Source: an uncultured virus (IMG/VR IMGVR_UViG_3300042014_000090)
Lineage: Duplodnaviria > Heunggongvirae > Uroviricota > Caudoviricetes
Virus record (IMG/VR): IMGVR_UViG_3300042014_000090
DNA length: 64,000 nt
Strand: one strand, 5' to 3'
The notes beneath the pieces were generated by a model. The model did not search any database. It worked only from the letters and a program-made list of their open reading frames with translations, and was not told where the DNA came from. Each line of letters starts with the position of its first letter. Position 1 is the first letter of the stretch. The translations under genes were made by a program, and so were the position numbers. This document shows, piece after piece, positions 1-64,000 of the stretch.

Positions 1-78
1 GCCGGGCTGATCGGGCGCCGAGCTGGCCAGTGCCATCCCTCGCCCATCCATCACGGCGGCCGGACATCCCGGCCGCCG

Positions 79-303
79 TTGTCAGAGACAGGTGATACAT
101 CAATGAACATGAAGTCCAGCGACCGTTCCATCCACGCCCGGCGTCAGGCGTTCGCCGTCGACCGGGCCTTGTCCAGCGCCTTCGGCGAACTGGAGGGAGC
201 CATCCGCCTTCTGCCCGAGCATGAGAGCGAGCTTCGCCAGATGACCTACGACATCGCGCGGATGCAGAGCCGGATCATGGAGATCACCGAGGGGGTCCGG
301 TGA
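79..303 (+). CDS. hypothetical protein
   Basis: ORF track; GC3-rich codons; stop overlaps next GTG. Confidence 0.55.
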   Translation: MSETGDTSMNMKSSDRSIHARRQAFAVDRALSSAFGELEGAIRLLPEHESELRQMTYDIARMQSRIMEITEGVR

Positions 304-589
304 GCGTGACTTCAACTACATCCTCATCGACTGCCCCCCGTCGCTGGGCCTGCTGACCGTCAACGCCTTCGCCGGACCAGCACCGAGGCATCCACCACCA
401 CGCCGCCAACACTCCTGCCGAGCTGTGGTCCTGGCTTCAACTCCAGGACCCCGAGGCATACCCCGGCACGGCGTTCTGTCTGGACACCGATGAGTGGACC
501 CAGGTGGTGAAGAAGCTCGATCTCCATGGCACCGTCCACGTCGAGACCGAGTACGACTGTGACCTCGTGGTCACCCGTCACCTGCGCTG
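300..589 (+). pseudogene. small gene disrupted by a parA-derived 64-bp segment
   Basis: GTG300 frame hits TGA at 354 inside the parA copy; the same frame resumes as a protein-like sequence (IHHHAANTPAELWSWLQ...VVTRHLR*) to 589. Confidence 0.5.
311..374 (+). repeat. 64-bp exact copy of parA nt 7851-7914
   Basis: ttcaactacatcctcatcgactgccccccgtcgctgggcctgctgaccgtcaacgccttcgccg is identical at both positions. Confidence 0.95.
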
Positions 590-601
590 AGGAGAGACGT
601 C

Positions 602-940
602 ATGACGCGTAGACACAGCACTCATGCGCGCAGTGAGATCTTCAGCGTCCTCAAGGGACATTCGCTGATCACGCTTCCCATGGAGGAGGGAAACCTCGAC
701 CAGGATCTCTACGTCGCCGCGCTCCTCGACCGCATCGAAAACGACCGCGCCCACGCCGAGGCGCAGAAGTTGTTGCAGCGGGGGGAAGAGATGCGCGCCA
801 ACGGCCGACCAGACGGTACCGCCACCATCGGCTACGTCATTGGTGGGGCCCTGGTCGTAGAAGCCCTGGCGATGGATCCCTACGAGACCCGCGATGGGCA
901 ACTCGTCCGCAAGTCCGACGGCAAGCCCGTCACCATCTGA
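602..940 (+). CDS. hypothetical protein
   Basis: GAGGAG RBS; operon packing. Confidence 0.7.
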   Translation: MTRRHSTHARSEIFSVLKGHSLITLPMEEGNLDQDLYVAALLDRIENDRAHAEAQKLLQRGEEMRANGRPDGTATIGYVIGGALVVEALAMDPYETRDGQLVRKSDGKPVTI

Positions 941-949
941 AGGAGCACC

Positions 950-1231
950 ATGCACCACTGGAAGGCCGAAGTCACCGTGACTGGCATCCCCGTCGTCACG
1001 GAGGAGGAACTCGAATCCGCGAACTCCGTGATCCACGGCGTGCTGGGACACGACAAGTCCCGCGACGAGTTGACCCTGATCTGGCGGTTCACCAACGGGT
1101 CGCCGGACATCTCGGATGCCATCGAGCAGGCGTCCGCCGCCTGGCGTATGGCCGTCGAGCATGTCGAGGGTGCCTACGACCCGGTGTGCACGGACTTCCG
1201 GGTCCGGCGCGTCGAGGCGGAGGAGGGCTGA
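950..1231 (+). CDS. hypothetical protein
   Basis: AAGGAG RBS. Confidence 0.75.
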   Translation: MHHWKAEVTVTGIPVVTEEELESANSVIHGVLGHDKSRDELTLIWRFTNGSPDISDAIEQASAAWRMAVEHVEGAYDPVCTDFRVRRVEAEEG

Positions 1232-1233
1232 CT

Positions 1234-1566
1234 GTGGAGATCGTCGTGTACGTCTTCCTGATGGCCGCCGTCATCGGGCTCATGGGAATGATCGTCAAGC
1301 TGACAAAGTACCTCGGGAAGGAGCTGAAGAGCGACGCTGAACGGCGTCGACTCCAGCCCATCTGCGGATGCACGCACAACCTCTCGTTCCACGACCGCGA
1401 GACCGGCCAATGCAACGCGCAGAACCGTGTCGAGGTGGACTGGGACGACGTCGGCACACCCATTCGCTGGGGCCAGGAGCAGTGCACCTGCCGCCGGTAC
1501 ACCGGTCCCGAGCCCATGATCACCTACTACGCGCCAGAGATCGCGAGCAGCGAGGAGAATCCGTGA
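1234..1566 (+). CDS. membrane-anchored Cys-rich hypothetical protein
   Basis: N-terminal hydrophobic helix, CxCxH...CxC motifs; GGAGG RBS before GTG1234. Confidence 0.7.
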   Translation: MEIVVYVFLMAAVIGLMGMIVKLTKYLGKELKSDAERRRLQPICGCTHNLSFHDRETGQCNAQNRVEVDWDDVGTPIRWGQEQCTCRRYTGPEPMITYYAPEIASSEENP

Positions 1567-1769
1567 CCAAGCGATCACCCGCCGACTCCCTCGACAAGAT
1601 CGCCACCTTCTTCGAGAACGTGGCCAGCATGGTCAAGGAGACCGGTGGCATCTTCATGCACGACAACTTCAACGCCGCCGAGAAGCGCGTCATCGTGCGC
1701 GTCTGCAACTCGCTGGCCCGCAGACATCGCGACGAGGCGGACCAGGAACGAGTGAAGGAGCGGCCGTGA
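1563..1769 (+). CDS. hypothetical protein
   Basis: GTGA overlap; GAGGAG RBS. Confidence 0.65.
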   Translation: MTKRSPADSLDKIATFFENVASMVKETGGIFMHDNFNAAEKRVIVRVCNSLARRHRDEADQERVKERP

Positions 1770-2050
1770 CCACCGACTACACCCCCGGCGACCCGCCGGT
1801 CCCCATCGGCTCGGTCGTCGAGTACGACGACGGTGGCCGGTTCAGGATCCTCGGCCGCGACGACCCCGAGCAGCATCCGCACCGGCAACAGCTGCCCGAC
1901 GATCTCGCGTCGTACTACCCGGACGGCGCTGCCTACTACCTCTGGCCGGAGGGAGTCGCCATGAAGTTCGGCAACCGCGACCAGTCCGTGGCCTGGGTCC
2001 GGCGTACGTCGCTCCGGATCATCGAGACGCCCCGAGAGAAGGATGAATGA
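1766..2050 (+). CDS. hypothetical protein
   Basis: GTGA overlap; AAGGAG RBS. Confidence 0.7.
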   Translation: MTTDYTPGDPPVPIGSVVEYDDGGRFRILGRDDPEQHPHRQQLPDDLASYYPDGAAYYLWPEGVAMKFGNRDQSVAWVRRTSLRIIETPREKDE

Positions 2051-2844
2051 CCACCCCCGACAACCGAACCGCCCTCGGTGACCGCATGAAGCGGTACGAG
2101 CGCGCCTTCAAGCAGACGCTTCCACGCCGTGCCTACACCCTCATGCGCCTCGATGGCCGCGCCTTCCACACCTACCTGAAGGACTCCGAGAAGCCCTTCG
2201 ACAATGGTTTCGTCGAGGACATGGACGCCGTGGCAACGGTCCTGTGCAAGGAGATCCAGGGTGTCCAGTTCGCCTACACCCAGTCCGACGAGATCAGCCT
2301 GCTGATCACGGACTTCCAGACTCTCCAGTCCGATCCGCCCTTCGGTGGGGTGGTGGCCAAGCTGCTGTCCATCCCGCCGTCAATCGCCTCGGTGGTCATG
2401 CACTCACGGCGTCAGTCGCGATTGCTGCCGCAGTTCGACTGCCGGGTCTGGTCGATGACCGATCCGGTGGAGGTGGCGAACTACTTCGTCTGGCGCCAGC
2501 GGGATGCGGTCACCAACTCGATCCAGATGCTGGCCCAGCACTACTACCGGCCGCGCAGCCTGCACGGCCGCTCAACGAACGAGCTTCAGGGCATCCTGTT
2601 CCGCGAGCAGGGCGTCAACTGGAACGACCTCGACGGCGGACTCAAGCGGGGCCGGGTCGTCTATCCCAAGTACCGGACCGCAGAAGCGCTCGCCGCATCC
2701 GGCGACGACAAGCAGATGTCGGCCGCCTGGCTGGTGTCTCCGGCCTCGAACTTCGTCGCCGCTCCAGACAACTGGCTGGCAGCCGTCATCCCGCCGCTGC
2801 CGAGCCTTCACGGCACAGAGCTTCCCCAGGGAGGGGAGAGGTAA
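2047..2844 (+). CDS. thg1: tRNA-His guanylyltransferase (Thg1-like 3'-5' polymerase)
   Basis: LGDRMKRYE, RLDGRAFHTY, YTQSDEISLL, FDCR, NYFVWRQRDA, GVNWND motifs. Confidence 0.92.
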   Translation: MTTPDNRTALGDRMKRYERAFKQTLPRRAYTLMRLDGRAFHTYLKDSEKPFDNGFVEDMDAVATVLCKEIQGVQFAYTQSDEISLLITDFQTLQSDPPFGGVVAKLLSIPPSIASVVMHSRRQSRLLPQFDCRVWSMTDPVEVANYFVWRQRDAVTNSIQMLAQHYYRPRSLHGRSTNELQGILFREQGVNWNDLDGGLKRGRVVYPKYRTAEALAASGDDKQMSAAWLVSPASNFVAAPDNWLAAVIPPLPSLHGTELPQGGER

Positions 2845-2862
2845 CGACAGACAGGAGACCGC

Positions 2863-3102
2863 ATGACCATACCCATCTTCGACCCCTACGGTGAGGAGTA
2901 CGGAGACTGGGAGGATCCCTACTCCCACGTATTCCTCACCATGTGCACCGGCTGCCCCATGTGCGTGGCCTGGGAGGGCAAGCCGTACGACCAGATCCGC
3001 GCCGAGCGCGTAGACCTGACCGTACGACGCCGCTCCCGCCGGGTTCTGGAACCCACCGCACGGGAGATAGCAGCCGAGGACCGGGCCTACTGGAACCAGT
3101 AG
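2863..3102 (+). CDS. hypothetical protein
   Basis: AGGAG RBS; CxxCxxC. Confidence 0.6.
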   Translation: MTIPIFDPYGEEYGDWEDPYSHVFLTMCTGCPMCVAWEGKPYDQIRAERVDLTVRRRSRRVLEPTAREIAAEDRAYWNQ

Positions 3103-3112
3103 GTACGTCGAC

Positions 3113-3149
3113 GAGGGCACACCCCAAGGTGAAGTTGGGGTGTGCCCTC
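3113..3149 (+). terminator. stem-loop (probable terminator)
   Basis: gagggcacaccccaa ... ttggggtgtgccctc inverted repeat. Confidence 0.55.
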
Positions 3150-3238
3150 CTCCGCTAGTCTGCAACAACCCAACGATCAAAGGCCAGTTTGCGGGTGCCG
3201 CTCTACCCCGCTCTCCTGTGCAAGACAAGGACGTCACC

Positions 3239-3682
3239 ATGGTCTACGGACCCCCGCTGTATCCGCCGCCCCCTCCGCCGCCGCCGCCGAAGCGGAACAC
3301 ACCCCTGATCGTCATAGCCTGCGTCCTCGGTGGCGTCTTCTGGGCCACGGTCTTCGCCTCCGTGATGGACGACGATGACACCGAGACGAAGAGGGAGACC
3401 GTGTCGATTACGGCCCCCGCCACTGACGTCGAAACGGAAGATCCCACCGAGGACCCCACCTCCGACGCCGCCCTCGGCGACGACTTCACCAGGATCATCG
3501 TCGACACCGTCTGGGAGGACATGACGCAGGAGGACCAGGATTCCATGTGCCTGGGCATCGAGGTCTTCGGGGTGGAGTGGGCCGCCGACGAGATGCGCGG
3601 CAGCGGTGACGACCCGGACATCGACTGGGACCTCGCCGCCGAAATCATCGAGGAGAAGTGCGACGAGCGCAGCACTTACTGA
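3239..3682 (+). CDS. membrane protein with poly-Pro N-terminus and acidic extracellular domain
   Basis: PPPPPPPP, TM helix PLIVIACVLGGVFWATVFASV, paired Cys. Confidence 0.75.
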   Translation: MVYGPPLYPPPPPPPPPKRNTPLIVIACVLGGVFWATVFASVMDDDDTETKRETVSITAPATDVETEDPTEDPTSDAALGDDFTRIIVDTVWEDMTQEDQDSMCLGIEVFGVEWAADEMRGSGDDPDIDWDLAAEIIEEKCDERSTY

Positions 3683-3697
3683 ACGCACGTTCGAATT

Positions 3698-3713
3698 CGT
3701 TCCACGTGAAACA
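3698..3713. promoter_or_regulatory. parS-like palindrome 1
   Basis: CGTTCCACGTGAAACA vs chromosomal parS consensus TGTTTCACGTGAAACA. Confidence 0.8.
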
Positions 3714-3728
3714 TCACCAGGAGACACC

Positions 3729-4424
3729 ATGGCAGTCCCGACCCCCGACGAGCTGTACGACTTCTTCACTCAATACATCGACGCCAAGACATTCAACGGT
3801 CAGCACCCCGTGTTCAGCTGGGACCACCTGAACACAGCCGCGTTCCGCCACTTCAAGAGCACGTCCAACGCCATCGGCAAGCGCATGAAGGAACTCGCGG
3901 CCGACGGGCGACTGGCGAGCGTCGAGATCAGCTATCACGGATATGCGCATCTCAAGCATGAGGCGTTCAGGGCCGGGAGCTTCACCCTGTACTTCGCGTT
4001 CGCCCCCGACTACCACGCGCCGGAGCGTGGGCACATTACGCACGAGCGCCCGAAGGACCACCCCAACCCCTGGGCCAACGGCAATCGCGACTACTACACC
4101 ACCAGGCTCCGCCTCGACGCCATGACCGCTGCGTTCCTGGAAGCCAAGAAGCAGCACGACGAGGCGAAGCGCAAGGAGGCCGAAGAGGAGCAGGGCAGCC
4201 TTCAGGGTGCCCTGAACGCCCTCGCTCCCGATGCCACCCAGCTGCTGGAGCGGCTCAACGACGTAATCCCCGGCCTCGACAAGCGGATGCGCCACAGGTC
4301 GTTCGCCGAACAGGACCGCGTCTTCCTCTCCCTCGACTTCAGTGACACCAAGGACATCGGCGCGTTCCTCGACATCCTGCGCCGGGGTCTGCCGGATGTT
4401 CCACGTGAAACCAAGGAGAACTGA
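3729..4424 (+). CDS. hypothetical protein
   Basis: AGGAG RBS before ATG3729. Confidence 0.75.
   Translation: MAVPTPDELYDFFTQYIDAKTFNGQHPVFSWDHLNTAAFRHFKSTSNAIGKRMKELAADGRLASVEISYHGYAHLKHEAFRAGSFTLYFAFAPDYHAPERGHITHERPKDHPNPWANGNRDYYTTRLRLDAMTAAFLEAKKQHDEAKRKEAEEEQGSLQGALNALAPDATQLLERLNDVIPGLDKRMRHRSFAEQDRVFLSLDFSDTKDIGAFLDILRRGLPDVPRETKEN
4397..4412. promoter_or_regulatory. parS-like palindrome 2
   Basis: TGTTCCACGTGAAACC. Confidence 0.8.
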
Positions 4425-4427
4425 CCC

Positions 4428-4781
4428 ATGACCGTCAAGCCGCCCATCGCCGAGGAGTATGAGCCCCGCGAGGACAGGTTGCCCGAGTGGGTGCGGCGCA
4501 AGCTGGGCCTACTACGCCAGCGGATCACCGAGGAGCGGAAGGCGAGCGCGGCCCTGCGAGGGGACGTCGGTGAGACCGACACCCTCATCCGCTACTACGA
4601 CATCCGGCCGGACCATCCGTTGCCGTCGCGCTCGGAGATCTCCTTCGTGCCCGATCTTGCTCGTCCGCATCAAGAGATCGCCTGCAAACTCCGCGACGGC
4701 GAGCTGAAGGTTCACGGGACCAAGGGACTGATCCTCCGACCGATTTCCAACAACGGCCTCATCATCAAGCTGGAGGACTGA
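4428..4781 (+). CDS. hypothetical protein
   Basis: AAGGAG RBS. Confidence 0.75.
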   Translation: MTVKPPIAEEYEPREDRLPEWVRRKLGLLRQRITEERKASAALRGDVGETDTLIRYYDIRPDHPLPSRSEISFVPDLARPHQEIACKLRDGELKVHGTKGLILRPISNNGLIIKLED

Positions 4782-4784
4782 CCC

Positions 4785-5180
4785 ATGACCGACGACTTCT
4801 TCCAGGCCGACCCCGACGGCAAGATCGTCTACACCGACCGCCAGAACACCTACCAGGCGCCGGAACAGATCATGGAGTTCCAGCCGCGCTTCATCGCCAC
4901 CTTCCCCGGCACTGATCGGCGCATCGCCTTCGGCTTCGTCCGCTGGTCCGACCAGGAGGGCTGGAAGGACGCGACCGGCATGGAGCAGGAGCGCTGGGAC
5001 TCCGGCCGGTGGGCGGTCAAGGAAACCGTCGATGTTCCACGTGAAACATCGCAGCCCGACGCGCCGCACGTCCACGACTACAGCCAGACCCTCGGCTCCT
5101 GGCCGTCCGGTCCCGACGGTGAGACGGCCAGCCTCAAGGCCTGCGCCTGCGGTGCTCAGATCACCGAGGAGGACGAGTGA
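4785..5180 (+). CDS. hypothetical protein
   Basis: GGAGG RBS. Confidence 0.75.
   Translation: MTDDFFQADPDGKIVYTDRQNTYQAPEQIMEFQPRFIATFPGTDRRIAFGFVRWSDQEGWKDATGMEQERWDSGRWAVKETVDVPRETSQPDAPHVHDYSQTLGSWPSGPDGETASLKACACGAQITEEDE
5033..5048. promoter_or_regulatory. parS-like palindrome 3
   Basis: TGTTCCACGTGAAACA within GATGTTCCACGTGAAACATC. Confidence 0.85.
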
Positions 5181-5365
5181 AGCTCCCCGACGACTGGGAT
5201 GCCGAGTCCGGGGGCGGCTTCTTCCCGTACCTCATGCACCTCATTCACAAGCCCTGCGGGATGAGGACCGGCCTGGCGTACGACCTGGACGGCATCGACC
5301 CCGGCTACGGCGAGGCGGCAGCCCGCCGTGTCGTCTATGACCACACCTGTGAGCCCGAGGACTGA
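5177..5365 (+). CDS. hypothetical protein
   Basis: GTGA overlap; GGAGG RBS. Confidence 0.6.
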   Translation: MKLPDDWDAESGGGFFPYLMHLIHKPCGMRTGLAYDLDGIDPGYGEAAARRVVYDHTCEPED

Positions 5366-5368
5366 GTC

Positions 5369-5590
5369 ATGAAGGACTGGCGTAAAACGCCGCCCAACTG
5401 TCCCAGTTGCGGCAAGGTCAGCTTCGAGACCAAGGCGGAGGCCAAGCTGTTCATTCGCCAACGCCCCGACATGGGGCTCAAGGACACCTACCGCTGTTAC
5501 CCCGACGGCCCCTGGCACACCACGAAAAATCGAATCAAGAACAACGCCTCCACCCGACGCAATCAGCCACCGCCATGGGAGAAGGGCTGA
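5369..5590 (+). CDS. small Zn-finger-like protein
   Basis: CPSCGK...YRC...WH. Confidence 0.6.
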   Translation: MKDWRKTPPNCPSCGKVSFETKAEAKLFIRQRPDMGLKDTYRCYPDGPWHTTKNRIKNNASTRRNQPPPWEKG

Positions 5591-5592
5591 CC

Positions 5593-5964
5593 ATGAAGAA
5601 GACCATCCGCGAGAACTTCCGTGTCATCGCCACACCGCAGGCTCTCGGCTACGCCGGATCGTTCACCATCCCCGACGAGAAGATGAGCAGCGATCCGGCG
5701 GCCGACTACCTGGAGCGGTGCCACGAAATCACCCGCATGCTCAGGGCGCACCAGCACGTCGCCAGCGCAGTCGTGCGCTTCGACACCCGCGACGTGTGCT
5801 CTCACTGCGAGGAGCCATGGGAGCCGATGACGGCGGAGCAGGCCGCCAACTCTGACTACTGGCTCGACGAGCACAGCGTCGAGGGCGAGCCCGCTTGCTG
5901 CGGTGAGGCGATCGAGGAGTTCCGTACCGAGCGGGGCGTCCCGCTGCCCGAGGTGAAGACGTGA
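5593..5964 (+). CDS. hypothetical Cys-rich protein
   Basis: CSHC...CC; operon packing. Confidence 0.65.
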   Translation: MKKTIRENFRVIATPQALGYAGSFTIPDEKMSSDPAADYLERCHEITRMLRAHQHVASAVVRFDTRDVCSHCEEPWEPMTAEQAANSDYWLDEHSVEGEPACCGEAIEEFRTERGVPLPEVKT

Positions 5965-7103
5965 CACCCAGCTTTCCCGTCTTCCCCTACCCGGTGATCG
6001 AGCAGCCCTCGGTCTTCAGGATCATGGATCTCATCCAGAGCAGCGTTCATACCTGGATGGACATCCTCAAGCGTGTCGGTGTCGGGGCACTGGCCGATGA
6101 GTTTTCTGGTCTCAGCCTCGAACAGAAGCTGGAACTCGACAAGCGGATGCTCGCCATCCGTCCCGAGTACCGCATGCAGATGCAGACCATGGCGCAAGAC
6201 GTCCGCCCATACCATGTATGGGCGCGGTACCGGGAATCCTACGAGCCGCACCCGGCGATGTCCCGAGAGCTGGTCAAGATGCGATCCAGCACCTCGATCT
6301 CCGGTGACGTGTTCAGCAGGCTGCGACACCCCAACCCGGTGTTTCTCCTGCCAGGCGCCCCGCCGATCACCATGCCCGAGGGCAGCCCCGGTCGGATCCT
6401 CGCCATCTTCATCTGCGGAGCGGTAGCCAAGCGCCACCAGCGCCCGGACGACGCATCTCGGCTTGACGGCGACGACACCCCCGGCAACGCCTCAGTCCTT
6501 CTCGACACCCACGACCCTCACGTCAACGCCTACCACGCGATGATCGTCTCCGAGGTCCACAACCCCGAGGGCACCGAAGTCGTCGACATGGACTGGTGCC
6601 ACATCACTATTCCCGTCAGAAGCGAGTTCACCCTCGACGGCATCGCACGCAGTACGGCGGAGGACGGATTCAACTGGTCCATTCCGAGGGAAACCAGCGA
6701 GGACAAGCGCTACGAGTACCTCCTCGGTGTCGCGCAGGCCACGGTCTCGCACCTGCTGTACGCCTGCTCGCGCACCGTCGAAGTCGATGACAAGCCACGT
6801 GCCACCCGGCCGCCCGCCAAGCGCGGGAAGGGAACACCCAAGCCGCCCCCGGCCGCACGTGTCCGCCGTATGGGATGGCGTGTCGGAGCCGCCGTTGAGG
6901 ACGGACGCCGCCGCGCAGCTGACCAGCGGACGGCAGCCCCCAGCACTGGCCGCACCGTGGCCCCGCATATGCGAGCCGCACACCCGCACCTCTACCGTGT
7001 CGGCCCCGGCCGCAAGGAGATCGAGATCAAGTTCCTCGGCCCGATCCCCGTGAACATGGCCAAGGACGACGGCATCACCATCACCAACCACCCCATGCGG
7101 TAG
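5961..7103 (+). CDS. AcrVA2/FinQ-like protein (C-terminal PHxRxAH motif)
   Basis: C-terminus VAPHMRAAHPHLYRVGPGRKEIEIKFLGPIPVN after a basic linker; LLYACS segment. Confidence 0.55.
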   Translation: MTPSFPVFPYPVIEQPSVFRIMDLIQSSVHTWMDILKRVGVGALADEFSGLSLEQKLELDKRMLAIRPEYRMQMQTMAQDVRPYHVWARYRESYEPHPAMSRELVKMRSSTSISGDVFSRLRHPNPVFLLPGAPPITMPEGSPGRILAIFICGAVAKRHQRPDDASRLDGDDTPGNASVLLDTHDPHVNAYHAMIVSEVHNPEGTEVVDMDWCHITIPVRSEFTLDGIARSTAEDGFNWSIPRETSEDKRYEYLLGVAQATVSHLLYACSRTVEVDDKPRATRPPAKRGKGTPKPPPAARVRRMGWRVGAAVEDGRRRAADQRTAAPSTGRTVAPHMRAAHPHLYRVGPGRKEIEIKFLGPIPVNMAKDDGITITNHPMR

Positions 7104-7110
7104 GAGAACC

Positions 7111-7419
7111 ATGCCCTACACCATCACCATGCCCGGCAAGCTCTACCAAGGGCTCGCCGGACGCGACGCGTTCCACAACGACAACCCCACCGACCAGGCC
7201 TGCCTCGCCATATTCAAGGCGGCCGAGGTCATCGAGATGACCAACGGCGTCCGCTACGTCATCACCGGCGACAAGCAGGTGGTCGACGAGATCCTGCTGT
7301 ACCTGCACAGCCTCCTCGGCCTCGTCGAGCACGGCCTTCTGCCCGTCAGCGAACTCGGCGTGCCCCGCAAGCTCCTGGAGAAGACCGCCAAGCAGACACC
7401 CCAGGAAGTCGACAAGTAG
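7111..7419 (+). CDS. hypothetical protein
   Basis: AGGAG RBS. Confidence 0.7.
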   Translation: MPYTITMPGKLYQGLAGRDAFHNDNPTDQACLAIFKAAEVIEMTNGVRYVITGDKQVVDEILLYLHSLLGLVEHGLLPVSELGVPRKLLEKTAKQTPQEVDK

Positions 7420-7454
7420 TCATACCAGCAAAACCACTCACCACGAGAGGCATC

Positions 7455-8264
7455 ATGACCACCGACACCAAGACGCTTCCCCTTCCGGCTCAGACCCGCA
7501 CCATCGTCATCGCCAACCAGAAGGGCGGCGTCGCCAAGACCACCACCACCGTCAATATCGGCGCGGCCCTGGCCGAGGCGGGAGCCACCGTCCTCATCAT
7601 CGACCTCGACCCCCAGGGCAACGCCTCCACCGCCCTTGACATCGACAAGCACGCCGAGGACATGCTCTCGATCTACGACGTGCTGATCGAAGACAAGCCC
7701 CTCGACGAAGCCATGCAGGAGACAGCCTTCTCCGGAAACCTCTACTGCGTCCCCGCCACCATCGACCTCGCCGGTGCCGAGATCGAGCTGTTCTCCCTGA
7801 TCAACCGGGAGAACCGGCTCAAGCTCGCCCTCGAAGCCTGCGACATGGGTTTCAACTACATCCTCATCGACTGCCCCCCGTCGCTGGGCCTGCTGACCGT
7901 CAACGCCTTCGCCGCTGGGCACGAGATCCTCGTCCCGATCCAGTGCGAGTTCTACGCCCTGGAGGGCGTCAGCCAGCTCATCGGCTCTGTGGACCAGATC
8001 CAGAAGCACCTCAACCCGAGCCTGCACATCTCCACCGTGCTGCTCACCATGTACGACGCGCGCACCAACCTCGCCGATCAGGTCGCCGAGCAGGTCCGCA
8101 TGCACTTCCCCGAGCAGACCCTCAAGACCAAGATCCCCCGCTCTGTCCGAGCCGCCGAAGCCCCCAGCCACGGCAAGACGCTCATCGAGTACGAGCCGGG
8201 TGGTCCCGCCGCTCTGGCCTACGTCGAGGCCGCCCGCGAGCTGGCCGAGCGAGGTGTCCGGTGA
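7455..8264 (+). CDS. parA: chromosomal-type ParA/Soj ATPase
   Basis: ANQKGGVAKTT, IDLDPQGNAS, IDCPPSLGLLTVNA, PIQCEFYALEG, IPRSVR..EAPSHG. Confidence 0.95.
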   Translation: MTTDTKTLPLPAQTRTIVIANQKGGVAKTTTTVNIGAALAEAGATVLIIDLDPQGNASTALDIDKHAEDMLSIYDVLIEDKPLDEAMQETAFSGNLYCVPATIDLAGAEIELFSLINRENRLKLALEACDMGFNYILIDCPPSLGLLTVNAFAAGHEILVPIQCEFYALEGVSQLIGSVDQIQKHLNPSLHISTVLLTMYDARTNLADQVAEQVRMHFPEQTLKTKIPRSVRAAEAPSHGKTLIEYEPGGPAALAYVEAARELAERGVR

Positions 8265-8287
8265 GCTGGCCGAGCGAGGTGTCCGGT
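8238..8287 (+). repeat. 25-bp tandem duplication at parA stop
   Basis: gagctggccgagcgaggtgtccggt x2. Confidence 0.9.
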
Positions 8288-8475
8288 GAGCGTCCTGAAG
8301 GTGATGCCGTCACCGCGAGCGCAGATCCACAAGGCGTTCCGGAGGCGGGTCCCGACGACTACCACCCCGGCGAGGAGCGCCCCGACTGCCCCGGATGCGT
8401 CGCGGGCAAGGAGCACTACCACCGCAAGTCGGACGGCTCGCCAGTCATCAACCCTGGTCATGGGGCGGGCTGACG

Positions 8476-8690
8476 TGGGGTTCTACAAAGATCTGATGAT
8501 GAACCGCGACGCGTTCCTCGAACTGCGTACCAAGATCCAGAACGTGCTGGCCGCGAATCCGGAGACCTCCGGCGGCGAGATCCTCGTGATCGACATCTGC
8601 CCCGACACCGGCGGGCTGCTCATCACCGCACAGTACGGCAGCGGCCAGCGCACCCACCGGCTCATCTTCGAGAACGTACAGGAGGACTGA
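8476..8690 (+). CDS. hypothetical protein
   Basis: 3' part of ORF 8286-8690 with GC3-rich codons; start uncertain. Confidence 0.55.
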
Positions 8691-8727
8691 TGACGGAAGT
8701 TCAGGCGTGGAGCGTGGGGGTGGGCGG

Positions 8728-9198
8728 ATGAGCGCCGAACCGTTCGCCTGGATCATCGCCTCCACACAGGAGGAGGCGACGGCCGCCTTCAAGAGGTGGG
8801 CGTTCGGCGGTCAGACGCACAGCCTCGAAGGGAAGAGGGTGTGCTTCAAGGGCGCGGCCGACGCCCGCTACCTCCTCGCCGAGCGGCGTAAGGAAGATGG
8901 CCCCGACAGCACCCTGGGTATCTGGAAGATCCAGGTCGAGGCCGAGCAGGCAAGCCTCGCGGTCTCGGAAACCGGCGTCCCTCCGTACAAGGACGGCGAC
9001 ATCATCACCGTCTGCGACCGGCAGTTCGGTATCAAGTACAAGGCTCAGGTCGACGAAGTTCTCCTCGCGGGCGCCCGGTACCCGTGGGTCGTCCACTTCG
9101 AGTCGATCAAGCCCATCGAGCCCGGCGACTCCCGGCACTACGTCGGCTCGCTGGAGGCCGACGACGAGGGCAACAGTCCTTACATCGTCAAGAGCTGA
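8728..9198 (+). CDS. hypothetical protein
   Basis: ORF track; codon bias. Confidence 0.7.
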   Translation: MSAEPFAWIIASTQEEATAAFKRWAFGGQTHSLEGKRVCFKGAADARYLLAERRKEDGPDSTLGIWKIQVEAEQASLAVSETGVPPYKDGDIITVCDRQFGIKYKAQVDEVLLAGARYPWVVHFESIKPIEPGDSRHYVGSLEADDEGNSPYIVKS

Positions 9199-9287
9199 TC
9201 AACGCCGTGCGTTCAACCCCGAGCCGCCGTCTCGTACGGCGGCTCCCTTGTCCGCACGGACATGCACCACCCGACAGGAAGGACGAC

Positions 9288-9575
9288 ATGAACACCATGA
9301 ACACCCTCCGGCTGAAGGCTCTGCGCCGGGTGATCGAGGCCATGCTTACCCTCGTGCAGCGGTGGGAGGACGCCCGCCCGGACGACTACCGGCTCAGTGA
9401 CCTCAGGACGGGCCTGTGGCAGGCGTCGGATGCGCTGAGGCAGATCATCGAGGGAGAGGTCATCGCGGGCCGCAGGCACGCCCACATCGCCCCTCAGGGG
9501 GGCCTTCTGACACCACGCTACCGTGAAACGGTTCTGCGGGATTCGTCCAACCCGGTGCGCTCGACGAACGTCTGA
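9288..9575 (+). CDS. hypothetical protein
   Basis: GACAGGAAGG motif before ATG9288. Confidence 0.65.
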   Translation: MNTMNTLRLKALRRVIEAMLTLVQRWEDARPDDYRLSDLRTGLWQASDALRQIIEGEVIAGRRHAHIAPQGGLLTPRYRETVLRDSSNPVRSTNV

Positions 9576-9671
9576 TGTAGGTTCCGTTTACCCATCTGAA
9601 GCATTTATGCGGATGGGTACACGGACAGTCACGTTCGAAAGGCTGTTCGAGTAACGACAGGAAGGTCAGGC

Positions 9672-10085
9672 ATGAACGGTGTTCTGCGTGCCCAGGCTCA
9701 GCGTTTCGTGGATGACGGAGCCAGGTACCTCGACGACGAAGCCGCACGCGACTACCCGGAGATCATCTCCAACCGCTGGTATCACGCCGTCAACCTCAAC
9801 ATTCTCGACATGGCGGCGGACACGCACTGCCTGCTGGCACAGATCGGTCAGGCGTGCGAGCGGTACGCCCTGCTCGACAAGAACGCCGTGGCGGCGGCCA
9901 TCGGGATGGACCCCGAGGACGGGAGTCCGGACGCCGCGATGGTCCGGTACGGGTTTCGCGCTTTCCCCGGTGATGCGGAGGAACAGGCCGAGGCGTACCG
10001 CGAGCTGACGCTCGCTTGGAAGATGCACGTTCTCCGGCGACGCGCCCAGGATCCCGCGTGGACCCTCGCGCTGGCCGCTGGCTGA
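9672..10085 (+). CDS. hypothetical protein
   Basis: GACAGGAAGG motif before ATG. Confidence 0.75.
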   Translation: MNGVLRAQAQRFVDDGARYLDDEAARDYPEIISNRWYHAVNLNILDMAADTHCLLAQIGQACERYALLDKNAVAAAIGMDPEDGSPDAAMVRYGFRAFPGDAEEQAEAYRELTLAWKMHVLRRRAQDPAWTLALAAG

Positions 10086-10101
10086 CCGGGGGCAAACGTT
10101 A

Positions 10102-10135
10102 GGGGCGGCCGTGGAGTTGTCACTCCGGCCGCCCC
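10102..10135 (+). terminator. stem-loop
   Basis: ggggcggccg..ggag ttgtca ctccggccgcccc. Confidence 0.5.
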
Positions 10136-10329
10136 TGACACGCGGGTCCCCCTAGGGATATGATTCGGGCTCCGGTGTTACCAGCACCGGGTCCACCTCG
10201 GGAGAAAGAACGATCCCGCGTTGATGTCTACAACGTACCGCTCGATGAACCACCTGCCCACACCACCGCCCCGCAGGGCGGGGGCAGTGAACTCGATGAC
10301 TCCGTGCTCCGTCAGCAAGGAGGCTACAA

Positions 10330-13300
10330 GTGACTCCGTCTGACGGGGCTTCTGATGTTAGCAGTGAAATCCTGCCAGGATCATCTGACGCGTCACACCG
10401 TGTCAACTCGCAACAGGGTCCATTTTTGGGTCCCGGCGCTGGAGTTGTCAACCTCAACGGGACAGGATCTGACGCTGAGGGCCGCAATTCAGCCTCGCTG
10501 AGAGTCGACCGCGAGACCGTCCGCGCCTACCTCACCGAGCTGTACCTCGGCGTACCCGGACTCCTCCAGATCTGGACCGACCCCCGCCGGGGCTGCGGCA
10601 CGTTCTTCGAGACGACCGAAGAGGGCATCGAGCAGGCCGTCGACCAGGTCGAAGCGGCCTACACCTTCGAGGGCGAGAAGAGCGTCTACGCACGCGTCAC
10701 CACCCTCACCGACCTCCCGCCGGTCAACCCCAGCACCGGCAATCGCGGGCGCGGCGCTGCCAGTCTCTCGTCGCACTTCTCGTTCCTGTGGACCGACGTC
10801 GACTTCGGCACCGTCGGCCACGCCGACAAGAAGCTGCCGCCCGACGTCGCCGCAGCCCAGGCCGTCTACGACGCCTCCGGCCTGCCCCCGGCCTCGATCA
10901 TCGTGAACTCAGGCGGCGGTCTGTACCACATCGTCAAGCTCGACGAGCCGGTCGACGTGTCCGACCCCGAGGTCCGCATGCGGATCACCGGACTCTCCCG
11001 CCGCTGGCACGCGCGCGTCAAGGAAGCGGCCGAATCTCTCGGCTACTCCTATGACACCGGCACCACCGACCTCGCCCGTATCCTGCGGGTCTCCGGCAGC
11101 ATCAACGCCAAGGTCTGGGCCAACCGGCGCGCGGCCACCCACGTCTCCTCCGGCCTGCGCTACTCCCTGGCCGAGCTGGAGAAGATCTGCCCGCTGCCGC
11201 CGATGCCGGAACGCTCGACGTCGTTTACCACCGAGGGCAGCAGCGCCACCGACGCCCGCGCTCGCATGGACCAGCTTCTCGGCGAGATGCGGGCCACGAC
11301 ATCGCTGCGGAACAACACCCTCAACAAGCTGGCCTGCTGGACGTTCCAGTACGCCGGTGCCGGACAGCTCGACCCCGACGAGGTCGAGCGCGAGTTCATC
11401 GCGGCCGGACTCTACTCCGGTCTCGAAGAGGGCGAGACCCGCCGCACCGTCCAGAGCGCCCGCGAAGCCGGTCTGGCCAAGCCCCAGCCGTGGGTCGACT
11501 ACCGTGCCGAGAGGGCGGCGGCCCGCCAGAAGCAGGCCAAGAAGATGACGGCGCCCGCCGAGGACATGTGGGCGGGCGAACTCAACGAGAACGGCGAGGT
11601 CACACCCCCGGCCGCGCCGACACCGCCGGTCGTCGAGGAGGAGGCCACCGCCCCGACTGACACCGCGCCCGCCCCCGAGGAAGAGCCCGCCCCGAAGGCG
11701 GCCGACACCCCGCCGCCCCCGGCCGCCCCTCCGGCGACCGGGACGAAGGACGACAAGCCGGGCCCGCTCCCCATCGTGGACATCACCAACGAGCGGGACG
11801 GCCTGCTCAACCTCAGCAAGGCCATCGCCGACGGCAACCTCCCCGAGGTCTACGTCCGCGAGGGCCAGCTCGTCCACATCACCGAGGTCTCCGGGACACA
11901 CGCCGAGAAGGACCAGACCTCCACCCACCGGGCCGTGATTCTCGACGCCTCCTACATGCGCAACATGGTCGGCCGCCACCTCGTCACGACCAAGGTCAAC
12001 GCCAAGGAGAAGACGGTCCCCGCACTGCCCACCAAGGCACTGTGCGACTCCGTCATCTCTCAGCAGCACTGGCCCACGGTCAACCGCCTCCGGGACGTCA
12101 TCGGCGCCCCGTTCGTGCGACGCGACGGCTCCATCTGCCAGGAGGAAGGCTACGACGAGGCGACCGGCATGTGGCTCGCGCTGCCCCCCGGCCTGCGTCA
12201 GGTCCCGGAGAACCCCTCCGACGACGATGTGGCCGAGGCCCGCAAGCTCATCCTCGACACCGTTCTGCGGGACTTCCCCTGGGTGTCCCCGGCGGACCGG
12301 GCGAACTACATCGCGCTGCTGCTCACCCCCATGCTCCGCGAAGTGTGCGACTGTGTCACCCCCCTCGGGCTGATCACAGCCGCAGCGCCCTCCTCCGGCA
12401 AGTCGCTTCTGTCCGAACTCATCGCCTGTATCCACGGCGGCAAGATGACCACGCTGCCCAAGCAGGACGAGGAGCTGGAGAAGAGGATCACCACGTTCTT
12501 CATGAACGAGATGGTCCCGACGATCACGTTCGACAACGTGGGACTCGGACACACCCTCAACTCCGACGTCCTCGCCCAGCTGATCACCCAGCGAGTCTGG
12601 AGCAGCCGAATCCTCGGCCGCAGCGAGAGCATGTCCCGCCTCAACGACAAGCTCTGGATGGTCACAGGCAACAACGTCCGGATCAACAACGACATGCGTA
12701 CCCGCTCGATCCTGGTGCGCATCGACCCTCGGGTGGAGAACCCGGAGGAGCGCGACACCAGCGCATTCGCCGTCGGCAACCTCGAAGTGTGGATGCGCCA
12801 GCCGGAGAACAAGGCCCGCGTGGCGTGGGCACTCCTCGTCATGGTCCGGGCATGGGCCGCAAGCGGCATGCCCAAGAGCAAGGACGAGATGCGCAACTAC
12901 ACCCCCTGGGCCCAGGCACTCGGGGGACTGCTGGCCTTCCACGGCATCGAAGGCTTCCGCCAGAACAAGGAAGAACTCGCCGACGCCGACGACGAGAAGG
13001 CCGAGATGTCGCTGTTCATGGAGGTCGTCCATGAACGCCACGGCGACAACTGGGTCACCGCCGCGCAGCTCCTCGCCGACTACCAGAACGCCTCCTTCAG
13101 CACCCCCATGGGGGCGCCTGACCCCTGGCAGGGCGCGTTCCCCGTCGACCGCAACGGCAAGCCCGTCTCCGCCAAGAGTGTCGGCAAGCGTCTCGCCTAC
13201 TACCGGGACCGCCCCATGGGCGGATGGGTCCTGCGGCACAAGGCGGTGGCCGGACGCGCCGCCCTCTGGAAAGTCGAACGCGTGGCCCCGGCGATCCCCG

Positions 13301-13470
13301 AGCCACGCAGCGAGGAGCCGACCGGTCAGCAGACCCTGCCGGTGGTCACCACGGCGGTGAGTCCCCTCCAGCGGAGGGAGGAGGTGCGCGGCAGCGTCGC
13401 CACGCTCGTCCGTACCCTCAGCCGCCCGCCCACCATCAACCGATACAGACACGACGAAAACAGACAGTGA
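10330..13470 (+). CDS. primase (AEP/RepB-like)-helicase fusion
   Basis: WTDVD and VNSGGGLYH primase motifs, RNNTLN PriCT-like segment, Pro-rich linker, AAPSSGKS Walker A, ITFDNV Walker B; start uncertain. Confidence 0.8.
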   Translation: MTPSDGASDVSSEILPGSSDASHRVNSQQGPFLGPGAGVVNLNGTGSDAEGRNSASLRVDRETVRAYLTELYLGVPGLLQIWTDPRRGCGTFFETTEEGIEQAVDQVEAAYTFEGEKSVYARVTTLTDLPPVNPSTGNRGRGAASLSSHFSFLWTDVDFGTVGHADKKLPPDVAAAQAVYDASGLPPASIIVNSGGGLYHIVKLDEPVDVSDPEVRMRITGLSRRWHARVKEAAESLGYSYDTGTTDLARILRVSGSINAKVWANRRAATHVSSGLRYSLAELEKICPLPPMPERSTSFTTEGSSATDARARMDQLLGEMRATTSLRNNTLNKLACWTFQYAGAGQLDPDEVEREFIAAGLYSGLEEGETRRTVQSAREAGLAKPQPWVDYRAERAAARQKQAKKMTAPAEDMWAGELNENGEVTPPAAPTPPVVEEEATAPTDTAPAPEEEPAPKAADTPPPPAAPPATGTKDDKPGPLPIVDITNERDGLLNLSKAIADGNLPEVYVREGQLVHITEVSGTHAEKDQTSTHRAVILDASYMRNMVGRHLVTTKVNAKEKTVPALPTKALCDSVISQQHWPTVNRLRDVIGAPFVRRDGSICQEEGYDEATGMWLALPPGLRQVPENPSDDDVAEARKLILDTVLRDFPWVSPADRANYIALLLTPMLREVCDCVTPLGLITAAAPSSGKSLLSELIACIHGGKMTTLPKQDEELEKRITTFFMNEMVPTITFDNVGLGHTLNSDVLAQLITQRVWSSRILGRSESMSRLNDKLWMVTGNNVRINNDMRTRSILVRIDPRVENPEERDTSAFAVGNLEVWMRQPENKARVAWALLVMVRAWAASGMPKSKDEMRNYTPWAQALGGLLAFHGIEGFRQNKEELADADDEKAEMSLFMEVVHERHGDNWVTAAQLLADYQNASFSTPMGAPDPWQGAFPVDRNGKPVSAKSVGKRLAYYRDRPMGGWVLRHKAVAGRAALWKVERVAPAIPEPRSEEPTGQQTLPVVTTAVSPLQRREEVRGSVATLVRTLSRPPTINRYRHDENRQ

Positions 13471-13518
13471 GGACCGATAGCGACACAACATCACACACTA
13501 CCCACAGAAACCCTCACC

Positions 13519-14928
13519 ATGACGATACTCAGCCCCGACCAGTCACACGCCCTCGACCGGGCCATCGACTGGTTCCACCGCCTGAACGTCAAGATCACCC
13601 ACTGCAACGGTGACGTCTTCGGCGGGCGCTTCCGCATGAACTGCCCGCCGGAGCCGCACACCCACGCCACCGGCCCCGCCCCCGTCTTCAGCATCGGAGG
13701 CTGGGCCGGGACCGGCAAGACCACCATCATGCAGATCCTGGAGGAGCAGCTCGGCGTCCAGGCGATCTTCGGCGCGCCCACCCACAAGGCCGCCGCCGTC
13801 CTCCGGCGCAAACTCCCACCCCACCTCGCCGTCCGTGTGCGCACCTTCCACTCGATCATCTACCGCATGCACGCGACGTACCGCTGCGCCATCACCGGCC
13901 GCAAAGTCCGCCGCATTGTCGACAAGTGCATATGTGGTCAGCACGACGCCTGCCAGTGCCCCGCCCACTTCGATCCCTGCCAACGCCCCGCCACCCACAC
14001 CTGCCGGGTCCTCGAAGAACTCGCTCCCGAACGCCGCGAGTACCTCGGCGGCCACCGCGACATCATCATCGTCGACGAATCCTCCATGCTCAGCCCTGAG
14101 CAGGTGGCCGACATCCGCCACTTCGGCGTGCCCGTCGTCCTCGTCGGCGACCACGGCCAGCTCCCGCCCGTCAAGGCCGAGATGAATCCCTGGATCCGCA
14201 ACCCCGACGTTGAGCTCACCGAGATCCACCGCCAGGGTAAGGACTCCGGCATCCTCACCGCCGCCCACGACGTCCGCCGCCACGGCCACATGCTCCAGCT
14301 CGAATACGGCAACCGCGAAGCCGTCCGCATGGCCTTCTCCCACCCCGACATCGAAGGCGTCCTCGACCGCTTCACCCCCAGCCCCGACCGCGTCATCATC
14401 GTCGCCACCAACGAGATCCGCGCCCACTTCAACGCCGCCTTCCACGGCGATGGAGGCGTCCGCACCGGCGACCGGGTCGTCTCCCTCGGCGGCAAGGTCT
14501 ACGACGCCACCCGCGTCCTCAAGGAAGGCACCGGCTTCCGCGCCGTCGACCAGATTCTCCAGGTCCACAACGGCATGACCGGCACCGTCCTCCAAGTCGA
14601 CGACCGAGGCGGCCCCCTCATCGACCTCATCGTCCGGCTCGACGACCACCCCCTCGCCACCGAGGACGAACCCGTCCGCCTTCTCGTCACCGGCTGCGCC
14701 CGCGCCCAGTTCGGCACCGAACGCGACCTCGCCTTCAACTCGCCCGACCGCCCCAAGGGCTCCCGCCTGTGGGACTACGCCTACGCGCTCACCGCACACA
14801 AGGCCCAGGGCTCCGAGTTCGACCAGGTCATCGTCACCGACAGCGCCCCACAGGCCTACAGACAGTGGCTGTACACGTCCATCACCAGAGCAAAGGAAGC
14901 CGTACTCGTTCTGGACTACCGACGGTAG
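13519..14928 (+). CDS. RecD/Dda-like SF1 helicase
   Basis: GWAGTGKTT, APTHKAA, IVDESSM, GDHGQLPPV, YAYALTAHKAQGSEF. Confidence 0.92.
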   Translation: MTILSPDQSHALDRAIDWFHRLNVKITHCNGDVFGGRFRMNCPPEPHTHATGPAPVFSIGGWAGTGKTTIMQILEEQLGVQAIFGAPTHKAAAVLRRKLPPHLAVRVRTFHSIIYRMHATYRCAITGRKVRRIVDKCICGQHDACQCPAHFDPCQRPATHTCRVLEELAPERREYLGGHRDIIIVDESSMLSPEQVADIRHFGVPVVLVGDHGQLPPVKAEMNPWIRNPDVELTEIHRQGKDSGILTAAHDVRRHGHMLQLEYGNREAVRMAFSHPDIEGVLDRFTPSPDRVIIVATNEIRAHFNAAFHGDGGVRTGDRVVSLGGKVYDATRVLKEGTGFRAVDQILQVHNGMTGTVLQVDDRGGPLIDLIVRLDDHPLATEDEPVRLLVTGCARAQFGTERDLAFNSPDRPKGSRLWDYAYALTAHKAQGSEFDQVIVTDSAPQAYRQWLYTSITRAKEAVLVLDYRR

Positions 14929-15006
14929 GTTGACAACCCTCAGAAGTAGCAAAACTGAGATAACTGAGTGTTGTGCCACAACATTGAGACTGTATATATT
15001 CTGCAC

Positions 15007-15252
15007 ATGGCACGAAAGATCCCGACCGAGATGGTCCAACACATCGTCAAAAGTTCACCCCGCACTGAGTACAACTGGGACCAGTACGCCGACGGCGAGT
15101 GGTGGGAGCTGAGGAAGGGCGATGACTACCAGGTGCAGACCTCCAGCGCACGAGCCTCGGCCGCCAGGTGGGCGGAGAGCGAAGGCTACGAGGCTGAACT
15201 CGCGAACCTGAAGGAGCACGACGGATTCGTTCTCCGGTTCAAGCGCAAATAG
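15007..15252 (+). CDS. small putative DNA-binding protein, probably leaderless
   Basis: TATATT 6 nt before ATG, no RBS; YNWDQYADGEWWELRKGDDY. Confidence 0.6.
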   Translation: MARKIPTEMVQHIVKSSPRTEYNWDQYADGEWWELRKGDDYQVQTSSARASAARWAESEGYEAELANLKEHDGFVLRFKRK

Positions 15253-15259
15253 AAAAAGC

Positions 15260-15300
15260 ACTGAAAACGGGACGGCAGTACGAGCCGTCCCGTTTTCAGT
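15260..15300 (+). terminator. perfect inverted repeat / terminator
   Basis: actgaaaacgggacggc ... gccgtcccgttttcagt. Confidence 0.7.
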
Positions 15301-15320
15301 ACAGCGACAGGAAGCGGGAA

Positions 15321-15923
15321 ATGAGAGAACCCGACCGACTCAGCGACGCACAGATCGAAGAGCTTCTCAAGCCACTCGATGCTGCTGTCATCAGGCAAAG
15401 AAAGAGCGACGAACAGGACATCCTCCCGCACGAGTACGTGCGAGCACGCCTCAGCGAAATCTTCGGCCCCCTCGGCTGGAGCGAACAGACACTCGAACTC
15501 ACTCAGGTGTTCGCCGGTCCAAACGACATGGCCGTCACTCGGCACCCCGGCGACGCCGCCAGCACCCGATACGTCGCCTACCGCGCCCGCGTCCGCGTCA
15601 TCATCCACAACCCCGATGGCAGCACCCGCGCCTTCTGGGATGGTGCCGGAGCCTGGGGCCAGGGACGCAGCATGCGCAACGACAGCAACCGCATCTGGGA
15701 CCTGCACAGCGACTGCATGAACGGCGCCTTGTCCGTCGCCTTTCTGCGGGCCACCAAGAGCCTTGGCAACCAGTTCGGCCTCTGCCTCTACAGCAAGGAG
15801 GAGGACAGGGAAAGGTTTCAGGTGAGGCACTATCTGCCCTACCCCCCTCCCGAGGAAGAGGACGCGCTGTACATTCCCGACCAACGCCCCGCAATGGCCG
15901 ACAACAGCAGCAGGGAAGACTGA
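15321..15923 (+). CDS. Rad52/22-like single-strand annealing protein
   Basis: YVRARLSEIFGPLGWS, YRARVRVII, GALSVAFLRATKSLGNQFGLCLY. Confidence 0.85.
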   Translation: MREPDRLSDAQIEELLKPLDAAVIRQRKSDEQDILPHEYVRARLSEIFGPLGWSEQTLELTQVFAGPNDMAVTRHPGDAASTRYVAYRARVRVIIHNPDGSTRAFWDGAGAWGQGRSMRNDSNRIWDLHSDCMNGALSVAFLRATKSLGNQFGLCLYSKEEDRERFQVRHYLPYPPPEEEDALYIPDQRPAMADNSSRED

Positions 15924-15992
15924 CCCCGCACCACGCAGTAACCGACGCGCCCGGCCTAAAGGCGCGAACCAGACAGGAAGGACGACACGACC

Positions 15993-16298
15993 ATGGCGAA
16001 GTTCAAACCGCCCTACCGACCGGGCTTCTACATCAGCCCTCGGGAACACCACGGCTACCTCTACATGGTGGCTTACCTCGCGGACTACGGCCGCACCGCC
16101 GAACACATCCGGCAGAAGTGCGCTGAGGCCAAGGAGGCAGGCGCCCGCAAGGACGTGCTCTTCTACGACGCACGCCTTCGACGGTGGGTGACCCGCGCCG
16201 AATACAGCGGAGGCCTCGGCCGCCGCTTCGACCGGTACGCCGCTGCCCTCACCAAGTACGAAGAGGACCGCGCCCGCGAGGAAGGACGCCCGGCGTGA
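15993..16298 (+). CDS. hypothetical protein
   Basis: GACAGGAAGG motif upstream. Confidence 0.7.
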   Translation: MAKFKPPYRPGFYISPREHHGYLYMVAYLADYGRTAEHIRQKCAEAKEAGARKDVLFYDARLRRWVTRAEYSGGLGRRFDRYAAALTKYEEDRAREEGRPA

Positions 16299-16525
16299 TA
16301 CGCCTCGCCCGACGCTTCCCCTGCGCCGCCCTCTACATCGCCCTGCTCGTCCTCACCGAAGCCGCGATGATCAAGTTCCTGGTCCTCCCGTACCCGTCGA
16401 CCCGGAACGACTGGCTGTTCACCATCGCCCTCGCCGCGTACGCGGCAGGCGTCCTGTGGCTCCCCCTCGCCGTGCTGCTCCGCATCGCGGCTGACATCGC
16501 CGCAATCGCCCGCAGCAGGGACTGA
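16295..16525 (+). CDS. small 2-TM membrane protein
   Basis: two hydrophobic helices; GTGA overlap. Confidence 0.65.
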   Translation: MIRLARRFPCAALYIALLVLTEAAMIKFLVLPYPSTRNDWLFTIALAAYAAGVLWLPLAVLLRIAADIAAIARSRD

Positions 16526-16611
16526 CCTCCGCCAGCAGCCGTGCAGTATCGTCAGGGCTGGTCAAATCCGGCCAGCCCTGGCACAAAACACCATGACACC
16601 GAAAGCCGAAA

Positions 16612-16998
16612 ATGACGCCTGAAGAATTCCGGCGAGGCCTCAGGAAGATCATCACCGGATGCTCCGGCTGCGACGATGACGCCTGTATCTACTGCACCGC
16701 CGCCTCCATCGAAGATGTAGACGCCGTCATGGACCTGTGCCACACCTACATGAACAGGATCCTCGGCAACGGCACATCCCCCCTAGACCTCAGCAACATC
16801 AAGCTCTGGGACGCCTATCAGGTGGCCGTCAACCTGGACCTCAAGGACGAGAACAGCGCCAGAGCCACCATGTCACGCGCCGAGATCACCATCATCAGGA
16901 AGAAGGACCCCGAGACGGGGCAGATGACGTCCTACTACCCCGCCACCGAGGTGCTCCGCTACCGACACTTCAGAGAACCAAGGACACGCAACAGATGA
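16612..16998 (+). CDS. hypothetical protein, possible C-terminal HTH
   Basis: LWDAYQVAVNLDL...YYPATEVLRY resembles MerR/Xis-type wHTH. Confidence 0.55.
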   Translation: MTPEEFRRGLRKIITGCSGCDDDACIYCTAASIEDVDAVMDLCHTYMNRILGNGTSPLDLSNIKLWDAYQVAVNLDLKDENSARATMSRAEITIIRKKDPETGQMTSYYPATEVLRYRHFREPRTRNR

Positions 16999-17279
16999 AC
17001 GACTGCTACGTCATTCTGCTCCCCGGATCACCCGGAAACACCACCGACAAACACCTGGTCGTCCACACTGGTGAGTACGTCGACGTCACCCGCCACGGCA
17101 AGGAAGCGTACGACTTCGTCAGCGAGCACGACGACTACGTCAGCGCCGAGATCGAGCGCGACCGCCTCAACGAGGAGCCATCACCATGCACACCACCCTC
17201 GACGCCGGAACCCCGCACGGAGATAGCGGTGAAACCGGCCTGGAAGAGCCCGATGAAGGCCTCTGCACCTGGCAAGTAG
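16995..17279 (+). CDS. hypothetical protein
   Basis: ATGA overlap. Confidence 0.55.
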   Translation: MNDCYVILLPGSPGNTTDKHLVVHTGEYVDVTRHGKEAYDFVSEHDDYVSAEIERDRLNEEPSPCTPPSTPEPRTEIAVKPAWKSPMKASAPGK

Positions 17280-17412
17280 GCGGCGGCTACCACAGCCCGC
17301 CCGAGTACTGCGAGCTGGACATCGAAGGGGACGACGCCGAGTACTGCCCCAAGCACGAAGAACTGGCCGCCCGCATGCGGAAGTGGGAAGCAGAGGCGGG
17401 GCTGGACAACGT

Positions 17413-17793
17413 ATGAGCGCCCACGACCGCACCGCCTTCATCGCCGCCTACGTCTCCCTCTACGGTGGCACCACAGCGGAGGCCGACCAGATCCTGCGCG
17501 GCGTCGAAATCACCTACGCCGAACGACAGAACGCCGAGCTGGCCGAGGCCCTCGACGCCGCCGACGGCGAGCACCTGCGGCAGACCGAAGAGCTGCGCCA
17601 GTCCAACGCCGTCCTCCAGCGCATGCTGGAGCGCATGCCGGAGAAGCACATGCGCTTCAATCACCTGAACCCCGACGGCACGGTCAGCGAAGCAGGGAAC
17701 TGCGCCGACTGGTGCTACGCCTGCAAGCTGGAGAAGCTGCGCAGCGAAGTGGGCAGACTGGAAGCGGAGCTGAACCAACGCTCTGCTGGCTGA
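17413..17793 (+). CDS. hypothetical coiled-coil protein
   Basis: ATGA overlap; CxxWCxxC. Confidence 0.65.
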   Translation: MSAHDRTAFIAAYVSLYGGTTAEADQILRGVEITYAERQNAELAEALDAADGEHLRQTEELRQSNAVLQRMLERMPEKHMRFNHLNPDGTVSEAGNCADWCYACKLEKLRSEVGRLEAELNQRSAG

Positions 17794-17832
17794 CCCGCGC
17801 AGGCCAGGAAACACCCGACAGGAAGGAACGAC

Positions 17833-17952
17833 ATGCGAATCAGCGCCATCCTCACCCTCCTCGTGGCCATCCCCGCGCTGTTACTGACGCTGGGCACCGG
17901 CAGCGGCAACGCGCCGACGCAGCCCGTCAGTTACAGCGAGGCCCACCGGTGA
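17833..17952 (+). CDS. 39-aa signal-peptide-like micro-protein containing a TTA codon
   Basis: MRISAILTLLVAIPALLLTLGTGSGNAPTQPVSYSEAHR*; GACAGGAAGG RBS; below ORF-track cutoff. Confidence 0.6.
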   Translation: MRISAILTLLVAIPALLLTLGTGSGNAPTQPVSYSEAHR

Positions 17953-18203
17953 GCCCGCTGCCCAAGCGGGTGGGATCCGCAGAGCGGGAAGTCCTCCTTG
18001 CCCTCGCCCACCGGCACGACGGCACGTGGGACACCACGTGCCGTCCCCTGTACGAGAACAGTCGAAGCTTCACCGTCGAACTCCTGGAGCGCCTCGTCAC
18101 CCGGAAGTTCGTCACCGAACAGGTCAAGGACGACCGCACCGTCTACACCCTGACCAGAGGCGGCAGAACCTGGGCCGACAGGAACAAGCCCTGGGGCTAC
18201 TGA
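17949..18203 (+). CDS. winged-helix-like protein
   Basis: LLERLVTRKFV...VYTLTRGG. Confidence 0.55.
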   Translation: MSPLPKRVGSAEREVLLALAHRHDGTWDTTCRPLYENSRSFTVELLERLVTRKFVTEQVKDDRTVYTLTRGGRTWADRNKPWGY

Positions 18204-18293
18204 CCAGGGGCTATGCCGGTGGTGTGCAGGTAGGGTGCACACCACCGGCGTTACACCTCCTAGCAGGGAAACACAACCAGTAAGGACACCATC

Positions 18294-18677
18294 GTGAGCA
18301 GTGACAACAACGGGCACCCGCAGGCGGCAGACCTCGACTTCGTCCGGGACTACGTGGCGAACCTCAAGAGGGCCGCTTGGCTCCAGTGCCGGGAGAACCG
18401 GCACGCCTTTCCTGACCGGGCCGTCGTCACCCCGGTGGACGAGAACGACGACTCCGTTGTGGAGCGCGCCAAGAGGTGCCGCCGCTGTGGGACCAGGCGG
18501 ATCGAGGTGGTCTCCATCGCGAACGGCATGGCACGCAGGATCGGCGTCAGGTACGAGAACCGCCCCGAGGGCTACTTGATGGAGCCCGGTCACGGGCGCC
18601 TCGACAGCGAAGGGCTCGCCGTCATCCGCTACGAGAACATCTACCAGGAACTGGCACAGCAGCGGGGGCGCAGCTAA
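18294..18677 (+). CDS. Zn-ribbon hypothetical protein
   Basis: LQCR..RH, CRRCGT. Confidence 0.65.
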   Translation: MSSDNNGHPQAADLDFVRDYVANLKRAAWLQCRENRHAFPDRAVVTPVDENDDSVVERAKRCRRCGTRRIEVVSIANGMARRIGVRYENRPEGYLMEPGHGRLDSEGLAVIRYENIYQELAQQRGRS

Positions 18678-19339
18678 TGGCCCGCAAGGAAATCCTGGAA
18701 AGCGTCTGCGACCCTTGCGGGCTTGACGAGCTTGGCGACACCCCCGCCCACGCCTTCCTGGTGATGTCCATCAACGGCGGTCCCCACAAGCACTTCGACC
18801 TCTGTGGCCGTGACGAGAAGTTCTTCATGGACCACGTCGTCAGGCTGTACAACGAGAGCGGGGTGGAACTGCCCGGCCAGCAGACGAAGGCCCCGGCGAA
18901 GAAGGAGCCCGTCAAGGAGCTGGAGCAGGCGCCCGTACAGGACGAGACGCTCCCGGCGCCCAAGAAGAAGGCCGCGCCCGCAAAGACGAAGAAGAAGACG
19001 GAGGAGGAGCCAGCGCCGGAGGCGAAGGAGAACAAGGAGAAGCTGTACGTCTGGTGCGCCGAGCCTCACAAGTCCAAGAAGGGCACGGGTAAGCGCGTCG
19101 CCTACGGCGGGCGGACCGGACACGCTGGTATGTGCCACGAGGGCGCCAAGGTCTGGGAGGTCAAGTGGGAGGACCCGGACGGCATCATCACAGCGCCCTG
19201 CACCTCGCACGAGCAGTGCATGTCGGTAGGGCTGGGCTTCACGTCCACCCACGGGCTGGCGTCCCACATCACCGGCTGCCCCCTGCCTCGTATCGACATC
19301 GACGAACGATCCACGACCGACGAGGGACCAAGTGAATGA
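18677..19339 (+). CDS. Lsr2-like N-terminal domain + Lys/Pro/Ala linker + Cys/His C-terminal domain
   Basis: MARKEILESVCD...MSINGGPHKHFDLC pattern resembles Lsr2 dimerisation domain. Confidence 0.5.
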   Translation: MARKEILESVCDPCGLDELGDTPAHAFLVMSINGGPHKHFDLCGRDEKFFMDHVVRLYNESGVELPGQQTKAPAKKEPVKELEQAPVQDETLPAPKKKAAPAKTKKKTEEEPAPEAKENKEKLYVWCAEPHKSKKGTGKRVAYGGRTGHAGMCHEGAKVWEVKWEDPDGIITAPCTSHEQCMSVGLGFTSTHGLASHITGCPLPRIDIDERSTTDEGPSE

Positions 19340-19826
19340 CCAGACCGACGCGGAGGTGACGGTCGGTGGGCCGTCTGCACTGGAGATCAGTGTGGACCGG
19401 ATCGAAGACATCCTGGGGGACCTGCCGGGTGGCCAGAGCGTGAGCCCTGCCACCCGGTGGCTGCACCAGGAGCTGTACGACGCCAGGCGGCGGGGAGTCA
19501 CGCTGATCCCCGCCGCACGTGTGTCCCCAGACCGGGACATTGTCTACGGTCCGCCGAAGCTGACCCGCGCAGCGCCCGCCGTGGAGCCGGAGCGTTTCCA
19601 CATCGTCTGCACCCACGATGTCACCGGCACCACCGGTGTCGGTGTCATCGCCGAGGGCTGCCGGTTCTCCGACGGAAGTGCTGCCGTCCGCCGACTGAGC
19701 GCACCTCCTCACGACACCGGTGGCTGGCGCTTCTATGACAGCCCGGCCAGCGCGGTGACTCTGGCGAGTGACTGGCGTCCCGACGTCGTCGACGTCATAT
19801 GGCTGGACCAGGATGAACCCGCCTGA
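19332..19826 (+). CDS. hypothetical protein
   Basis: DVTGTTGVGVIAEGCRFSDG segment; overlap with upstream stop. Confidence 0.65.
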   Translation: MNDQTDAEVTVGGPSALEISVDRIEDILGDLPGGQSVSPATRWLHQELYDARRRGVTLIPAARVSPDRDIVYGPPKLTRAAPAVEPERFHIVCTHDVTGTTGVGVIAEGCRFSDGSAAVRRLSAPPHDTGGWRFYDSPASAVTLASDWRPDVVDVIWLDQDEPA

Positions 19827-19974
19827 GGCGGCATCCGTATTACCTGACAGGAAGGACGACAGTGAGCCAGGAAGAAAGCGGCCAGCCCGATGTCGAGGAA
19901 GCTGCTGACTCTCCGGTAACATCCGCCGACATGGACCTGCTGCGCCGTGTGATGGACTGCCTGGAGGACATGAC

Positions 19975-20439
19975 GTGACCATCAGAGCGGTGATCTTCAC
20001 CGGCGCTCGGGACCACCCTTATCCGGAGCCGGTGTACGCGCGCCTGGACGGTCTGTACGCCGTCAGCGGTCCCTTCACGCTCTACCACGGCGCCTGCAAG
20101 CGTCGGGGCTCGGAGGAGCTGGCCGGGGCTGACCGCTATGCGGATGAGTGGGGCCGCCGTATGCCTGGGGTCCGCGTCGAGCCCCGCCCTGCGGACTGGG
20201 GCCGGTGGCAGCGCCGCGCCGGACCGATCCGCAACCGGGACATGGTGACGGAGGTGGTCTTCGAGTATCCCCGTAGCGAGATCCTCGGGGTCGCCTTCCC
20301 CGGTCCCGACTCGTCGGGCACGGTCGACTGCATCAAGCGGATGCGTGAGTTCGAGATCGAAGTCGATGTGTGGGATCCCGATCGAGTCAGGCAGTGGATG
20401 ACCGAATACAGGATGGATATATGCACTGACGGTCAGTGA
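19975..20439 (+). CDS. YspA/SLOG-family (DUF2493-like) protein
   Basis: IFTGARD, LYHGA, GADRYA, ADW..RAGPIRNRDMV, AFPG..SSGTVDC. Confidence 0.8.
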   Translation: MTIRAVIFTGARDHPYPEPVYARLDGLYAVSGPFTLYHGACKRRGSEELAGADRYADEWGRRMPGVRVEPRPADWGRWQRRAGPIRNRDMVTEVVFEYPRSEILGVAFPGPDSSGTVDCIKRMREFEIEVDVWDPDRVRQWMTEYRMDICTDGQ

Positions 20440-20690
20440 TACTGCAAACGACGGAGTCAAAACAGTCATCCGGCGAGGTGCGAAGATCGGCCTCGCCGGA
20501 AAGCGCTACCGCTCTGACCAGGGATGATGCGCATCACATAGGTTTACTTTTTATCCCGCTCTGTTACTCTTCTCGGCGAGACAGGAAGGTCGAGGCCCCA
20601 GGATGGGCGCACCCGTATTCATGAATGAACCATCTATCTTGATGGTTTGAAATGGGTGTGAATCCGACAGGAAAATTGAAGGGGAGAAGG

Positions 20691-21245
20691 GTGACACAAC
20701 AAAAATTCACTGTATACGACAGGCTGGGCTCGCCCATTTCGCTGCACGGCGAGATCATCGCCGATGTCCGGCACGACAACAAGGTCAAGGACGAGCCTCC
20801 GTGGCTGCGGTGGACCGACATGGTCCTCTACAAGATCGACGAGCAGCACGTCCGGGACCGCTACGCCGTCCACATCATCGGCCGCAGCGTCGTCTACCAC
20901 GGTGCAGACACGAACTGCCGCCAGCGGCCGAAGTCGCCCTGGCTGCGGACGACGGTCGAGGAGCTCTATAAGGCTGACGTAAGCCGTTATGACGAACTCA
21001 TTGCCTGCCGCGAACGAGGATGCGCTCCACGGAACCTGGACGACCTTGAGGGAGAGGAAGTCATTCAGGTCGAGACCAACGATCACAACCTGATCCTCGC
21101 CCCGACACCCAAGGCGATCATCCAGCGCCTCTACAAGGATTACGGCCAGATCACCATGCTCGCGGCCAAGCTCCTGAAGGAGGCGGCCCTGAAGGATCCC
21201 GGTATTCATCGGGCTATCAACATGCCCAGAAGGGTTGGAAGTTGA
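20691..21245 (+). CDS. hypothetical protein
   Basis: GGAG RBS before GTG20691. Confidence 0.7.
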   Translation: MTQQKFTVYDRLGSPISLHGEIIADVRHDNKVKDEPPWLRWTDMVLYKIDEQHVRDRYAVHIIGRSVVYHGADTNCRQRPKSPWLRTTVEELYKADVSRYDELIACRERGCAPRNLDDLEGEEVIQVETNDHNLILAPTPKAIIQRLYKDYGQITMLAAKLLKEAALKDPGIHRAINMPRRVGS

Positions 21246-21568
21246 CATCGCATAATGACGCGGATTTCGTCGGCACCGGCGTAACCCCACGGCGCGCTGG
21301 CCGGATCGACCCCACGCTGGCTGAGGATATCGAGCGCCGGATGGCGGCGATGCGGGTGCGCGTGCTGTGCAAGGAGCACGACTGCCAGGCTCCGGCGACC
21401 GGGACGTGCGACGACCCGATGCACCGCCAGAAGGTCAACCTCACGATGGAGATGCTCGACATGCTCGGGCTGCCGCGCGAGTACCCGGCCTATACCGAGG
21501 AGGAGCAGGAGGTGTGGGTGGGGTGGCTCAGTCAGTCGGGGCCGCCGGATCTGAAGGGTGCCGCCTGA
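21242..21568 (+). CDS. hypothetical protein
   Basis: ORF track; start uncertain. Confidence 0.55.
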   Translation: MTSHNDADFVGTGVTPRRAGRIDPTLAEDIERRMAAMRVRVLCKEHDCQAPATGTCDDPMHRQKVNLTMEMLDMLGLPREYPAYTEEEQEVWVGWLSQSGPPDLKGAA

Positions 21569-21585
21569 AGGATGTCCCCCTCGGG

Positions 21586-21614
21586 TTGACAAGCTGAGAT
21601 TCCCATGCGATAAT
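21586..21614 (+). promoter_or_regulatory. housekeeping-sigma promoter for pol operon
   Basis: TTGACA-17 bp-GATAAT. Confidence 0.7.
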
Positions 21615-21680
21615 CCTTGCGGCGTCAACTCCCGCTACCTTACTGTGCTGCCCTCATCGTGACACGAGAGGACAGCACAC

Positions 21681-23480
21681 GTGACGCCATCACCGCTCAT
21701 CGACGTACAACTCCACCTCGTGGAGAGCGTCGACGACGCCATGGCGTTCATGACCTGGCTCGGCCAGCGGCGCGACACCCCCCTCGGACTCGACACCGAA
21801 ACCTCAGGGCTCAGCCCCTACCGCGACACCCTGCGCACCATCCAGATCGGCGACCTCCACGACGGATGGGTCATCCCCTGGCAGGAATGGGGCGGCGTCG
21901 CACGCGAAGCCTTCCGCCGCTACACCGGCGAACTCGTCGCCCACAACCTCCCCTTCGACTGGCAGTTCATCGCCGAACACACCGGCATCGAACTGCCCTG
22001 GGAGCGCCTGCACGACACCCTCCCCATGGCCCGCCTCGACGACCCCACCCGAAGCAACGGCCTCAAGCCCCTCGTCAAGAAACTCGTCGACCCCACGGCA
22101 GCCGCCGGACAGCGAGAACTCGACGAGGGGATGGGCGCCAACGGCTGGACCTGGGCCACCGTCCCCATGGACTACCCGCCCTACTGGATCTACGCAGCCC
22201 TCGACCCCGTCGAAACCGTCCACCTGGAGCGCCACCTCGCCCCGCGCATCCAGGCCAGCTGCCCCGAGGCGTACTCCCTGGAACGCGCCACCAACCGCAT
22301 CTGCACCCAGATGATGCGCAAGGGCATGCTCCTCGACGTCCCCTACGTCCAGAAGTCCATGGACGAGTTCGACGCCAAGTCCGACCAGATCCGCGCCTGG
22401 CTCAAGAGCGCCCACAAGATCACCAGCCCGAAGTCGAGCGCACAGATAGCCCGCTCCTTCGAGGCACTCGGCCAGGCGATCCCGTCCAGTCCCGAGTTCT
22501 GGACCGAACGCCACGCGCCGAAGTTCGACAAGGACACCCTCGCCTTCTACAGCAAGAAAGGCGAGAACACCGCCGTCCGCCAGCTCGCCCAGTACATCCG
22601 CGCCGTCCGCCACATCGAGGACATCCGCGACCGCTACAGCGCGAAGTTCCTCGAACTGCGCGACGCGCACGACGTCATCCACTGCAACATCAATCCCATG
22701 GGCGCCCGCACCGGCCGGATGTCCGTCTCCGACCCCGCCCTCCAGCAGCTCCCACGCGACGACAAGGTCATCCGAGGCAGCTTCATCCCCCGCCCCGGCC
22801 ACGTCTTCATATCTGTCGATCTCGACCAGGTGGAAGCCCGACTTCTCGCGCACCTGAGCCAGGACCCCGGACTCATTCAGGCATTCCTCGAAGCCGACAC
22901 CACCGGCCCCGACTTCTTCACCGTCGTCGCCCGCGCCCTCTACGGTGACGACACCCTGGTCAAGTCCGACCCCCGCCGCCAGCTGACGAAGAACAGCGTC
23001 TACGCCAAGGCCTACGGCGGCGGTCGGGAGAAGATCGCCATGACCTCCGGCGCCTCCCTCGACCACGTCGCCTTCTTCGAGACCATGTTCGAGAGCCGCT
23101 TCCCCGGCATGAAGCGCCTGATGACCCAGCTCGAACAGGACGCCAAGGGCGCCTTCCGCCGGGGCCAGCGCGGGGGAGTACGCCTGGAGGACGGTCGCTT
23201 CCTGCCCTGCGACAAGGGCAAGGAGTACGCCACCCTCAACTACGACATCCAGGGCACCGCCGCGATCTTCATGAAGCGCGCCCTGACCCACATGGACGCC
23301 GCCGGGATCGGCCACATGCTCGTCCTGGTCGTCCACGACGAGGCCATCCTCGAAGTCCCCATCGGCCAGGCCGAGGAAGTCCTGCGCATCGTCCAGGACT
23401 GCATGACGGACCGCACCAACTACCTCGTCCCCCTCACCGCAGGCGGCACCATCCTCACCGAGAGGTGGCAAAAAGCGTGA
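21681..23480 (+). CDS. polA: DNA polymerase family A (3'-5' exo + pol, no 5'-3' exo)
   Basis: LDTETSGL, HNLPFD, RTGRMS, DLDQVEARLLAH, RRQLTKNSVYAKAYG, IQGTAA, VHDE. Confidence 0.95.
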   Translation: MTPSPLIDVQLHLVESVDDAMAFMTWLGQRRDTPLGLDTETSGLSPYRDTLRTIQIGDLHDGWVIPWQEWGGVAREAFRRYTGELVAHNLPFDWQFIAEHTGIELPWERLHDTLPMARLDDPTRSNGLKPLVKKLVDPTAAAGQRELDEGMGANGWTWATVPMDYPPYWIYAALDPVETVHLERHLAPRIQASCPEAYSLERATNRICTQMMRKGMLLDVPYVQKSMDEFDAKSDQIRAWLKSAHKITSPKSSAQIARSFEALGQAIPSSPEFWTERHAPKFDKDTLAFYSKKGENTAVRQLAQYIRAVRHIEDIRDRYSAKFLELRDAHDVIHCNINPMGARTGRMSVSDPALQQLPRDDKVIRGSFIPRPGHVFISVDLDQVEARLLAHLSQDPGLIQAFLEADTTGPDFFTVVARALYGDDTLVKSDPRRQLTKNSVYAKAYGGGREKIAMTSGASLDHVAFFETMFESRFPGMKRLMTQLEQDAKGAFRRGQRGGVRLEDGRFLPCDKGKEYATLNYDIQGTAAIFMKRALTHMDAAGIGHMLVLVVHDEAILEVPIGQAEEVLRIVQDCMTDRTNYLVPLTAGGTILTERWQKA

Positions 23481-23677
23481 ACCACGACGCAGACCTGTCC
23501 CGCAAGACACGCCAGGACACCGCCCTGTGGCCACCGTCCATGTACGGCCTGCTGCGCCGCGCCGTCCACGAAGAGGACCCCGAGGACCGCGAGCGCGCCT
23601 TCATGGACCTGCTGCGCCGCTACACCCGCACCCTCGACGACCCGCTCCAGCGCCGGTGGATCGAGGTGAAGCGGTGA
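23477..23677 (+). CDS. hypothetical protein
   Basis: GTGA overlap. Confidence 0.55.
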   Translation: MNHDADLSRKTRQDTALWPPSMYGLLRRAVHEEDPEDRERAFMDLLRRYTRTLDDPLQRRWIEVKR

Positions 23678-23940
23678 CCCAGTACATCTACCGCTACGAA
23701 GTCCCCGTCGACGACTGCTGGCACCTCATCAGATGCAGCCCCGTTCTCCACGTCGCCTGCCGCACCACGGACGTGGTCGAGTTCTGGGCCCATCCGATCG
23801 AGAACGCCCCCGCACGGCTGTTCCGCGTCTACGGCACCGGCCACGAGATCGACGACCAGGCCATGTACTCGGGGACCGCCATCGCACCCGGTGGACACCT
23901 GGTCTGGCACCTCATGGCGAAGTGGGGGAAGCACGTATGA
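23674..23940 (+). CDS. hypothetical phage protein
   Basis: IYRYEVPVD...VYGTGH...LVWHL. Confidence 0.65.
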   Translation: MTQYIYRYEVPVDDCWHLIRCSPVLHVACRTTDVVEFWAHPIENAPARLFRVYGTGHEIDDQAMYSGTAIAPGGHLVWHLMAKWGKHV

Positions 23941-24293
23941 CGATCAAGGTCTACCTCCAGGAGCGCTTCGAGCGCCAGTCTCTCAGCGTGTTCGTCGTCA
24001 ACGAACACGAAGGCTGGCGCCGCATCCTCCAGTCCGGCGACGGCGGCGGCATGCGCTGGGACGAACTCCCGCACGTGGACTCCGACATCGGCGACGAGCC
24101 CGCGCAGCCCACGTTCCGGTTCCCCTACGACATCGGACGGCCGCTCCTCGAAGCACTCGTCCGCCACTACAACGGCGCCGAGGACACCCGTGCCCTGCGC
24201 CGGGACTACGACAACGAACGCAAGCGGGTCGACGAACAGGCGAAGGTCATCGGCGACATCGCGCGTCTGCTGGCAGGAGGCACCCATGGTTGA
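23937..24293 (+). CDS. hypothetical protein
   Basis: ATGA overlap. Confidence 0.65.
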   Translation: MTIKVYLQERFERQSLSVFVVNEHEGWRRILQSGDGGGMRWDELPHVDSDIGDEPAQPTFRFPYDIGRPLLEALVRHYNGAEDTRALRRDYDNERKRVDEQAKVIGDIARLLAGGTHG

Positions 24294-24645
24294 GATCCCA
24301 CGCGAATGGCTGCGTGACACCACCTACACCCCCGGCGAGGTGGCCGCGATCTTCGGCGTCACTTCCTACACGGTGGCCCGCTGGGCGAAGACGGGACGGA
24401 TCGGGTTCTACCGCTCGCCCGTCAGCGGTAACCGCTGCTACCCCGAGAGCGAGGTGCAGCGCCTGGTCAACGGGCAGCCCGCTCCGGCCTTCATCAAGGA
24501 ACTCGCCAAGCAGGACGATGAGGTGTACAGCGAGAGGCTGGCGGAGATGAACATCCCCAAGGACCACCCGGTCTGGGGCCGGTACGTGGCGAAGATGGAG
24601 AGGCGGGCCAGGGAGAAGAAGGAGAACGAGGAGAGCAATGGGTGA
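24286..24645 (+). CDS. BldC-like MerR-family HTH regulator
   Basis: YTPGEVAAIFGVTSYTVARWAKTGRI..RSPVSGNRCYPESEVQRL closely parallels BldC. Confidence 0.8.
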   Translation: MVEIPREWLRDTTYTPGEVAAIFGVTSYTVARWAKTGRIGFYRSPVSGNRCYPESEVQRLVNGQPAPAFIKELAKQDDEVYSERLAEMNIPKDHPVWGRYVAKMERRAREKKENEESNG

Positions 24646-25093
24646 GGTCTCCTTCGTCCTCTGGCTCGACCCCGGCAAGGTCACAGGGCTCGCCTGGTAC
24701 GACATCGAGGCCGACCAGTTCTTCTCCCACCAGTACCTCGACCACGACCTGATCGACGTCCTGGAGTCGCTGGCCGACGTCTACGGTCACCGGATGGCCG
24801 TCGGCTGGGAGCTGTACATCCAGACGCCCCGCTCGAAGGGGACAGCGAAGTACAGTCTCGAAGCGATCGGCAAGGTCAAGGAGCTGCTGGAGGAGCGGGG
24901 GATCGAGATCCTCAAGGGCCAGCCCTCGTCGGCGCGGAACTTCCAGAGCACCGTCATCTTCCTGCGGCGCCTGGGCTGGTACGCGGCGGGCAAGCAGCAT
25001 GCGAACGACGCCGCCTGTCACCTGTTCAGATACCTGATCAGACAGCGCCCGATCCCACAGAACATCCGCAAGAGACTGCCCGCAGGTTACTGA
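24638..25093 (+). CDS. RuvC-like Holliday junction resolvase
   Basis: WLDPGKVTGLA, VGWE, HANDAACH. Confidence 0.65.
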   Translation: MGEVSFVLWLDPGKVTGLAWYDIEADQFFSHQYLDHDLIDVLESLADVYGHRMAVGWELYIQTPRSKGTAKYSLEAIGKVKELLEERGIEILKGQPSSARNFQSTVIFLRRLGWYAAGKQHANDAACHLFRYLIRQRPIPQNIRKRLPAGY

Positions 25094-25163
25094 ACTGGTG
25101 GTACGATCGCCGCCTGAACCGATTGTAGGTTCGATTGGCGGCACGTCATACGGCGGAGGAAGT

Positions 25164-25496
25164 ATGCCGGTCGCTGAGATCGTGGAAGGTGGACGGATCT
25201 CCGTCACCACGCAGTACCACGAACGCCATCTTGTTCAGCAAGTACCCGGCGCCCGTTACGACAGAGGCGCCGGATACTGGACTGTCCCACTCTCGTGGGC
25301 GTCATGCATCACCCTCCGAGGCATCTTCGGCAGCGAGCTTGTGACAGGGCCAGCGCTGACGAAGCATGCGTGGGAGGTCTACGACAGCCGGATCAAACCG
25401 GCCACAGACTTGAGAGCCGCGATGGAGTTGCCGTCAGACGACCCCATCGCGCAGATCATCGACCGTATCGAGGCACGACAGGGAGGGGATGCGTGA
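25164..25496 (+). CDS. HARP-like N-terminal helicase-associated domain
   Basis: LVQQVPGARYD...YWTVP. Confidence 0.55.
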   Translation: MPVAEIVEGGRISVTTQYHERHLVQQVPGARYDRGAGYWTVPLSWASCITLRGIFGSELVTGPALTKHAWEVYDSRIKPATDLRAAMELPSDDPIAQIIDRIEARQGGDA

Positions 25497-26923
25497 AGCT
25501 GCTTGAGTTTCAGCGCCCTGGCGTGGCGTTCCTCGTACGCAATCGCCACGCGATCCTCGCCGACCCGCCAGGGCTGGGGAAGACCGCGCAGTTGATCAGA
25601 ACCCTGCAAGTCCTCGCCGAGATGGGGGAGAACCCCTTCCCAGCTCTCGTAGTGTGTCCGAACTCCCTGAAGCTGTCAACCTGGAGTTTCGGCTTCAGCA
25701 CCTGGGCCCCCGAGATCACCACCCAGGTCATCGATGGCACCGCCACCCAGCGACGCAAGCAGCTCGCCGCCGACGCGGACTGCTACATCGTCAACTGGGA
25801 AGGCCTGCGGGCGCACTCACGACTCGCCGGGTACGGGACCATCGCACTCTCGGAGAAGGACAAAACACCCAAAGAGCTCAACGAGATGGGCTTCCGCACC
25901 GTCATCGCCGACGAAGCACACAAGGGCAGCAACGCACAAACCGCACAGACCCGCGCCCTGTGGGCCCTCCTCCACACCGCCGAGTTCCGCTACCTCGCCA
26001 CCGGCACCCCCGGCAACGTCGAAGCACTCTGGGCTCTTCTCCACGGGATCGAGCCCACCTGGTTCCCCGCCAAGACCAAATACCTCGACCGCTGGGCCGA
26101 CACCTCCATCAACTACTTCGGCGGCCTCGACGTCCACGGCCTCCACCTCGACCACCGCGACGAGTACTACCGCATCACCAACCCCCTCATACGCCGCATC
26201 CCCAAGGAAGCCGCCCTCCCGCAGCTCCCCGCGAAACTGCCCGACCAGATACGCCACACCCCGATGCTCCCCAAGAAGAAGGCGTACGAGCAGATGCGCG
26301 ACCACATGATCGCCAACGTCGGTGAACTCCTCGTCGCACCCAACCCCCTCTCCCAGCTCATGCGGCTCAACCAGCTCGCCGCCGCCTGCGCCGAGATCGA
26401 CGACGACTACAACGTCACCCTCGTCAACCCCTCACCCAAGGTCGATGACCTGGTGGACCTCCTCGACGAGATGGGCGACGAACCCCTCGTCGTCGCCGCC
26501 GTCTCCCGCCACCTCATCGAGCTGGCCTCAGAACGCCTCACCAAACTGAACATCCCTCACGGCCTCGTCACCGGCGCCCAGTCCAGCTACGAACGCGCCC
26601 AGGCCGTCGACCACTTCCAGGCCGGACGCCACCGCGTCATCCTGCTCACCTTCGGAGCCGGAGCAGAGGGCCTCACCCTCACCCGCGCCTCCCGCCTGCT
26701 CTGCATGCAGGAGAGCTACAGCTCCATCCAGAACCAGCAGATGTACGACCGCATCTACCGCATCGGCTCTGAACAGCACGACTCCATCCAGATCATCAAG
26801 CAGATCACGCCCCACACCGTCGAAGAGACCAAGCAGCTCCTCCTCGACACCAAGGCGATGCGCCTGGAGGAGATCGTTCGCGATCAGTCCACCCTGCTCA
26901 CTCTCCTTGGAGGCACCCCATGA
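25493..26923 (+). CDS. SNF2-family helicase
   Basis: ADPPGLGKT, IADEAH, ATGTP, AGAEGLTLT, DRIYRIG. Confidence 0.9.
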   Translation: MKLLEFQRPGVAFLVRNRHAILADPPGLGKTAQLIRTLQVLAEMGENPFPALVVCPNSLKLSTWSFGFSTWAPEITTQVIDGTATQRRKQLAADADCYIVNWEGLRAHSRLAGYGTIALSEKDKTPKELNEMGFRTVIADEAHKGSNAQTAQTRALWALLHTAEFRYLATGTPGNVEALWALLHGIEPTWFPAKTKYLDRWADTSINYFGGLDVHGLHLDHRDEYYRITNPLIRRIPKEAALPQLPAKLPDQIRHTPMLPKKKAYEQMRDHMIANVGELLVAPNPLSQLMRLNQLAAACAEIDDDYNVTLVNPSPKVDDLVDLLDEMGDEPLVVAAVSRHLIELASERLTKLNIPHGLVTGAQSSYERAQAVDHFQAGRHRVILLTFGAGAEGLTLTRASRLLCMQESYSSIQNQQMYDRIYRIGSEQHDSIQIIKQITPHTVEETKQLLLDTKAMRLEEIVRDQSTLLTLLGGTP

Positions 26924-27204
26924 CGGCGATCCGCTTCGAAGAGCCCCCGCTCAGCGCCCGACCGCCCTACAGCAAGCGAGCCTCCACCAAAGACGCCGCC
27001 CTGCTCATGGAGCGCCCCGGAGAATGGGCCGTCATCCGCGAACCGGCTTCTCGCATGGCCGCCTACGCCATGGCCTACCAGATCCGACGCGGCATCCTCG
27101 CCGGATTCCGCCCCGCCGGAGCCTTCGAAGCCATGGGCCGCACCGTCAACGGCACCTACCGCGTCTACGCCCGCTACATCGGAACGGACGGTGAGCACCG
27201 ATGA
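26920..27204 (+). CDS. hypothetical protein (paralog of next gene)
   Basis: PGEWA...VYARYIG. Confidence 0.75.
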   Translation: MTAIRFEEPPLSARPPYSKRASTKDAALLMERPGEWAVIREPASRMAAYAMAYQIRRGILAGFRPAGAFEAMGRTVNGTYRVYARYIGTDGEHR

Positions 27205-27503
27205 GCGACATCAAGCTCCAGTTCACCGAACTTCCCCCACGCGGCACCACCTCCCCCAACGGCGCCCGAGGCACCGGCAAGCACGAAGAGATCGCCCGCC
27301 AGCTCCGCGAGAACCCCGGCCAGTGGGCACCGATCGACAAGCGACCCAGCGTCAACTCCGCCTCCAGCCTGGCCCACCAGGTCAGAACCGCGTACTTCTC
27401 CGCCTACGCACCTAAGGGCTCCTACGAGGCAGCCGCACGCTCCGTCGACGGCGAACGCCACGTCTACGCCCGCTACATCGGCGAGGACGGTGAGTACGCA
27501 TGA
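27201..27503 (+). CDS. hypothetical protein (paralog of previous gene)
   Basis: PGQWA...VYARYIG. Confidence 0.75.
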   Translation: MSDIKLQFTELPPRGTTSPNGARGTGKHEEIARQLRENPGQWAPIDKRPSVNSASSLAHQVRTAYFSAYAPKGSYEAAARSVDGERHVYARYIGEDGEYA

Positions 27504-27739
27504 CCGCCATCGACCCACCGGCCAGCCCACGCTGCCAGATCTACGGACTGTCCTCCGTACGCTGCATCAACACCGGCACCCACTGGGTCTCCTGGGGCGG
27601 CAAAGGCTGCGGCTGCGGCGGTGACGTCTGCATGGCCGACGACTGCGAGCAGGACTTCTCCTCCTGGGAATGCGACGGCCCCCACCGCTTCGGCGAGACC
27701 ACCTCCGCCGCCATACCCCGCCAGCGGGAGGCGGCATGA
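27500..27739 (+). CDS. Cys-rich hypothetical protein
   Basis: ATGA overlap. Confidence 0.55.
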   Translation: MTAIDPPASPRCQIYGLSSVRCINTGTHWVSWGGKGCGCGGDVCMADDCEQDFSSWECDGPHRFGETTSAAIPRQREAA

Positions 27740-28116
27740 CGATCGCCGCGCTCAAGCCTCGCTTCGAGATGCGTCGCGCCACGTTGTATCCCGAGCGCAA
27801 GACGATCCTCGAAGGTGCCATAACCCGCAGCAAGGCATCCGGCCTGACGAAGATCACGGCACCAGCATGGATCAAGCCGCGCTACTGGACCAGCAGCGTT
27901 GACCACGCATCGGTGATTCACATCGCCACCGGCAGAGGCTGGACCGTCTACGGCTCCGTCGCCACGCGGGGCTGGGTCTACATCGAGCCGAACTGTAGTG
28001 CGCAGCTCAGTCGCCCACGTGCGCTCTCCTCCCCAGCTGACTTCCCCTCACGCCGACTGTGCAGCACGTGCCTGATCAACGAACACCGCCGTTCTCGGAC
28101 CCAAGGAGGTGACTGA
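27736..28116 (+). CDS. hypothetical protein
   Basis: GGAGG RBS; ATGA overlap. Confidence 0.55.
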   Translation: MTIAALKPRFEMRRATLYPERKTILEGAITRSKASGLTKITAPAWIKPRYWTSSVDHASVIHIATGRGWTVYGSVATRGWVYIEPNCSAQLSRPRALSSPADFPSRRLCSTCLINEHRRSRTQGGD

Positions 28117-29081
28117 TGCTCCGCGTCAGCCCCTCCGAGATGGCAAAATTCCAGCGCTGCCGCCGCCAATGGGCCATCACCTACCACTTCAAGTGGGGCA
28201 TCGACCCCACCACCGCCAACCCCACCGGCGCCGCCCACCTCGGCACACGCATCCACGCCGCGATGGAGGCCTACTACGGCTACGACATCGACCCCATCAG
28301 CGCGCTGAGCGTCATCTACGACCGCGAGATGCAGCGCCGCCCCGACCGCGCCCCCGACCTCGCGGGCGAGTGGGAGTGGGCGAAGACCATGGTCTCCGGC
28401 TACCTCGACTGGGCCGCCGAGAACGGCCTCGACGAAGAACACGAAGTCGTCGCCACCGAACGCGCCCTCGAAACCCACATCATCCTCACCAACGGTCAGA
28501 TGGCCGTCGTCACCGGCAAGCTCGACCAAATCGTCCGCCGCACCCTCGACGGCGCCCTCCAGCTCCGCGACTGGAAAACCGTCGCCACCCTCGGCAAAGC
28601 CGACACCATCATCATCGACCCCCAGATGCGCATCTACTCCGCCCTCCTCGCCATCAACTCCGACGGCATGCGCGTCGACGGCGCCCTCTACACGATGATG
28701 CTCCGCTCCAAGCGCACCGCCCGCGCCAAGGGCCCCTTCTACGAGCAGGTCCACGTCCGCTACAACGACGCCGAGCAAAAGAACATGCTCACCCGCGTCA
28801 CCGGCGTCCTCGACGACATGGACCGCGTCACCCGCCAGCTCAACGCAGGCATCGACCACCGCCTCGTCGCCTACCCCAACCCCATACCCGACCGCTGCGC
28901 CTGGGACTGCCCCTTCGTACAGGTCTGCCCGCTCTTCGACGACGGCTCCCGCGTCGAAGAGGCCATGGACGCGACCTACGTCAAGAACGCGGACCCCTAC
29001 GCATACAGGGCGAACACCCTCATCGACCTCGTGAAGACGGCCCACGGCGTTTCCTCAACCGAAGGAGGCGTCGATGGCTGA
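28116..29081 (+). CDS. Cas4/RecB-like PD-(D/E)XK exonuclease
   Basis: SPSE..FQRC, GTRIH, GKLD, DWKT, QMRIY, CAWDCPFVQVC. Confidence 0.88.
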   Translation: MLRVSPSEMAKFQRCRRQWAITYHFKWGIDPTTANPTGAAHLGTRIHAAMEAYYGYDIDPISALSVIYDREMQRRPDRAPDLAGEWEWAKTMVSGYLDWAAENGLDEEHEVVATERALETHIILTNGQMAVVTGKLDQIVRRTLDGALQLRDWKTVATLGKADTIIIDPQMRIYSALLAINSDGMRVDGALYTMMLRSKRTARAKGPFYEQVHVRYNDAEQKNMLTRVTGVLDDMDRVTRQLNAGIDHRLVAYPNPIPDRCAWDCPFVQVCPLFDDGSRVEEAMDATYVKNADPYAYRANTLIDLVKTAHGVSSTEGGVDG

Positions 29082-29808
29082 CGCACCCGGCATCTCGATG
29101 ATCGTCCACGGCCCGAAGGGCGCGGGGAAGTCCCATCTCGGAGACACCACCCCAGCACCCCGGCTCGTCCTGGACGCCGAGATGGGCTCCCGCTTCACCC
29201 CGTCCAAGAAGATCTTCTGGAACCCCCTGACAGAGCCGGTCCCCGAGTACGACGGCACCTGGGAGACCTGCCTGGTCACCGTCCGTGAGTACCGGGCGGT
29301 TGAGAAGGCCTACGAGTGGCTCAACACCGGCAAGCACCCCTTCCGCTCCGTCGTTGTCGACTCCATCTCCGAGGTCCAGCAGCGCCTCGCCGACAGCCTC
29401 AAGGGTGACCATCCCCTGGAACTGCGTGACTGGGGCGAGATGCTCCGCAAGGCATCCCTGCTCATCCGCAACCTCCGCGATCTGGTCACCCATCCCGTCA
29501 AGCCCGTCGACGCGGTGCTGTTCATCGCCATGACCAACCAGCGCCAGGACGGCACCTGGTTCCCCTTCGTCCAAGGGCAGCTGAAGGTCACACTGCCTTA
29601 CTACGTCGACCTGCTCACGTATCTGGCAGCCCTCCCGCAGGAGGACGGCACCACCGTCCACCGGCTTCTCATCGGACCCGCCCAGGGCTACGCAACAGGC
29701 GAACGCGTCGGCGGACGCCTCGGGCGGTTCATCGACAACCCCTCCATCACGGACATGCTCTCCGTGATCCACCAGGCGACCGCCGCCCAGACCCCCGAGC
29801 GAGGATGA
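29074..29808 (+). CDS. Sak4-like AAA ATPase
   Basis: HGPKGAGKS, VLDAE, VVVDSIS. Confidence 0.8.
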   Translation: MADAPGISMIVHGPKGAGKSHLGDTTPAPRLVLDAEMGSRFTPSKKIFWNPLTEPVPEYDGTWETCLVTVREYRAVEKAYEWLNTGKHPFRSVVVDSISEVQQRLADSLKGDHPLELRDWGEMLRKASLLIRNLRDLVTHPVKPVDAVLFIAMTNQRQDGTWFPFVQGQLKVTLPYYVDLLTYLAALPQEDGTTVHRLLIGPAQGYATGERVGGRLGRFIDNPSITDMLSVIHQATAAQTPERG

Positions 29809-30347
29809 CCATGGCCACTGCCGCATACCGGGACCTCCTCCAGCGCCGCCGCGACGCTGGCTACGAACTCTTCCCCGTCGGCACCTACGACGTGAGGGTG
29901 GTCGGCGCCGAGAAGCCGCAGAAGGGCGCCGCGATGGGCTTCATCGTCCAGTTCGAGGTGCTCAACGGCCCCCACGCCGGACGCAAGTTCAAGAACTGGA
30001 TGACACTCAGCGACACCGTCATCGAGCAGTACCCCGGCCTGGTCGACATGTGGTTCCGCGAGATGGCCGCCCTCGGCCTGTCCGACGCCTACTTCGAGGC
30101 CGAGCCCAGCGACGAGCAGACCATCGCCGCCCTCACTGGCCGCACCGCCCGCGTCCAGGTCGGCCGCCGCAAGAAGAAGGGCACCGACGACGAGGTGGAC
30201 GACTTCAAGGTCTTCCCGCCCGCCGTTCCGGCCGCCCCCGTCACGGCACCGGCCCCCGACCCGATGGCTGCACCGACGGCGGCACCGACTCCGGCCGTCA
30301 GTGCCCCCGTCGCCGACCCCAACGCCCCCGGCATTCCCCCGTTCTGA
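29805..30347 (+). CDS. DUF669-like ssDNA-binding protein
   Basis: PVGTYDVRV, FEVLNGPHAGRK, C-terminal PPF. Confidence 0.75.
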   Translation: MTMATAAYRDLLQRRRDAGYELFPVGTYDVRVVGAEKPQKGAAMGFIVQFEVLNGPHAGRKFKNWMTLSDTVIEQYPGLVDMWFREMAALGLSDAYFEAEPSDEQTIAALTGRTARVQVGRRKKKGTDDEVDDFKVFPPAVPAAPVTAPAPDPMAAPTAAPTPAVSAPVADPNAPGIPPF

Positions 30348-30656
30348 GCCCCCGACACACCGTCTCACCTCGTGCTTCACCCTTTCCACACGGTGTGTTC
30401 ACCTGTTAGCGTGAGGCGCACCGTCGAGGCTCGAAGCGACGGAGATCGTACCGGCCACGCAGGACGACAGCCCCGCGTGGCCCCGCGTCCGCACCTCTGA
30501 TCACCACATGCCCGGCGGCAGAGACGCGGACCCCCAACAGCACCTGCTGTAACACATCCGACACAGCAGGTGGCGTTGCAGAAAAGTGACAAACGAGGGG
30601 TCGATGCCCCACCCGGCACGGGTGCCCCTTGAACTATTCTCAACCACGGCGGACGA

Positions 30657-30729
30657 CGCGGGGTAGTGGAGTTCGGTACCACACCAGGGTCATGACCTGG
30701 CAGCGCCGGTTCAAATCCGGCCCCCGCCA
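30657..30729 (+). tRNA. tRNA-Met(CAT), initiator-like 1:72 mismatch
   Basis: CGCGGGG/CCCCGCC acceptor, CCAGG-GTCATGA-CCTGG, GCCGG-TTCAAAT-CCGGC. Confidence 0.8.
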
Positions 30730-30753
30730 CACCGTGCGCACGGGGAGGCATGG

Positions 30754-31104
30754 ATGACGAAACGTCGGAATCCGGCTGAACCGGCAGACGACAGGCGCCT
30801 GGAAACGCTCGCAGGGATCGCACGCATCCTCAACGAACGCTTTCCACCCGTAGGCGGTCGACAGCCGGTCAGTCGACAACTCCTCCACAAGGCATGGAAG
30901 AACCGGCACAGCCGCAGCAGGCCCAGCCAATTCCCCGCCGACGTACGTGGAGAAGGGGGCTCGCTGTTCTGGCTCGACGAGGTCGTCCGGTGGTACACAC
31001 TCCACCGGAGCTACCGGATCGAAGAACAGCCCGCACCGGAAGCAGCAGTACCCCAGAAATCCCTCACTCAGCACAACCACGAGGAAGGGTCCCTGGCCGC
31101 CTGA
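30754..31104 (+). CDS. Xis/AlpA-like HTH protein
   Basis: LETLAGIARIL...VSRQ...FP...LFWLDEVVRWY. Confidence 0.55.
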   Translation: MTKRRNPAEPADDRRLETLAGIARILNERFPPVGGRQPVSRQLLHKAWKNRHSRSRPSQFPADVRGEGGSLFWLDEVVRWYTLHRSYRIEEQPAPEAAVPQKSLTQHNHEEGSLAA

Positions 31105-31151
31105 TCGCGAGGCGCCAGCGGAACGACTAGGAAGGTTGAAGGGCACGACCA

Positions 31152-31535
31152 GTGAGCAGACGAAGACGCGCCGGGCGACTGTTCTGGTTATGGACGTTCG
31201 CCATCGGGATCTACTCCCCCCACAAAGGCCAGAGGCGCATCGCCGCCGACCGCGTCGCCGATCGGGAACGCCTCGCGGAACTTGAATCCGAAAACAATCG
31301 GCTCAAGGCGGCCAACGATCTCCTCATGGGAGATAACGAGCGACTGGTTGCCCTGCGCAACGACCTTGAGAACCGCCTCGCGATGGCCGACGGAATCAAC
31401 GAGATGAACAAGGTGAAAGCCGCCGCCAGCGGCGCCCCCACCACTCCGCCGAAGGCCGCTCCCACCTGGGCAGCGACCGAACCGGCAAACGTCTATCCCG
31501 ACCTGAGAGCCAGCAGCACCGGCGTCACTTACTAG
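31152..31535 (+). CDS. coiled-coil hypothetical protein
   Basis: heptad pattern LESENNRLKAAN. Confidence 0.55.
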   Translation: MSRRRRAGRLFWLWTFAIGIYSPHKGQRRIAADRVADRERLAELESENNRLKAANDLLMGDNERLVALRNDLENRLAMADGINEMNKVKAAASGAPTTPPKAAPTWAATEPANVYPDLRASSTGVTY

Positions 31536-31561
31536 CGGCGCACAGAAAGCTGGCAAACTGA

Positions 31562-31589
31562 TTGACACACCCACTCGTGGTGATAGTGT
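31562..31589 (+). promoter_or_regulatory. promoter of RNA island
   Basis: TTGACA-16 bp-TAGTGT with TGn extended -10; first Y-like RNA starts about 9 nt downstream. Confidence 0.65.
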
Positions 31590-31597
31590 GAACGCAC

Positions 31598-31681
31598 TCG
31601 AACGGCAGGTGCGAACGGCATCGGATACTTCCCTTCAAAGGACGATCCAATCCGACACCGGTTTAGACCTCTGCCGATCGA
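31598..31681 (+). ncRNA. Y-RNA-like element 1 (short)
   Basis: cggcaGGTGCGAA...TACTTC...TAGACCTctgccg terminal stem. Confidence 0.65.
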
Positions 31682-31694
31682 TTGAAAACTTCAA

Positions 31695-31833
31695 ACTGCC
31701 CGGTGCGAAGATGACGAGTTCTTCCGACTATTAATCGGCTGGTCGCGGGTTCGAGTCCCGCCTGGAGAGGAAACTCCCCGGTAGCTCAGATGGCAGAGCA
31801 GCTGGACGCGTCGCCGACTTGATCTCGGGCAGT
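31695..31833 (+). ncRNA. Y RNA (YrlA-like) element 2, permuted tRNA module
   Basis: actgcccGGTGCGAA...TTCTTC, AC-like arm, T arm gcggg-TTCGAGT-cccgc, closed acceptor (GAAA loop), D arm tagctcagatggcagagc, GACTTGATCTcgggcagt. Confidence 0.85.
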
Positions 31834-31837
31834 ACCT

Positions 31838-31911
31838 GGTGGATGTAGCTCAATAGGTAGAGCGCCTCGTTGTGGTCGAGGAGGCAGCGGGTTCGGGACC
31901 CGTCGTTCACC
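31838..31911 (+). tRNA. tRNA-His(GTG) with encoded G-1
   Basis: CCTCG-TTGTGGT-CGAGG; G-1/C73; atypical T loop TTCGGGA. Confidence 0.85.
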
Positions 31912-31937
31912 CTTGAACAACTGAACAGAGAGTCTCA

Positions 31938-32015
31938 GCACCTGGTGCGAATGGCACCCCGGTTACTTCTTTGGAAAAGTAGACACCCGGACCGCCAGCT
32001 TTTGATCTCAGGTGC
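31938..32015 (+). ncRNA. Y-RNA-like element 3 (short)
   Basis: gcacctGGTGCGAA...TACTTC...TTTGATCTcaggtgc. Confidence 0.7.
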
Positions 32016-32025
32016 CTTGTACCTT

Positions 32026-32171
32026 GCTGTGCCTGGTGCGACAGATGCGGAGTTCTTCGCATTGGGAGCGAGTAGTACGGGTTCAAATCCCGTCCGGTCA
32101 TCCAATGGGTGCCGGTAGTGTAACGGCAGCACGCTTACGAATCGCCGCGTCGACTTGATCTCAGGCACAGC
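32026..32171 (+). ncRNA. Y RNA (YrlA-like) element 4, permuted tRNA module
   Basis: gctgtgcctGGTGCGAC...TTCTTC, T arm acggg-TTCAAAT-cccgt, closed acceptor, D arm tagtgtaacggcagcac, GACTTGATCTcaggcacagc. Confidence 0.85.
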
Positions 32172-32179
32172 AATTACAA

Positions 32180-32252
32180 TCCCCAATGGCACAATCGGCA
32201 GCGCAACGGATTGTTAATCCGTAGGTTCCTGGTTCGAATCCAGGTTGGGGAG
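32180..32252 (+). tRNA. tRNA-Asn(GTT)
   Basis: TCCCCAA/TTGGGGA, ACGGA-TTGTTAA-TCCGT, G73. Confidence 0.9.
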
Positions 32253-32368
32253 CAAAGGTTGGGGGCTGCTCCGGCAGGAAAATCCACCTCCCCCAGGCGT
32301 CGATGCCCTGCGCGGCCGGGATGCCGGTGAGGCGGGGGAACCGGCTCGGCGCCACTACAACTTCATGA

Positions 32369-32443
32369 GGGGTCTTAGCTCAGCGTGGTTGGAGCACTCG
32401 ACTGATAATCGAGAGGACGGGGGTTCAACTCCCTCAGGCCCTA
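32369..32443 (+). tRNA. tRNA-Ile(GAT)
   Basis: CTCGA-CTGATAA-TCGAG; cloverleaf. Confidence 0.88.
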
Positions 32444-32644
32444 CGTCGAACCACCCGCCGCCTGTACAGCGGCGGGTCACGCCTGGCCCGCGCGAACGCC
32501 GTGGTTCCGGCTTGGGTTGAACCCAGGGCTGGGCACATAACTCAATCGGCTCCAGAGCAGTGTTTTCCGAGCGTCACTCTGGAGAAGCGTGGCCACCAAG
32601 CACTGACCACGCTGCCTCTCCCACCTGACAGGGAGGGGTAACCC

Positions 32645-32717
32645 GGATCCTTAGCTCAGCGGATAGAGCGTCTTGCTACGGATGAGAAGGTCGGGGGTTC
32701 AAATCCCTCAGGATCCA
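32645..32717 (+). tRNA. tRNA-Arg(ACG)
   Basis: GGATCCT/AGGATCC, TCTTG-CTACGGA-TGAGA. Confidence 0.88.
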
Positions 32718-32720
32718 CGA

Positions 32721-32855
32721 TGTCCCCGGTGCGAAGGCAGCGGCTACTTCTCCACTCAAGAGGGAGACGCGGGTTCAAATCCCGTCCAGCCGTCACGGCT
32801 GGTGGTCGAGCGGCCTAAGACGCCTTGTACCGACGCCGACTTGATCTCGGGGACA
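32721..32855 (+). ncRNA. Y RNA (YrlA-like) element 5, permuted tRNA module
   Basis: tgtccccGGTGCGAA...TACTTC, T arm gcggg-TTCAAAT-cccgt, ccagccg-tca-cggctgg, D arm tggtcgagcggcctaagac, GACTTGATCTcggggaca. Confidence 0.85.
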
Positions 32856-32858
32856 CTA

Positions 32859-32955
32859 GGGAGCTGACATGGAGCAGGCCGGGACTGATCACCCGGTGCC
32901 AGGTGATACCGGAGGTAGTACCGAAGGGAAGGGGGTTCGAGTCCCCCAGCTCCCC
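32859..32955 (+). ncRNA. non-canonical tRNA-like RNA
   Basis: GGGAGCT/AGCTCCC acceptor and ggggg-TTCGAGT-ccccc T arm; no normal D arm; long variable region. Confidence 0.55.
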
Positions 32956-33074
32956 TGGAGACATCAACCCGGTAGGGACCTTCGGCCCTAGTGTCGATCC
33001 CCACCGGGTCTTAACGTCTCACTACAGATCACCAGGATCTCACTGGTGCGAACACATGACAGGAAGGTCGACAG

Positions 33075-34739
33075 GTGGCTCGCTTCAACACCACCAACCA
33101 TCGGACACGGCCAGCGGTCGCCACCACGACCAGCCCCATCGCCACCGTCTCCAAGACCCCCGACACCCGCACCTTCGAGGGCGCGGCCGGATGGACACGG
33201 ACAGCGAAGGCCGAACTCTTCCTCCGCGCAGCAGGTGCCTTCCACGGGGGTGTAGGCAGCTTCTACGAGAACGCGGAGAAGAGGGACGAGCGCCTGCGGG
33301 AACTCCTCCGTACCGTGGCGATCGAAGACCCGCAGTGGTGCGTCGAGTTCGCCACCTGGCTGCGCGGCCCCGGCAACATCCGCACCGGCGCGCTGATGTT
33401 CGCCGTCGAGTTCGTGCACGAGCGCCTCGCCCACATGAAGGGCGCTGGGGTCATCGACCACTGCAACCGGCAGATCATCAACGCCGCGTGCCAGCGCCCC
33501 GACGAGCCCGGCGAGATCCTCGCGATCTGGACCGCCTGGTTCGGCCGCCGGATCCCCAAGCCGGTGAAGCGGGGTGTCGCCGACGCCGTACGACGGCTCT
33601 ACCACCCCAAGTCGCTGCTGAAGTGGGACACCGCTTCCAAGGGCTACCGCTTCGGTGATGTCCTCAACCTGGTGCACGCGGCGCCCGACCCGGACAAGCC
33701 GTGGCAGGGCGACCTGTTCCAGTACGCCCTCGACCGGCGGCACCACCCGGACACGGCGGTCGTGCCCAAGTCGCTCCCGATGGTCGCGGCTCACCGTTCC
33801 CTCATGGAGATGTCGGTCGAGGAGCGGCGTAAGTTCATGCGCGTCCCGCATATCGACAAGGTTCTCGCCGACGCGGGTATGACCTGGGAGGCGCTGGCGG
33901 GATGGCTCCAGGGCCCCATGGACAAGGCGGCCTGGGAGGCCGTCATCCCGTCCATGCCGTTCATGGCCCAGCTCCGCAATCTCAGGAACTTCGACGAGGC
34001 CGGTGTCTCCGACAAGGTGGCCCAGCAGGTCATCGACCGGCTGACGGACCCCGAGGACATCGCAAAGTCGCGGCAGTTCCCGTTCCGGTTCCACACGGCC
34101 TACCGTGAGGCGCCGTCGCTGCGGTGGGCACACGCCCTGGACAAGGCGCTCACCGCTTCGCTGAGCAACGTGCCGTTCCTCGGTGGCAGCACGCTGATCA
34201 TGGTGGACACCTCCAGCTCCATGGAGCACCGGGTGTCCGAGAAGTCGTCGGTGCTCCGGTGGGACGCCGCGACACTGTTTGGCGTGGCGCTCGGTCAGCG
34301 CTGCGCCAAGGCGGAAGTGGTCTCCTTCTCCTCGACGAGGCGATGGATGGGCGACCCGCCTGGAGCGAACACGAAGACTTTCCAGCTGAAGAAGGGGGAG
34401 TCGCTGCTGCGCAGCATCGACCGGTGGAAGGCCGACGGGTTCTTCCTCGGCGGCGGTACGGACACGATGCTGGCCGTCAAGCGCCACTTCGCCGGACACG
34501 ACCGGGTCGTCATCATCACTGACGAGCAGGCCCACGACGGCGACCCAGGCTCCGTCATCCCGAAGGACACACCGCTCTACACCTGGAACCTTGCCGGGTA
34601 CGAGGCGGCGCACACGTCCTCCGGGAGCAATGCCCGCTTCAGCCTTGGCGGCCTGACCGACAAGGCGTTCACGCTCATTCCGATCCTGGAATCGGGAGCA
34701 CAGGGGACATGGCCGTGGAAGGTTGACGCCACGGCATGA
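33075..34739 (+). CDS. rsr: Ro60/Rsr TROVE-domain RNA-binding protein
   Basis: TFEG..G, ELFL, FYE, WLR..GNIRT, RPDEPGE, KPVKRGVADA, MAQLRNLRN, SRQFPFRF; vWA DTSSSM, GGGTD, IITDEQ. Confidence 0.93.
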   Translation: MARFNTTNHRTRPAVATTTSPIATVSKTPDTRTFEGAAGWTRTAKAELFLRAAGAFHGGVGSFYENAEKRDERLRELLRTVAIEDPQWCVEFATWLRGPGNIRTGALMFAVEFVHERLAHMKGAGVIDHCNRQIINAACQRPDEPGEILAIWTAWFGRRIPKPVKRGVADAVRRLYHPKSLLKWDTASKGYRFGDVLNLVHAAPDPDKPWQGDLFQYALDRRHHPDTAVVPKSLPMVAAHRSLMEMSVEERRKFMRVPHIDKVLADAGMTWEALAGWLQGPMDKAAWEAVIPSMPFMAQLRNLRNFDEAGVSDKVAQQVIDRLTDPEDIAKSRQFPFRFHTAYREAPSLRWAHALDKALTASLSNVPFLGGSTLIMVDTSSSMEHRVSEKSSVLRWDAATLFGVALGQRCAKAEVVSFSSTRRWMGDPPGANTKTFQLKKGESLLRSIDRWKADGFFLGGGTDTMLAVKRHFAGHDRVVIITDEQAHDGDPGSVIPKDTPLYTWNLAGYEAAHTSSGSNARFSLGGLTDKAFTLIPILESGAQGTWPWKVDATA

Positions 34740-35003
34740 AAGACCGGATCCGGGCAGCCCCTCCCACTCGTTGCTCGGATCCCACAGGGGCTGGGTGTCG
34801 TCCCCCGCGCCCAGCCCCACCTGACAGGAAGGTTGACAAGGCGGTTATCGACGCACCGGGTCACGACGGGGCCGGTGAGTCGAGCGGATGCCGCCGACGA
34901 CGGATGACAGCGGTATTGGGGTGCGGGGAGGAGAACCGCACAAAACCTCCTGCCGGGGCGCTGGACGGCCCCGGCAGGAGGTCAATACCCTGGTGGCACA
35001 CAT

Positions 35004-35076
35004 GCGCACGTAGCCCAAGTGGTGAGGCGCCGCCTTCAAATAGCGGTGGATGTGGGTTCGAATCCCGCCGTGCGTA
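35004..35076 (+). tRNA. tRNA with CAA anticodon (Leu?) and short variable arm
   Basis: GCGCACG/CGTGCGT, CCGCC-TTCAAAT-AGCGG, GTGGG-TTCGAAT-CCCGC. Confidence 0.7.
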
Positions 35077-35234
35077 CTGCGGTGCAGGTGTAGAAGCCCT
35101 AGTAAGACGGGCCAGGGGTCCCAGTTCCGTCCCGCACTGAGCGCCTGCGCCGCGCCGTCATTCACAGTCCAGCACCCGCCCCGTGGCGCGATCTTGCGCT
35201 ACGGGGTTCCGTTTTCTCCGAGGAGCGATACCCC

Positions 35235-35579
35235 ATGACGAACGAGCAGACGCCCGAGCCCGAGAAGGACCGCGCTGTCGGCGACCTGGTCGAGAAGAGG
35301 GAGGTGTTCCAGCTCCAGGCCAAGGAGCCGGGGATGTCCGACTGGGTCGACCTCGGAGCGGCGCTGGCCGACCGGGACCGGATCACCGTCATCCAGGCGT
35401 ACGTCCTGAACGACCGGCCGCAGGATAGGCAGTGCGTCCTGCGGCACGAGATCCACACCTACGTCGAGGAGATCATCGGCGACGGCGAGGGGGAGACCAG
35501 CCCCGCCGAACTGCTGGCCCGCAACGAGCAGGTCACCGCCGCTCCCATCGCCAAGAAGAACCAGCAGCCCTCGCAGTAG
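35235..35579 (+). CDS. hypothetical protein
   Basis: GAGGAG RBS. Confidence 0.7.
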   Translation: MTNEQTPEPEKDRAVGDLVEKREVFQLQAKEPGMSDWVDLGAALADRDRITVIQAYVLNDRPQDRQCVLRHEIHTYVEEIIGDGEGETSPAELLARNEQVTAAPIAKKNQQPSQ

Positions 35580-35682
35580 AGCCGTGTCCCTGTCACCCGA
35601 ATAGGTGACTATCCCTCACGTCTATGCCATCTTCCTGTAGTTGTAGATGTGTGACAGAGTGAGCCCTAGGTAAGGATCACGC

Positions 35683-35967
35683 ATGGCCGCCAAGGAACAT
35701 CCCAGCAGGCACGTGGCACACCTGGACCGATTCGACGTGAAACGCACCGCCGACGGCAACTTCCTCCTCCCAGTCGTTCTGGAGGAAGAGGGGCAGCGCG
35801 TGGACCTGAAGATGGCCCCGGACGACGCCGCCCGCCTGCACGCCCAACTCGACCGCGCCCTGTGCACCGGGTGGGCGACAGGGGAACAAGCCATGGCGGA
35901 CAGGAACAGCGGTGAGACGTACCCGGTAAGTGGCAGCGGCCACCTGAGGAGGAGAAGCATTACATGA
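35683..35967 (+). CDS. hypothetical protein
   Basis: AAGGA RBS. Confidence 0.65.
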   Translation: MAAKEHPSRHVAHLDRFDVKRTADGNFLLPVVLEEEGQRVDLKMAPDDAARLHAQLDRALCTGWATGEQAMADRNSGETYPVSGSGHLRRRSIT

Positions 35968-36173
35968 CCCAGCAGCCCAAGGTCATCGTCCCCTGGTTCA
36001 ACGCCAGCTCCCAGAACGACGGCTCCTGTGTGGACGCCCAGTTCCTGGAGGACGGCAGCGTCCAGGTGCGCCACTCGAACGGCCAGGGGCCCATCATCAA
36101 CTACACCGGCAAGGAGTGGGACGCCTTCATCGCAGGCGCCAAGTCGGGGAAGTTCGACCGCCCGGCGATCTGA
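35964..36173 (+). CDS. DUF397-domain protein
   Basis: W..SS...SCVD...VQVRHS...YT..EWDAFIAGAKSGKFD. Confidence 0.85.
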   Translation: MTQQPKVIVPWFNASSQNDGSCVDAQFLEDGSVQVRHSNGQGPIINYTGKEWDAFIAGAKSGKFDRPAI

Positions 36174-36221
36174 AAGCCGCAGAAGATATCGCAGCAGATG
36201 CGATAGCATAAGAAAAGAGAG

Positions 36222-36268
36222 AAGCCCTTCATTCCCACCGCGCCCTGGGAATGGGGGGCTTTTCTTTT
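36222..36268. terminator. intrinsic terminator (possibly bidirectional)
   Basis: aagcccttcattccca...tgggaatggggggctt + ttcttttc; A-tract upstream. Confidence 0.75.
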
Positions 36269-36292
36269 CCTATTACTGGCTATAATCCGCTC

Positions 36293-36919
36293 ATGACGCA
36301 CGAGCCGGGGAGCCCCCACGCCAGCCTGCGCGAAAACGCCGACCAGGCATGGCAGCTGTACTGCACCTTGGGCCGCATGGTGCCCTATCGAGAGTCAACT
36401 TCCGGTGGACAAGGGGAGATTGTCCGACAGAAGCGAACAGTCGCTCCGATTCCCTGGAATACCGCAGCCGCCGAGCTGACCATCGAATTCCACAACGAGA
36501 TACGCAGACTCGAAGTACATCTGAAAGAACGCGTGATCGGCGGATACCCCCGGCGACGCGGATCCTCGAACGCCAACACCAAATACGCCATCGAGTCGGT
36601 CGTGAACCTCTGCGAGACCACCGACAACGAAACCCTCCACGGCGTCCTCGGCTACCTCACCGGCTGGAACCGCCGCACCGACCGCATCCTCCACCCCGAA
36701 CGCGGCCTGCACCGCCTGCCCCGCCAGCCCGGCGAGAACGAAGCACGCTGCCCCTACTGCCACGCGCCCACCCTGCGCTGGAGCCCCGCCCAGGGCATTG
36801 CCGTCTGCGTTCGCCCCGCCTGCCGCAACACAAACGGCCAGCGCCCCCGATGGACAGCCGACTTCACCCCCACCAGCAACGGCCCCGTCTTCCACTGGAC
36901 CGAACAGGAGGCGGCATGA
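36293..36919 (+). CDS. hypothetical protein with C-terminal Zn ribbon, probably leaderless
   Basis: TATAAT 6 nt before ATG; CPYC...CVRPAC. Confidence 0.7.
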   Translation: MTHEPGSPHASLRENADQAWQLYCTLGRMVPYRESTSGGQGEIVRQKRTVAPIPWNTAAAELTIEFHNEIRRLEVHLKERVIGGYPRRRGSSNANTKYAIESVVNLCETTDNETLHGVLGYLTGWNRRTDRILHPERGLHRLPRQPGENEARCPYCHAPTLRWSPAQGIAVCVRPACRNTNGQRPRWTADFTPTSNGPVFHWTEQEAA

Positions 36920-37218
36920 GCCCCGGCTGGACCTCCCAAGACCTCACCGTCACCGACGACGAGAACCTGTGGACCGTCGCCGACGCCGCCCGCCTCATGG
37001 GCCCCCTGCCCGGCGACCCGCCGGACACTCCCCTCAAGACCACCATGCAGAAGCTCCGTGACCACACCCGCCTGTACCCCCGGCGCTTCTCTGCCGTCGG
37101 GAAACGCCGCACCACACCGGCCGGACACCCCGGCCGCTACGCCCGCGTCTACGCCGCCGATGACTTCATCCGCCTCTACGAGGAAATGGGTGAGGACCGG
37201 CAGTCAACAGCCGCATGA
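36916..37218 (+). CDS. putative HTH protein
   Basis: LWTVADAARLM; GGAGG RBS. Confidence 0.55.
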   Translation: MSPGWTSQDLTVTDDENLWTVADAARLMGPLPGDPPDTPLKTTMQKLRDHTRLYPRRFSAVGKRRTTPAGHPGRYARVYAADDFIRLYEEMGEDRQSTAA

Positions 37219-37375
37219 GCGTGCTATGTTGAAGGATCTCCGCCGTCGGGGCTCATCACCCTCCGTCGCCGTCGAGGGGACCTCAGGTTGCGCTCCGGCC
37301 AACAGATCGCTGACCTGAGGTCCAAACAAAAAGCGCCCCCGACCACCGCATACGCGGCAGCCGGGGGCTGTTGTC

Positions 37376-37639
37376 CTACAGGCGCACCCAGATCGGGTTC
37401 GCCTGATCGATGGCCTCGTCGTAGTACCAGTCGGGCATCCACGTCGTCTCGAAGAACGACGCGAGTGCCAGTTCCTGCTCGACGTCGAGGATGTCGTCCT
37501 CCACGTCACGGCGCCACAGGCGCTCCTCGTGCTTGCGCTGCCCGCCCTTGCCACGTGAGGCGTCCGCGCAGTCCGGCCCGCTGGCGGTCCGGCACGAGGG
37601 GCATCGCGGGCGGGCGTACGCTCCATACATGCGAGCCAT
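37376..37639 (-). CDS. hypothetical protein
   Basis: ORF track; CPSC. Confidence 0.6.
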   Translation of the reverse strand: MARMYGAYARPRCPSCRTASGPDCADASRGKGGQRKHEERLWRRDVEDDILDVEQELALASFFETTWMPDWYYDEAIDQANPIWVRL

Positions 37640-37647
37640 GACAGCAC

Positions 37648-37803
37648 CTACACGTTGCGGATGATCTCGCGCTTGCGCCGGGCGGCCTCCGCCAGCGCCT
37701 TGCTCATCTCGGTCGGCTCGTCGAGCGAGGCGGCCAGCTCCTCGAAGAACTCGGGAGACACCACGGTGACGTAGTCGGGGTCTATGGTCTCGTCCTGTTC
37801 CAT
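37648..37803 (-). CDS. 51-aa protein resembling DUF1778/TacA C-terminus
   Basis: MEQDETIDPDYVTVVSPEFFEELAASLDEPTEMSKALAEAARRKREIIRNV; GAGG RBS. Confidence 0.5.
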   Translation of the reverse strand: MEQDETIDPDYVTVVSPEFFEELAASLDEPTEMSKALAEAARRKREIIRNV

Positions 37804-37807
37804 GTCC

Positions 37808-38014
37808 TCAGCCTACGATGTGGTCGACGAACCAGCAGCTGAATACCACCCAGCCGCCGGTGAAGATGATCTTCCCGGTGACGGTGTCCACACGGAACCA
37901 TTTGCGGGTGCGGCCCGAAAGTGTGTCCGCCGACTGTGCAGTTCGCAGTGCGTGTGCCTCCACGGCCACACCAGCGAGAAGCAGTCCGCCCCACACGAAG
38001 TCGGATCTGTCCAT
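37808..38014 (-). CDS. small membrane protein
   Basis: two hydrophobic segments. Confidence 0.7.
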   Translation of the reverse strand: MDRSDFVWGGLLLAGVAVEAHALRTAQSADTLSGRTRKWFRVDTVTGKIIFTGGWVVFSCWFVDHIVG

Positions 38015-38024
38015 GCTGTCTCCC

Positions 38025-38654
38025 CTACATGTACTGGCGCCGCGCAGGGTCGAGACCGAGGGCGACGGATGTGCTTTCCGGGCCGGGGTCCGGTGCGCCG
38101 TCTCTGCGGCAGACCAGGGCGTCGGGGTCCGTCTTCATGGGCTGGAGGCTGTAGCCCTCCGGGCAGGACGGACCGGCAGCCCCTTGCTCTCCTGGCGGCC
38201 CCTGGTCACCCTGCGGCCCAGCAGGGCCCGGTTCGCCCTGAGGTCCGGGGGGACCCGCAGGGCCCGGCGATCCGTTGGAGCCGTCCTTGCCGTCGCTGCC
38301 GTTTGAGCCGGGGCTGCCCGTGGCCGATACGCCTTTCGCACCCTGGTCGCCCTTCTCGCCGTCTTTGCCGGGGGGGCCGGTCGGGCCAGGGGGTCCAGTG
38401 GGGCCCGGAGGTCCGGACGGACCGACCCGGCCCCGGCTTCCCGGCTCGCCTGCCACCGGCGTGGCGCCGAGATCCTGAACCTGCCGGGCGAGTGCGTCCC
38501 TGGCGGAGTTGGCAGTCTCCAGATCGCTCTGGAGCTGATGGATGCTCAACACGATGCCGCCCAGGACCACGCCCAGGAAGAGGGCACCGGCGACAGCCAG
38601 CCAGTCCCCGCGCCGCCAGCGCTTGGCGTCGGCACGGACTTCGCTGTACTTCAC
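38025..38654 (-). CDS. membrane-anchored collagen-like protein
   Basis: TM helix, coiled coil, Gly-X-Y repeats, CPEGY...C. Confidence 0.8.
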
Positions 38655-38947
38655 GAGGACGCCCCCTGCATCAGCATCAAGATGACGGGGAGAAGGATGC
38701 CGATCATCGGCACGATCACCGCGCCGATCAGCCACCTGCGGGTGGCGACGATCTTCTCGGCATCCTTCTCGCGCAACACTTCCAGGGCAGCGATCCGTGC
38801 CGCCAGGGACTCATGCCGGAGGTTGTAGATCTGCATGTCAACCTTGGTGTCAAGCCGACGGCTGTATTCGAGCATGTCTTCTTTGAGGTCATTGAAGGCC
38901 TGCTCCATGCGGCGTTGGATCTCGCCCAGCGTCGGCTCGTCCGGCAT
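38651..38947 (-). CDS. lysis-cassette membrane protein
   Basis: coiled coil + C-terminal TM. Confidence 0.7.
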
Positions 38948-38959
38948 GATCTACTCCTG

Positions 38960-39217
38960 TCACACGCCCTTCGCGGTGGACGCGGAATCGGGGTTCCGTA
39001 CGTACCGTGCGACGAGCCCCTTCAGCAGTGAACCGGCGGCGGCAAGGCCAGCAATCGCCGCCGTCTTCCACATGGACACGTCAACCCAGTTCGCCGGACC
39101 CGCCGCGACGGCCACACCACCAGCGGCCATGAGGAACGTCCACAGGACCCGCTCGGCGAGATCACGAACATACGCCTTCTTCGACTTCAGACCATCAAGC
39201 TCGGGAAGCATCGGCAC
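38960..39217 (-). CDS. holin (r1t-like)
   Basis: YVRDLAERVLWTF...AGLAAAGSLLKG. Confidence 0.75.
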   Translation of the reverse strand: MPMLPELDGLKSKKAYVRDLAERVLWTFLMAAGGVAVAAGPANWVDVSMWKTAAIAGLAAAGSLLKGLVARYVRNPDSASTAKGV

Positions 39218-39228
39218 ACTCTCCTTCG

Positions 39229-40149
39229 TCAGGCGACATCCGGCACGTCCAGGCGCACCGTGATGGACTCCAGGGCATCCCGCAGCTCGGTGACGATCGC
39301 GGCAGGATCCAGATCGCCGACATTCGCCACCAACGCGGCAACCGTCTCGACGAGCTTGCTGTTCGCCTCGCTCTGCGCAGCCAGAGCGGCGTTCGCCTTG
39401 TCCAGCCGCTTGAGAATCTCCGTCAGCGTGGAGGCGAGCGTGTAGGTGGGGTTGGTCGATGCGGCACCGGGAATGGTGATCTTCCCGTCGCGGGTCAGCA
39501 CCGCATCCGCGATCTCAACGGCTGTAGGCATGTCGTCTTCCTCCTCGGGATTCCAGCTCGCAGGGTGCGCAAGCCGCGCGGCCACGGCGTCCCGGAAGAC
39601 GTCCATGTCGAAACTGGGGTCGATCTTGCGACGGGTGCCTTCCTTGTGGCCGATCACGCTGTGCGCGGACCAGCCGTGCGCCCGGCAGATCGCCGCCGCC
39701 CACCGCACCGCCGTGCCGTACTGCTCGGCCGGGTAGGGGTCCTTGCCATCACCACGGTTCTCGATCTCGATGCCGTAGTAGTGACGGTTACCGTCGACCG
39801 GCTCCACACCATCAGGGCGGGGATGTACCGCCGCCTCCAGCACCACGGCGGTGTGCGCGTTCTCCGCGAACGTCCCCGCATGGTTGACACGACCATGGCC
39901 GACCATGGTCGCGAGCCCCGACTTGGCCAGATGCGTATGACACACCGGCCCCGGCAGAGTCGACGACCCCGACCAGCAGAACTCCAGGCTGTCGACACCG
40001 GCCGTGTGGTGGATGACCACCCCGTTGACCGGTCCCCACGGCCCGATATGGTTGCGGTTGTGCGTACGCCAGCCTGCACGCTGAGCGACGTTCACTCCCT
40101 CGGCGACCAGCGCGGCTATCAGCTGATCCGCCGTCAGTGGCACAGCCAT
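39229..40149 (-). CDS. endolysin, N-acetylmuramoyl-L-alanine amidase
   Basis: VVIHHTAG, NHAG, YGIEIEN, IGHKE..KIDP. Confidence 0.9.
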   Translation of the reverse strand: MAVPLTADQLIAALVAEGVNVAQRAGWRTHNRNHIGPWGPVNGVVIHHTAGVDSLEFCWSGSSTLPGPVCHTHLAKSGLATMVGHGRVNHAGTFAENAHTAVVLEAAVHPRPDGVEPVDGNRHYYGIEIENRGDGKDPYPAEQYGTAVRWAAAICRAHGWSAHSVIGHKEGTRRKIDPSFDMDVFRDAVAARLAHPASWNPEEEDDMPTAVEIADAVLTRDGKITIPGAASTNPTYTLASTLTEILKRLDKANAALAAQSEANSKLVETVAALVANVGDLDPAAIVTELRDALESITVRLDVPDVA

Positions 40150-40157
40150 GGATCCTC

Positions 40158-40586
40158 CTAGTAGTCCCAGGTCATGCCGACGAACTGCGCATGCTCGACG
40201 GCGACCGGCTCGGTGTGGTCGTGCCACACCTCCACCCCGACCGGACGGCCGTGCTCGCCCCAGAACGGCCACATCGTGGTCGTCCAGTCCTTGCCGGGGG
40301 AGTCGAGCTGGTCACCGGCACCGGTGTCGTCCCGCACCCCGAACGGATCGCGGATGAAACGGGACATGAACTGACGCGGCCTCACATCACCGACCGGGAG
40401 CGTGAAAGACGCCCAGCGAATGTTGCGGGCCCACAGGAAATCCCCGTCGTGCGCGGGCACGATCAGCGCCAGATCCTGCGCCATGCTCAGGTCGTTGCGG
40501 ATCGCCGACTCAAACGTCAGCAGCGTCCACACATTCGGGGGAATGACCTGCGGCGCATTCCGGTAAAGCTTCACCTGCTTCGCCAT
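40158..40586 (-). CDS. hypothetical protein
   Basis: GAGG RBS; operon packing. Confidence 0.7.
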   Translation of the reverse strand: MAKQVKLYRNAPQVIPPNVWTLLTFESAIRNDLSMAQDLALIVPAHDGDFLWARNIRWASFTLPVGDVRPRQFMSRFIRDPFGVRDDTGAGDQLDSPGKDWTTTMWPFWGEHGRPVGVEVWHDHTEPVAVEHAQFVGMTWDY

Positions 40587-40595
40587 GAACCGTCC

Positions 40596-41114
40596 TCAGG
40601 CTATTCGCGTGAACTGAAGCCAGCTGTCCGTGTACATCACGGTCGCCGTAGCGTCGGATGTGTTCTGCGCCCACTGAAGGGTGATGTTCCCGGCCGTCGA
40701 CGACATACGGAAAAGCCCGGACATCGGGGTGAACATATTGCTGTCGCTCGTGCCGTAACCGGTGCGGGAACCCGACACATCATTGGTGTCGGTCCGGATG
40801 GAATAACCAGCCGTGCCCGCCGCCAAAGTTCCCGAGCCCGGCATGAGCCACGCCCACTCACCCAGACACCCCGACGGCACCGAGAACTGAACCTTGATGT
40901 CGGGGGTGTTGCTGGCGAAGTACTTGATCCAGCCGACCATCGTGTACACGGCACTCGCCTCGGCGGCGAACACCAGATGATCATCGTCGGCGAAAGTCGT
41001 GGTGGCGCTCCTTGAGGTGTCGGCGGTCTTGCGAACCGTCTGCGGCAGCATCGACCTCAGCAAAGAGGCCGTGATCTTCTGACCCGCAAGAGGCTGCGGG
41101 TATGCTTCAGGCAC
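40596..41114 (-). CDS. minor tail protein
   Basis: AGQKITAS, ITLQWAQ; position. Confidence 0.65.
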   Translation of the reverse strand: MPEAYPQPLAGQKITASLLRSMLPQTVRKTADTSRSATTTFADDDHLVFAAEASAVYTMVGWIKYFASNTPDIKVQFSVPSGCLGEWAWLMPGSGTLAAGTAGYSIRTDTNDVSGSRTGYGTSDSNMFTPMSGLFRMSSTAGNITLQWAQNTSDATATVMYTDSWLQFTRIA

Positions 41115-41123
41115 GGAGCCTCC

Positions 41124-44024
41124 TCACAGAGAGATGATGGTTGGCTTGTCCAGGCGGATATCCGTACCGGCCGTCTGCGACTTCGAGACCCCGTTCACGC
41201 TGCGCGTGACCGTGAAAACCTGCGGGTTGACGACCTCGTAGTTGTCGTAACGGATCTGCGGATTCACGTTGGTGTTGCCGGTGACCGTGATGGAACGCGT
41301 GCCGACCGAATACGCCTGGCTGAGCACGTTGTCAGTTCCCTCGACATGCCATTCCGGTGGCTCCACGGCATCCGTCGCCGCCCACGCCTTGGCCTTGAGC
41401 TGGTTCCCGTAGCCCTGGAAACGGACCCGGATGTACGTTCCGGCGACATGCGTGACCGGCACCGTGTAGGAATCGAGATCCGTACTCACATCAGCGATCG
41501 TTTTCCGCAGAACCAGCAGCACCGTGTTCGACGTCGTGAACTCCAGCCGCGCCAGGTACATGTTCGTGCTGTTCTGCATGCGAGCCGTCACCGCCCCGAA
41601 CAGGGAGGCGCCGGTCGCAAGTGCGGAGGTGGTGATGTCGCAGTAGATATCGAAGTCCGCCGACACCGCCGTCACCGACGAGCGCCGCGAGACATCCACC
41701 GTGGACAGCAGATGCACACCGGCGTTGCCGTTGACCGAGTAGTCGGTCGCCGACCCGCCGGACTGGGCCCAGGCGCTGCCGATCGTCGGCGTCCCCCAGG
41801 TACTCGACTCCGTGCGAGTGAAGGAGTCATCCAGCCAGCTGGTGATGTTGCTGACCGTCACGACCTCGCCGCCCAGCCGCACATCGAAGGGAAACTCCGA
41901 GGCGTCCGTAGTCCACAGCACACGGCTCGTGTTCGCCGTCGTCGGCGCCACCGTCAGGGACGTCGCCGAGGAGTTCACCGCCTCCACCAGCGCCGACCCG
42001 TCCGTGTCACACCGGGCCAGCACCGTGTCCAGCACACCCACCCGGTACGGAGAGGCCGGAGCACAGATGAACGTGACCCGGTGCTCGAAGTGCGTGATCG
42101 ACTCCTCGAACCCGAGAATGATCTGGTCGATGTCGTCCGACGGCAGCCATGCCGGGGGGTTCTCGACCAGGATCCGGTCGCCCGGCCTGAGCCCCAGGAC
42201 CGCCTGCTTCAGCGCCGGGTTCGACGTGAACGTGGAGTGCGCGAGGTTCACGCTGATCTGCGGATGCCGGGCCTCGTCCACGGTCCCGATGTGGACCCGC
42301 CACGCCGCCTGGTCGAGCAGCGTGGTGTCGGCGGTGTTCTCCAGGTTGAGCGTGATGTCCTGCCCGTACAGGCCCACACCGGCGGGCGGGGGCGCCGTGG
42401 ACAGAGCGCCGTCCTCCAGCTTGTAGGTCTGGGAGAAGCCGTTGACCGTCACGGTGACCGCGTTCTGGATGTACCGGTCGTCCTCCACCGGCAGCGGCAC
42501 CTCGGAGAGGTTGAACCCCGCATAGTTCAGCGTCAGCTGGGGGTCCTGATTGATCAGCGACGCCCGTGTCCGGTAGCCCAGTCCCATGACGGCGAGAGAC
42601 TCGAAGAGCATGCCGTCGTCGGCGAGTTCGGCCTCCCGCATCAGCTCCAGAGCGCTCAGCTTCTCCTGGCCGCCCATACCCACGGTGTCGTCCAGGTCAC
42701 CGATCGAGTCGAACGCGACGCCGCCCTCGGCACACAGCCGCTGCACACGCCGCCCGGCAGCCTCACCCACCGGATTGAGCCTGAGCCCCAAGTCCTCGAT
42801 ATCGGTGATCTCGTCCTGGACCGTGATATGCCCGATGACACCACCCGGCAGCCCCGTCGCGGTCTCGATGTCATCGCCGTTGTACGCCGACGCGAAAGCC
42901 GTGACCCTCGTGCACCGGGTCAGCTGCGCCCCGCCCCGCGTGTCCGAGACCGACACCTCCACACCCGTGTCGAGATCGAGGGTGCGGATGGTGGTGATGA
43001 TGTTGGAGCCGCTCTCCTGGAACTCAAGGGAGACCCGGAGCTTCCTGCCCCGCACGTCCGTCTGATGGTGCAGCAGAGCACCGAGCGTGGCACCGTCCCC
43101 GTCCCGGTACTCCAGGCTGAGACTGCCAGCAGCAGCAACACCGTCGAGGGAACCACGAGGAGCGTTGTAGAAAAGCTCCGCGCACGCGACCGGCGTGACC
43201 GTGATGTCCTCTTCCTGCGTCACCCGGATGATGACATCCAGATCAGACGCCGCCCCCTCGGGAGGGATGTACAGCAGGAACCGCACCTGCCCCGCACTCG
43301 GCGATGGGTACTTCACCACGCCGCCCGTCATCGCGGCATTGGTGAACACCGGAAGCGGCGCGCTCGCGCCGAAGAGAGTAGAACTCGACAGGTCGGCAGC
43401 CTGGTCGAGAAACGTCATGGGCGCACCATTGACGAGAGCGGACTTGATCTCTGCCGCATCCGAGGGGTCCTCACACGACCAGTACGCCCTCAGCCCGCTC
43501 AGCTGCGGACTCGTGATCGCGTCGTAGATGAGGGAGTTCTCCGACGGCGGCCCCTGTGACAGACGGCGGATGATCCCGCTCGCCTCCAGCTCCACCCAGA
43601 CGTCGGTGCCGGTCGGATCCCAGAACTGCGGCCACGACGACACCTCGCCCCAGAACCGGTAGCTCTTGCCACCGATCCCGTTCGGCACGCTCACCCGGAT
43701 CGGCTGGTTCCGCCCGATCAGCCCGTAGTAGGTACCGGTCGGGTTGCGTGGAGACCAGCGCCCGTCACGGTTGTCCAGCAGCAGATTGAGCGTGGCGTGA
43801 TCCGCCGAACTGCCCTCGTCCCGGCGGCCACGGGTGACGGAGATGTTCCCGCTGTCGTCACGGACCATGACGTAGGCGGTGATGTCGACCCACTCGCCGT
43901 TGATCCACAACTCGATCTGCACGGGCTCGCCGTTGCTGGCTTCCCCGGATGCGGACATCGGCCCGGCGCTGCCGCTCATGCGGCGCTGGTAGGCCATGAC
44001 CCGCGCTGCGATACTCCCCGGCAT
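41124..44024 (-). CDS. large minor tail protein
   Basis: LDNRDGRWSP, beta-rich; downstream of TMP. Confidence 0.75.
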   Translation of the reverse strand: MPGSIAARVMAYQRRMSGSAGPMSASGEASNGEPVQIELWINGEWVDITAYVMVRDDSGNISVTRGRRDEGSSADHATLNLLLDNRDGRWSPRNPTGTYYGLIGRNQPIRVSVPNGIGGKSYRFWGEVSSWPQFWDPTGTDVWVELEASGIIRRLSQGPPSENSLIYDAITSPQLSGLRAYWSCEDPSDAAEIKSALVNGAPMTFLDQAADLSSSTLFGASAPLPVFTNAAMTGGVVKYPSPSAGQVRFLLYIPPEGAASDLDVIIRVTQEEDITVTPVACAELFYNAPRGSLDGVAAAGSLSLEYRDGDGATLGALLHHQTDVRGRKLRVSLEFQESGSNIITTIRTLDLDTGVEVSVSDTRGGAQLTRCTRVTAFASAYNGDDIETATGLPGGVIGHITVQDEITDIEDLGLRLNPVGEAAGRRVQRLCAEGGVAFDSIGDLDDTVGMGGQEKLSALELMREAELADDGMLFESLAVMGLGYRTRASLINQDPQLTLNYAGFNLSEVPLPVEDDRYIQNAVTVTVNGFSQTYKLEDGALSTAPPPAGVGLYGQDITLNLENTADTTLLDQAAWRVHIGTVDEARHPQISVNLAHSTFTSNPALKQAVLGLRPGDRILVENPPAWLPSDDIDQIILGFEESITHFEHRVTFICAPASPYRVGVLDTVLARCDTDGSALVEAVNSSATSLTVAPTTANTSRVLWTTDASEFPFDVRLGGEVVTVSNITSWLDDSFTRTESSTWGTPTIGSAWAQSGGSATDYSVNGNAGVHLLSTVDVSRRSSVTAVSADFDIYCDITTSALATGASLFGAVTARMQNSTNMYLARLEFTTSNTVLLVLRKTIADVSTDLDSYTVPVTHVAGTYIRVRFQGYGNQLKAKAWAATDAVEPPEWHVEGTDNVLSQAYSVGTRSITVTGNTNVNPQIRYDNYEVVNPQVFTVTRSVNGVSKSQTAGTDIRLDKPTIISL

Positions 44025-44039
44025 CGTTAGTCTCGCTAA

Positions 44040-44546
44040 CTACTCGTCGAAGCAGACCCAGCACCGCATATCGACGGCGGTGGTGGGCGTGGTCGCGCGC
44101 ACGCGCAGGAACTTGGAGACGGCAACGATCGGCCGCTCGTCCGGCATCCACTGGTAGACGTAGGTGTAGGGCGACTCCGAGGTGGTCGCGCTCAGGGCCA
44201 CCGCGTCGAACATGCGCGAGGCCGTGGTCGTCCCCTCGGCGGTCGCCGTGAAGCCGGTCGCGCTCGTGCCCAGCGTCATCAGTGACGCCGGGGCGTTGGG
44301 GTCCAGCGGCTGCACGCCCGAGGCGCCGTGCGCCGTCACCGTGGCGGCCACGTCCGACTGGAGCAGCTCGACGATGCCGTCCGCGCCGGAGGTGTCGTCG
44401 ATCGAGAATCCCCACGAGATCAGCTGAATCTGGCGGGTCGACGGCGTCGCGATCTGGAGCATCGTCTTGATCGCCGTACCGGTGGTGACCGACGCCTGCG
44501 CGGCGGTGGTCGCCATCGCGGCGTTGAACACCTTGTACCTGTGCAT
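44040..44546 (-). CDS. virion/tail protein
   Basis: Thr/Ala-rich; position. Confidence 0.6.
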   Translation of the reverse strand: MHRYKVFNAAMATTAAQASVTTGTAIKTMLQIATPSTRQIQLISWGFSIDDTSGADGIVELLQSDVAATVTAHGASGVQPLDPNAPASLMTLGTSATGFTATAEGTTTASRMFDAVALSATTSESPYTYVYQWMPDERPIVAVSKFLRVRATTPTTAVDMRCWVCFDE

Positions 44547-44616
44547 GACAAGTGCTCCCTACATTGAATTCCGAGGCACGAAGAAGGCGCGACCCCGCAC
44601 AAGGGGCCGCGCCTAC

Positions 44617-47600
44617 CTACGCGGTACGACGCGAAGCGCCGAACACCGCCTGAACATTCCCACCGCGCGTCCGCACGGTCCGGCGGTTGGAGTCGAGAAC
44701 GATCTCGTCGATCTTCTTCTCGCCGACCATCACGGTGATGTGGAAGACACCCCCACCGCCACCGGCCTGACCAGCGATACGGCGGGAATCCGGGTTGGAG
44801 TACACGCTCGACCCGAACGGCAGCCGCACCAGCTCCGGACCGTGCTCACCGACCTCGACGAGGCCGCCACGAAGACCGCCGGTCGCCGCGCCGATGATGC
44901 CGCCGGTCGCCTTCTTCTTCTTGCTGGTCGCTTTCTTCAGAGCCTTCGACAGCTCATCCAACGACTTGACCAGCTTCTCCTGGATCTTGATCTGCTTGCC
45001 GAAGAGGGCATCCGCCGTCGTCTTGCCCGCACTGGACGCCGACGACGCCATCTGCCCATACAGCGAGTTGATCGACCTCAGCTCACTGCCCGACGACCGC
45101 AGCAGCGCGCCCGCCGTCTCCAGACCGCCGCCGTCGACGCCCGCCTCCGCGACCTGCCGCAGCAGGCCCTTCGACAGACCACGCGACCTCAGCCGCTTCA
45201 GAGCGCTGTCGAACGCCTTCGCCCTGTCCCGGCCGCGCGTCATCCGGGTCATCAACGCCGACACGGTCACGGCCTTGTCGGAATCGACGCCCTCGGTGAT
45301 GTTCGTCGTCGCACGCGACTTCACGCCGCTGCTCAGCGACTTCGCCTCGCTCTTCAGGCTGGAGAGCTTGTTCTTCGCCTTGTCGAGCGCGCTGGTCACC
45401 GACTTCAGAGCCGTCGCCATCTTGATGGAGCCCTTGATGATCTGGCTCATCAGACGCAGAAGGTTCTTCTCGGTGGTGCCCGAGGTGGCTTCCTTGATCG
45501 GCTTGATAGCCTGCCGCGCCTCGGAACGGACACCGCCCTTGGCGAACCACTCGACCCGGCCACCAAGGATCTGCATCGTCTGCTCGGCGATCCGCCGCGA
45601 ACGAGGGCGCTTGGCCGGGCTGAGCGGGATGTAGCTCTCCCCGCCCGTCTCTTCCTCGGCCCATATGCGCATCGCACCGGCCGGTGCGATCTGAGCGACA
45701 TGGTTCTCTTTGCCGCCGTTGGCGAAGCTGCGGAAGAGATTGCCGTTGGCGCTGAAGCGACGCGACGCGCTCTCGTCCACCCTCCTGTAGATCTCTTCCG
45801 TAATGCTGCTGTGAATGTGCTTACTGCTGGTGACGCGCCCGTTGAGCGCGTTCAGCAGCGACTGCATCCGCCCCGCATCGGCGATGGCGGCCCCGGCGTC
45901 GAGGGCGGCCTTCGCCTTCGCAACGAAGCCATCGGCCTCGTCGATCTTCGCGAGGTAGTCGACCGCCTTCTGCTTCGCCTCCTCCGCCTGAAGCTCAAGA
46001 TCCGTCTTGGCGGCCTTCGGAGTCTTCAGGACCAGGGCGATGTACGCGTCCAGTTCCGCCTTCGGAATCCCGTACGCCTCGCCCAGAGCACGGATGGAGG
46101 ACTCGCCCTCCTTCCACAGGCGGTTCTGCTCCTTGAGGGGCTGATCGGCCTCGATCGCCGTATCCACAGCGCGCTGAGTGCTCTCGGCGAGCTTGTAGAA
46201 GTCCTCGGCGACCTTGCGGGTGTTCTCGTGACTGGTGTCGAAGATACCGTTGTTGATCTTGACGGTATCGCCCAGCTTCTGAACATTCGCCATGGCGTCC
46301 TGAGCCGCCTGGTTGAGAGCCGCCTCCGCCTGGAACCGGTTGACGTTCTGGTTGTTGTGTTCCTTGATCTGCTCATTCAGCTGCCGGAGCGCCTCGGCGT
46401 GGCTCAAGGTCTTCACTGCGGCTTCGTTCTGCGCCGCAGCCGTCCCCGCGAGGCTCTCCGTGAACGCGGTGGTGTTCGCGTCGACGTCCACAGTGGAGAC
46501 ACCGAGAGACTCAAGCCCCTTGGCGAGAAGACCCACCAGGCCCGCCGTAAGCCCCAGCTCACCCATTTTCTCGATGAGCGGGCCGAGCAGGGCGTCGACC
46601 GCCGCGAAGACGCCCTCGATGACCACGAAGATGGCGCTCAGCACACTGAGCGCGGTCGACAGCAGTGTCGTAGCGGTCTCGCTCTGCGACATCGCGTTGA
46701 TGAACTCGCCGATGTTGACGAGCACGTCACGGATGCCGTCACCCATGATCGCCCAGGTGTCCTTCAGACCCTCCGCGCCACCGTCAGACGTCATAGCGGC
46801 GAACATCTGGCCCAGGCCCTCACCAATGGTGCCCATGGCGTCCCGGAAGCCCTCCATCACGGGACCCATCTCCCGCAAGGACTCCACGATCCCCGGCAGC
46901 GCACCGCCCGCCAGATCCGTGAACGCACCGGCGAAATCGCTCACCAGCGGCGCCGCACCCGAGAACGCCTCGGTCAGCGCACCACCCATCTCCTCGGTGG
47001 CCTCTGCCACCTCATACATCGCGACGACCAGCGCCGACTTCAGCGGCTGCGCGGCGGCCCGCACACTGACGCCGATGGTCGACTTCATGTGAGCGAAGGC
47101 GTTCTTGATGTCCTTCTCGCTGCGGAGCGCAAACGCACCCAGCGCGATGAACGCACCACCCAGCACGGTGGTCAGCAGCGCACCGACGACCGGAGCCAGC
47201 GGACCCAGCATGCCGAGCACGAGCAGGAAGATCTTCATCCCGCGCGAAGCGCCAGCGATCTTGTCCCGCAACTGCCCGGCAGCATGCGTGATCCCGCCGA
47301 GACTGCGCGTGATCAGATTGATGCCGCCCAGGCCGCCCTCGCCGATCCGGGACAGGGAACGACGCACAGCACCAACATGCGTACGGGTGTCCCGCAACCG
47401 CCGCTGGAGAAGCAGAGTATGATCACTGAGCCGCTGGAAGACGTTCCCCTCATTGCCCAGCAGACGAAGCTGGGCCCGAAGGCCAGCGACCTCACGCCGC
47501 ATGTCCCTGAAAGCCGAACGCGTCAGATCACCCGAGCCACGCAGCAGACGCGCATCACGCACCGTCATCTGCAACCCGCGCGACAGCGCATCAAACTCGC

Positions 47601-48678
47601 GCCGCGACAATGACCCGGCATCCCGTGCATCCTGAAGCGCACGCGCCATCGTCCGCAGGTCCCCGCCCAGCGCACGCACCGAACGCCGCGCACGATCCGA
47701 GCTGCCGGTGACACCCGCCATCGTCCGCTGAAGGCTGGCAAACCCCCGCGACATCCGGTTCATGTCGTCTTCGCCCAGCGCACGGAAACGCAGAGTCAGA
47801 CCCTGGTTATCCTGCCGGACCCGACGCACCCGCGCAGGGACAGGACGCCCCGCGTCCCTCCCCCCGAGCGCAGCCAGACGAGTCACATCACGCTGCTGCT
47901 GCGCCGCCGCCGCACGGGCAGCACGGTCACGCTCAGCCTCCGCACGCCGGTTACGCTGCGCCTCTTCCCGCAGAGCCGCCGCATGGGCGCGCGAGATCCG
48001 CTGCTGCTGCGCCACGAGCTGCCGGGCACGGGACTGCTGCTGACGCAGTTCATCCCGAGCCGCCGCCGAGTTGCGCCGCGCCTCTTCCCGCAGAGCAGCG
48101 GCATGAGCCTGCGCCATACGCCGCCGCATCGCGACGATCGTCCGCGCATCCGCTTCCTGACGGCGCCGCTCCTCACGCGCCCGGCGGTCCGCCTCACGCT
48201 GCGCCTGCGCCGCCGCACGCGACGCCTCACGGCGCAGCCGTTCCGCCTCACGCTGCCGGTCAGCCGCATTCCGCGCACGCCGCTGCGCCATGGCATCCTG
48301 GCGGCGCAGCTGGTTGTCCAGGTGATCGAAGTCCAGACGGGTGCGTTCCAGCTCACGGCGCAGACTGCGGAACTGATCTTCGGTCAGTTCACCATCCGCA
48401 GCCGCGCCCCGCAGGTCGCGTCCCAGTAGCCCCATGGACCGGCGCATGAAGTCCATTTCATGACGGGCCATCCTGCCGGTCCGCTGGAACTGACTCAGTC
48501 GCCGCTGAAGACCGGTCAGCGAGTTCGCGAACCGGTCAGAACTCTGCGTGGCACCATCGGAGTCCCGGCTGATCCTGCGGATGTCGCCGCCCATACCGCG
48601 CATACGCTGGCGAATCTGATTGAAATCGCCCCGCGTCATATCACGGACCCGGACGGTAAGTGTGATGTCATCAGCCAT
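44617..48678 (-). CDS. tape measure protein
   Basis: 1353 aa Ala/Gly-rich helical; FANGG..H.AQIA, WAEEETGGESYIP, VGEHGPE. Confidence 0.9.
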   Translation of the reverse strand: MADDITLTVRVRDMTRGDFNQIRQRMRGMGGDIRRISRDSDGATQSSDRFANSLTGLQRRLSQFQRTGRMARHEMDFMRRSMGLLGRDLRGAAADGELTEDQFRSLRRELERTRLDFDHLDNQLRRQDAMAQRRARNAADRQREAERLRREASRAAAQAQREADRRAREERRRQEADARTIVAMRRRMAQAHAAALREEARRNSAAARDELRQQQSRARQLVAQQQRISRAHAAALREEAQRNRRAEAERDRAARAAAAQQQRDVTRLAALGGRDAGRPVPARVRRVRQDNQGLTLRFRALGEDDMNRMSRGFASLQRTMAGVTGSSDRARRSVRALGGDLRTMARALQDARDAGSLSRREFDALSRGLQMTVRDARLLRGSGDLTRSAFRDMRREVAGLRAQLRLLGNEGNVFQRLSDHTLLLQRRLRDTRTHVGAVRRSLSRIGEGGLGGINLITRSLGGITHAAGQLRDKIAGASRGMKIFLLVLGMLGPLAPVVGALLTTVLGGAFIALGAFALRSEKDIKNAFAHMKSTIGVSVRAAAQPLKSALVVAMYEVAEATEEMGGALTEAFSGAAPLVSDFAGAFTDLAGGALPGIVESLREMGPVMEGFRDAMGTIGEGLGQMFAAMTSDGGAEGLKDTWAIMGDGIRDVLVNIGEFINAMSQSETATTLLSTALSVLSAIFVVIEGVFAAVDALLGPLIEKMGELGLTAGLVGLLAKGLESLGVSTVDVDANTTAFTESLAGTAAAQNEAAVKTLSHAEALRQLNEQIKEHNNQNVNRFQAEAALNQAAQDAMANVQKLGDTVKINNGIFDTSHENTRKVAEDFYKLAESTQRAVDTAIEADQPLKEQNRLWKEGESSIRALGEAYGIPKAELDAYIALVLKTPKAAKTDLELQAEEAKQKAVDYLAKIDEADGFVAKAKAALDAGAAIADAGRMQSLLNALNGRVTSSKHIHSSITEEIYRRVDESASRRFSANGNLFRSFANGGKENHVAQIAPAGAMRIWAEEETGGESYIPLSPAKRPRSRRIAEQTMQILGGRVEWFAKGGVRSEARQAIKPIKEATSGTTEKNLLRLMSQIIKGSIKMATALKSVTSALDKAKNKLSSLKSEAKSLSSGVKSRATTNITEGVDSDKAVTVSALMTRMTRGRDRAKAFDSALKRLRSRGLSKGLLRQVAEAGVDGGGLETAGALLRSSGSELRSINSLYGQMASSASSAGKTTADALFGKQIKIQEKLVKSLDELSKALKKATSKKKKATGGIIGAATGGLRGGLVEVGEHGPELVRLPFGSSVYSNPDSRRIAGQAGGGGGVFHITVMVGEKKIDEIVLDSNRRTVRTRGGNVQAVFGASRRTA

Positions 48679-48681
48679 CGC

Positions 48682-49221
48682 TCACCCCTCCGCCCGGATT
48701 CCCGAGATCTTCGATATGCAGCAGCTGGAGAAGCTCCGCCGGTTCGGCGAGAATCTCACTGGGAAGTTTGTGGAACTGGCGGCACAGCGCGAGGATGAAC
48801 TCCGCGCGCTCCAGTTCCTTCGGCTTTTCGACTACAGCGCCTGTGACGGAATCGACTCCACCAGGACAGGCTCGCCAGAGTCGGACTTTTTTTCAGCCTT
48901 CTCCGGCAGCGTCGTCAGGGCCGTCGTCCACGCACTGATGATGGCCATGTTCATGTTGAAGTCGTTGGAGCGAATGCCCTCATACGTCGTAGGCACCGGC
49001 TCATCGGTGTCGTCGTCTTCGAGGTTCCACGAGACCAGGTGCGTGGAGAGCAGCTTGAGCATGCCCTCCGTCTCCCCGTCTCCCTCGGTGTTCGCCGCAC
49101 TGAGGGAGACGAGGTCGAGGTACTCGCCGGTCGTGAGGCCGCGCACCTTGACCACCAGGCCGTCGTACTCGGTCCCCTCGAAGTCGAGCTTGTAGATCTT
49201 CCGCTTGCGCTTGAAGGACAC
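48682..49221 (-). CDS. tail assembly chaperone long form via -1 frameshift
   Basis: A AAA AAG at 48892-48886; -1 frame open to TGA 48682 (..FILALCRQFHKLPSEILAE..). Confidence 0.75.
48832..49221 (-). CDS. tail assembly chaperone short form
   Basis: GGAGG RBS before GTG49221; LVSWNL. Confidence 0.8.
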   Translation of the reverse strand: MSFKRKRKIYKLDFEGTEYDGLVVKVRGLTTGEYLDLVSLSAANTEGDGETEGMLKLLSTHLVSWNLEDDDTDEPVPTTYEGIRSNDFNMNMAIISAWTTALTTLPEKAEKKSDSGEPVLVESIPSQAL

Positions 49222-49297
49222 GTTTTCCTCCCCGGAAAAGGGCACACGAAAGGCCCGCCACGAAGCGTGACGGGCCTTGCCGAGATGATCTATTCAG

Positions 49298-49942
49298 TTA
49301 TTCATCTTCATGGGGACAGGTGCGCCCGAACCTTGTCGCCGAATTGCAGTTCCAGCACAAGAGCCTGTAGCCCTCTTGCGGGAACCCTCGGCGGCGCAGA
49401 TCGGCGTACACATGACTTCCCACCTTGAGGCGATGCGTCTTGCCGTCGCCATTCACGTGATCGAGACAAAGGAATGCCTGGTTCGTTTCTGGGCAGTTCT
49501 TGCAGGCACACTTGCCTCCGTAAGCTGCTATCAGCTCGTCTCGATAGCGCTGTCGCCGTTCAGCCTGGATCTTGCGCTGCTCTTCTCGATACTTCTCGGG
49601 GCTATCCCAGTAGTTGTTCTTTGCGTAGCACTGATGGCACAGGCCTTTCGCGAGCGCTGGGCGGTCAGGGTGACATGACGCCCTCCCGACAATGATCTCG
49701 CCGCTTCGCCGAGCCCTCTGATAGCAAGCATGGCAGAGGCCGCCCTTCGTCGCGGCACGTCGGTCCGGGTGGCCGCAGGTCGGTTCGCTCTTCTTTGGTT
49801 TGGGTGGTTTGCGATAATTCGGGGAATACTCTTCCGGACTCTTCTTGCGCCCTCGCCGCTTGTCGTAGTCCTGCATGTAGCAAAAGCGACACATACCTTT
49901 TGCTACATGGGGACGGTCGGGATGACAGTCCGCCATACGCAT
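49298..49942 (-). CDS. HNH endonuclease
   Basis: YGGKCAC..C, LCLDHVNGDG, LCWNCN; three CHPDR..C..CY repeats. Confidence 0.85.
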   Translation of the reverse strand: MRMADCHPDRPHVAKGMCRFCYMQDYDKRRGRKKSPEEYSPNYRKPPKPKKSEPTCGHPDRRAATKGGLCHACYQRARRSGEIIVGRASCHPDRPALAKGLCHQCYAKNNYWDSPEKYREEQRKIQAERRQRYRDELIAAYGGKCACKNCPETNQAFLCLDHVNGDGKTHRLKVGSHVYADLRRRGFPQEGYRLLCWNCNSATRFGRTCPHEDE

Positions 49943-49988
49943 GGATAGACCTCCAAGGATTGAACTTGGAGTTTACCATGCGTACTTT

Positions 49989-50396
49989 CTAAGCCCAGGT
50001 GGGGACTGAACCGTCGCTGAGCACTCCAGGGCAGGCGAAGGTGAGTTCACCGGAGTCCGCTCGCGTGAGCGGGTAGTCGGTGAAAAGGCACTCGTTCGCG
50101 AGCGTCTGACCCGAAACCGTCAGCGTCACCGTCCGCGCCACCGAAGTGGAGGGCACGGTCTTGAAGACGTCATGAGCCTGGTTCGCGGCGTCATTGAAGA
50201 CGCCGTTCAGCGTGATCGAGAAATCGGCAAGCAGGAGCAGACGCTCATACGCCGACTTGTCGATGCCGGTGATGTCCTGAACGCCACGCGGGGTGGCGAA
50301 TTCGAGGGACGTGATGTCGTTCTTGATCGCTCGGGCGGTACCGCTGCTGTCGTCGACAGAGCAGGTCGTCCACCCGAGGCCGCTTTCCTTCGCGAT
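49989..50396 (-). CDS. major tail tube-like protein with apparent ATC start
   Basis: IAKESGLGWTTCSVDDSSG...TGIDKSAYER...DGSVPTWA*; in-frame TGA three codons upstream of ATC; paralog of 50936-51691. Confidence 0.7.
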   Translation of the reverse strand: MAKESGLGWTTCSVDDSSGTARAIKNDITSLEFATPRGVQDITGIDKSAYERLLLLADFSITLNGVFNDAANQAHDVFKTVPSTSVARTVTLTVSGQTLANECLFTDYPLTRADSGELTFACPGVLSDGSVPTWA

Positions 50397-50456
50397 TGCA
50401 AATCACCTTCTTTGCAGTGAGTTGACCGCTGCCGACAGCGGACCAACGGGATGGAC

Positions 50457-50915
50457 TCATCCAGCCTGTTGAAAGCGGATGAGACGGTCCTGGTTCTCGT
50501 TGAATTCCTCGACCCAGAACTCAGGCTTCGTGTGTTTGCGAGTGGCAACACCAGTCGGGTTTCCGCGCCAGTCGCCGCCCTTGACGAGGTAGTGCTCGGG
50601 GCGGCCGAGGGGGAGCTTGTGCTGGCCGGAGGCGAAGCACCGCTGACCGGCCTCGAACGTGAACACCGTCAGGCCGGGCTGCTCGTCGCGGGACTCGGTG
50701 AACTTCCGGCCCGACTGCTTGCGGATGTACCAGGCCTGCTTCTGGCCCAGCTCCGTCGACTCGTCGATCGCCGACTTCCAGCCCCGCACATGCTGCTCGC
50801 ACTCGACCTCCTCGCACGTCGCCGGACGCCAGTGCGTCGAGATCGGCGAGACGATCTGGAACGTCCGGTACGCCGAGGCGGGCAGGTTGGGTGTGATGCG
50901 GTTGATGGGACGCAT
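50457..50915 (-). CDS. hypothetical structural-region protein
   Basis: GGAGAGG RBS. Confidence 0.7.
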   Translation of the reverse strand: MRPINRITPNLPASAYRTFQIVSPISTHWRPATCEEVECEQHVRGWKSAIDESTELGQKQAWYIRKQSGRKFTESRDEQPGLTVFTFEAGQRCFASGQHKLPLGRPEHYLVKGGDWRGNPTGVATRKHTKPEFWVEEFNENQDRLIRFQQAG

Positions 50916-50935
50916 GGCCTCTCCCCGAGGACGTG

Positions 50936-51691
50936 TCAGAAGACGGTGGCGGTCACGTTGCGGCAGACCATGACCGCGAAGGTCAGCTCGGAGAACCCGC
51001 CGGTGGTGGCGGTGATGACCCGCAGGTATCGCTCGACGGTCTGATCGTTGGCCGTGGCGATCCGCTCGACGGTGGGTCCGGCGGTCACGGCGGTGAAGGC
51101 CCCCCCGGTGACGTTGGCGAACGCATCACCCGCGCCGTTGTCGGAGGACTCCTGGAGCCGGATCGTCACGTCAGTGCCGGTGAAGGAGAACACCTGGAGG
51201 TAGGCCTGGAGGCCGAAGGCCGTCGAGCCGGTGCCGAAGTCCACCGACGTGCCGTTGGCGGCACCGGTGTCGGTGCGCTTCCCGGCAGTCATCTGACGGC
51301 CCCACTCCAGACCGAAGCTGTTGCACTGGGCCTGGACGGAGAACTTGAAGTCGCCGTCGTCGCCCCTCGTACCGTCGTAGTTGATCTGCTTGCCGACCAT
51401 GCAGGCGGCAGGGTTACCGAGAGTGGTGCCGCGTGCGTAGTAGAAGTGGACGTCGCTGGACGGCAGCGTCGACAGCCGCAGGTGGGAGCGGTCGGTGGCG
51501 GGGTTGAAGTACGAGGTGAACTCGATGTTCCCGTCGCGCTTCCCGCCGATCCGCTCATACGCCGACTTGTCGATGCCGGTGACGTCGAAGGGCGCGTTAC
51601 CGCCGGATATGGTGCCGAGGGAATTGATGTCTCCACTCAGGTCATATCCGTGTACATAGAAATTATCTCCGAGTCCGGACTGCTTGGCCAT
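50936..51691 (-). CDS. tail tube-like protein
   Basis: MAKQSGLG...TGIDKSAYER; GAGGAGG RBS. Confidence 0.7.
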   Translation of the reverse strand: MAKQSGLGDNFYVHGYDLSGDINSLGTISGGNAPFDVTGIDKSAYERIGGKRDGNIEFTSYFNPATDRSHLRLSTLPSSDVHFYYARGTTLGNPAACMVGKQINYDGTRGDDGDFKFSVQAQCNSFGLEWGRQMTAGKRTDTGAANGTSVDFGTGSTAFGLQAYLQVFSFTGTDVTIRLQESSDNGAGDAFANVTGGAFTAVTAGPTVERIATANDQTVERYLRVITATTGGFSELTFAVMVCRNVTATVF

Positions 51692-51763
51692 GCGTGCTGT
51701 CCTCCTCGGGACATGAGGAAGGGCCACCCAAAAAACTGGATGGCCCTCACGAAGAACTGGGGT

Positions 51764-52219
51764 TTACGCGACCTGATCCCACACGTCGTCAATGACGATC
51801 GGAATGAGGATCTGGAAGACGCGGAATTCTTTACCGTCCAAATTCATATACCCACTCTTGACCCTCAACGGCTGCCCCCAGGCACCGAAGACGTCGACGT
51901 TGCGGGCCTCACCGCCGAGATCGAAGTCCCCGATGAGACTCGTGAACATCGCATCCACGGCCAGCGACAGGTTGGTGTCGATGTCGTCGTACGGTTCCTG
52001 GTAGGTGGAGGAGTAGACCTGCATCTCCAGCTCCAGCCGCACCGACGTGGACGCGAGCCCCGAAGTACGGATGGCCCGCATGTCCTCGATGTAGATCGCG
52101 GCAGTGATCCCATTGGTCGCCGCCTGCTTGGAGACATAGCCCAGGACGGCGTCGAAGTACCCGGTGGCCATGGCCAGCGACGCGATGTTGCCGAGGATGT
52201 TCCGCGTGTCCAGAGCCAC
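51764..52219 (-). CDS. tail terminator-like protein
   Basis: size and position. Confidence 0.55.
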   Translation of the reverse strand: MALDTRNILGNIASLAMATGYFDAVLGYVSKQAATNGITAAIYIEDMRAIRTSGLASTSVRLELEMQVYSSTYQEPYDDIDTNLSLAVDAMFTSLIGDFDLGGEARNVDVFGAWGQPLRVKSGYMNLDGKEFRVFQILIPIVIDDVWDQVA

Positions 52220-52229
52220 CGGGACCTCC

Positions 52230-52646
52230 TCAGATCAGACGGCCACGGGCCTGGTGCTGGGACAGCACCCTTTCGGCGATGGCGTAACGCTGCCCGCCCC
52301 GGCCGAACTCGGCCTTGGTGTCACGCATCGACCAGTAGCCGGGGAAGATGGTGGCCGGGGCATTGCGGGAACCGGTGCCCTCCAGCCAGTGACCGTAGAT
52401 CACGCCGTTGTCGTGGATCTTCCACCGGTTCCAAGCGACCTGGCGCTTGTCGACCTGCGTGGTGTAGTACGGCGTCTGGTGCCGCAGACGTGAGTTCAGC
52501 TTGTCCAGCCACGCATCGTGAGCGCCCTCGCCGAGTTCCCTGGCGACGTCCTTCTCGTAGTCCCGCACATGCCGGTGAATCGCGCCGGACTCGATCGGAC
52601 CCGACGCACGGGAACGGAAGCTGATGTGGTATCCGACCTGAGCCAT
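52230..52646 (-). CDS. head-tail/neck protein
   Basis: YGHWLEGTGSRN; position. Confidence 0.55.
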   Translation of the reverse strand: MAQVGYHISFRSRASGPIESGAIHRHVRDYEKDVARELGEGAHDAWLDKLNSRLRHQTPYYTTQVDKRQVAWNRWKIHDNGVIYGHWLEGTGSRNAPATIFPGYWSMRDTKAEFGRGGQRYAIAERVLSQHQARGRLI

Positions 52647-52663
52647 CGCCAGCACCTTTCTCG

Positions 52664-53740
52664 TCAGATCGTGCGAGTCCGGGCCTTGCGCCCGTACGTG
52701 CGGTACATCTGCTCGCGGAAGTCGACCAGAGCCTCCACGGTCGCCGCACGCCGCGCCGTGCCACCGAAGATCGACGACGCCGACATCGTGCGGAACCAGC
52801 CGGTCTGTTCCTGCATCAGCTGGTGGATCGCTTCGGCCGTCACGTACTGACGCACCGCCGCAGGCACCTGCCACACCTCAACCGTCGCCCCGCTGTTGTG
52901 CGTGGCCGCCGTCGAGCCGAGCGCGCCCCGCGACACGGTCAGGGTGCGGGGGGCGTAGATGTCGACACCGGCCGCGTGCGCGGCGATCGTCGACCCCTCA
53001 AACGCCCGCTCCACGCTCAGGACGTTGCCGGAGATCTCCTCGATCAGCATCCGCTCGGACTCGACCAGGATGACCTCGTCCACCGAGAACTGCGTGCCGT
53101 CGGCCACCGTCAGCGACTGCGCGTTCTTGTTCGCGGTCAGCCCGGCGCCACCGACGTTCTGACCGGTGTCGATCTGCGCCCGGTCCGTCACCAGCATCCG
53201 CTCCGAATCGATCTTCAGGATCGACCCGACACCGACCTCCGCCGACACCGCCGCCGACACATCGACACCCGTCTCCGAGGCGTCCAGCGCCTCCGACGTC
53301 ACTCCGGCGCTGAGGTGGTCGTCGGTGTACCCCCACACACCAGTGATCGTGATGTCCCGCTGATGCGTCGACCCGCCACCGAACGTCGCACTGGAGGAGA
53401 TGTCGATCTCCACCCGGTTGTACGGCGGGCCGGTCCGGTTCGGCTCCAGATTGAAGTCGGCCGCCGAAATCGCCGTCCCCCCAGACGACATCGACGACAC
53501 CGAGATCAGATCCGCATCGTCCAGCCACAGCCGCCACGCGACCGCGTCCTGCGCGTTGGGCCAGTCGAAATACTTCGTCGCCACCCTCGGATACAGCACC
53601 CGGTGCACCATCGCCTCCGCATTCCGCGAAGCCGACGCAATGCACCGGTCGATGTTCCTGTTGTTCTTGGGCACTTCACCCTGATCCAGAGCCCGCTTCA
53701 AGATCTCACGGGTGGTGTAGACAGGAACCGAGATAGCCAT
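52664..53740 (-). CDS. head-to-tail adaptor-like protein
   Basis: YTTRE, ASASR, ITGVWGY, VPAAVR; duplicated ERMLV module. Confidence 0.6.
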   Translation of the reverse strand: MAISVPVYTTREILKRALDQGEVPKNNRNIDRCIASASRNAEAMVHRVLYPRVATKYFDWPNAQDAVAWRLWLDDADLISVSSMSSGGTAISAADFNLEPNRTGPPYNRVEIDISSSATFGGGSTHQRDITITGVWGYTDDHLSAGVTSEALDASETGVDVSAAVSAEVGVGSILKIDSERMLVTDRAQIDTGQNVGGAGLTANKNAQSLTVADGTQFSVDEVILVESERMLIEEISGNVLSVERAFEGSTIAAHAAGVDIYAPRTLTVSRGALGSTAATHNSGATVEVWQVPAAVRQYVTAEAIHQLMQEQTGWFRTMSASSIFGGTARRAATVEALVDFREQMYRTYGRKARTRTI

Positions 53741-53759
53741 CTACACCCTCCACAAGTGA

Positions 53760-53933
53760 TCAAGTCCGGTCGCGCGGCCATTCCCAGCCGTCGAACGGGC
53801 AATGCAGAACCCCGTTGCGCCCCGCATCCAGCGGCTCACCGTCATTCGGGCACGCCACCGGCGGATACGTCAGCTCATCCCGCTTGTAGGCCATCGCCTC
53901 ATCACGGATACTCAGCAGCTGCTCCCACGCCAC
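53760..53933 (-). CDS. small Zn-binding protein
   Basis: ACPNDGEPL...LHCPFDG. Confidence 0.55.
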   Translation of the reverse strand: MAWEQLLSIRDEAMAYKRDELTYPPVACPNDGEPLDAGRNGVLHCPFDGWEWPRDRT

Positions 53934-53936
53934 GGC

Positions 53937-54563
53937 TTACTCGCCGTCGTCCTCGGCACCATCGGCCTTGGCGGCTTCATCCGCCGCACGCAGCCGGTCG
54001 GCGATCTGCGCCTTCGACCCGTACGAGGCCACGCCTCGCTTGTCGGCCTCGTCGCGCAGCTCGGCGAGCGTCTTGCCCGCGTACGGGTCCGGCTCGACCG
54101 GCTCCGGCGCAGCCTCAGCCTCGGGCTCGGCGTCGGGGGACACCGTCTCCGGCCCCGCCTCGGCAACATAGGTGGGGTGCCCCTGACCGGCCTCGGCTCC
54201 GGCCAGGGGCAGGCTCGCGACGGCGTCCGGGGAGGATTCCGCCTGCTCGCGAGCGTTCGTAGCACCGCCATGCACGGTGATCTTCGGGGACACATCATCC
54301 TCCACAGGGGGCCAGGGAACCTGCACCTGAGACCCGCACGAGGCGCAGAAGAGATCAGGAAGCTGCACCAGACCAGGCAGCGGCCCGGACAACCGGATCG
54401 TCCACGGGCCGCGCCCACAGGTGCAGAAGACAGTGGTGAAGGAAGGGAGCCGCCGCGACACGACGACCCCCTCCTCCACATACTCGGCGCCACCGCAGTG
54501 CGGACAGGCGTCGAGGCCGACAGCGAAACGCGTCGTACACCCGACGCACGTCAACATGCTCAT
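53937..54563 (-). CDS. Zn ribbon + SAP/HeH-like protein
   Basis: CVGC..CPHC; TLAELRDEADKRGV..GSKAQIADRL. Confidence 0.6.
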   Translation of the reverse strand: MSMLTCVGCTTRFAVGLDACPHCGGAEYVEEGVVVSRRLPSFTTVFCTCGRGPWTIRLSGPLPGLVQLPDLFCASCGSQVQVPWPPVEDDVSPKITVHGGATNAREQAESSPDAVASLPLAGAEAGQGHPTYVAEAGPETVSPDAEPEAEAAPEPVEPDPYAGKTLAELRDEADKRGVASYGSKAQIADRLRAADEAAKADGAEDDGE

Positions 54564-54582
54564 GGCATCTCCGAGGGAAAAG

Positions 54583-55041
54583 TCAGGCCGCAGCCACGGA
54601 AGCGCCCGTGTCCAGCGGCCAGTAGCACAAGGTCCACTTCACGGACCCCGTATTGGAAGCGGCGCAGTCCAGCAGGATCGAGCCCGGCTTCAGGATCAGC
54701 GGCTGCGCCAGCACCTTGCTCGACGGCAGGAAGTTCAGCGCGTCCTGCATCGCCGTCGCCGGAGTACCGGTGATCGAGTACATCGTGCCGACCGCGTCGG
54801 CCGTGATGTCCAGCACCGCGCACAGATCCTGCGTGGCCCCGGCCGCTGTCGGATCGAACGTGAGCTTCGTGTTGTTCGCCTGAGTCTGAATGACCGTGGT
54901 CACCTCGCCGATGATCGACGTCACGATGACCCGGCCCGTCGCCACAGTGAACAGGGCGCTGGCGGCGGTCTGCGGCAGAGCAGCCGTAGCACGCTCCACC
55001 ACCCGGCCGAAATCGCCAGCGCCCTTCAGGATCACGGACAC
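54583..55041 (-). CDS. virion (decoration-like) protein, paralog A
   Basis: LFTVATG..VTT..ANNTKL; WPL.TGA. Confidence 0.6.
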   Translation of the reverse strand: MSVILKGAGDFGRVVERATAALPQTAASALFTVATGRVIVTSIIGEVTTVIQTQANNTKLTFDPTAAGATQDLCAVLDITADAVGTMYSITGTPATAMQDALNFLPSSKVLAQPLILKPGSILLDCAASNTGSVKWTLCYWPLDTGASVAAA

Positions 55042-55042
55042 G

Positions 55043-55507
55043 TCAGGAAGCCACCAGCGTCGCGCCCGTGGTGAGCGGAACCCAGGTGCAGTAGAAGGTC
55101 AGCGCACCGTCGATGGTGCCCGTACCGGTCTGCACCAGCTCGACCGTGCCGGTGGTGACCACCAGGTTGGTCAGCGGACGCCCGCCCTTGCGGAAGTCCG
55201 GCGTGGTCGTGGACTCGTCGACGACACCGATCGTGGTGCCCGCCGCCGTGTCCGTCGTACCCAGGTCGGTGGCCGCGACCACGGTGACGGTGTCACCGGT
55301 GGTCGGGTTCGTCTGGAGAGCCAGCGTGTTCGCGCCCGCCATGGTCGTGGTACACACCGCCCACAGAGCGGTGATCATCACCTCGCCACCGGCCACGGTG
55401 AACAGCGAGTCGGTTGTGGCGTCGGTGAGCGTACCGGTCGCCTTGGAAACAGGACCGTTCCCCAGCGTCAGCTGACGCAGCTGGGTGCCCTGAAGGATGG
55501 TCGACAT
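55043..55507 (-). CDS. virion (decoration-like) protein, paralog B
   Basis: LFTVAGG..CTT..ANTLAL; WVPL.TGA. Confidence 0.6.
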   Translation of the reverse strand: MSTILQGTQLRQLTLGNGPVSKATGTLTDATTDSLFTVAGGEVMITALWAVCTTTMAGANTLALQTNPTTGDTVTVVAATDLGTTDTAAGTTIGVVDESTTTPDFRKGGRPLTNLVVTTGTVELVQTGTGTIDGALTFYCTWVPLTTGATLVAS

Positions 55508-55520
55508 CAGTCAGGACCCC

Positions 55521-56033
55521 TTACGAGTTCAGGTTTGCCAGGTTGGTCGGCTTGCGCATGACCATCAGGTCGTGCGCAACGTTGAGGATCGCGACGTGCT
55601 TGGTGCCGTTCGTGCCCAGGTCGGGCACGTTCAGCGACACCCACTCGAAGCCGTCCGAGAGCTGCTCGGCGCGGACCTCGACGACCACGAGGGTCTCCTC
55701 GGACGCCGCACCGACGTTGGTGATCTCGGACGCCGCCGACTGCGAGCCCTCGGTCCAGGTCTCGTCACCGTCGAGCGTGGTCTCGCTCTGGTAGTAGTAC
55801 TTGGTGATGATGTCGAGATCCTGCGAGGTGCCGCCGGAAGCCGCGTTGTGCTCCTGGAGGTCCAGGTCGAGGATGTCGGTGGACGCACCCGTCGCGACGA
55901 CGATGAACGACACGCCGCCGCAGTCCTTGAGGTGGATGCGGTTGCCGGTGATGGCGCCCGCCACCGCGTCCGTCGGCACTGCGCCGACGGAGACGTTGAA
56001 CAGGCGACCGAGCGCGCTTGCGCCAGTGGCCAT
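55521..56033 (-). CDS. virion structural protein
   Basis: AAGGAG RBS; position after capsid. Confidence 0.6.
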   Translation of the reverse strand: MATGASALGRLFNVSVGAVPTDAVAGAITGNRIHLKDCGGVSFIVVATGASTDILDLDLQEHNAASGGTSQDLDIITKYYYQSETTLDGDETWTEGSQSAASEITNVGAASEETLVVVEVRAEQLSDGFEWVSLNVPDLGTNGTKHVAILNVAHDLMVMRKPTNLANLNS

Positions 56034-56148
56034 GGTTCTCTCCTTTGAGATGCCGGGAACGACGGGGTGTGAATGCCGTCGTCCCCACGGCTCCGGCTTG
56101 GGTGTGAATGCGCACCGGAGCTGTGCGGGCCGCCACGCAAAGCGGCAT

Positions 56149-56187
56149 GAAAAAGACCCCCAGGGACCGGAGTCCCAGGGGGTCTTG
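56149..56187 (-). terminator. intrinsic terminator
   Basis: aagaccccctgggac...gtccctgggggtctt + ttt on - strand. Confidence 0.8.
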
Positions 56188-56199
56188 CTTGGGGGTTAT

Positions 56200-56673
56200 T
56201 CAGTTGTTCGAACGGAGCCGGAGCTGAGCAGCTCTCAGGTTCTCCGCCACGCGGCGGATGCGGTCGGGATCATCCTTGAATCTCCCGATTCCCCTGTTGC
56301 AGGACCAGCAGGCCAGCCCTCTCACGCATTGCCCGCAGGTTTTCTCGCCAGGGCAGCACGTGTGGTCATGGTCTACGTGTATCGACCGACGATTCGCCTC
56401 AACGTCGAACGGCTTAAGGCACAAGTAGCAGCATCCATTCTGGGAGTCCAGGAGGGACTGCCATGCCTCGTTCGTCAGCCTGTACTTGGCATACAGACGA
56501 TTACGCAGACCCCACTGTCGAGAGGCGGTGCGGGCGGCTTCAGGATCTGCTGCGTATCTCTGTCGGGAACGCTCACGCTGGTACGCCCTCACTGCATCCG
56601 CGTCCGTCCAGTCGATCTTGCTGGGACGGCTATGCCTGCGACAGGTGCAGCCTTCGGCGCACGACGGGCTCAT
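56200..56673 (-). CDS. endonuclease VII-type homing endonuclease
   Basis: KYRLT, Q.G.CYLC, HVDHDH, VRGLAC..CN.GIG.F.DDP. Confidence 0.88.
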   Translation of the reverse strand: MSPSCAEGCTCRRHSRPSKIDWTDADAVRAYQRERSRQRYAADPEAARTASRQWGLRNRLYAKYRLTNEAWQSLLDSQNGCCYLCLKPFDVEANRRSIHVDHDHTCCPGEKTCGQCVRGLACWSCNRGIGRFKDDPDRIRRVAENLRAAQLRLRSNN

Positions 56674-57335
56674 CGTGCCTCCATGGCGCGGATCGCAGAT
56701 TCCAGGCGCGCAGCGACCAGGAGCATCAGTTCGGGATCTTCTCCGAAATCTCCTATTCCGCTGTTGCAGTCACTACATGTCAGACCTCGAATGCACTTTC
56801 CGCACGTCTTCTCCGTGGGGCAGCAGCGATGGTCGTGATCCACATGAATGGCCCGGCTGTCACCTCGGCGCAGTTGGTCTCCGCAGAGATAACAGAGGCC
56901 CTCCTGCTGAGTGAAGGCGTGTTCCCACTGACGCACGGTCATTCGGTACTTGGACCAGTACGGGTTCTTGACATACCAGTTCCGGCAGGCTTCCCGATTC
57001 TTCTCCGGGTCGGCCGCTACCTGCTGACGCCTGCGCTCTCGGTCAACTGCTAGTTGCTCTTCGCGTGTTCGCTTCGGTCGTTTCGGGGGAGTGTGGCGCT
57101 TGCACGTGCAGCCATCAGGGCACTTCGCCCCCTTGTTGACAGAGGCACCATGCCGCCCACACGTACACCCCGGCGCGCACGCTTTTGACTTGTGCCGCCC
57201 ACACGTGCAGCCATCAGGGCACTTCCCGAATTTGAAGGGGAGGCTATGACGACTGCACGCGCAGCCCGGCTCGCAAGGCCGTGAACGATGCTTACCGCAG
57301 GTGCATCCTGGGGCGCATCCCTTGATCTGAGTCAC
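56670..57335 (-). CDS. endonuclease VII-type homing endonuclease with Cys-rich repeats
   Basis: 5x CxxGCxCxxH; HVDHDH, IRGLTC..CN.GIG. Confidence 0.88.
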   Translation of the reverse strand: MTQIKGCAPGCTCGKHRSRPCEPGCACSRHSLPFKFGKCPDGCTCGRHKSKACAPGCTCGRHGASVNKGAKCPDGCTCKRHTPPKRPKRTREEQLAVDRERRRQQVAADPEKNREACRNWYVKNPYWSKYRMTVRQWEHAFTQQEGLCYLCGDQLRRGDSRAIHVDHDHRCCPTEKTCGKCIRGLTCSDCNSGIGDFGEDPELMLLVAARLESAIRAMEAR

Positions 57336-57390
57336 ATTCAGATCTTATCCAGTGGATCGAGGAAGATCCAAATGTGACTACATAGAGCGA

Positions 57391-58746
57391 TCAGGCTCGT
57401 GCCGCGAGCTGGACAAACGGGCTCAAGGTGTTGCTTCCCGTCTGCGGAGTGATAGCACTCTGCAACCACGGGCGGCCGTCCACCCTCTCAATGAATCGCA
57501 TCGAGGTCATGTCGGTCTGGAAGCGGTAGTGCGGGCTGGTGTCCGCCTGAATGGCCTGGCGGTCACCGATGAGGTAGTGCGACAGGTCGGCGAGCACAAT
57601 GTCGCCCGCGTCGCCGAGGGTCGGCATCTTCTCGGTGAACAGCACCGGACGGCCCAGGATCCGCATGGGCGGGCCGGAGACGCCGTCGGTGAGCCAGATC
57701 GCCGAGCCGCCGGTGCCGACGGACAGGGACATGGTCGCCAGCTCCGGGAACGTGTCCAGGTTGGCGATCCAGACCGCACTGTTGAGCGAGGACGGCAGCA
57801 TCCGCGCGTACATCTTGACCAGGTTTTCCCAGACGATGGTGTCCGCTGCCTGGCCCGATTCCTTGGTCACGGAGACCATGGCGGGGGAGTTGAGGAAGCC
57901 GAGCGGCTCGCCGACGCCGGAGCCGCCGATGAAGGCGATGTCCTCGAACCAGGCGATGGCCTCGGGGAAGATCTCGTTGATCAGCATCTGGAGGCTGATC
58001 AGGGAGTCCGCGAACAATTCATTCGGGACTTCCGAGTAGGCGGTGAGCTTCTTCGCCTCCAGCTTGACCCGGCCGAAGGTCGGGGAGCTGTCGGTGAGGG
58101 TTCCGGCCTCTTCGGTCCAGTACGCCGCGACGCCGCCGTAGATGTTCGAGGCGTTGGACGTGGAGTCGATCATCGGGAACGGCAGGGTCAGCGTCTCCAT
58201 CGGGATGACGCGGGCCCGCGAGCGGACCACGGCCTTCTCCAGCGCGATGCGCAGCAGCTCAGCCCGCAGGTACTCGGGGATGAGGAAGCCACCGTCGGCG
58301 GGGACGTTGGAGCCGAGGCTGTTCATGATGGAGCGGATCTTGTGCTGCGCGGCGGTCGCCTCGGAGGTGCGGGTGCCGTGCCAGATCGCCTTCATGAAGT
58401 CGCGGACGTCGGGGAACTCGTCGTCGAGCTTCGCGCCGGGGGCGCCGGGGTTGTAGCGGTCGCCGAGGCGGCCCTTGTCCTGCGCCTTCATGGCGAGGTT
58501 GAGGCGCTTGGCGTCGCCCTTGACGTCGATGGAACCGGAGTCCCGGACGTACTTGGTGATGCCTTCCTGGATGCGGGCGTCGAGCTGCTCGTCCAGGTCG
58601 CCGCCGGAGGCCTTGTTGAACTGGGCGGCATAGTCCTTGACGAAGGACAGGGCGCCGTCGCGGGTGGCGAAGACTTCCTTGACTACCGAACCGTCGTTGA
58701 ACATCTCTTCGAGTTCGGAGTCATTGCGCGGGATGACAGGTGCCAT
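57391..58746 (-). CDS. major capsid protein (HK97 fold)
   Basis: DGGFLIPE, WTEE, KKLTAY, G.G.GEPLG, ILGRPV. Confidence 0.92.
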   Translation of the reverse strand: MAPVIPRNDSELEEMFNDGSVVKEVFATRDGALSFVKDYAAQFNKASGGDLDEQLDARIQEGITKYVRDSGSIDVKGDAKRLNLAMKAQDKGRLGDRYNPGAPGAKLDDEFPDVRDFMKAIWHGTRTSEATAAQHKIRSIMNSLGSNVPADGGFLIPEYLRAELLRIALEKAVVRSRARVIPMETLTLPFPMIDSTSNASNIYGGVAAYWTEEAGTLTDSSPTFGRVKLEAKKLTAYSEVPNELFADSLISLQMLINEIFPEAIAWFEDIAFIGGSGVGEPLGFLNSPAMVSVTKESGQAADTIVWENLVKMYARMLPSSLNSAVWIANLDTFPELATMSLSVGTGGSAIWLTDGVSGPPMRILGRPVLFTEKMPTLGDAGDIVLADLSHYLIGDRQAIQADTSPHYRFQTDMTSMRFIERVDGRPWLQSAITPQTGSNTLSPFVQLAARA

Positions 58747-59936
58747 TAGATCCAGCCCTCCTTGAGCTGAGCGAACACGTCATCCGCGCTGGGCGACGTG
58801 GCATGAAGAAGGCCGACCATGGAGTCCCATGTGTCGGCCTGGTCGGTGGGGGCGTCCCCCTCCTCGTCGGGAGGGGCGTCCTCGTCGTCTTCCTCTTCGT
58901 CCTCGTCGGGCGGAGGGAAGGCGTCCTCGGGTGCGGGGGTTTCCGCAGCCGGGGAGTCGTCCGGCTGCGGAGTCTCAGCGACCGGATCCAGCCCGCTGAC
59001 GACGAGTTCCGTCGGCGCGAAGTGGTCGGCGATCTCCTCGCGGACCGCGCTGCGCACCAGTTCCCGAAGCGTGTTCAGGAGGGTGTCGTCGACGCCGGTG
59101 GCGGCATCGGCCAGCGGCTCGGGCGTGGTGGCGAGGTTGGTGAGGGTCTCGGTGCTGAGCTGGTGGGTGCCGAGCGTCTGCGCGGTGATCACCTGCCCGG
59201 CCATGGCCACGGGGGCGGGGACCTTCGGTGCGGGGGCCTGCTCGCGTCCGGCGTAGCGGTACATCGACAGGTCCCAGGACTGGTGCATGCGCGCGTCGGC
59301 GGAGGCCGGTTCGGCGTCCTGCTTGGGCTTCATGGGCATCGCCTCGTCGGCGAGACCCATGGCGACGGCTTCCTTGGCGGTGAACCACGTCTCGGCGGCC
59401 ATCAGGTCGAGGAACTCGTCGACGGACCGGCCGGTGCGTTCCGCGTAGGCTTCGGCGATGTTCCGGGTCTGGAACTCCAGAACCTCGGCCATCTTGATCA
59501 TGTCGGTGGAGTCGCCGTAGCAGCCGCCGGACGCCGCGTGGATCATGACCTGGCTCTGGGGCCGCATGACCACCCGGTCACCGGCGAGCATGATGACCGA
59601 GGCGATCGATGCGGCCAGGCCGTCGACGTAGACGGTGACGTTGGCGGGGTGGGCACGAAGCGCGTTGGCGATCGTGATGCCTTCGAAGACGCTGCCCCCA
59701 GGAGAATTAAGACGGAGGTTAATCTTCGAAGTGGTGACACCGCTCAGCTGCTCGATAAACTCGTCAGCATAGAGGCCAAACCAACCGCCGATGCTGTCGA
59801 ATACGAATACATCCGTACTGTCTGAGTCTTCGACAGAGTTCTGAATTCTGAACCAGTCGGATGCGTTTTCAGGAGGCTGCATCCCTGGGGGGACCTGCCT
59901 CTGTCGACGCTCCGCCGCCAGCTTGATCAGCGGCAT
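58746..59936 (-). CDS. ClpP-like prohead protease/scaffold
   Basis: LNSPGGSVFEG, DGLAASIASVI, MIH, ETWFTAKEA. Confidence 0.92.
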   Translation of the reverse strand: MPLIKLAAERRQRQVPPGMQPPENASDWFRIQNSVEDSDSTDVFVFDSIGGWFGLYADEFIEQLSGVTTSKINLRLNSPGGSVFEGITIANALRAHPANVTVYVDGLAASIASVIMLAGDRVVMRPQSQVMIHAASGGCYGDSTDMIKMAEVLEFQTRNIAEAYAERTGRSVDEFLDLMAAETWFTAKEAVAMGLADEAMPMKPKQDAEPASADARMHQSWDLSMYRYAGREQAPAPKVPAPVAMAGQVITAQTLGTHQLSTETLTNLATTPEPLADAATGVDDTLLNTLRELVRSAVREEIADHFAPTELVVSGLDPVAETPQPDDSPAAETPAPEDAFPPPDEDEEEDDEDAPPDEEGDAPTDQADTWDSMVGLLHATSPSADDVFAQLKEGWI

Positions 59937-60534
59937 CTGCGGTCGCCTCCTTTCGGCGTCTGAGTCGCTGTTGATGTGTGCGTTCGGCGTGACAATTCGC
60001 ACACACCACGTCGCACTTGGCTATTTCCGCCAGCAGTGCATCGACAGACCGTCCAGCTCCTCGCGGTCCGATTCCGAACAGCTTGGTGGCAGGGTCCCTG
60101 TGGTCGAACTGCATGACGTAGCTGGGGTACTTGACGCCGCAATCCATGCACGGCTTGTCTTTCGCCTCGTCAATCACCGCACGTCTGCGCTTGTATTTGT
60201 CATGAGCCTTTACCGGGTCATAAGACTCACGCCTGTAAGCACGGCGTTGGTCAGCAGTGTCTGCATACCACTCCCGCTGATAATCTCGGCGGAACTCCCG
60301 GAATGCTTCTATCTCCTCTTGCGACCGAGATGCATCTCGCTTACGGCGAAGCTCCCTGATGTGCTCTCGGTTATTTTCGCGAAAAGGGCGCTGACGTGCG
60401 TTTACGGCGTCAAGGCATGCTCGACATGCGGGCTCACCTGCGGCTCGGTGGGCCTGGTAGCCAGGATCAGTTCCTGTGCGCCCTTCGGGGTACTTCCTCG
60501 TAGGCTTCGCGCAGGCAGGGGTATGCTGAGACAC
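59869..60534 (-). CDS. HNH endonuclease
   Basis: PCMDCG..MQFDHRDP..K, CDVVCANCH; overlaps protease start. Confidence 0.85.
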   Translation of the reverse strand: MSQHTPACAKPTRKYPEGRTGTDPGYQAHRAAGEPACRACLDAVNARQRPFRENNREHIRELRRKRDASRSQEEIEAFREFRRDYQREWYADTADQRRAYRRESYDPVKAHDKYKRRRAVIDEAKDKPCMDCGVKYPSYVMQFDHRDPATKLFGIGPRGAGRSVDALLAEIAKCDVVCANCHAERTHQQRLRRRKEATADAADQAGGGASTEAGPPRDAAS

Positions 60535-60665
60535 ATCGACTCCATCCAGTCGGTCATGCCCCCGGAGTGTTGACGCACTCGCGGGGGTTCAGTGTTGCGA
60601 CGATCTTACTGTTCGGCGGGCGGGGTCCATCCGAGGTGGACGAGAAGGTTGCAGGTGCCGTCTGG

Positions 60666-62036
60666 TCACAGCAGCATCCTTTGCAGCCAGTCGTCGGGGT
60701 CTTCCTTCGGGACCGGCTTGGCCTTCTTGGCGGGCTGGTCGTTGGGGCCCTCGCGGGGTGCCGGTTCGTCCGGGTTCTGCTGCTCGGGCGGACCGCCCTG
60801 AGCGACCGGAAGGCGCGGCTCGGGCAGTTCGGCCATGTCGGGCAGGCCGCAGGTGGTGAGGATGTCGGCGGCTTCCCACAGTCCGGTGTCGGCGAGGAAC
60901 TTCGCCGCCTGAGCCTTGTTCAGCAGCACCTGGGCGGCGATCTCGTCGTCCTCGGGAACAGGGTTGACGAAGTCGAATTCCAGGCCAGCGGCCGTGGGGC
61001 CGAACATGGGCAGCAGCTGGGTGTTGAGTACCTCGCGTACCCGCATCAGGCGTGGCTTGATGAGCCAGCGGGCGAGCATGACCTCACCGGCGTAGGCGTT
61101 GGCCTTGTTGACGTCGTCGGTGGCGCCGAGCATCGCCTTGGGGAACCCGAACGCTTCACGGATGGTTTCGCGGCTCGCCGACTTCATCTCGACGAACTGC
61201 ATCTCGTCCATGGTGTAGCGGCGGTCGACCCACTTCATGCCTGCTTCGAGGATCGCGACGCGGTGCGCGTTCGACACGCCCCGGTGGGTCTCCGCCCAGC
61301 GGGCCTGGAACTGGTCGAAGTCCTCGTCCGAGATGTTCTGTTCGGCTTCGATGATCCCGCCGGGGGTGGCGGAGTTCAGGAAGAAGTTCCGGTTCCATTC
61401 GGCCGACAGGTAGGAGGCGTCCAGCTCTCCCATGATCGACTGCACCGCGCCCATGCCCCGGTACGGGTCGAGGGGGTGCGGGCGGCGCAGGAAGATGACC
61501 TCGTCCGTGCGCAGCGGGATCTCCTCCCCGTCGGGGGAGGTGTACACGTAGCCGATGAGGTACTTCGTGGGGTGCGGCACCGGACGCATCCGGTCGGGGC
61601 GCACGAACCACAGCTCGACGGGCAGCGTGCCCTGCTTGACGATCACCCAGTACTGCTCGCCGGTGAGTTCCTCGTGCTGCTGCGCCGACTCGCGGAAGGC
61701 GTAGCCGGAGAAGAACTCGTTCGGGCGGCGCCACAGGTTCAGCGCCGGATGGCGGGTGACCTCGATGCGGTCGTCCTGCGCGGAGGTGGTGCCGTGGTCG
61801 TAGCGGCGCCGTCCGTCCTTGGGGACCCGGTACAGCTTCCACTCCACCTGGGAGTAGGAGCCGATGATCCGGTCGACGATCGCGAAGAGGGTGCCGACCT
61901 GGCCGATCGCCCGCATCTGCGCTTCCATCCCCGTCGTGGGGGTGGTCGGGGGGATGCGGCTGTAGCGGGTCACCCCGCGCGGAACGTATGGGACGGGCGC
62001 CTTGTTGAAGAGGGACCCCAGGATCGTGCGAGCCAT
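60666..62036 (-). CDS. portal protein
   Basis: RPNEF, P.DPYRG, FF.NSATPGGII, IREAFG.P. Confidence 0.92.
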   Translation of the reverse strand: MARTILGSLFNKAPVPYVPRGVTRYSRIPPTTPTTGMEAQMRAIGQVGTLFAIVDRIIGSYSQVEWKLYRVPKDGRRRYDHGTTSAQDDRIEVTRHPALNLWRRPNEFFSGYAFRESAQQHEELTGEQYWVIVKQGTLPVELWFVRPDRMRPVPHPTKYLIGYVYTSPDGEEIPLRTDEVIFLRRPHPLDPYRGMGAVQSIMGELDASYLSAEWNRNFFLNSATPGGIIEAEQNISDEDFDQFQARWAETHRGVSNAHRVAILEAGMKWVDRRYTMDEMQFVEMKSASRETIREAFGFPKAMLGATDDVNKANAYAGEVMLARWLIKPRLMRVREVLNTQLLPMFGPTAAGLEFDFVNPVPEDDEIAAQVLLNKAQAAKFLADTGLWEAADILTTCGLPDMAELPEPRLPVAQGGPPEQQNPDEPAPREGPNDQPAKKAKPVPKEDPDDWLQRMLL

Positions 62037-62117
62037 CGGGCCTCCACCTCTTCACTTTGAAAGTAACCAACCGAGCCGCGTCTTCAGATCGAAGGCGACA
62101 CTTGACAGTGATCCATA

Positions 62118-62528
62118 ATGAAAGGCAGACCATCTATGACCGTCACCGCCGGAGGCTGCGCCATGACCGAGCCACTGCACGACCCCCTTGACGAGGCCGG
62201 GACGCCATCCGCTCCCACGGCGCGCCGTACCCTCGCTGACCTGCGCAAAGCGGCAGGCATCACGCAGACAGAGGTCGGCCGCCGCCTCGGTGTCCACCGG
62301 TCCCAGGTCAGCCGCATCGAAGCCGAGTACCCGGATCTGAAGTTCACCCAGCTCCGGGACTACCTACAGGCGATCGGCACTCACATCGTCTTCAGCGAGC
62401 CGGACCTCGGCGACGTCTTCGCCACCGACGTCATCGCCGACCCGGAACGCCAGGAAGCGACGCAAAAGCGCCGCGAAGACCCCACCCGCATCCACAAGGA
62501 CAGAGTTCAGCGCCCGCCGAAGAACTGA
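62118..62528 (+). CDS. XRE-family HTH regulator
   Basis: LADLRKAAGITQTEVGRRLGVHRSQVSRIE; start may be later. Confidence 0.85.
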   Translation: MKGRPSMTVTAGGCAMTEPLHDPLDEAGTPSAPTARRTLADLRKAAGITQTEVGRRLGVHRSQVSRIEAEYPDLKFTQLRDYLQAIGTHIVFSEPDLGDVFATDVIADPERQEATQKRREDPTRIHKDRVQRPPKN

Positions 62529-62707
62529 TACTGCAAGGCCACACACCCCAGCCCCGCGACGATGAACCCGGCCGGATGGAAGATCAGCCACGCCCCGTAG
62601 GAGACGAGGGCGACACAGACCAGGGCCAGCAGCCCTGACCCCAGCGACGCGAACGCCCCGGCCGACAACCGGGGCAGCAGGGTCCTGTTCGTGGTGTTGT
62701 CTCTCAT
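62507..62707 (-). CDS. small membrane protein
   Basis: LVSYGAWLIFHPAGFIVAG, typical between terminase and portal. Confidence 0.65.
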   Translation of the reverse strand: MRDNTTNRTLLPRLSAGAFASLGSGLLALVCVALVSYGAWLIFHPAGFIVAGLGCVALQYQFFGGR

Positions 62708-62847
62708 GCTGTTCCCTTATCTGATAGCGTCAGCGCTGCTGGTTCATCACCCGTTCGCGTTCCACTCTTCTCGGCGGGTGCTGAACTGCCTTCAGCAGGG
62801 CCTCCGAGTCAAGGAAACAGGCGTACCTCTCCTCGGAGGCCCTGCCT

Positions 62848-64000
62848 TCATCCCAGCACCCGAATCCGGGGCTTGGCCCCATTGAAGAACGCCAGCAGCA
62901 GCGCGTCCGCATGGTCGGGGCTCTTACCGATCCGCTCACGGATCTTGTCCTTGGGCTCGATGATGATGCGGCCCTTGGTGTCCAGCTCCCACCGGGGGAC
63001 CAGCAGCTCGGCCGCCGTGACGTCCCCGTTCTCCATCCGCGACAGGTCCCAGGCGCCCTGAGCGGACATCTCGCGGGCGACCGTCCACCACATCTCCGCG
63101 CGGAGGTTGGCGAACTTCTTTTTGTCGCGGGGGTTCTCCGACACGTTCACACCGATGACCCGCGCCGTGTGCTCACCACGCTTGGCCGCGTTACGCAGCT
63201 CACCGATCACGCCGAAGCCGACACCGATCGAGTCGATCTTCACGACCGTCGCCCCGGACTCCCGCAGCGCCCGCAGGACCAGCGGCGCGATCTTCTCCGG
63301 CCGGTCCGTGCGGATCCGCCACTCACGACCCGCCAGCACACCCCGGCGCTCACGCACCACGGTCTCGTCCAGGCCGCCACCGACGTCGACACCCAGCTCG
63401 ACGGGGCTCAGATCCGCCGGTGAGTACACCGCCTCCGTGTCCAGTCGGCACGTCGCCACATCCGAGGCACGCACCACCGTGTCGGCAGCGTCGAGGGTGA
63501 ACTCTCCCAGAACTTTGGAGTTGTACAGGGCGTTGCCGTCGCCCCACTCCAGCTTCTTCTCCTCGGCCCACTCACGTGAGACCAGGGAGACGGCGACCTT
63601 CTCCGGCACCGTCTCGCCGGTGAAGTTCGGCGTGTCGAAAGCCGAGATACGGATCGCGTTCCAGCCCGAGCCGGGCTGCGACACCTTATAGAACTGGGTG
63701 GCCGAGTTGTCCGGGTTGCCGATCGCGAGGATCCGGCACCACGGCCCCGTCGTGATGGCCTCCGCACCGACCCACAGCGACTCCGGAATACCACCGGCCT
63801 CATCCAGCACACACAGCACATACGGGGCGTGAATACCCTGGAACGCCGACTCATCGGCATCCGCAGGCTTCCGGCCGAACGCCACCAGCTCCTCATCGAT
63901 CAACCACTCCACCTGGTTGACCCGGCCCGGCAGCGCGTTCTCCTTGTGCATGCGCCGGATGTACCGCCACAGAATCGCGCGGACCTGCGCCGACGTCGGC
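62848..64000 (-). CDS. terminase large subunit (5' part outside window)
   Basis: VLDEAGG, AIGNP, GVDVGG, IDSIGVG, SPDHADA. Confidence 0.9.
   Translation of the reverse strand, partial: PTSAQVRAILWRYIRRMHKENALPGRVNQVEWLIDEELVAFGRKPADADESAFQGIHAPYVLCVLDEAGGIPESLWVGAEAITTGPWCRILAIGNPDNSATQFYKVSQPGSGWNAIRISAFDTPNFTGETVPEKVAVSLVSREWAEEKKLEWGDGNALYNSKVLGEFTLDAADTVVRASDVATCRLDTEAVYSPADLSPVELGVDVGGGLDETVVRERRGVLAGREWRIRTDRPEKIAPLVLRALRESGATVVKIDSIGVGFGVIGELRNAAKRGEHTARVIGVNVSENPRDKKKFANLRAEMWWTVAREMSAQGAWDLSRMENGDVTAAELLVPRWELDTKGRIIIEPKDKIRERIGKSPDHADALLLAFFNGAKPRIRVLG

Follow-up and report, generated by a model that had tools for sequence, protein, structure and literature searches.

The stretch between positions 31,598 and 32,855 of the analysed window, 64,000 nucleotides of DNA from an uncultured tailed virus (IMGVR_UViG_3300042014_000090), raises the question of which RNAs are encoded between its tRNA genes and what the small hairpin found in several of them represents. 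An earlier note on this DNA had described five Y RNAs, each displaying a different anticodon-like loop, and had proposed that they are decoys or baits for anticodon nucleases, tRNA-modifying enzymes or the ribosomal A site. When the sequence was re-read, the five elements (E1-E5) were found where they had been placed, all on the plus strand and interleaved with four plus-strand tRNA genes. Their order is E1 (31603-31676), E2 (31697-31832), tRNA-His(GUG) (31839..31912; ARAGORN, Rfam tRNA 54.3 bits), E3 (31938-32015), E4 (32030-32168), tRNA-Asn(GUU) (32180..32253), tRNA-Ile(GAU) (32369..32444), tRNA-Arg(ACG) (32645..32718), the last three tRNAs being called by both ARAGORN and Rfam, and E5 (32722-32854). 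The elements lie 0.2-1.5 kb upstream of a plus-strand gene (33075..34739) for a Ro60-like protein (Pfam TROVE, E 4e-16), which shares 44-46% identity with the 'Ro-like RNA binding protein' encoded by five Streptomyces phage genomes (six records). The window, which also carries genes for capsid, portal and polymerase, belongs to a tailed phage of the Streptomyces type. In the nearest record (G001), a 16-kb fragment, the array region is missing.

The Y RNAs and the interleaved tRNAs are probably transcribed together. A candidate promoter for the array, TTGACA / 16 nt / TAGTGT, was read by eye at 31562..31589 on the plus strand, and both hexamers are also kept in the related locus L003. A consensus promoter scan called no promoter by its criteria, this candidate included, and a terminator scan gave one terminator-like site, on the minus strand and at chance level.

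Judged by sequence features, the region is an expanded array of predicted Ro60-associated Y RNAs of the bacterial YrlA/YrlB kind. All five elements are located as expected for YrlA, on the same strand as a Ro60/TROVE gene and within ∼4 kb of it. In every element a Ro-binding stem is predicted, formed by a 5' GGUGCGA and a 3' UUGAUCUC strand; the 5' motif GGUGCGA(A), present in 5/5 elements (in E1 as GGUGCGAA, with a pairing 3' strand), is one base longer than the published GNCGAAN0-1G. The stem with the 3' UUGAUCUC strand covaries among 22 homologs (for example CG 11 / AU 11). The Rfam YrlA model (RF02553) matched E2 with 40.1 bits (E 1.7e-6), E5 with 18.8 bits and E4 with 17.0 bits, all under its gathering score of 69 bits, so that there were no matches at the gathering score; for E1 and E3 Rfam returned no match. 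In E2, E4 and E5 a closed acceptor-like stem stands between look-alikes of a T arm and a D arm, an arrangement that E1 and E3 lack. In E2, the T arm (31745-31761) is followed by the closed acceptor-like stem (31762-31781) and the D arm (31784-31799), and in E4 the corresponding parts are found at 32077-32093, 32094-32115 and 32118-32132; the T arm of E5 lies at 32769-32785. RNAalifold recovered the Y stem from the 22 homologs together with the T arm, the closed acceptor-like stem and the D arm; 15 of 35 pairs are changed on both sides, and the Y stem and the acceptor-like stem both show covariation. D-loop position 15 covaries with the base just ahead of the T stem (G:C 63, A:U 52, other 9; n = 124 unique elements), corresponding to the Levitt 15:48 pair, which is G15-C48 in E2 and A15-U48 in E4.

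These RNAs do not have the layout of a tRNA, in which acceptor, D, anticodon and T arms follow each other between free ends; their order is hairpin, T arm, closed acceptor-like stem and D arm. E2, E4 and E5 are not called tRNAs by ARAGORN or by Rfam at threshold, and the Rfam tRNA model gave 21.7 bits on the 5' half of E2. Because the acceptor end is closed, charging would be impossible.

The hairpin that precedes the T arm begins within a conserved ACUUC and corresponds to the 'V' stem-loop already published for YrlA. The UUC of this motif, which the earlier note had set aside as part of a 'CTTC linker', is the 5' strand of the hairpin itself. Of the registers tried on 47 homologous segments, the one with the most pairs (3.66 of 5) started the 5' strand at the first U of UUC and left a 7-nt loop. 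In E2 this places the hairpin at 31723-31739 (31723-31727 / 31735-31739), with four standard pairs and a U.C, the loop CUAUUAA, and a variable loop at 31740-31744. The E4 hairpin at 32056-32072 (32056-32060 / 32068-32072) has five pairs and the loop AUUGGGA, followed by a variable loop at 32073-32076; hairpin, T arm and acceptor-like stem of E4 were also present in its single-sequence fold, and loops like that of E4 (UUUGGGA/AUUGGGA) recur in the related loci L009, L048, L079 and L131. In the short Y RNA E1, the hairpin (31629-31643; loop CUUCAAA, 31633-31639) has a 3-bp stem that is weak alone but is backed by its orthologs in L003 and L007, which keep the 7-nt loop and show one compensatory pair (C-G to U-A). 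A module in the same register as that of E1, with a perfect 4-5-bp stem and a 7-nt loop, was found in 41 of 90 unique short Y-like elements.

The remaining two elements fitted less well. A hairpin exists in E5, but the loop register that had been proposed for it is one of three candidates. In the register common to homologs the hairpin (32748-32764) pairs UUCUC with GAGGG around the loop CACUCAA, with A33 instead of U33 and a variable loop at 32765-32768; the proposed register pairs UCUCC with GGAGA and leaves a 9-nt loop, and the single-sequence fold gives a third solution. The E5 loop is identical in the L003 ortholog, and relatives of the same D-arm type have the loops CUUCAA (L002) and CUGCUAA (L009). 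For E3, the stem comprises only 2 bp and is not kept in homologs, which instead conserve a single-stranded UUUGG..AAA motif; the apical motif of E3 is ACUUCUUUGGAAAAG at 31965-31979, and UUUGG-type apical motifs were found in 12 of the 90 unique short elements. The hairpin proposed for each Y RNA is borne out in E1, E2 and E4, has no support in E3, and exists in E5 with an ambiguous loop register. A whole tRNA in circularly permuted order, claimed for E2, E4 and E5, largely stands for E2 and E4 with tRNA spacing and a 4-5-nt variable loop, while E5 is left with its ambiguous loop register.

The covariation check across homologous arrays, suggested together with the claim, came out in favour of the hairpin. 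Among 149 unique related elements, gathered with sequence patterns of our own making and hence biased towards this clade, a hairpin with anticodon-arm geometry (5-bp stem, 7-nt loop, 4-5-nt variable loop) was present in 67; it was missing in 82 of these 149 tRNA-like elements, which makes it dispensable for some Y RNAs. As the sequences are related, such counts are not independent. In 48 of 64 unique elements, viral or from the window, the T arm lies 22-25 nt from the first base of the conserved ACUUC, and segments of equal length were aligned without gaps as alignment A2 (21 of the 22 segments of length 24, one false T-arm call being dropped) and alignment A3 (16/16 of length 23), leaving out 10 segments of length 22 or 25, E2 of the window among them. 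The cells of the hairpin were paired in 83.8% (A2, 21 sequences) and 77.5% (A3, 16 sequences). For hairpin and T arm together, 91.0% (A2) and 88.8% (A3) of the cells were paired, compared with 36-67% when the partners were slid. Both inner hairpin pairs vary on both sides in the two alignments: in A2, pair 31:39 is AU 11 / CG 4 / UA 2 / GU 1 and pair 30:40 is CG 9 / GC 7 / GU 2, and A3 is similar. A MAFFT alignment (A1) was not counted, because gaps were pushed to the 5' end and two variable-loop lengths were mixed. The hairpin register given by RNAalifold in alignment A4, one off within a G run, is disfavoured by A-U / G-C / C-G changes at the closing pair.

The hairpin module is not confined to the long elements or to this phage group. 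It is also present in short Y RNAs that have neither T arm nor D arm, where it cannot belong to a tRNA-like fold, in Ro loci of Streptomyces chromosomes that have PhoX, MFS and TetR genes as neighbours and are not prophages, and in the Caulobacter phage CcrColossus, with the loops CUGUUAA and AUCUGGA. The loop CUGCUAA persists while its stem covaries (UUCUC/GAGAG, UUCCA/UGGGG, CCUGU/ACAGG), and in loci L013 and L064 CAGUUAA is kept without a stem.

Wherever the hairpin exists, the loop size and the pattern of U33 and purine 37 are conserved in homologs, as expected if the loops were anticodon-like. The 67 unique hairpins comprise 28 distinct loops, with U33 in 25, R37 in 23, Y32 in 23 and A38 in 25. 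Loop entropy was 1.80-1.98 bits at positions 34-36 versus 0.59 at positions 33 and 38, a profile matched by 65 real tRNAs from the same loci, in which 34-36 are near-random too. Real anticodon loops of the same sequence exist for seven of the 28 distinct loops, for example CUGAUAA, CUCAUAA, CUACGGA and UUUGGGA. G36 is accompanied by G37 in 6 of 7 distinct loops and non-G36 by non-G37 in 21 of 21, a link that may stem from a single homologous family of GGA motifs. Across 51 distinct Streptomyces orthologs hardly any variation is seen at positions 32, 33 and 36-38 (C32-U33..U36-A37-A38), whereas positions 34 and 35 come 6th and 9th among 145 columns in order of variability. Orthologs do not keep the triplets; that of E2 is AUU here and GGU in L003. 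Measured against the anticodon arm of a tRNA (5-bp stem, 7-nt loop, U33, purine 37), E2 and E4 qualify and E5, with A33 in the common register, does not. A de-permutation test, in which acceptor 3' strand, D arm, hairpin, T arm and acceptor 5' strand were joined, was discarded as support: ARAGORN called 70 of 73 rejoined elements tRNA, with the hairpin triplet as anticodon in 69, but controls with shuffled hairpins were also called (632/730), so that the test is weak and is not counted.

Such a hairpin could be the leftover anticodon arm of a tRNA or tRNA dimer ancestral to YrlA that now serves only structurally, as a spacer or variable arm, and plays no part that depends on its sequence. Seventeen native Y RNAs are called tRNA by ARAGORN, over spans extending from the Y stem across the T arm, in agreement with the dimeric-tRNA origin model quoted in 10.1101/312249, and the decayed or absent hairpin of many elements (the stemless CAGUUAA of L013 and L064, absence in 82/149) is also what would be expected of a relic. 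However, a relic would hardly account for the near-invariance of the loop frame in the 51 Streptomyces orthologs, for a CUGCUAA loop that outlasts changes in its stem, or for the presence of the module in CcrColossus, and this explanation is considered unlikely. Alternatively, the exposed bases could pair with another RNA, for example UGG with the 3' CCA of tRNAs, and so tether substrates to Ro60. UGG is seen at shifting positions in E4-type loops (AUUGGGA, UUUGGGA, CUGGAAA, AUCUGGA, AUAUGGA, UUCUGGU), and also in E3-type apical motifs and in chromosomal class-2 elements. The CUNNUAA family, however, has no UGG motif, and the idea rests on an analogy to T-box and RNase P, which recognise CCA. 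Pairing with another RNA is therefore regarded as very improbable.

It is considered probable, with some reserve, that this is a Ro60 Y RNA array in which the V hairpin is a homolog or mimic of the tRNA anticodon arm and is read by proteins that recognise anticodon loops. In this lineage the hairpin would consist of a 5-bp stem, a 7-nt loop Y32-U33-NNN-R37-A38 and a variable loop of class I length that ends in the base of the 15:48 pair, and with this anticodon-arm-like hairpin E2 and E4 would become complete, circularly permuted, non-chargeable tRNA look-alikes on a Ro-binding stem. Selection would retain the loop frame and not the triplet, with two main frames, NNU-A-A and NNG-G-A. The formation of m1G37 needs G36-G37, which the NNG-G-A frame would provide. 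The NNU-A-A frame would carry 36-UAA-38, the sequence that bacterial t6A formation at position 37 requires (PMC13276492). As the frames fit t6A37 and m1G37, the arm is most likely recognised by proteins that read anticodon-loop architecture, and an anticodon-specific set of baits is less likely. Candidate readers would be tRNA-modifying or tRNA-binding enzymes, either as the YrlA effector brought to Ro60 or as enzymes titrated by the RNA. In the RNAalifold consensus of the 22 homologs the D arm is followed by a 9-nt linker; the D stem could have the hairpin stacked on it or, as seen in the crystal structure from Salmonella, the Y stem.

The decoy panel of the earlier note goes further, in that the differing loops would serve as binding or cleavage targets for host anticodon nucleases or other anticodon-directed defence enzymes and so spare host or phage tRNAs, with Ro60 holding or recycling the bait. 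The setting in a phage tRNA cluster, the canonical loop frames of the complete look-alikes E2 and E4, the fast change of positions 34 and 35 among orthologs and the differences between paralogs within one array, in the window as well as in L009 (GUU, GCU, UGG) and L048 (GCU, GAA, UGG), are consistent with this. On the other hand, the same hairpin families occur in the non-prophage chromosomal loci, triplets drift between close relatives and vary no more than other free positions, such as those in the D loop and the acceptor loop, 82 of the 149 elements have no hairpin, E3 has no supported hairpin, and E5 has no U33 in the common register. We know of no nuclease target for these hosts. No RNA-repair gene such as RtcB or an RNA ligase was found among the 52 window ORFs, of 63 selected, that were given a full Pfam scan; the sole tRNA-related enzyme among the Pfam-scanned ORFs is a Thg1-like protein. 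From published work, it has been suggested that YrlA, through its tRNA-like domain, may competitively inhibit an SOS-induced anticodon nuclease (Hughes et al., 2020, PMC7790460), and a Ro60-like phage protein counters ppl defence in Bas63 (PMC11482910), but Salmonella YrlA was left uncleaved by the nuclease studied in PMC7790460. Taken together, a decoy panel is judged unlikely. It is also rather doubtful, and put forward tentatively, that phage arrays in general are Ro60-anchored baits, sensors or competitive inhibitors of anticodon-loop attackers or modifiers, with a genuine anticodon stem-loop mimic, in permuted tRNA look-alikes and short Y RNAs alike, from Streptomyces and its phages to CcrColossus, and the drift at positions 34-35 as a trace of conflict.

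If the V stem-loop is an anticodon arm, the search for a YrlA effector narrows to readers of the anticodon loop, which would include the t6A and m1G37 enzymes, anticodon nucleases and RtcB-type repair, and the published idea of a competitive inhibitor would become testable with natural loop variants. The Y RNA family, the V stem-loop, phage examples and the idea of anticodon-nuclease inhibition are already known. In a literature search no paper was found that describes the V stem-loop as an anticodon arm, and reviews such as Sim and Wolin (2018) may discuss the V arm. As a separate observation, the 5' halves of Y RNAs are annotated as tRNA genes in phage records (tRNA-Arg(cct) in GiJojo, tRNA-Gln in CcrColossus), which inflates phage tRNA counts.

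The array can be compared with four known systems. With the proposal of Hughes et al. (2020; PMC7790460) it shares a tRNA-like Y RNA domain proposed to compete with tRNAs for an anticodon nuclease; that proposal, itself speculative, deals with the YrlA of a bacterial RNA-repair operon, which has no anticodon-like loop, and with no phage array. Like the short Y RNAs (Salmonella YrlB, D. radiodurans Yrn1), E1 and E3 combine a predicted Ro-binding stem with a small apical module and have no full tRNA-like domain, and a possible 'anticodon arm' of 5-bp stem and 6-nt loop was noted in Yrn1 by Chen et al. (2014; PMC4201824). YrlB has no sequence similarity to E1 or E3, and E1-type RNAs differ from it in their 3-5-bp hairpin with a 7-nt CU..AA loop in the register of the long Y RNAs. 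With YrlA (RF02553), known also from 22 bacteriophages (PMC4201824; Wang et al., 2018, 10.1101/312249) and modified by TruB and DusA (PMC4201824), the long elements share the Ro60/TROVE neighbour on the same strand, the predicted Ro-binding stem, the T arm, the closed acceptor-like stem, the D arm and the 15:48 covariation. The published YrlA has a 'less-conserved fourth stem-loop upstream of T (V)' (Chen et al., 2014, PMC4201824); in the published model this hairpin counts as the variable arm, the place of the anticodon stem is taken by the Y stem, and Salmonella YrlA is said to be one that 'lacks the anticodon loop'. In contrast, the hairpin here has the dimensions and loop frame of an anticodon arm, between D arm and Y stem there is a 9-nt linker, the 5' motif reads GGUGCGA and not GNCGAAN0-1G, Rfam scores stay under gathering, and five copies are interleaved with tRNAs. 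Finally, the anticodon arm of class I tRNAs shares with these hairpins the 5-bp stem, the 7-nt loop with U33 and purine 37, the 4-5-nt variable loop and the Y48-R15 pair, but here the arm precedes the T arm, the D arm stands at the end of the order, there are variants with A34 or A33, and the triplets drift among orthologs.

The five elements upstream of the Ro gene (E1-E5, 31603-32854, +) are bacterial-type Y RNAs. They share a 5' GGUGCGA(A), an ACUUC ∼15-20 nt downstream and a 3' UUGAUCUC strand which pairs with the 5' end in all five, and lie, together with four tRNA genes (His, Asn, Ile, Arg), within 1.5 kb upstream of the gene of a TROVE/Ro60-like protein (33075-34739, +; Pfam E 4e-16). 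With the Rfam YrlA model, scores of 40.1 bits (E 1.7e-6), 18.8 bits and 17.0 bits were obtained for E2, E5, and E4, respectively, all below the gathering score of 69. Like YrlA, E2, E4, and E5 each carry a T arm, a closed acceptor-like stem and a D arm; the other two, E1 and E3, are short Y RNAs. The window is the genome of a tailed phage, with genes for a capsid and a portal protein, a ClpP-like protease, an amidase, a family A DNA polymerase, helicases and a Rad52-like protein, and also a PD-(D/E)XK nuclease and an AAA_24 protein. Its Ro protein shares 44-46% identity with the 'Ro-like RNA binding protein' of the Streptomyces phages GiJojo, pSt2308, Alone3, LuckySocke, and BRock, and 53-59% with the Ro proteins of 80 Streptomyces genomes.

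Several further features were observed in this region. TTGACA and TAGTGT, separated by 16 nt (31562-31589, +), are found 5' of E1 and are kept in the related locus L003; judged by their sequence they are a likely promoter for the array of Y RNAs and tRNAs, and a consensus promoter scan reported no site there. A GC-rich, conserved and apparently structured stretch between tRNA-Ile and tRNA-Arg (∼32474-32545, +), common to L003 and a second related locus, L007, gave no Rfam match and may be a further non-coding RNA. Likewise, no Rfam match was obtained for a 96-nt tRNA-like element (32860-32955, +) with an 8-bp acceptor-like stem, a good T arm and an odd, long middle part, which ARAGORN lists as 'tRNA-???' with a four-base anticodon and which has a homolog at the same place in L007. 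A hairpin (CACCAG, 7 nt, CUGGUG; 33030-33052, +) leads into a sixth GGUGCGAA motif immediately 5' of the Ro gene's ribosome-binding site and start codon; it is conserved in L003 and L007 and could be a Ro-binding site in the leader of the Ro gene itself, allowing autoregulation. In the other clade of loci (L005-L030), a terminator-like hairpin (CCCCUCC..GGGG) followed by a U run is located ∼40 nt before the Ro start codon, directly before the ATG, an arrangement suggesting that read-through from the Y RNAs to the Ro gene is controlled. The phage encodes, besides tRNA-His, a Thg1-like tRNA-His guanylyltransferase (2047-2844, +; Pfam E 1.8e-23).

Relatives were collected as viral loci found via the Ro protein (30 loci, of which L001 is identical to the window), viral stretches found via a DNA pattern (120, where single matches are mostly due to chance), Streptomyces genome loci (80) and stretches of annotated phages (four). 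Extraction with our own sequence patterns gave 64 unique T-arm-containing elements from viruses or the window. The hairpin census comprised 149 unique tRNA-like elements, from which four obvious false matches without Y RNA context had been removed beforehand; the sequences are related, so that counts are not independent, and the hairpin list includes a few false ones (loops GGGGACC and CGGAAAA).

According to the earlier note, each of the five Y RNAs displays a hairpin with an anticodon-like loop directly after a CTTC linker. The segment from the conserved ACUUC to the T arm measured 22-25 nt in 48 of the 64 unique viral or window elements, which is the length expected for both strands of a 5-bp stem, a 7-nt loop and a connector of 4-5 nt. 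When all registers were tried on 47 segments, a 5' strand starting at the first U of UUC combined with a 7-nt loop gave most pairs (3.66 of 5). Ungapped alignments of the 24-nt (A2, 21 sequences) and 23-nt segments (A3, 16 sequences), which were not fitted to any structure, had 83.8 and 77.5% of the hairpin cells paired, respectively. In A2, pair 31:39 was AU in 11, CG in 4, UA in 2, GU in 1 and unpaired in 3 sequences, and pair 30:40 was CG in 9, GC in 7, GU in 2 and unpaired in 3; two-sided changes were also seen at both pairs in A3. The three outer pairs do not covary because they are built on the invariant UUC. Taking hairpin and T arm together, 91.0% (A2) and 88.8% (A3) of the cells were paired, and this dropped to 36-67% when the partners were slid by 1-3 columns. 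The same register, with a perfect 4-5-bp stem and a 7-nt loop, was found in 41 of 90 unique short Y-like elements.

Of the five elements, E1, E2, E4, and E5 contain the hairpin. In E2 and E4 it matches the common register exactly. The E1 stem is 3 bp long, and the E1 orthologs in L003 and L007 retain a 7-nt loop, with C-G replaced by U-A. E5 allows several registers because of purine repeats: the common register gives the loop CACUCAA with A33, the one proposed previously a 9-nt loop, and the single-sequence fold a 4-nt loop. For E3 the claim was not supported: only two pairs are possible and these are not kept by homologs; its conserved feature is a single-stranded UUUGG..AAA motif. A UGG/UUGG motif was also observed at shifting positions in E4-type loops, E3-type apical regions and chromosomal class-2 elements, in the window and many other loci.

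The base just 5' of the T stem covaries with the second D-loop base (G:C 63, A:U 52, other 9, in 124 unique elements). This 15:48 pair, reported by Chen et al. (PMC4201824), fixes the numbering, with the connector as 44-48 and the hairpin as 27-43. In both geometry and loop frame the hairpin corresponds to an anticodon arm. This geometry was found in 67 of the 149 unique tRNA-like elements (36/63 viral or window, 31/86 Streptomyces). When the 28 distinct Y RNA loops of these elements were set against 65 real tRNAs that came from the same loci, U33 was present in 25/28 and 64/65, a purine at 37 in 23/28 and 65/65, a pyrimidine at 32 in 23/28 and 62/65, and A38 in 25/28 and 47/65, respectively. 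Entropy at 34-36 was 1.80-1.98 bits in the Y RNA loops and 1.78-1.92 bits in the tRNAs; at 33 and 38 it was 0.59 bits each in the former, and 0.11 and 1.18 bits in the latter. G37 accompanies G36 in 6 of 7 distinct loops, and non-G37 accompanies non-G36 in 21 of 21. Real anticodon loops identical to seven of the 28 occur at the same loci, and the three commonest loops of the short RNAs, CUUCCAA, CUCUCAA, and CUUUCAA, recur in the set as the loops of real Gly(UCC), Glu(CUC), and Glu(UUC) tRNAs, respectively. ARAGORN reported 17 native Y RNAs as tRNAs, spanning the Y stem to the acceptor-like stem; de-permuted constructs were called in 70 of 73 cases, but so were 632 of 730 shuffled controls, which makes this test uninformative. 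The sole real 'tRNA' without U33 lies as a tRNA-like insert inside a Y RNA of the related locus L016 (3197-3334). The Ro-binding stem of this RNA surrounds a domain resembling a tRNA, which has the normal, non-permuted order of D arm, anticodon-like arm (loop AAGGUAA), variable loop and T arm and which ARAGORN counts as a tRNA.

The frame of the loop is conserved and the triplet is not. Across 51 distinct E2 orthologs from Streptomyces chromosomes, positions 32, 33, 36, 37, and 38 show almost no variation, while position 34 (G 28, C 21, A 1, U 1) and position 35 (A 37, C 8, U 6) rank 6th and 9th in variability of 145 columns, a level similar to that of the free D-loop and acceptor-loop positions. 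Orthologs of the window elements also differ in the triplet, which for E2 is AUU in the window and L007 and GGU in L003. The loop CUGCUAA is retained while the stem covaries. Selection would thus act on the frame but not on the triplet. Two main frames occur, CU-NN-UAA and WU-NN-GGA. The latter contains G36-G37, the determinant for TrmD (m1G37). The former contains 36-UAA-38, strictly required for bacterial t6A37 formation (PMC13276492).

The hairpin families are not confined to phages: the genes flanking the Streptomyces locus L185, for example, encode PhoX, an MFS transporter and a TetR regulator. The module is old or mobile, since upstream of the TROVE gene of Caulobacter phage CcrColossus there are five Y RNAs, of which two have ACUUC followed by the hairpin (loops AUCUGGA and CUGUUAA). 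In GenBank, the 5' half of the first of these five (L234, 368-435), spanning ACUUC, hairpin and T arm, is annotated as tRNA-Gln, and the 5' half of a GiJojo Y RNA (L151, 2769-2843) as tRNA-Arg(cct), with 24.1 bits for the tRNA model and overlapping a YrlA match.

That the loops serve as decoys for anticodon nucleases, as had been proposed, would agree with the suggestion of Hughes et al. (2020) that YrlA's tRNA-like domain is a possible competitive inhibitor of an anticodon nuclease (PMC7790460), and with the Ro60-like protein of phage Bas63, which counteracts the ppl defence system (PMC11482910). However, the hairpins are also chromosomal and often absent, their triplets are unconserved, and no nuclease was identified, so that decoys are considered unlikely. 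The anticodon-like arm would rather be read by proteins that recognise anticodon-loop architecture, which could be either a YrlA effector or enzymes titrated by the Y RNA.

In the literature searched, with two reviews outside its coverage, neither a V stem-loop with the dimensions and loop frame of an anticodon arm, nor the same hairpin module heading short Y RNAs, nor five-member phage Y RNA arrays interleaved with tRNAs were found. YrlA's T, acceptor-like (AS) and D stem-loops were described by Chen et al. (PMC4201824), and the structure of a Salmonella YrlA domain was solved by Wang et al. (2018; 10.1101/312249). Published work already covers this family of Y RNAs with its mimicry of tRNAs, its occurrence in phages, the V stem-loop, to which the hairpin corresponds, and the inhibitor idea.
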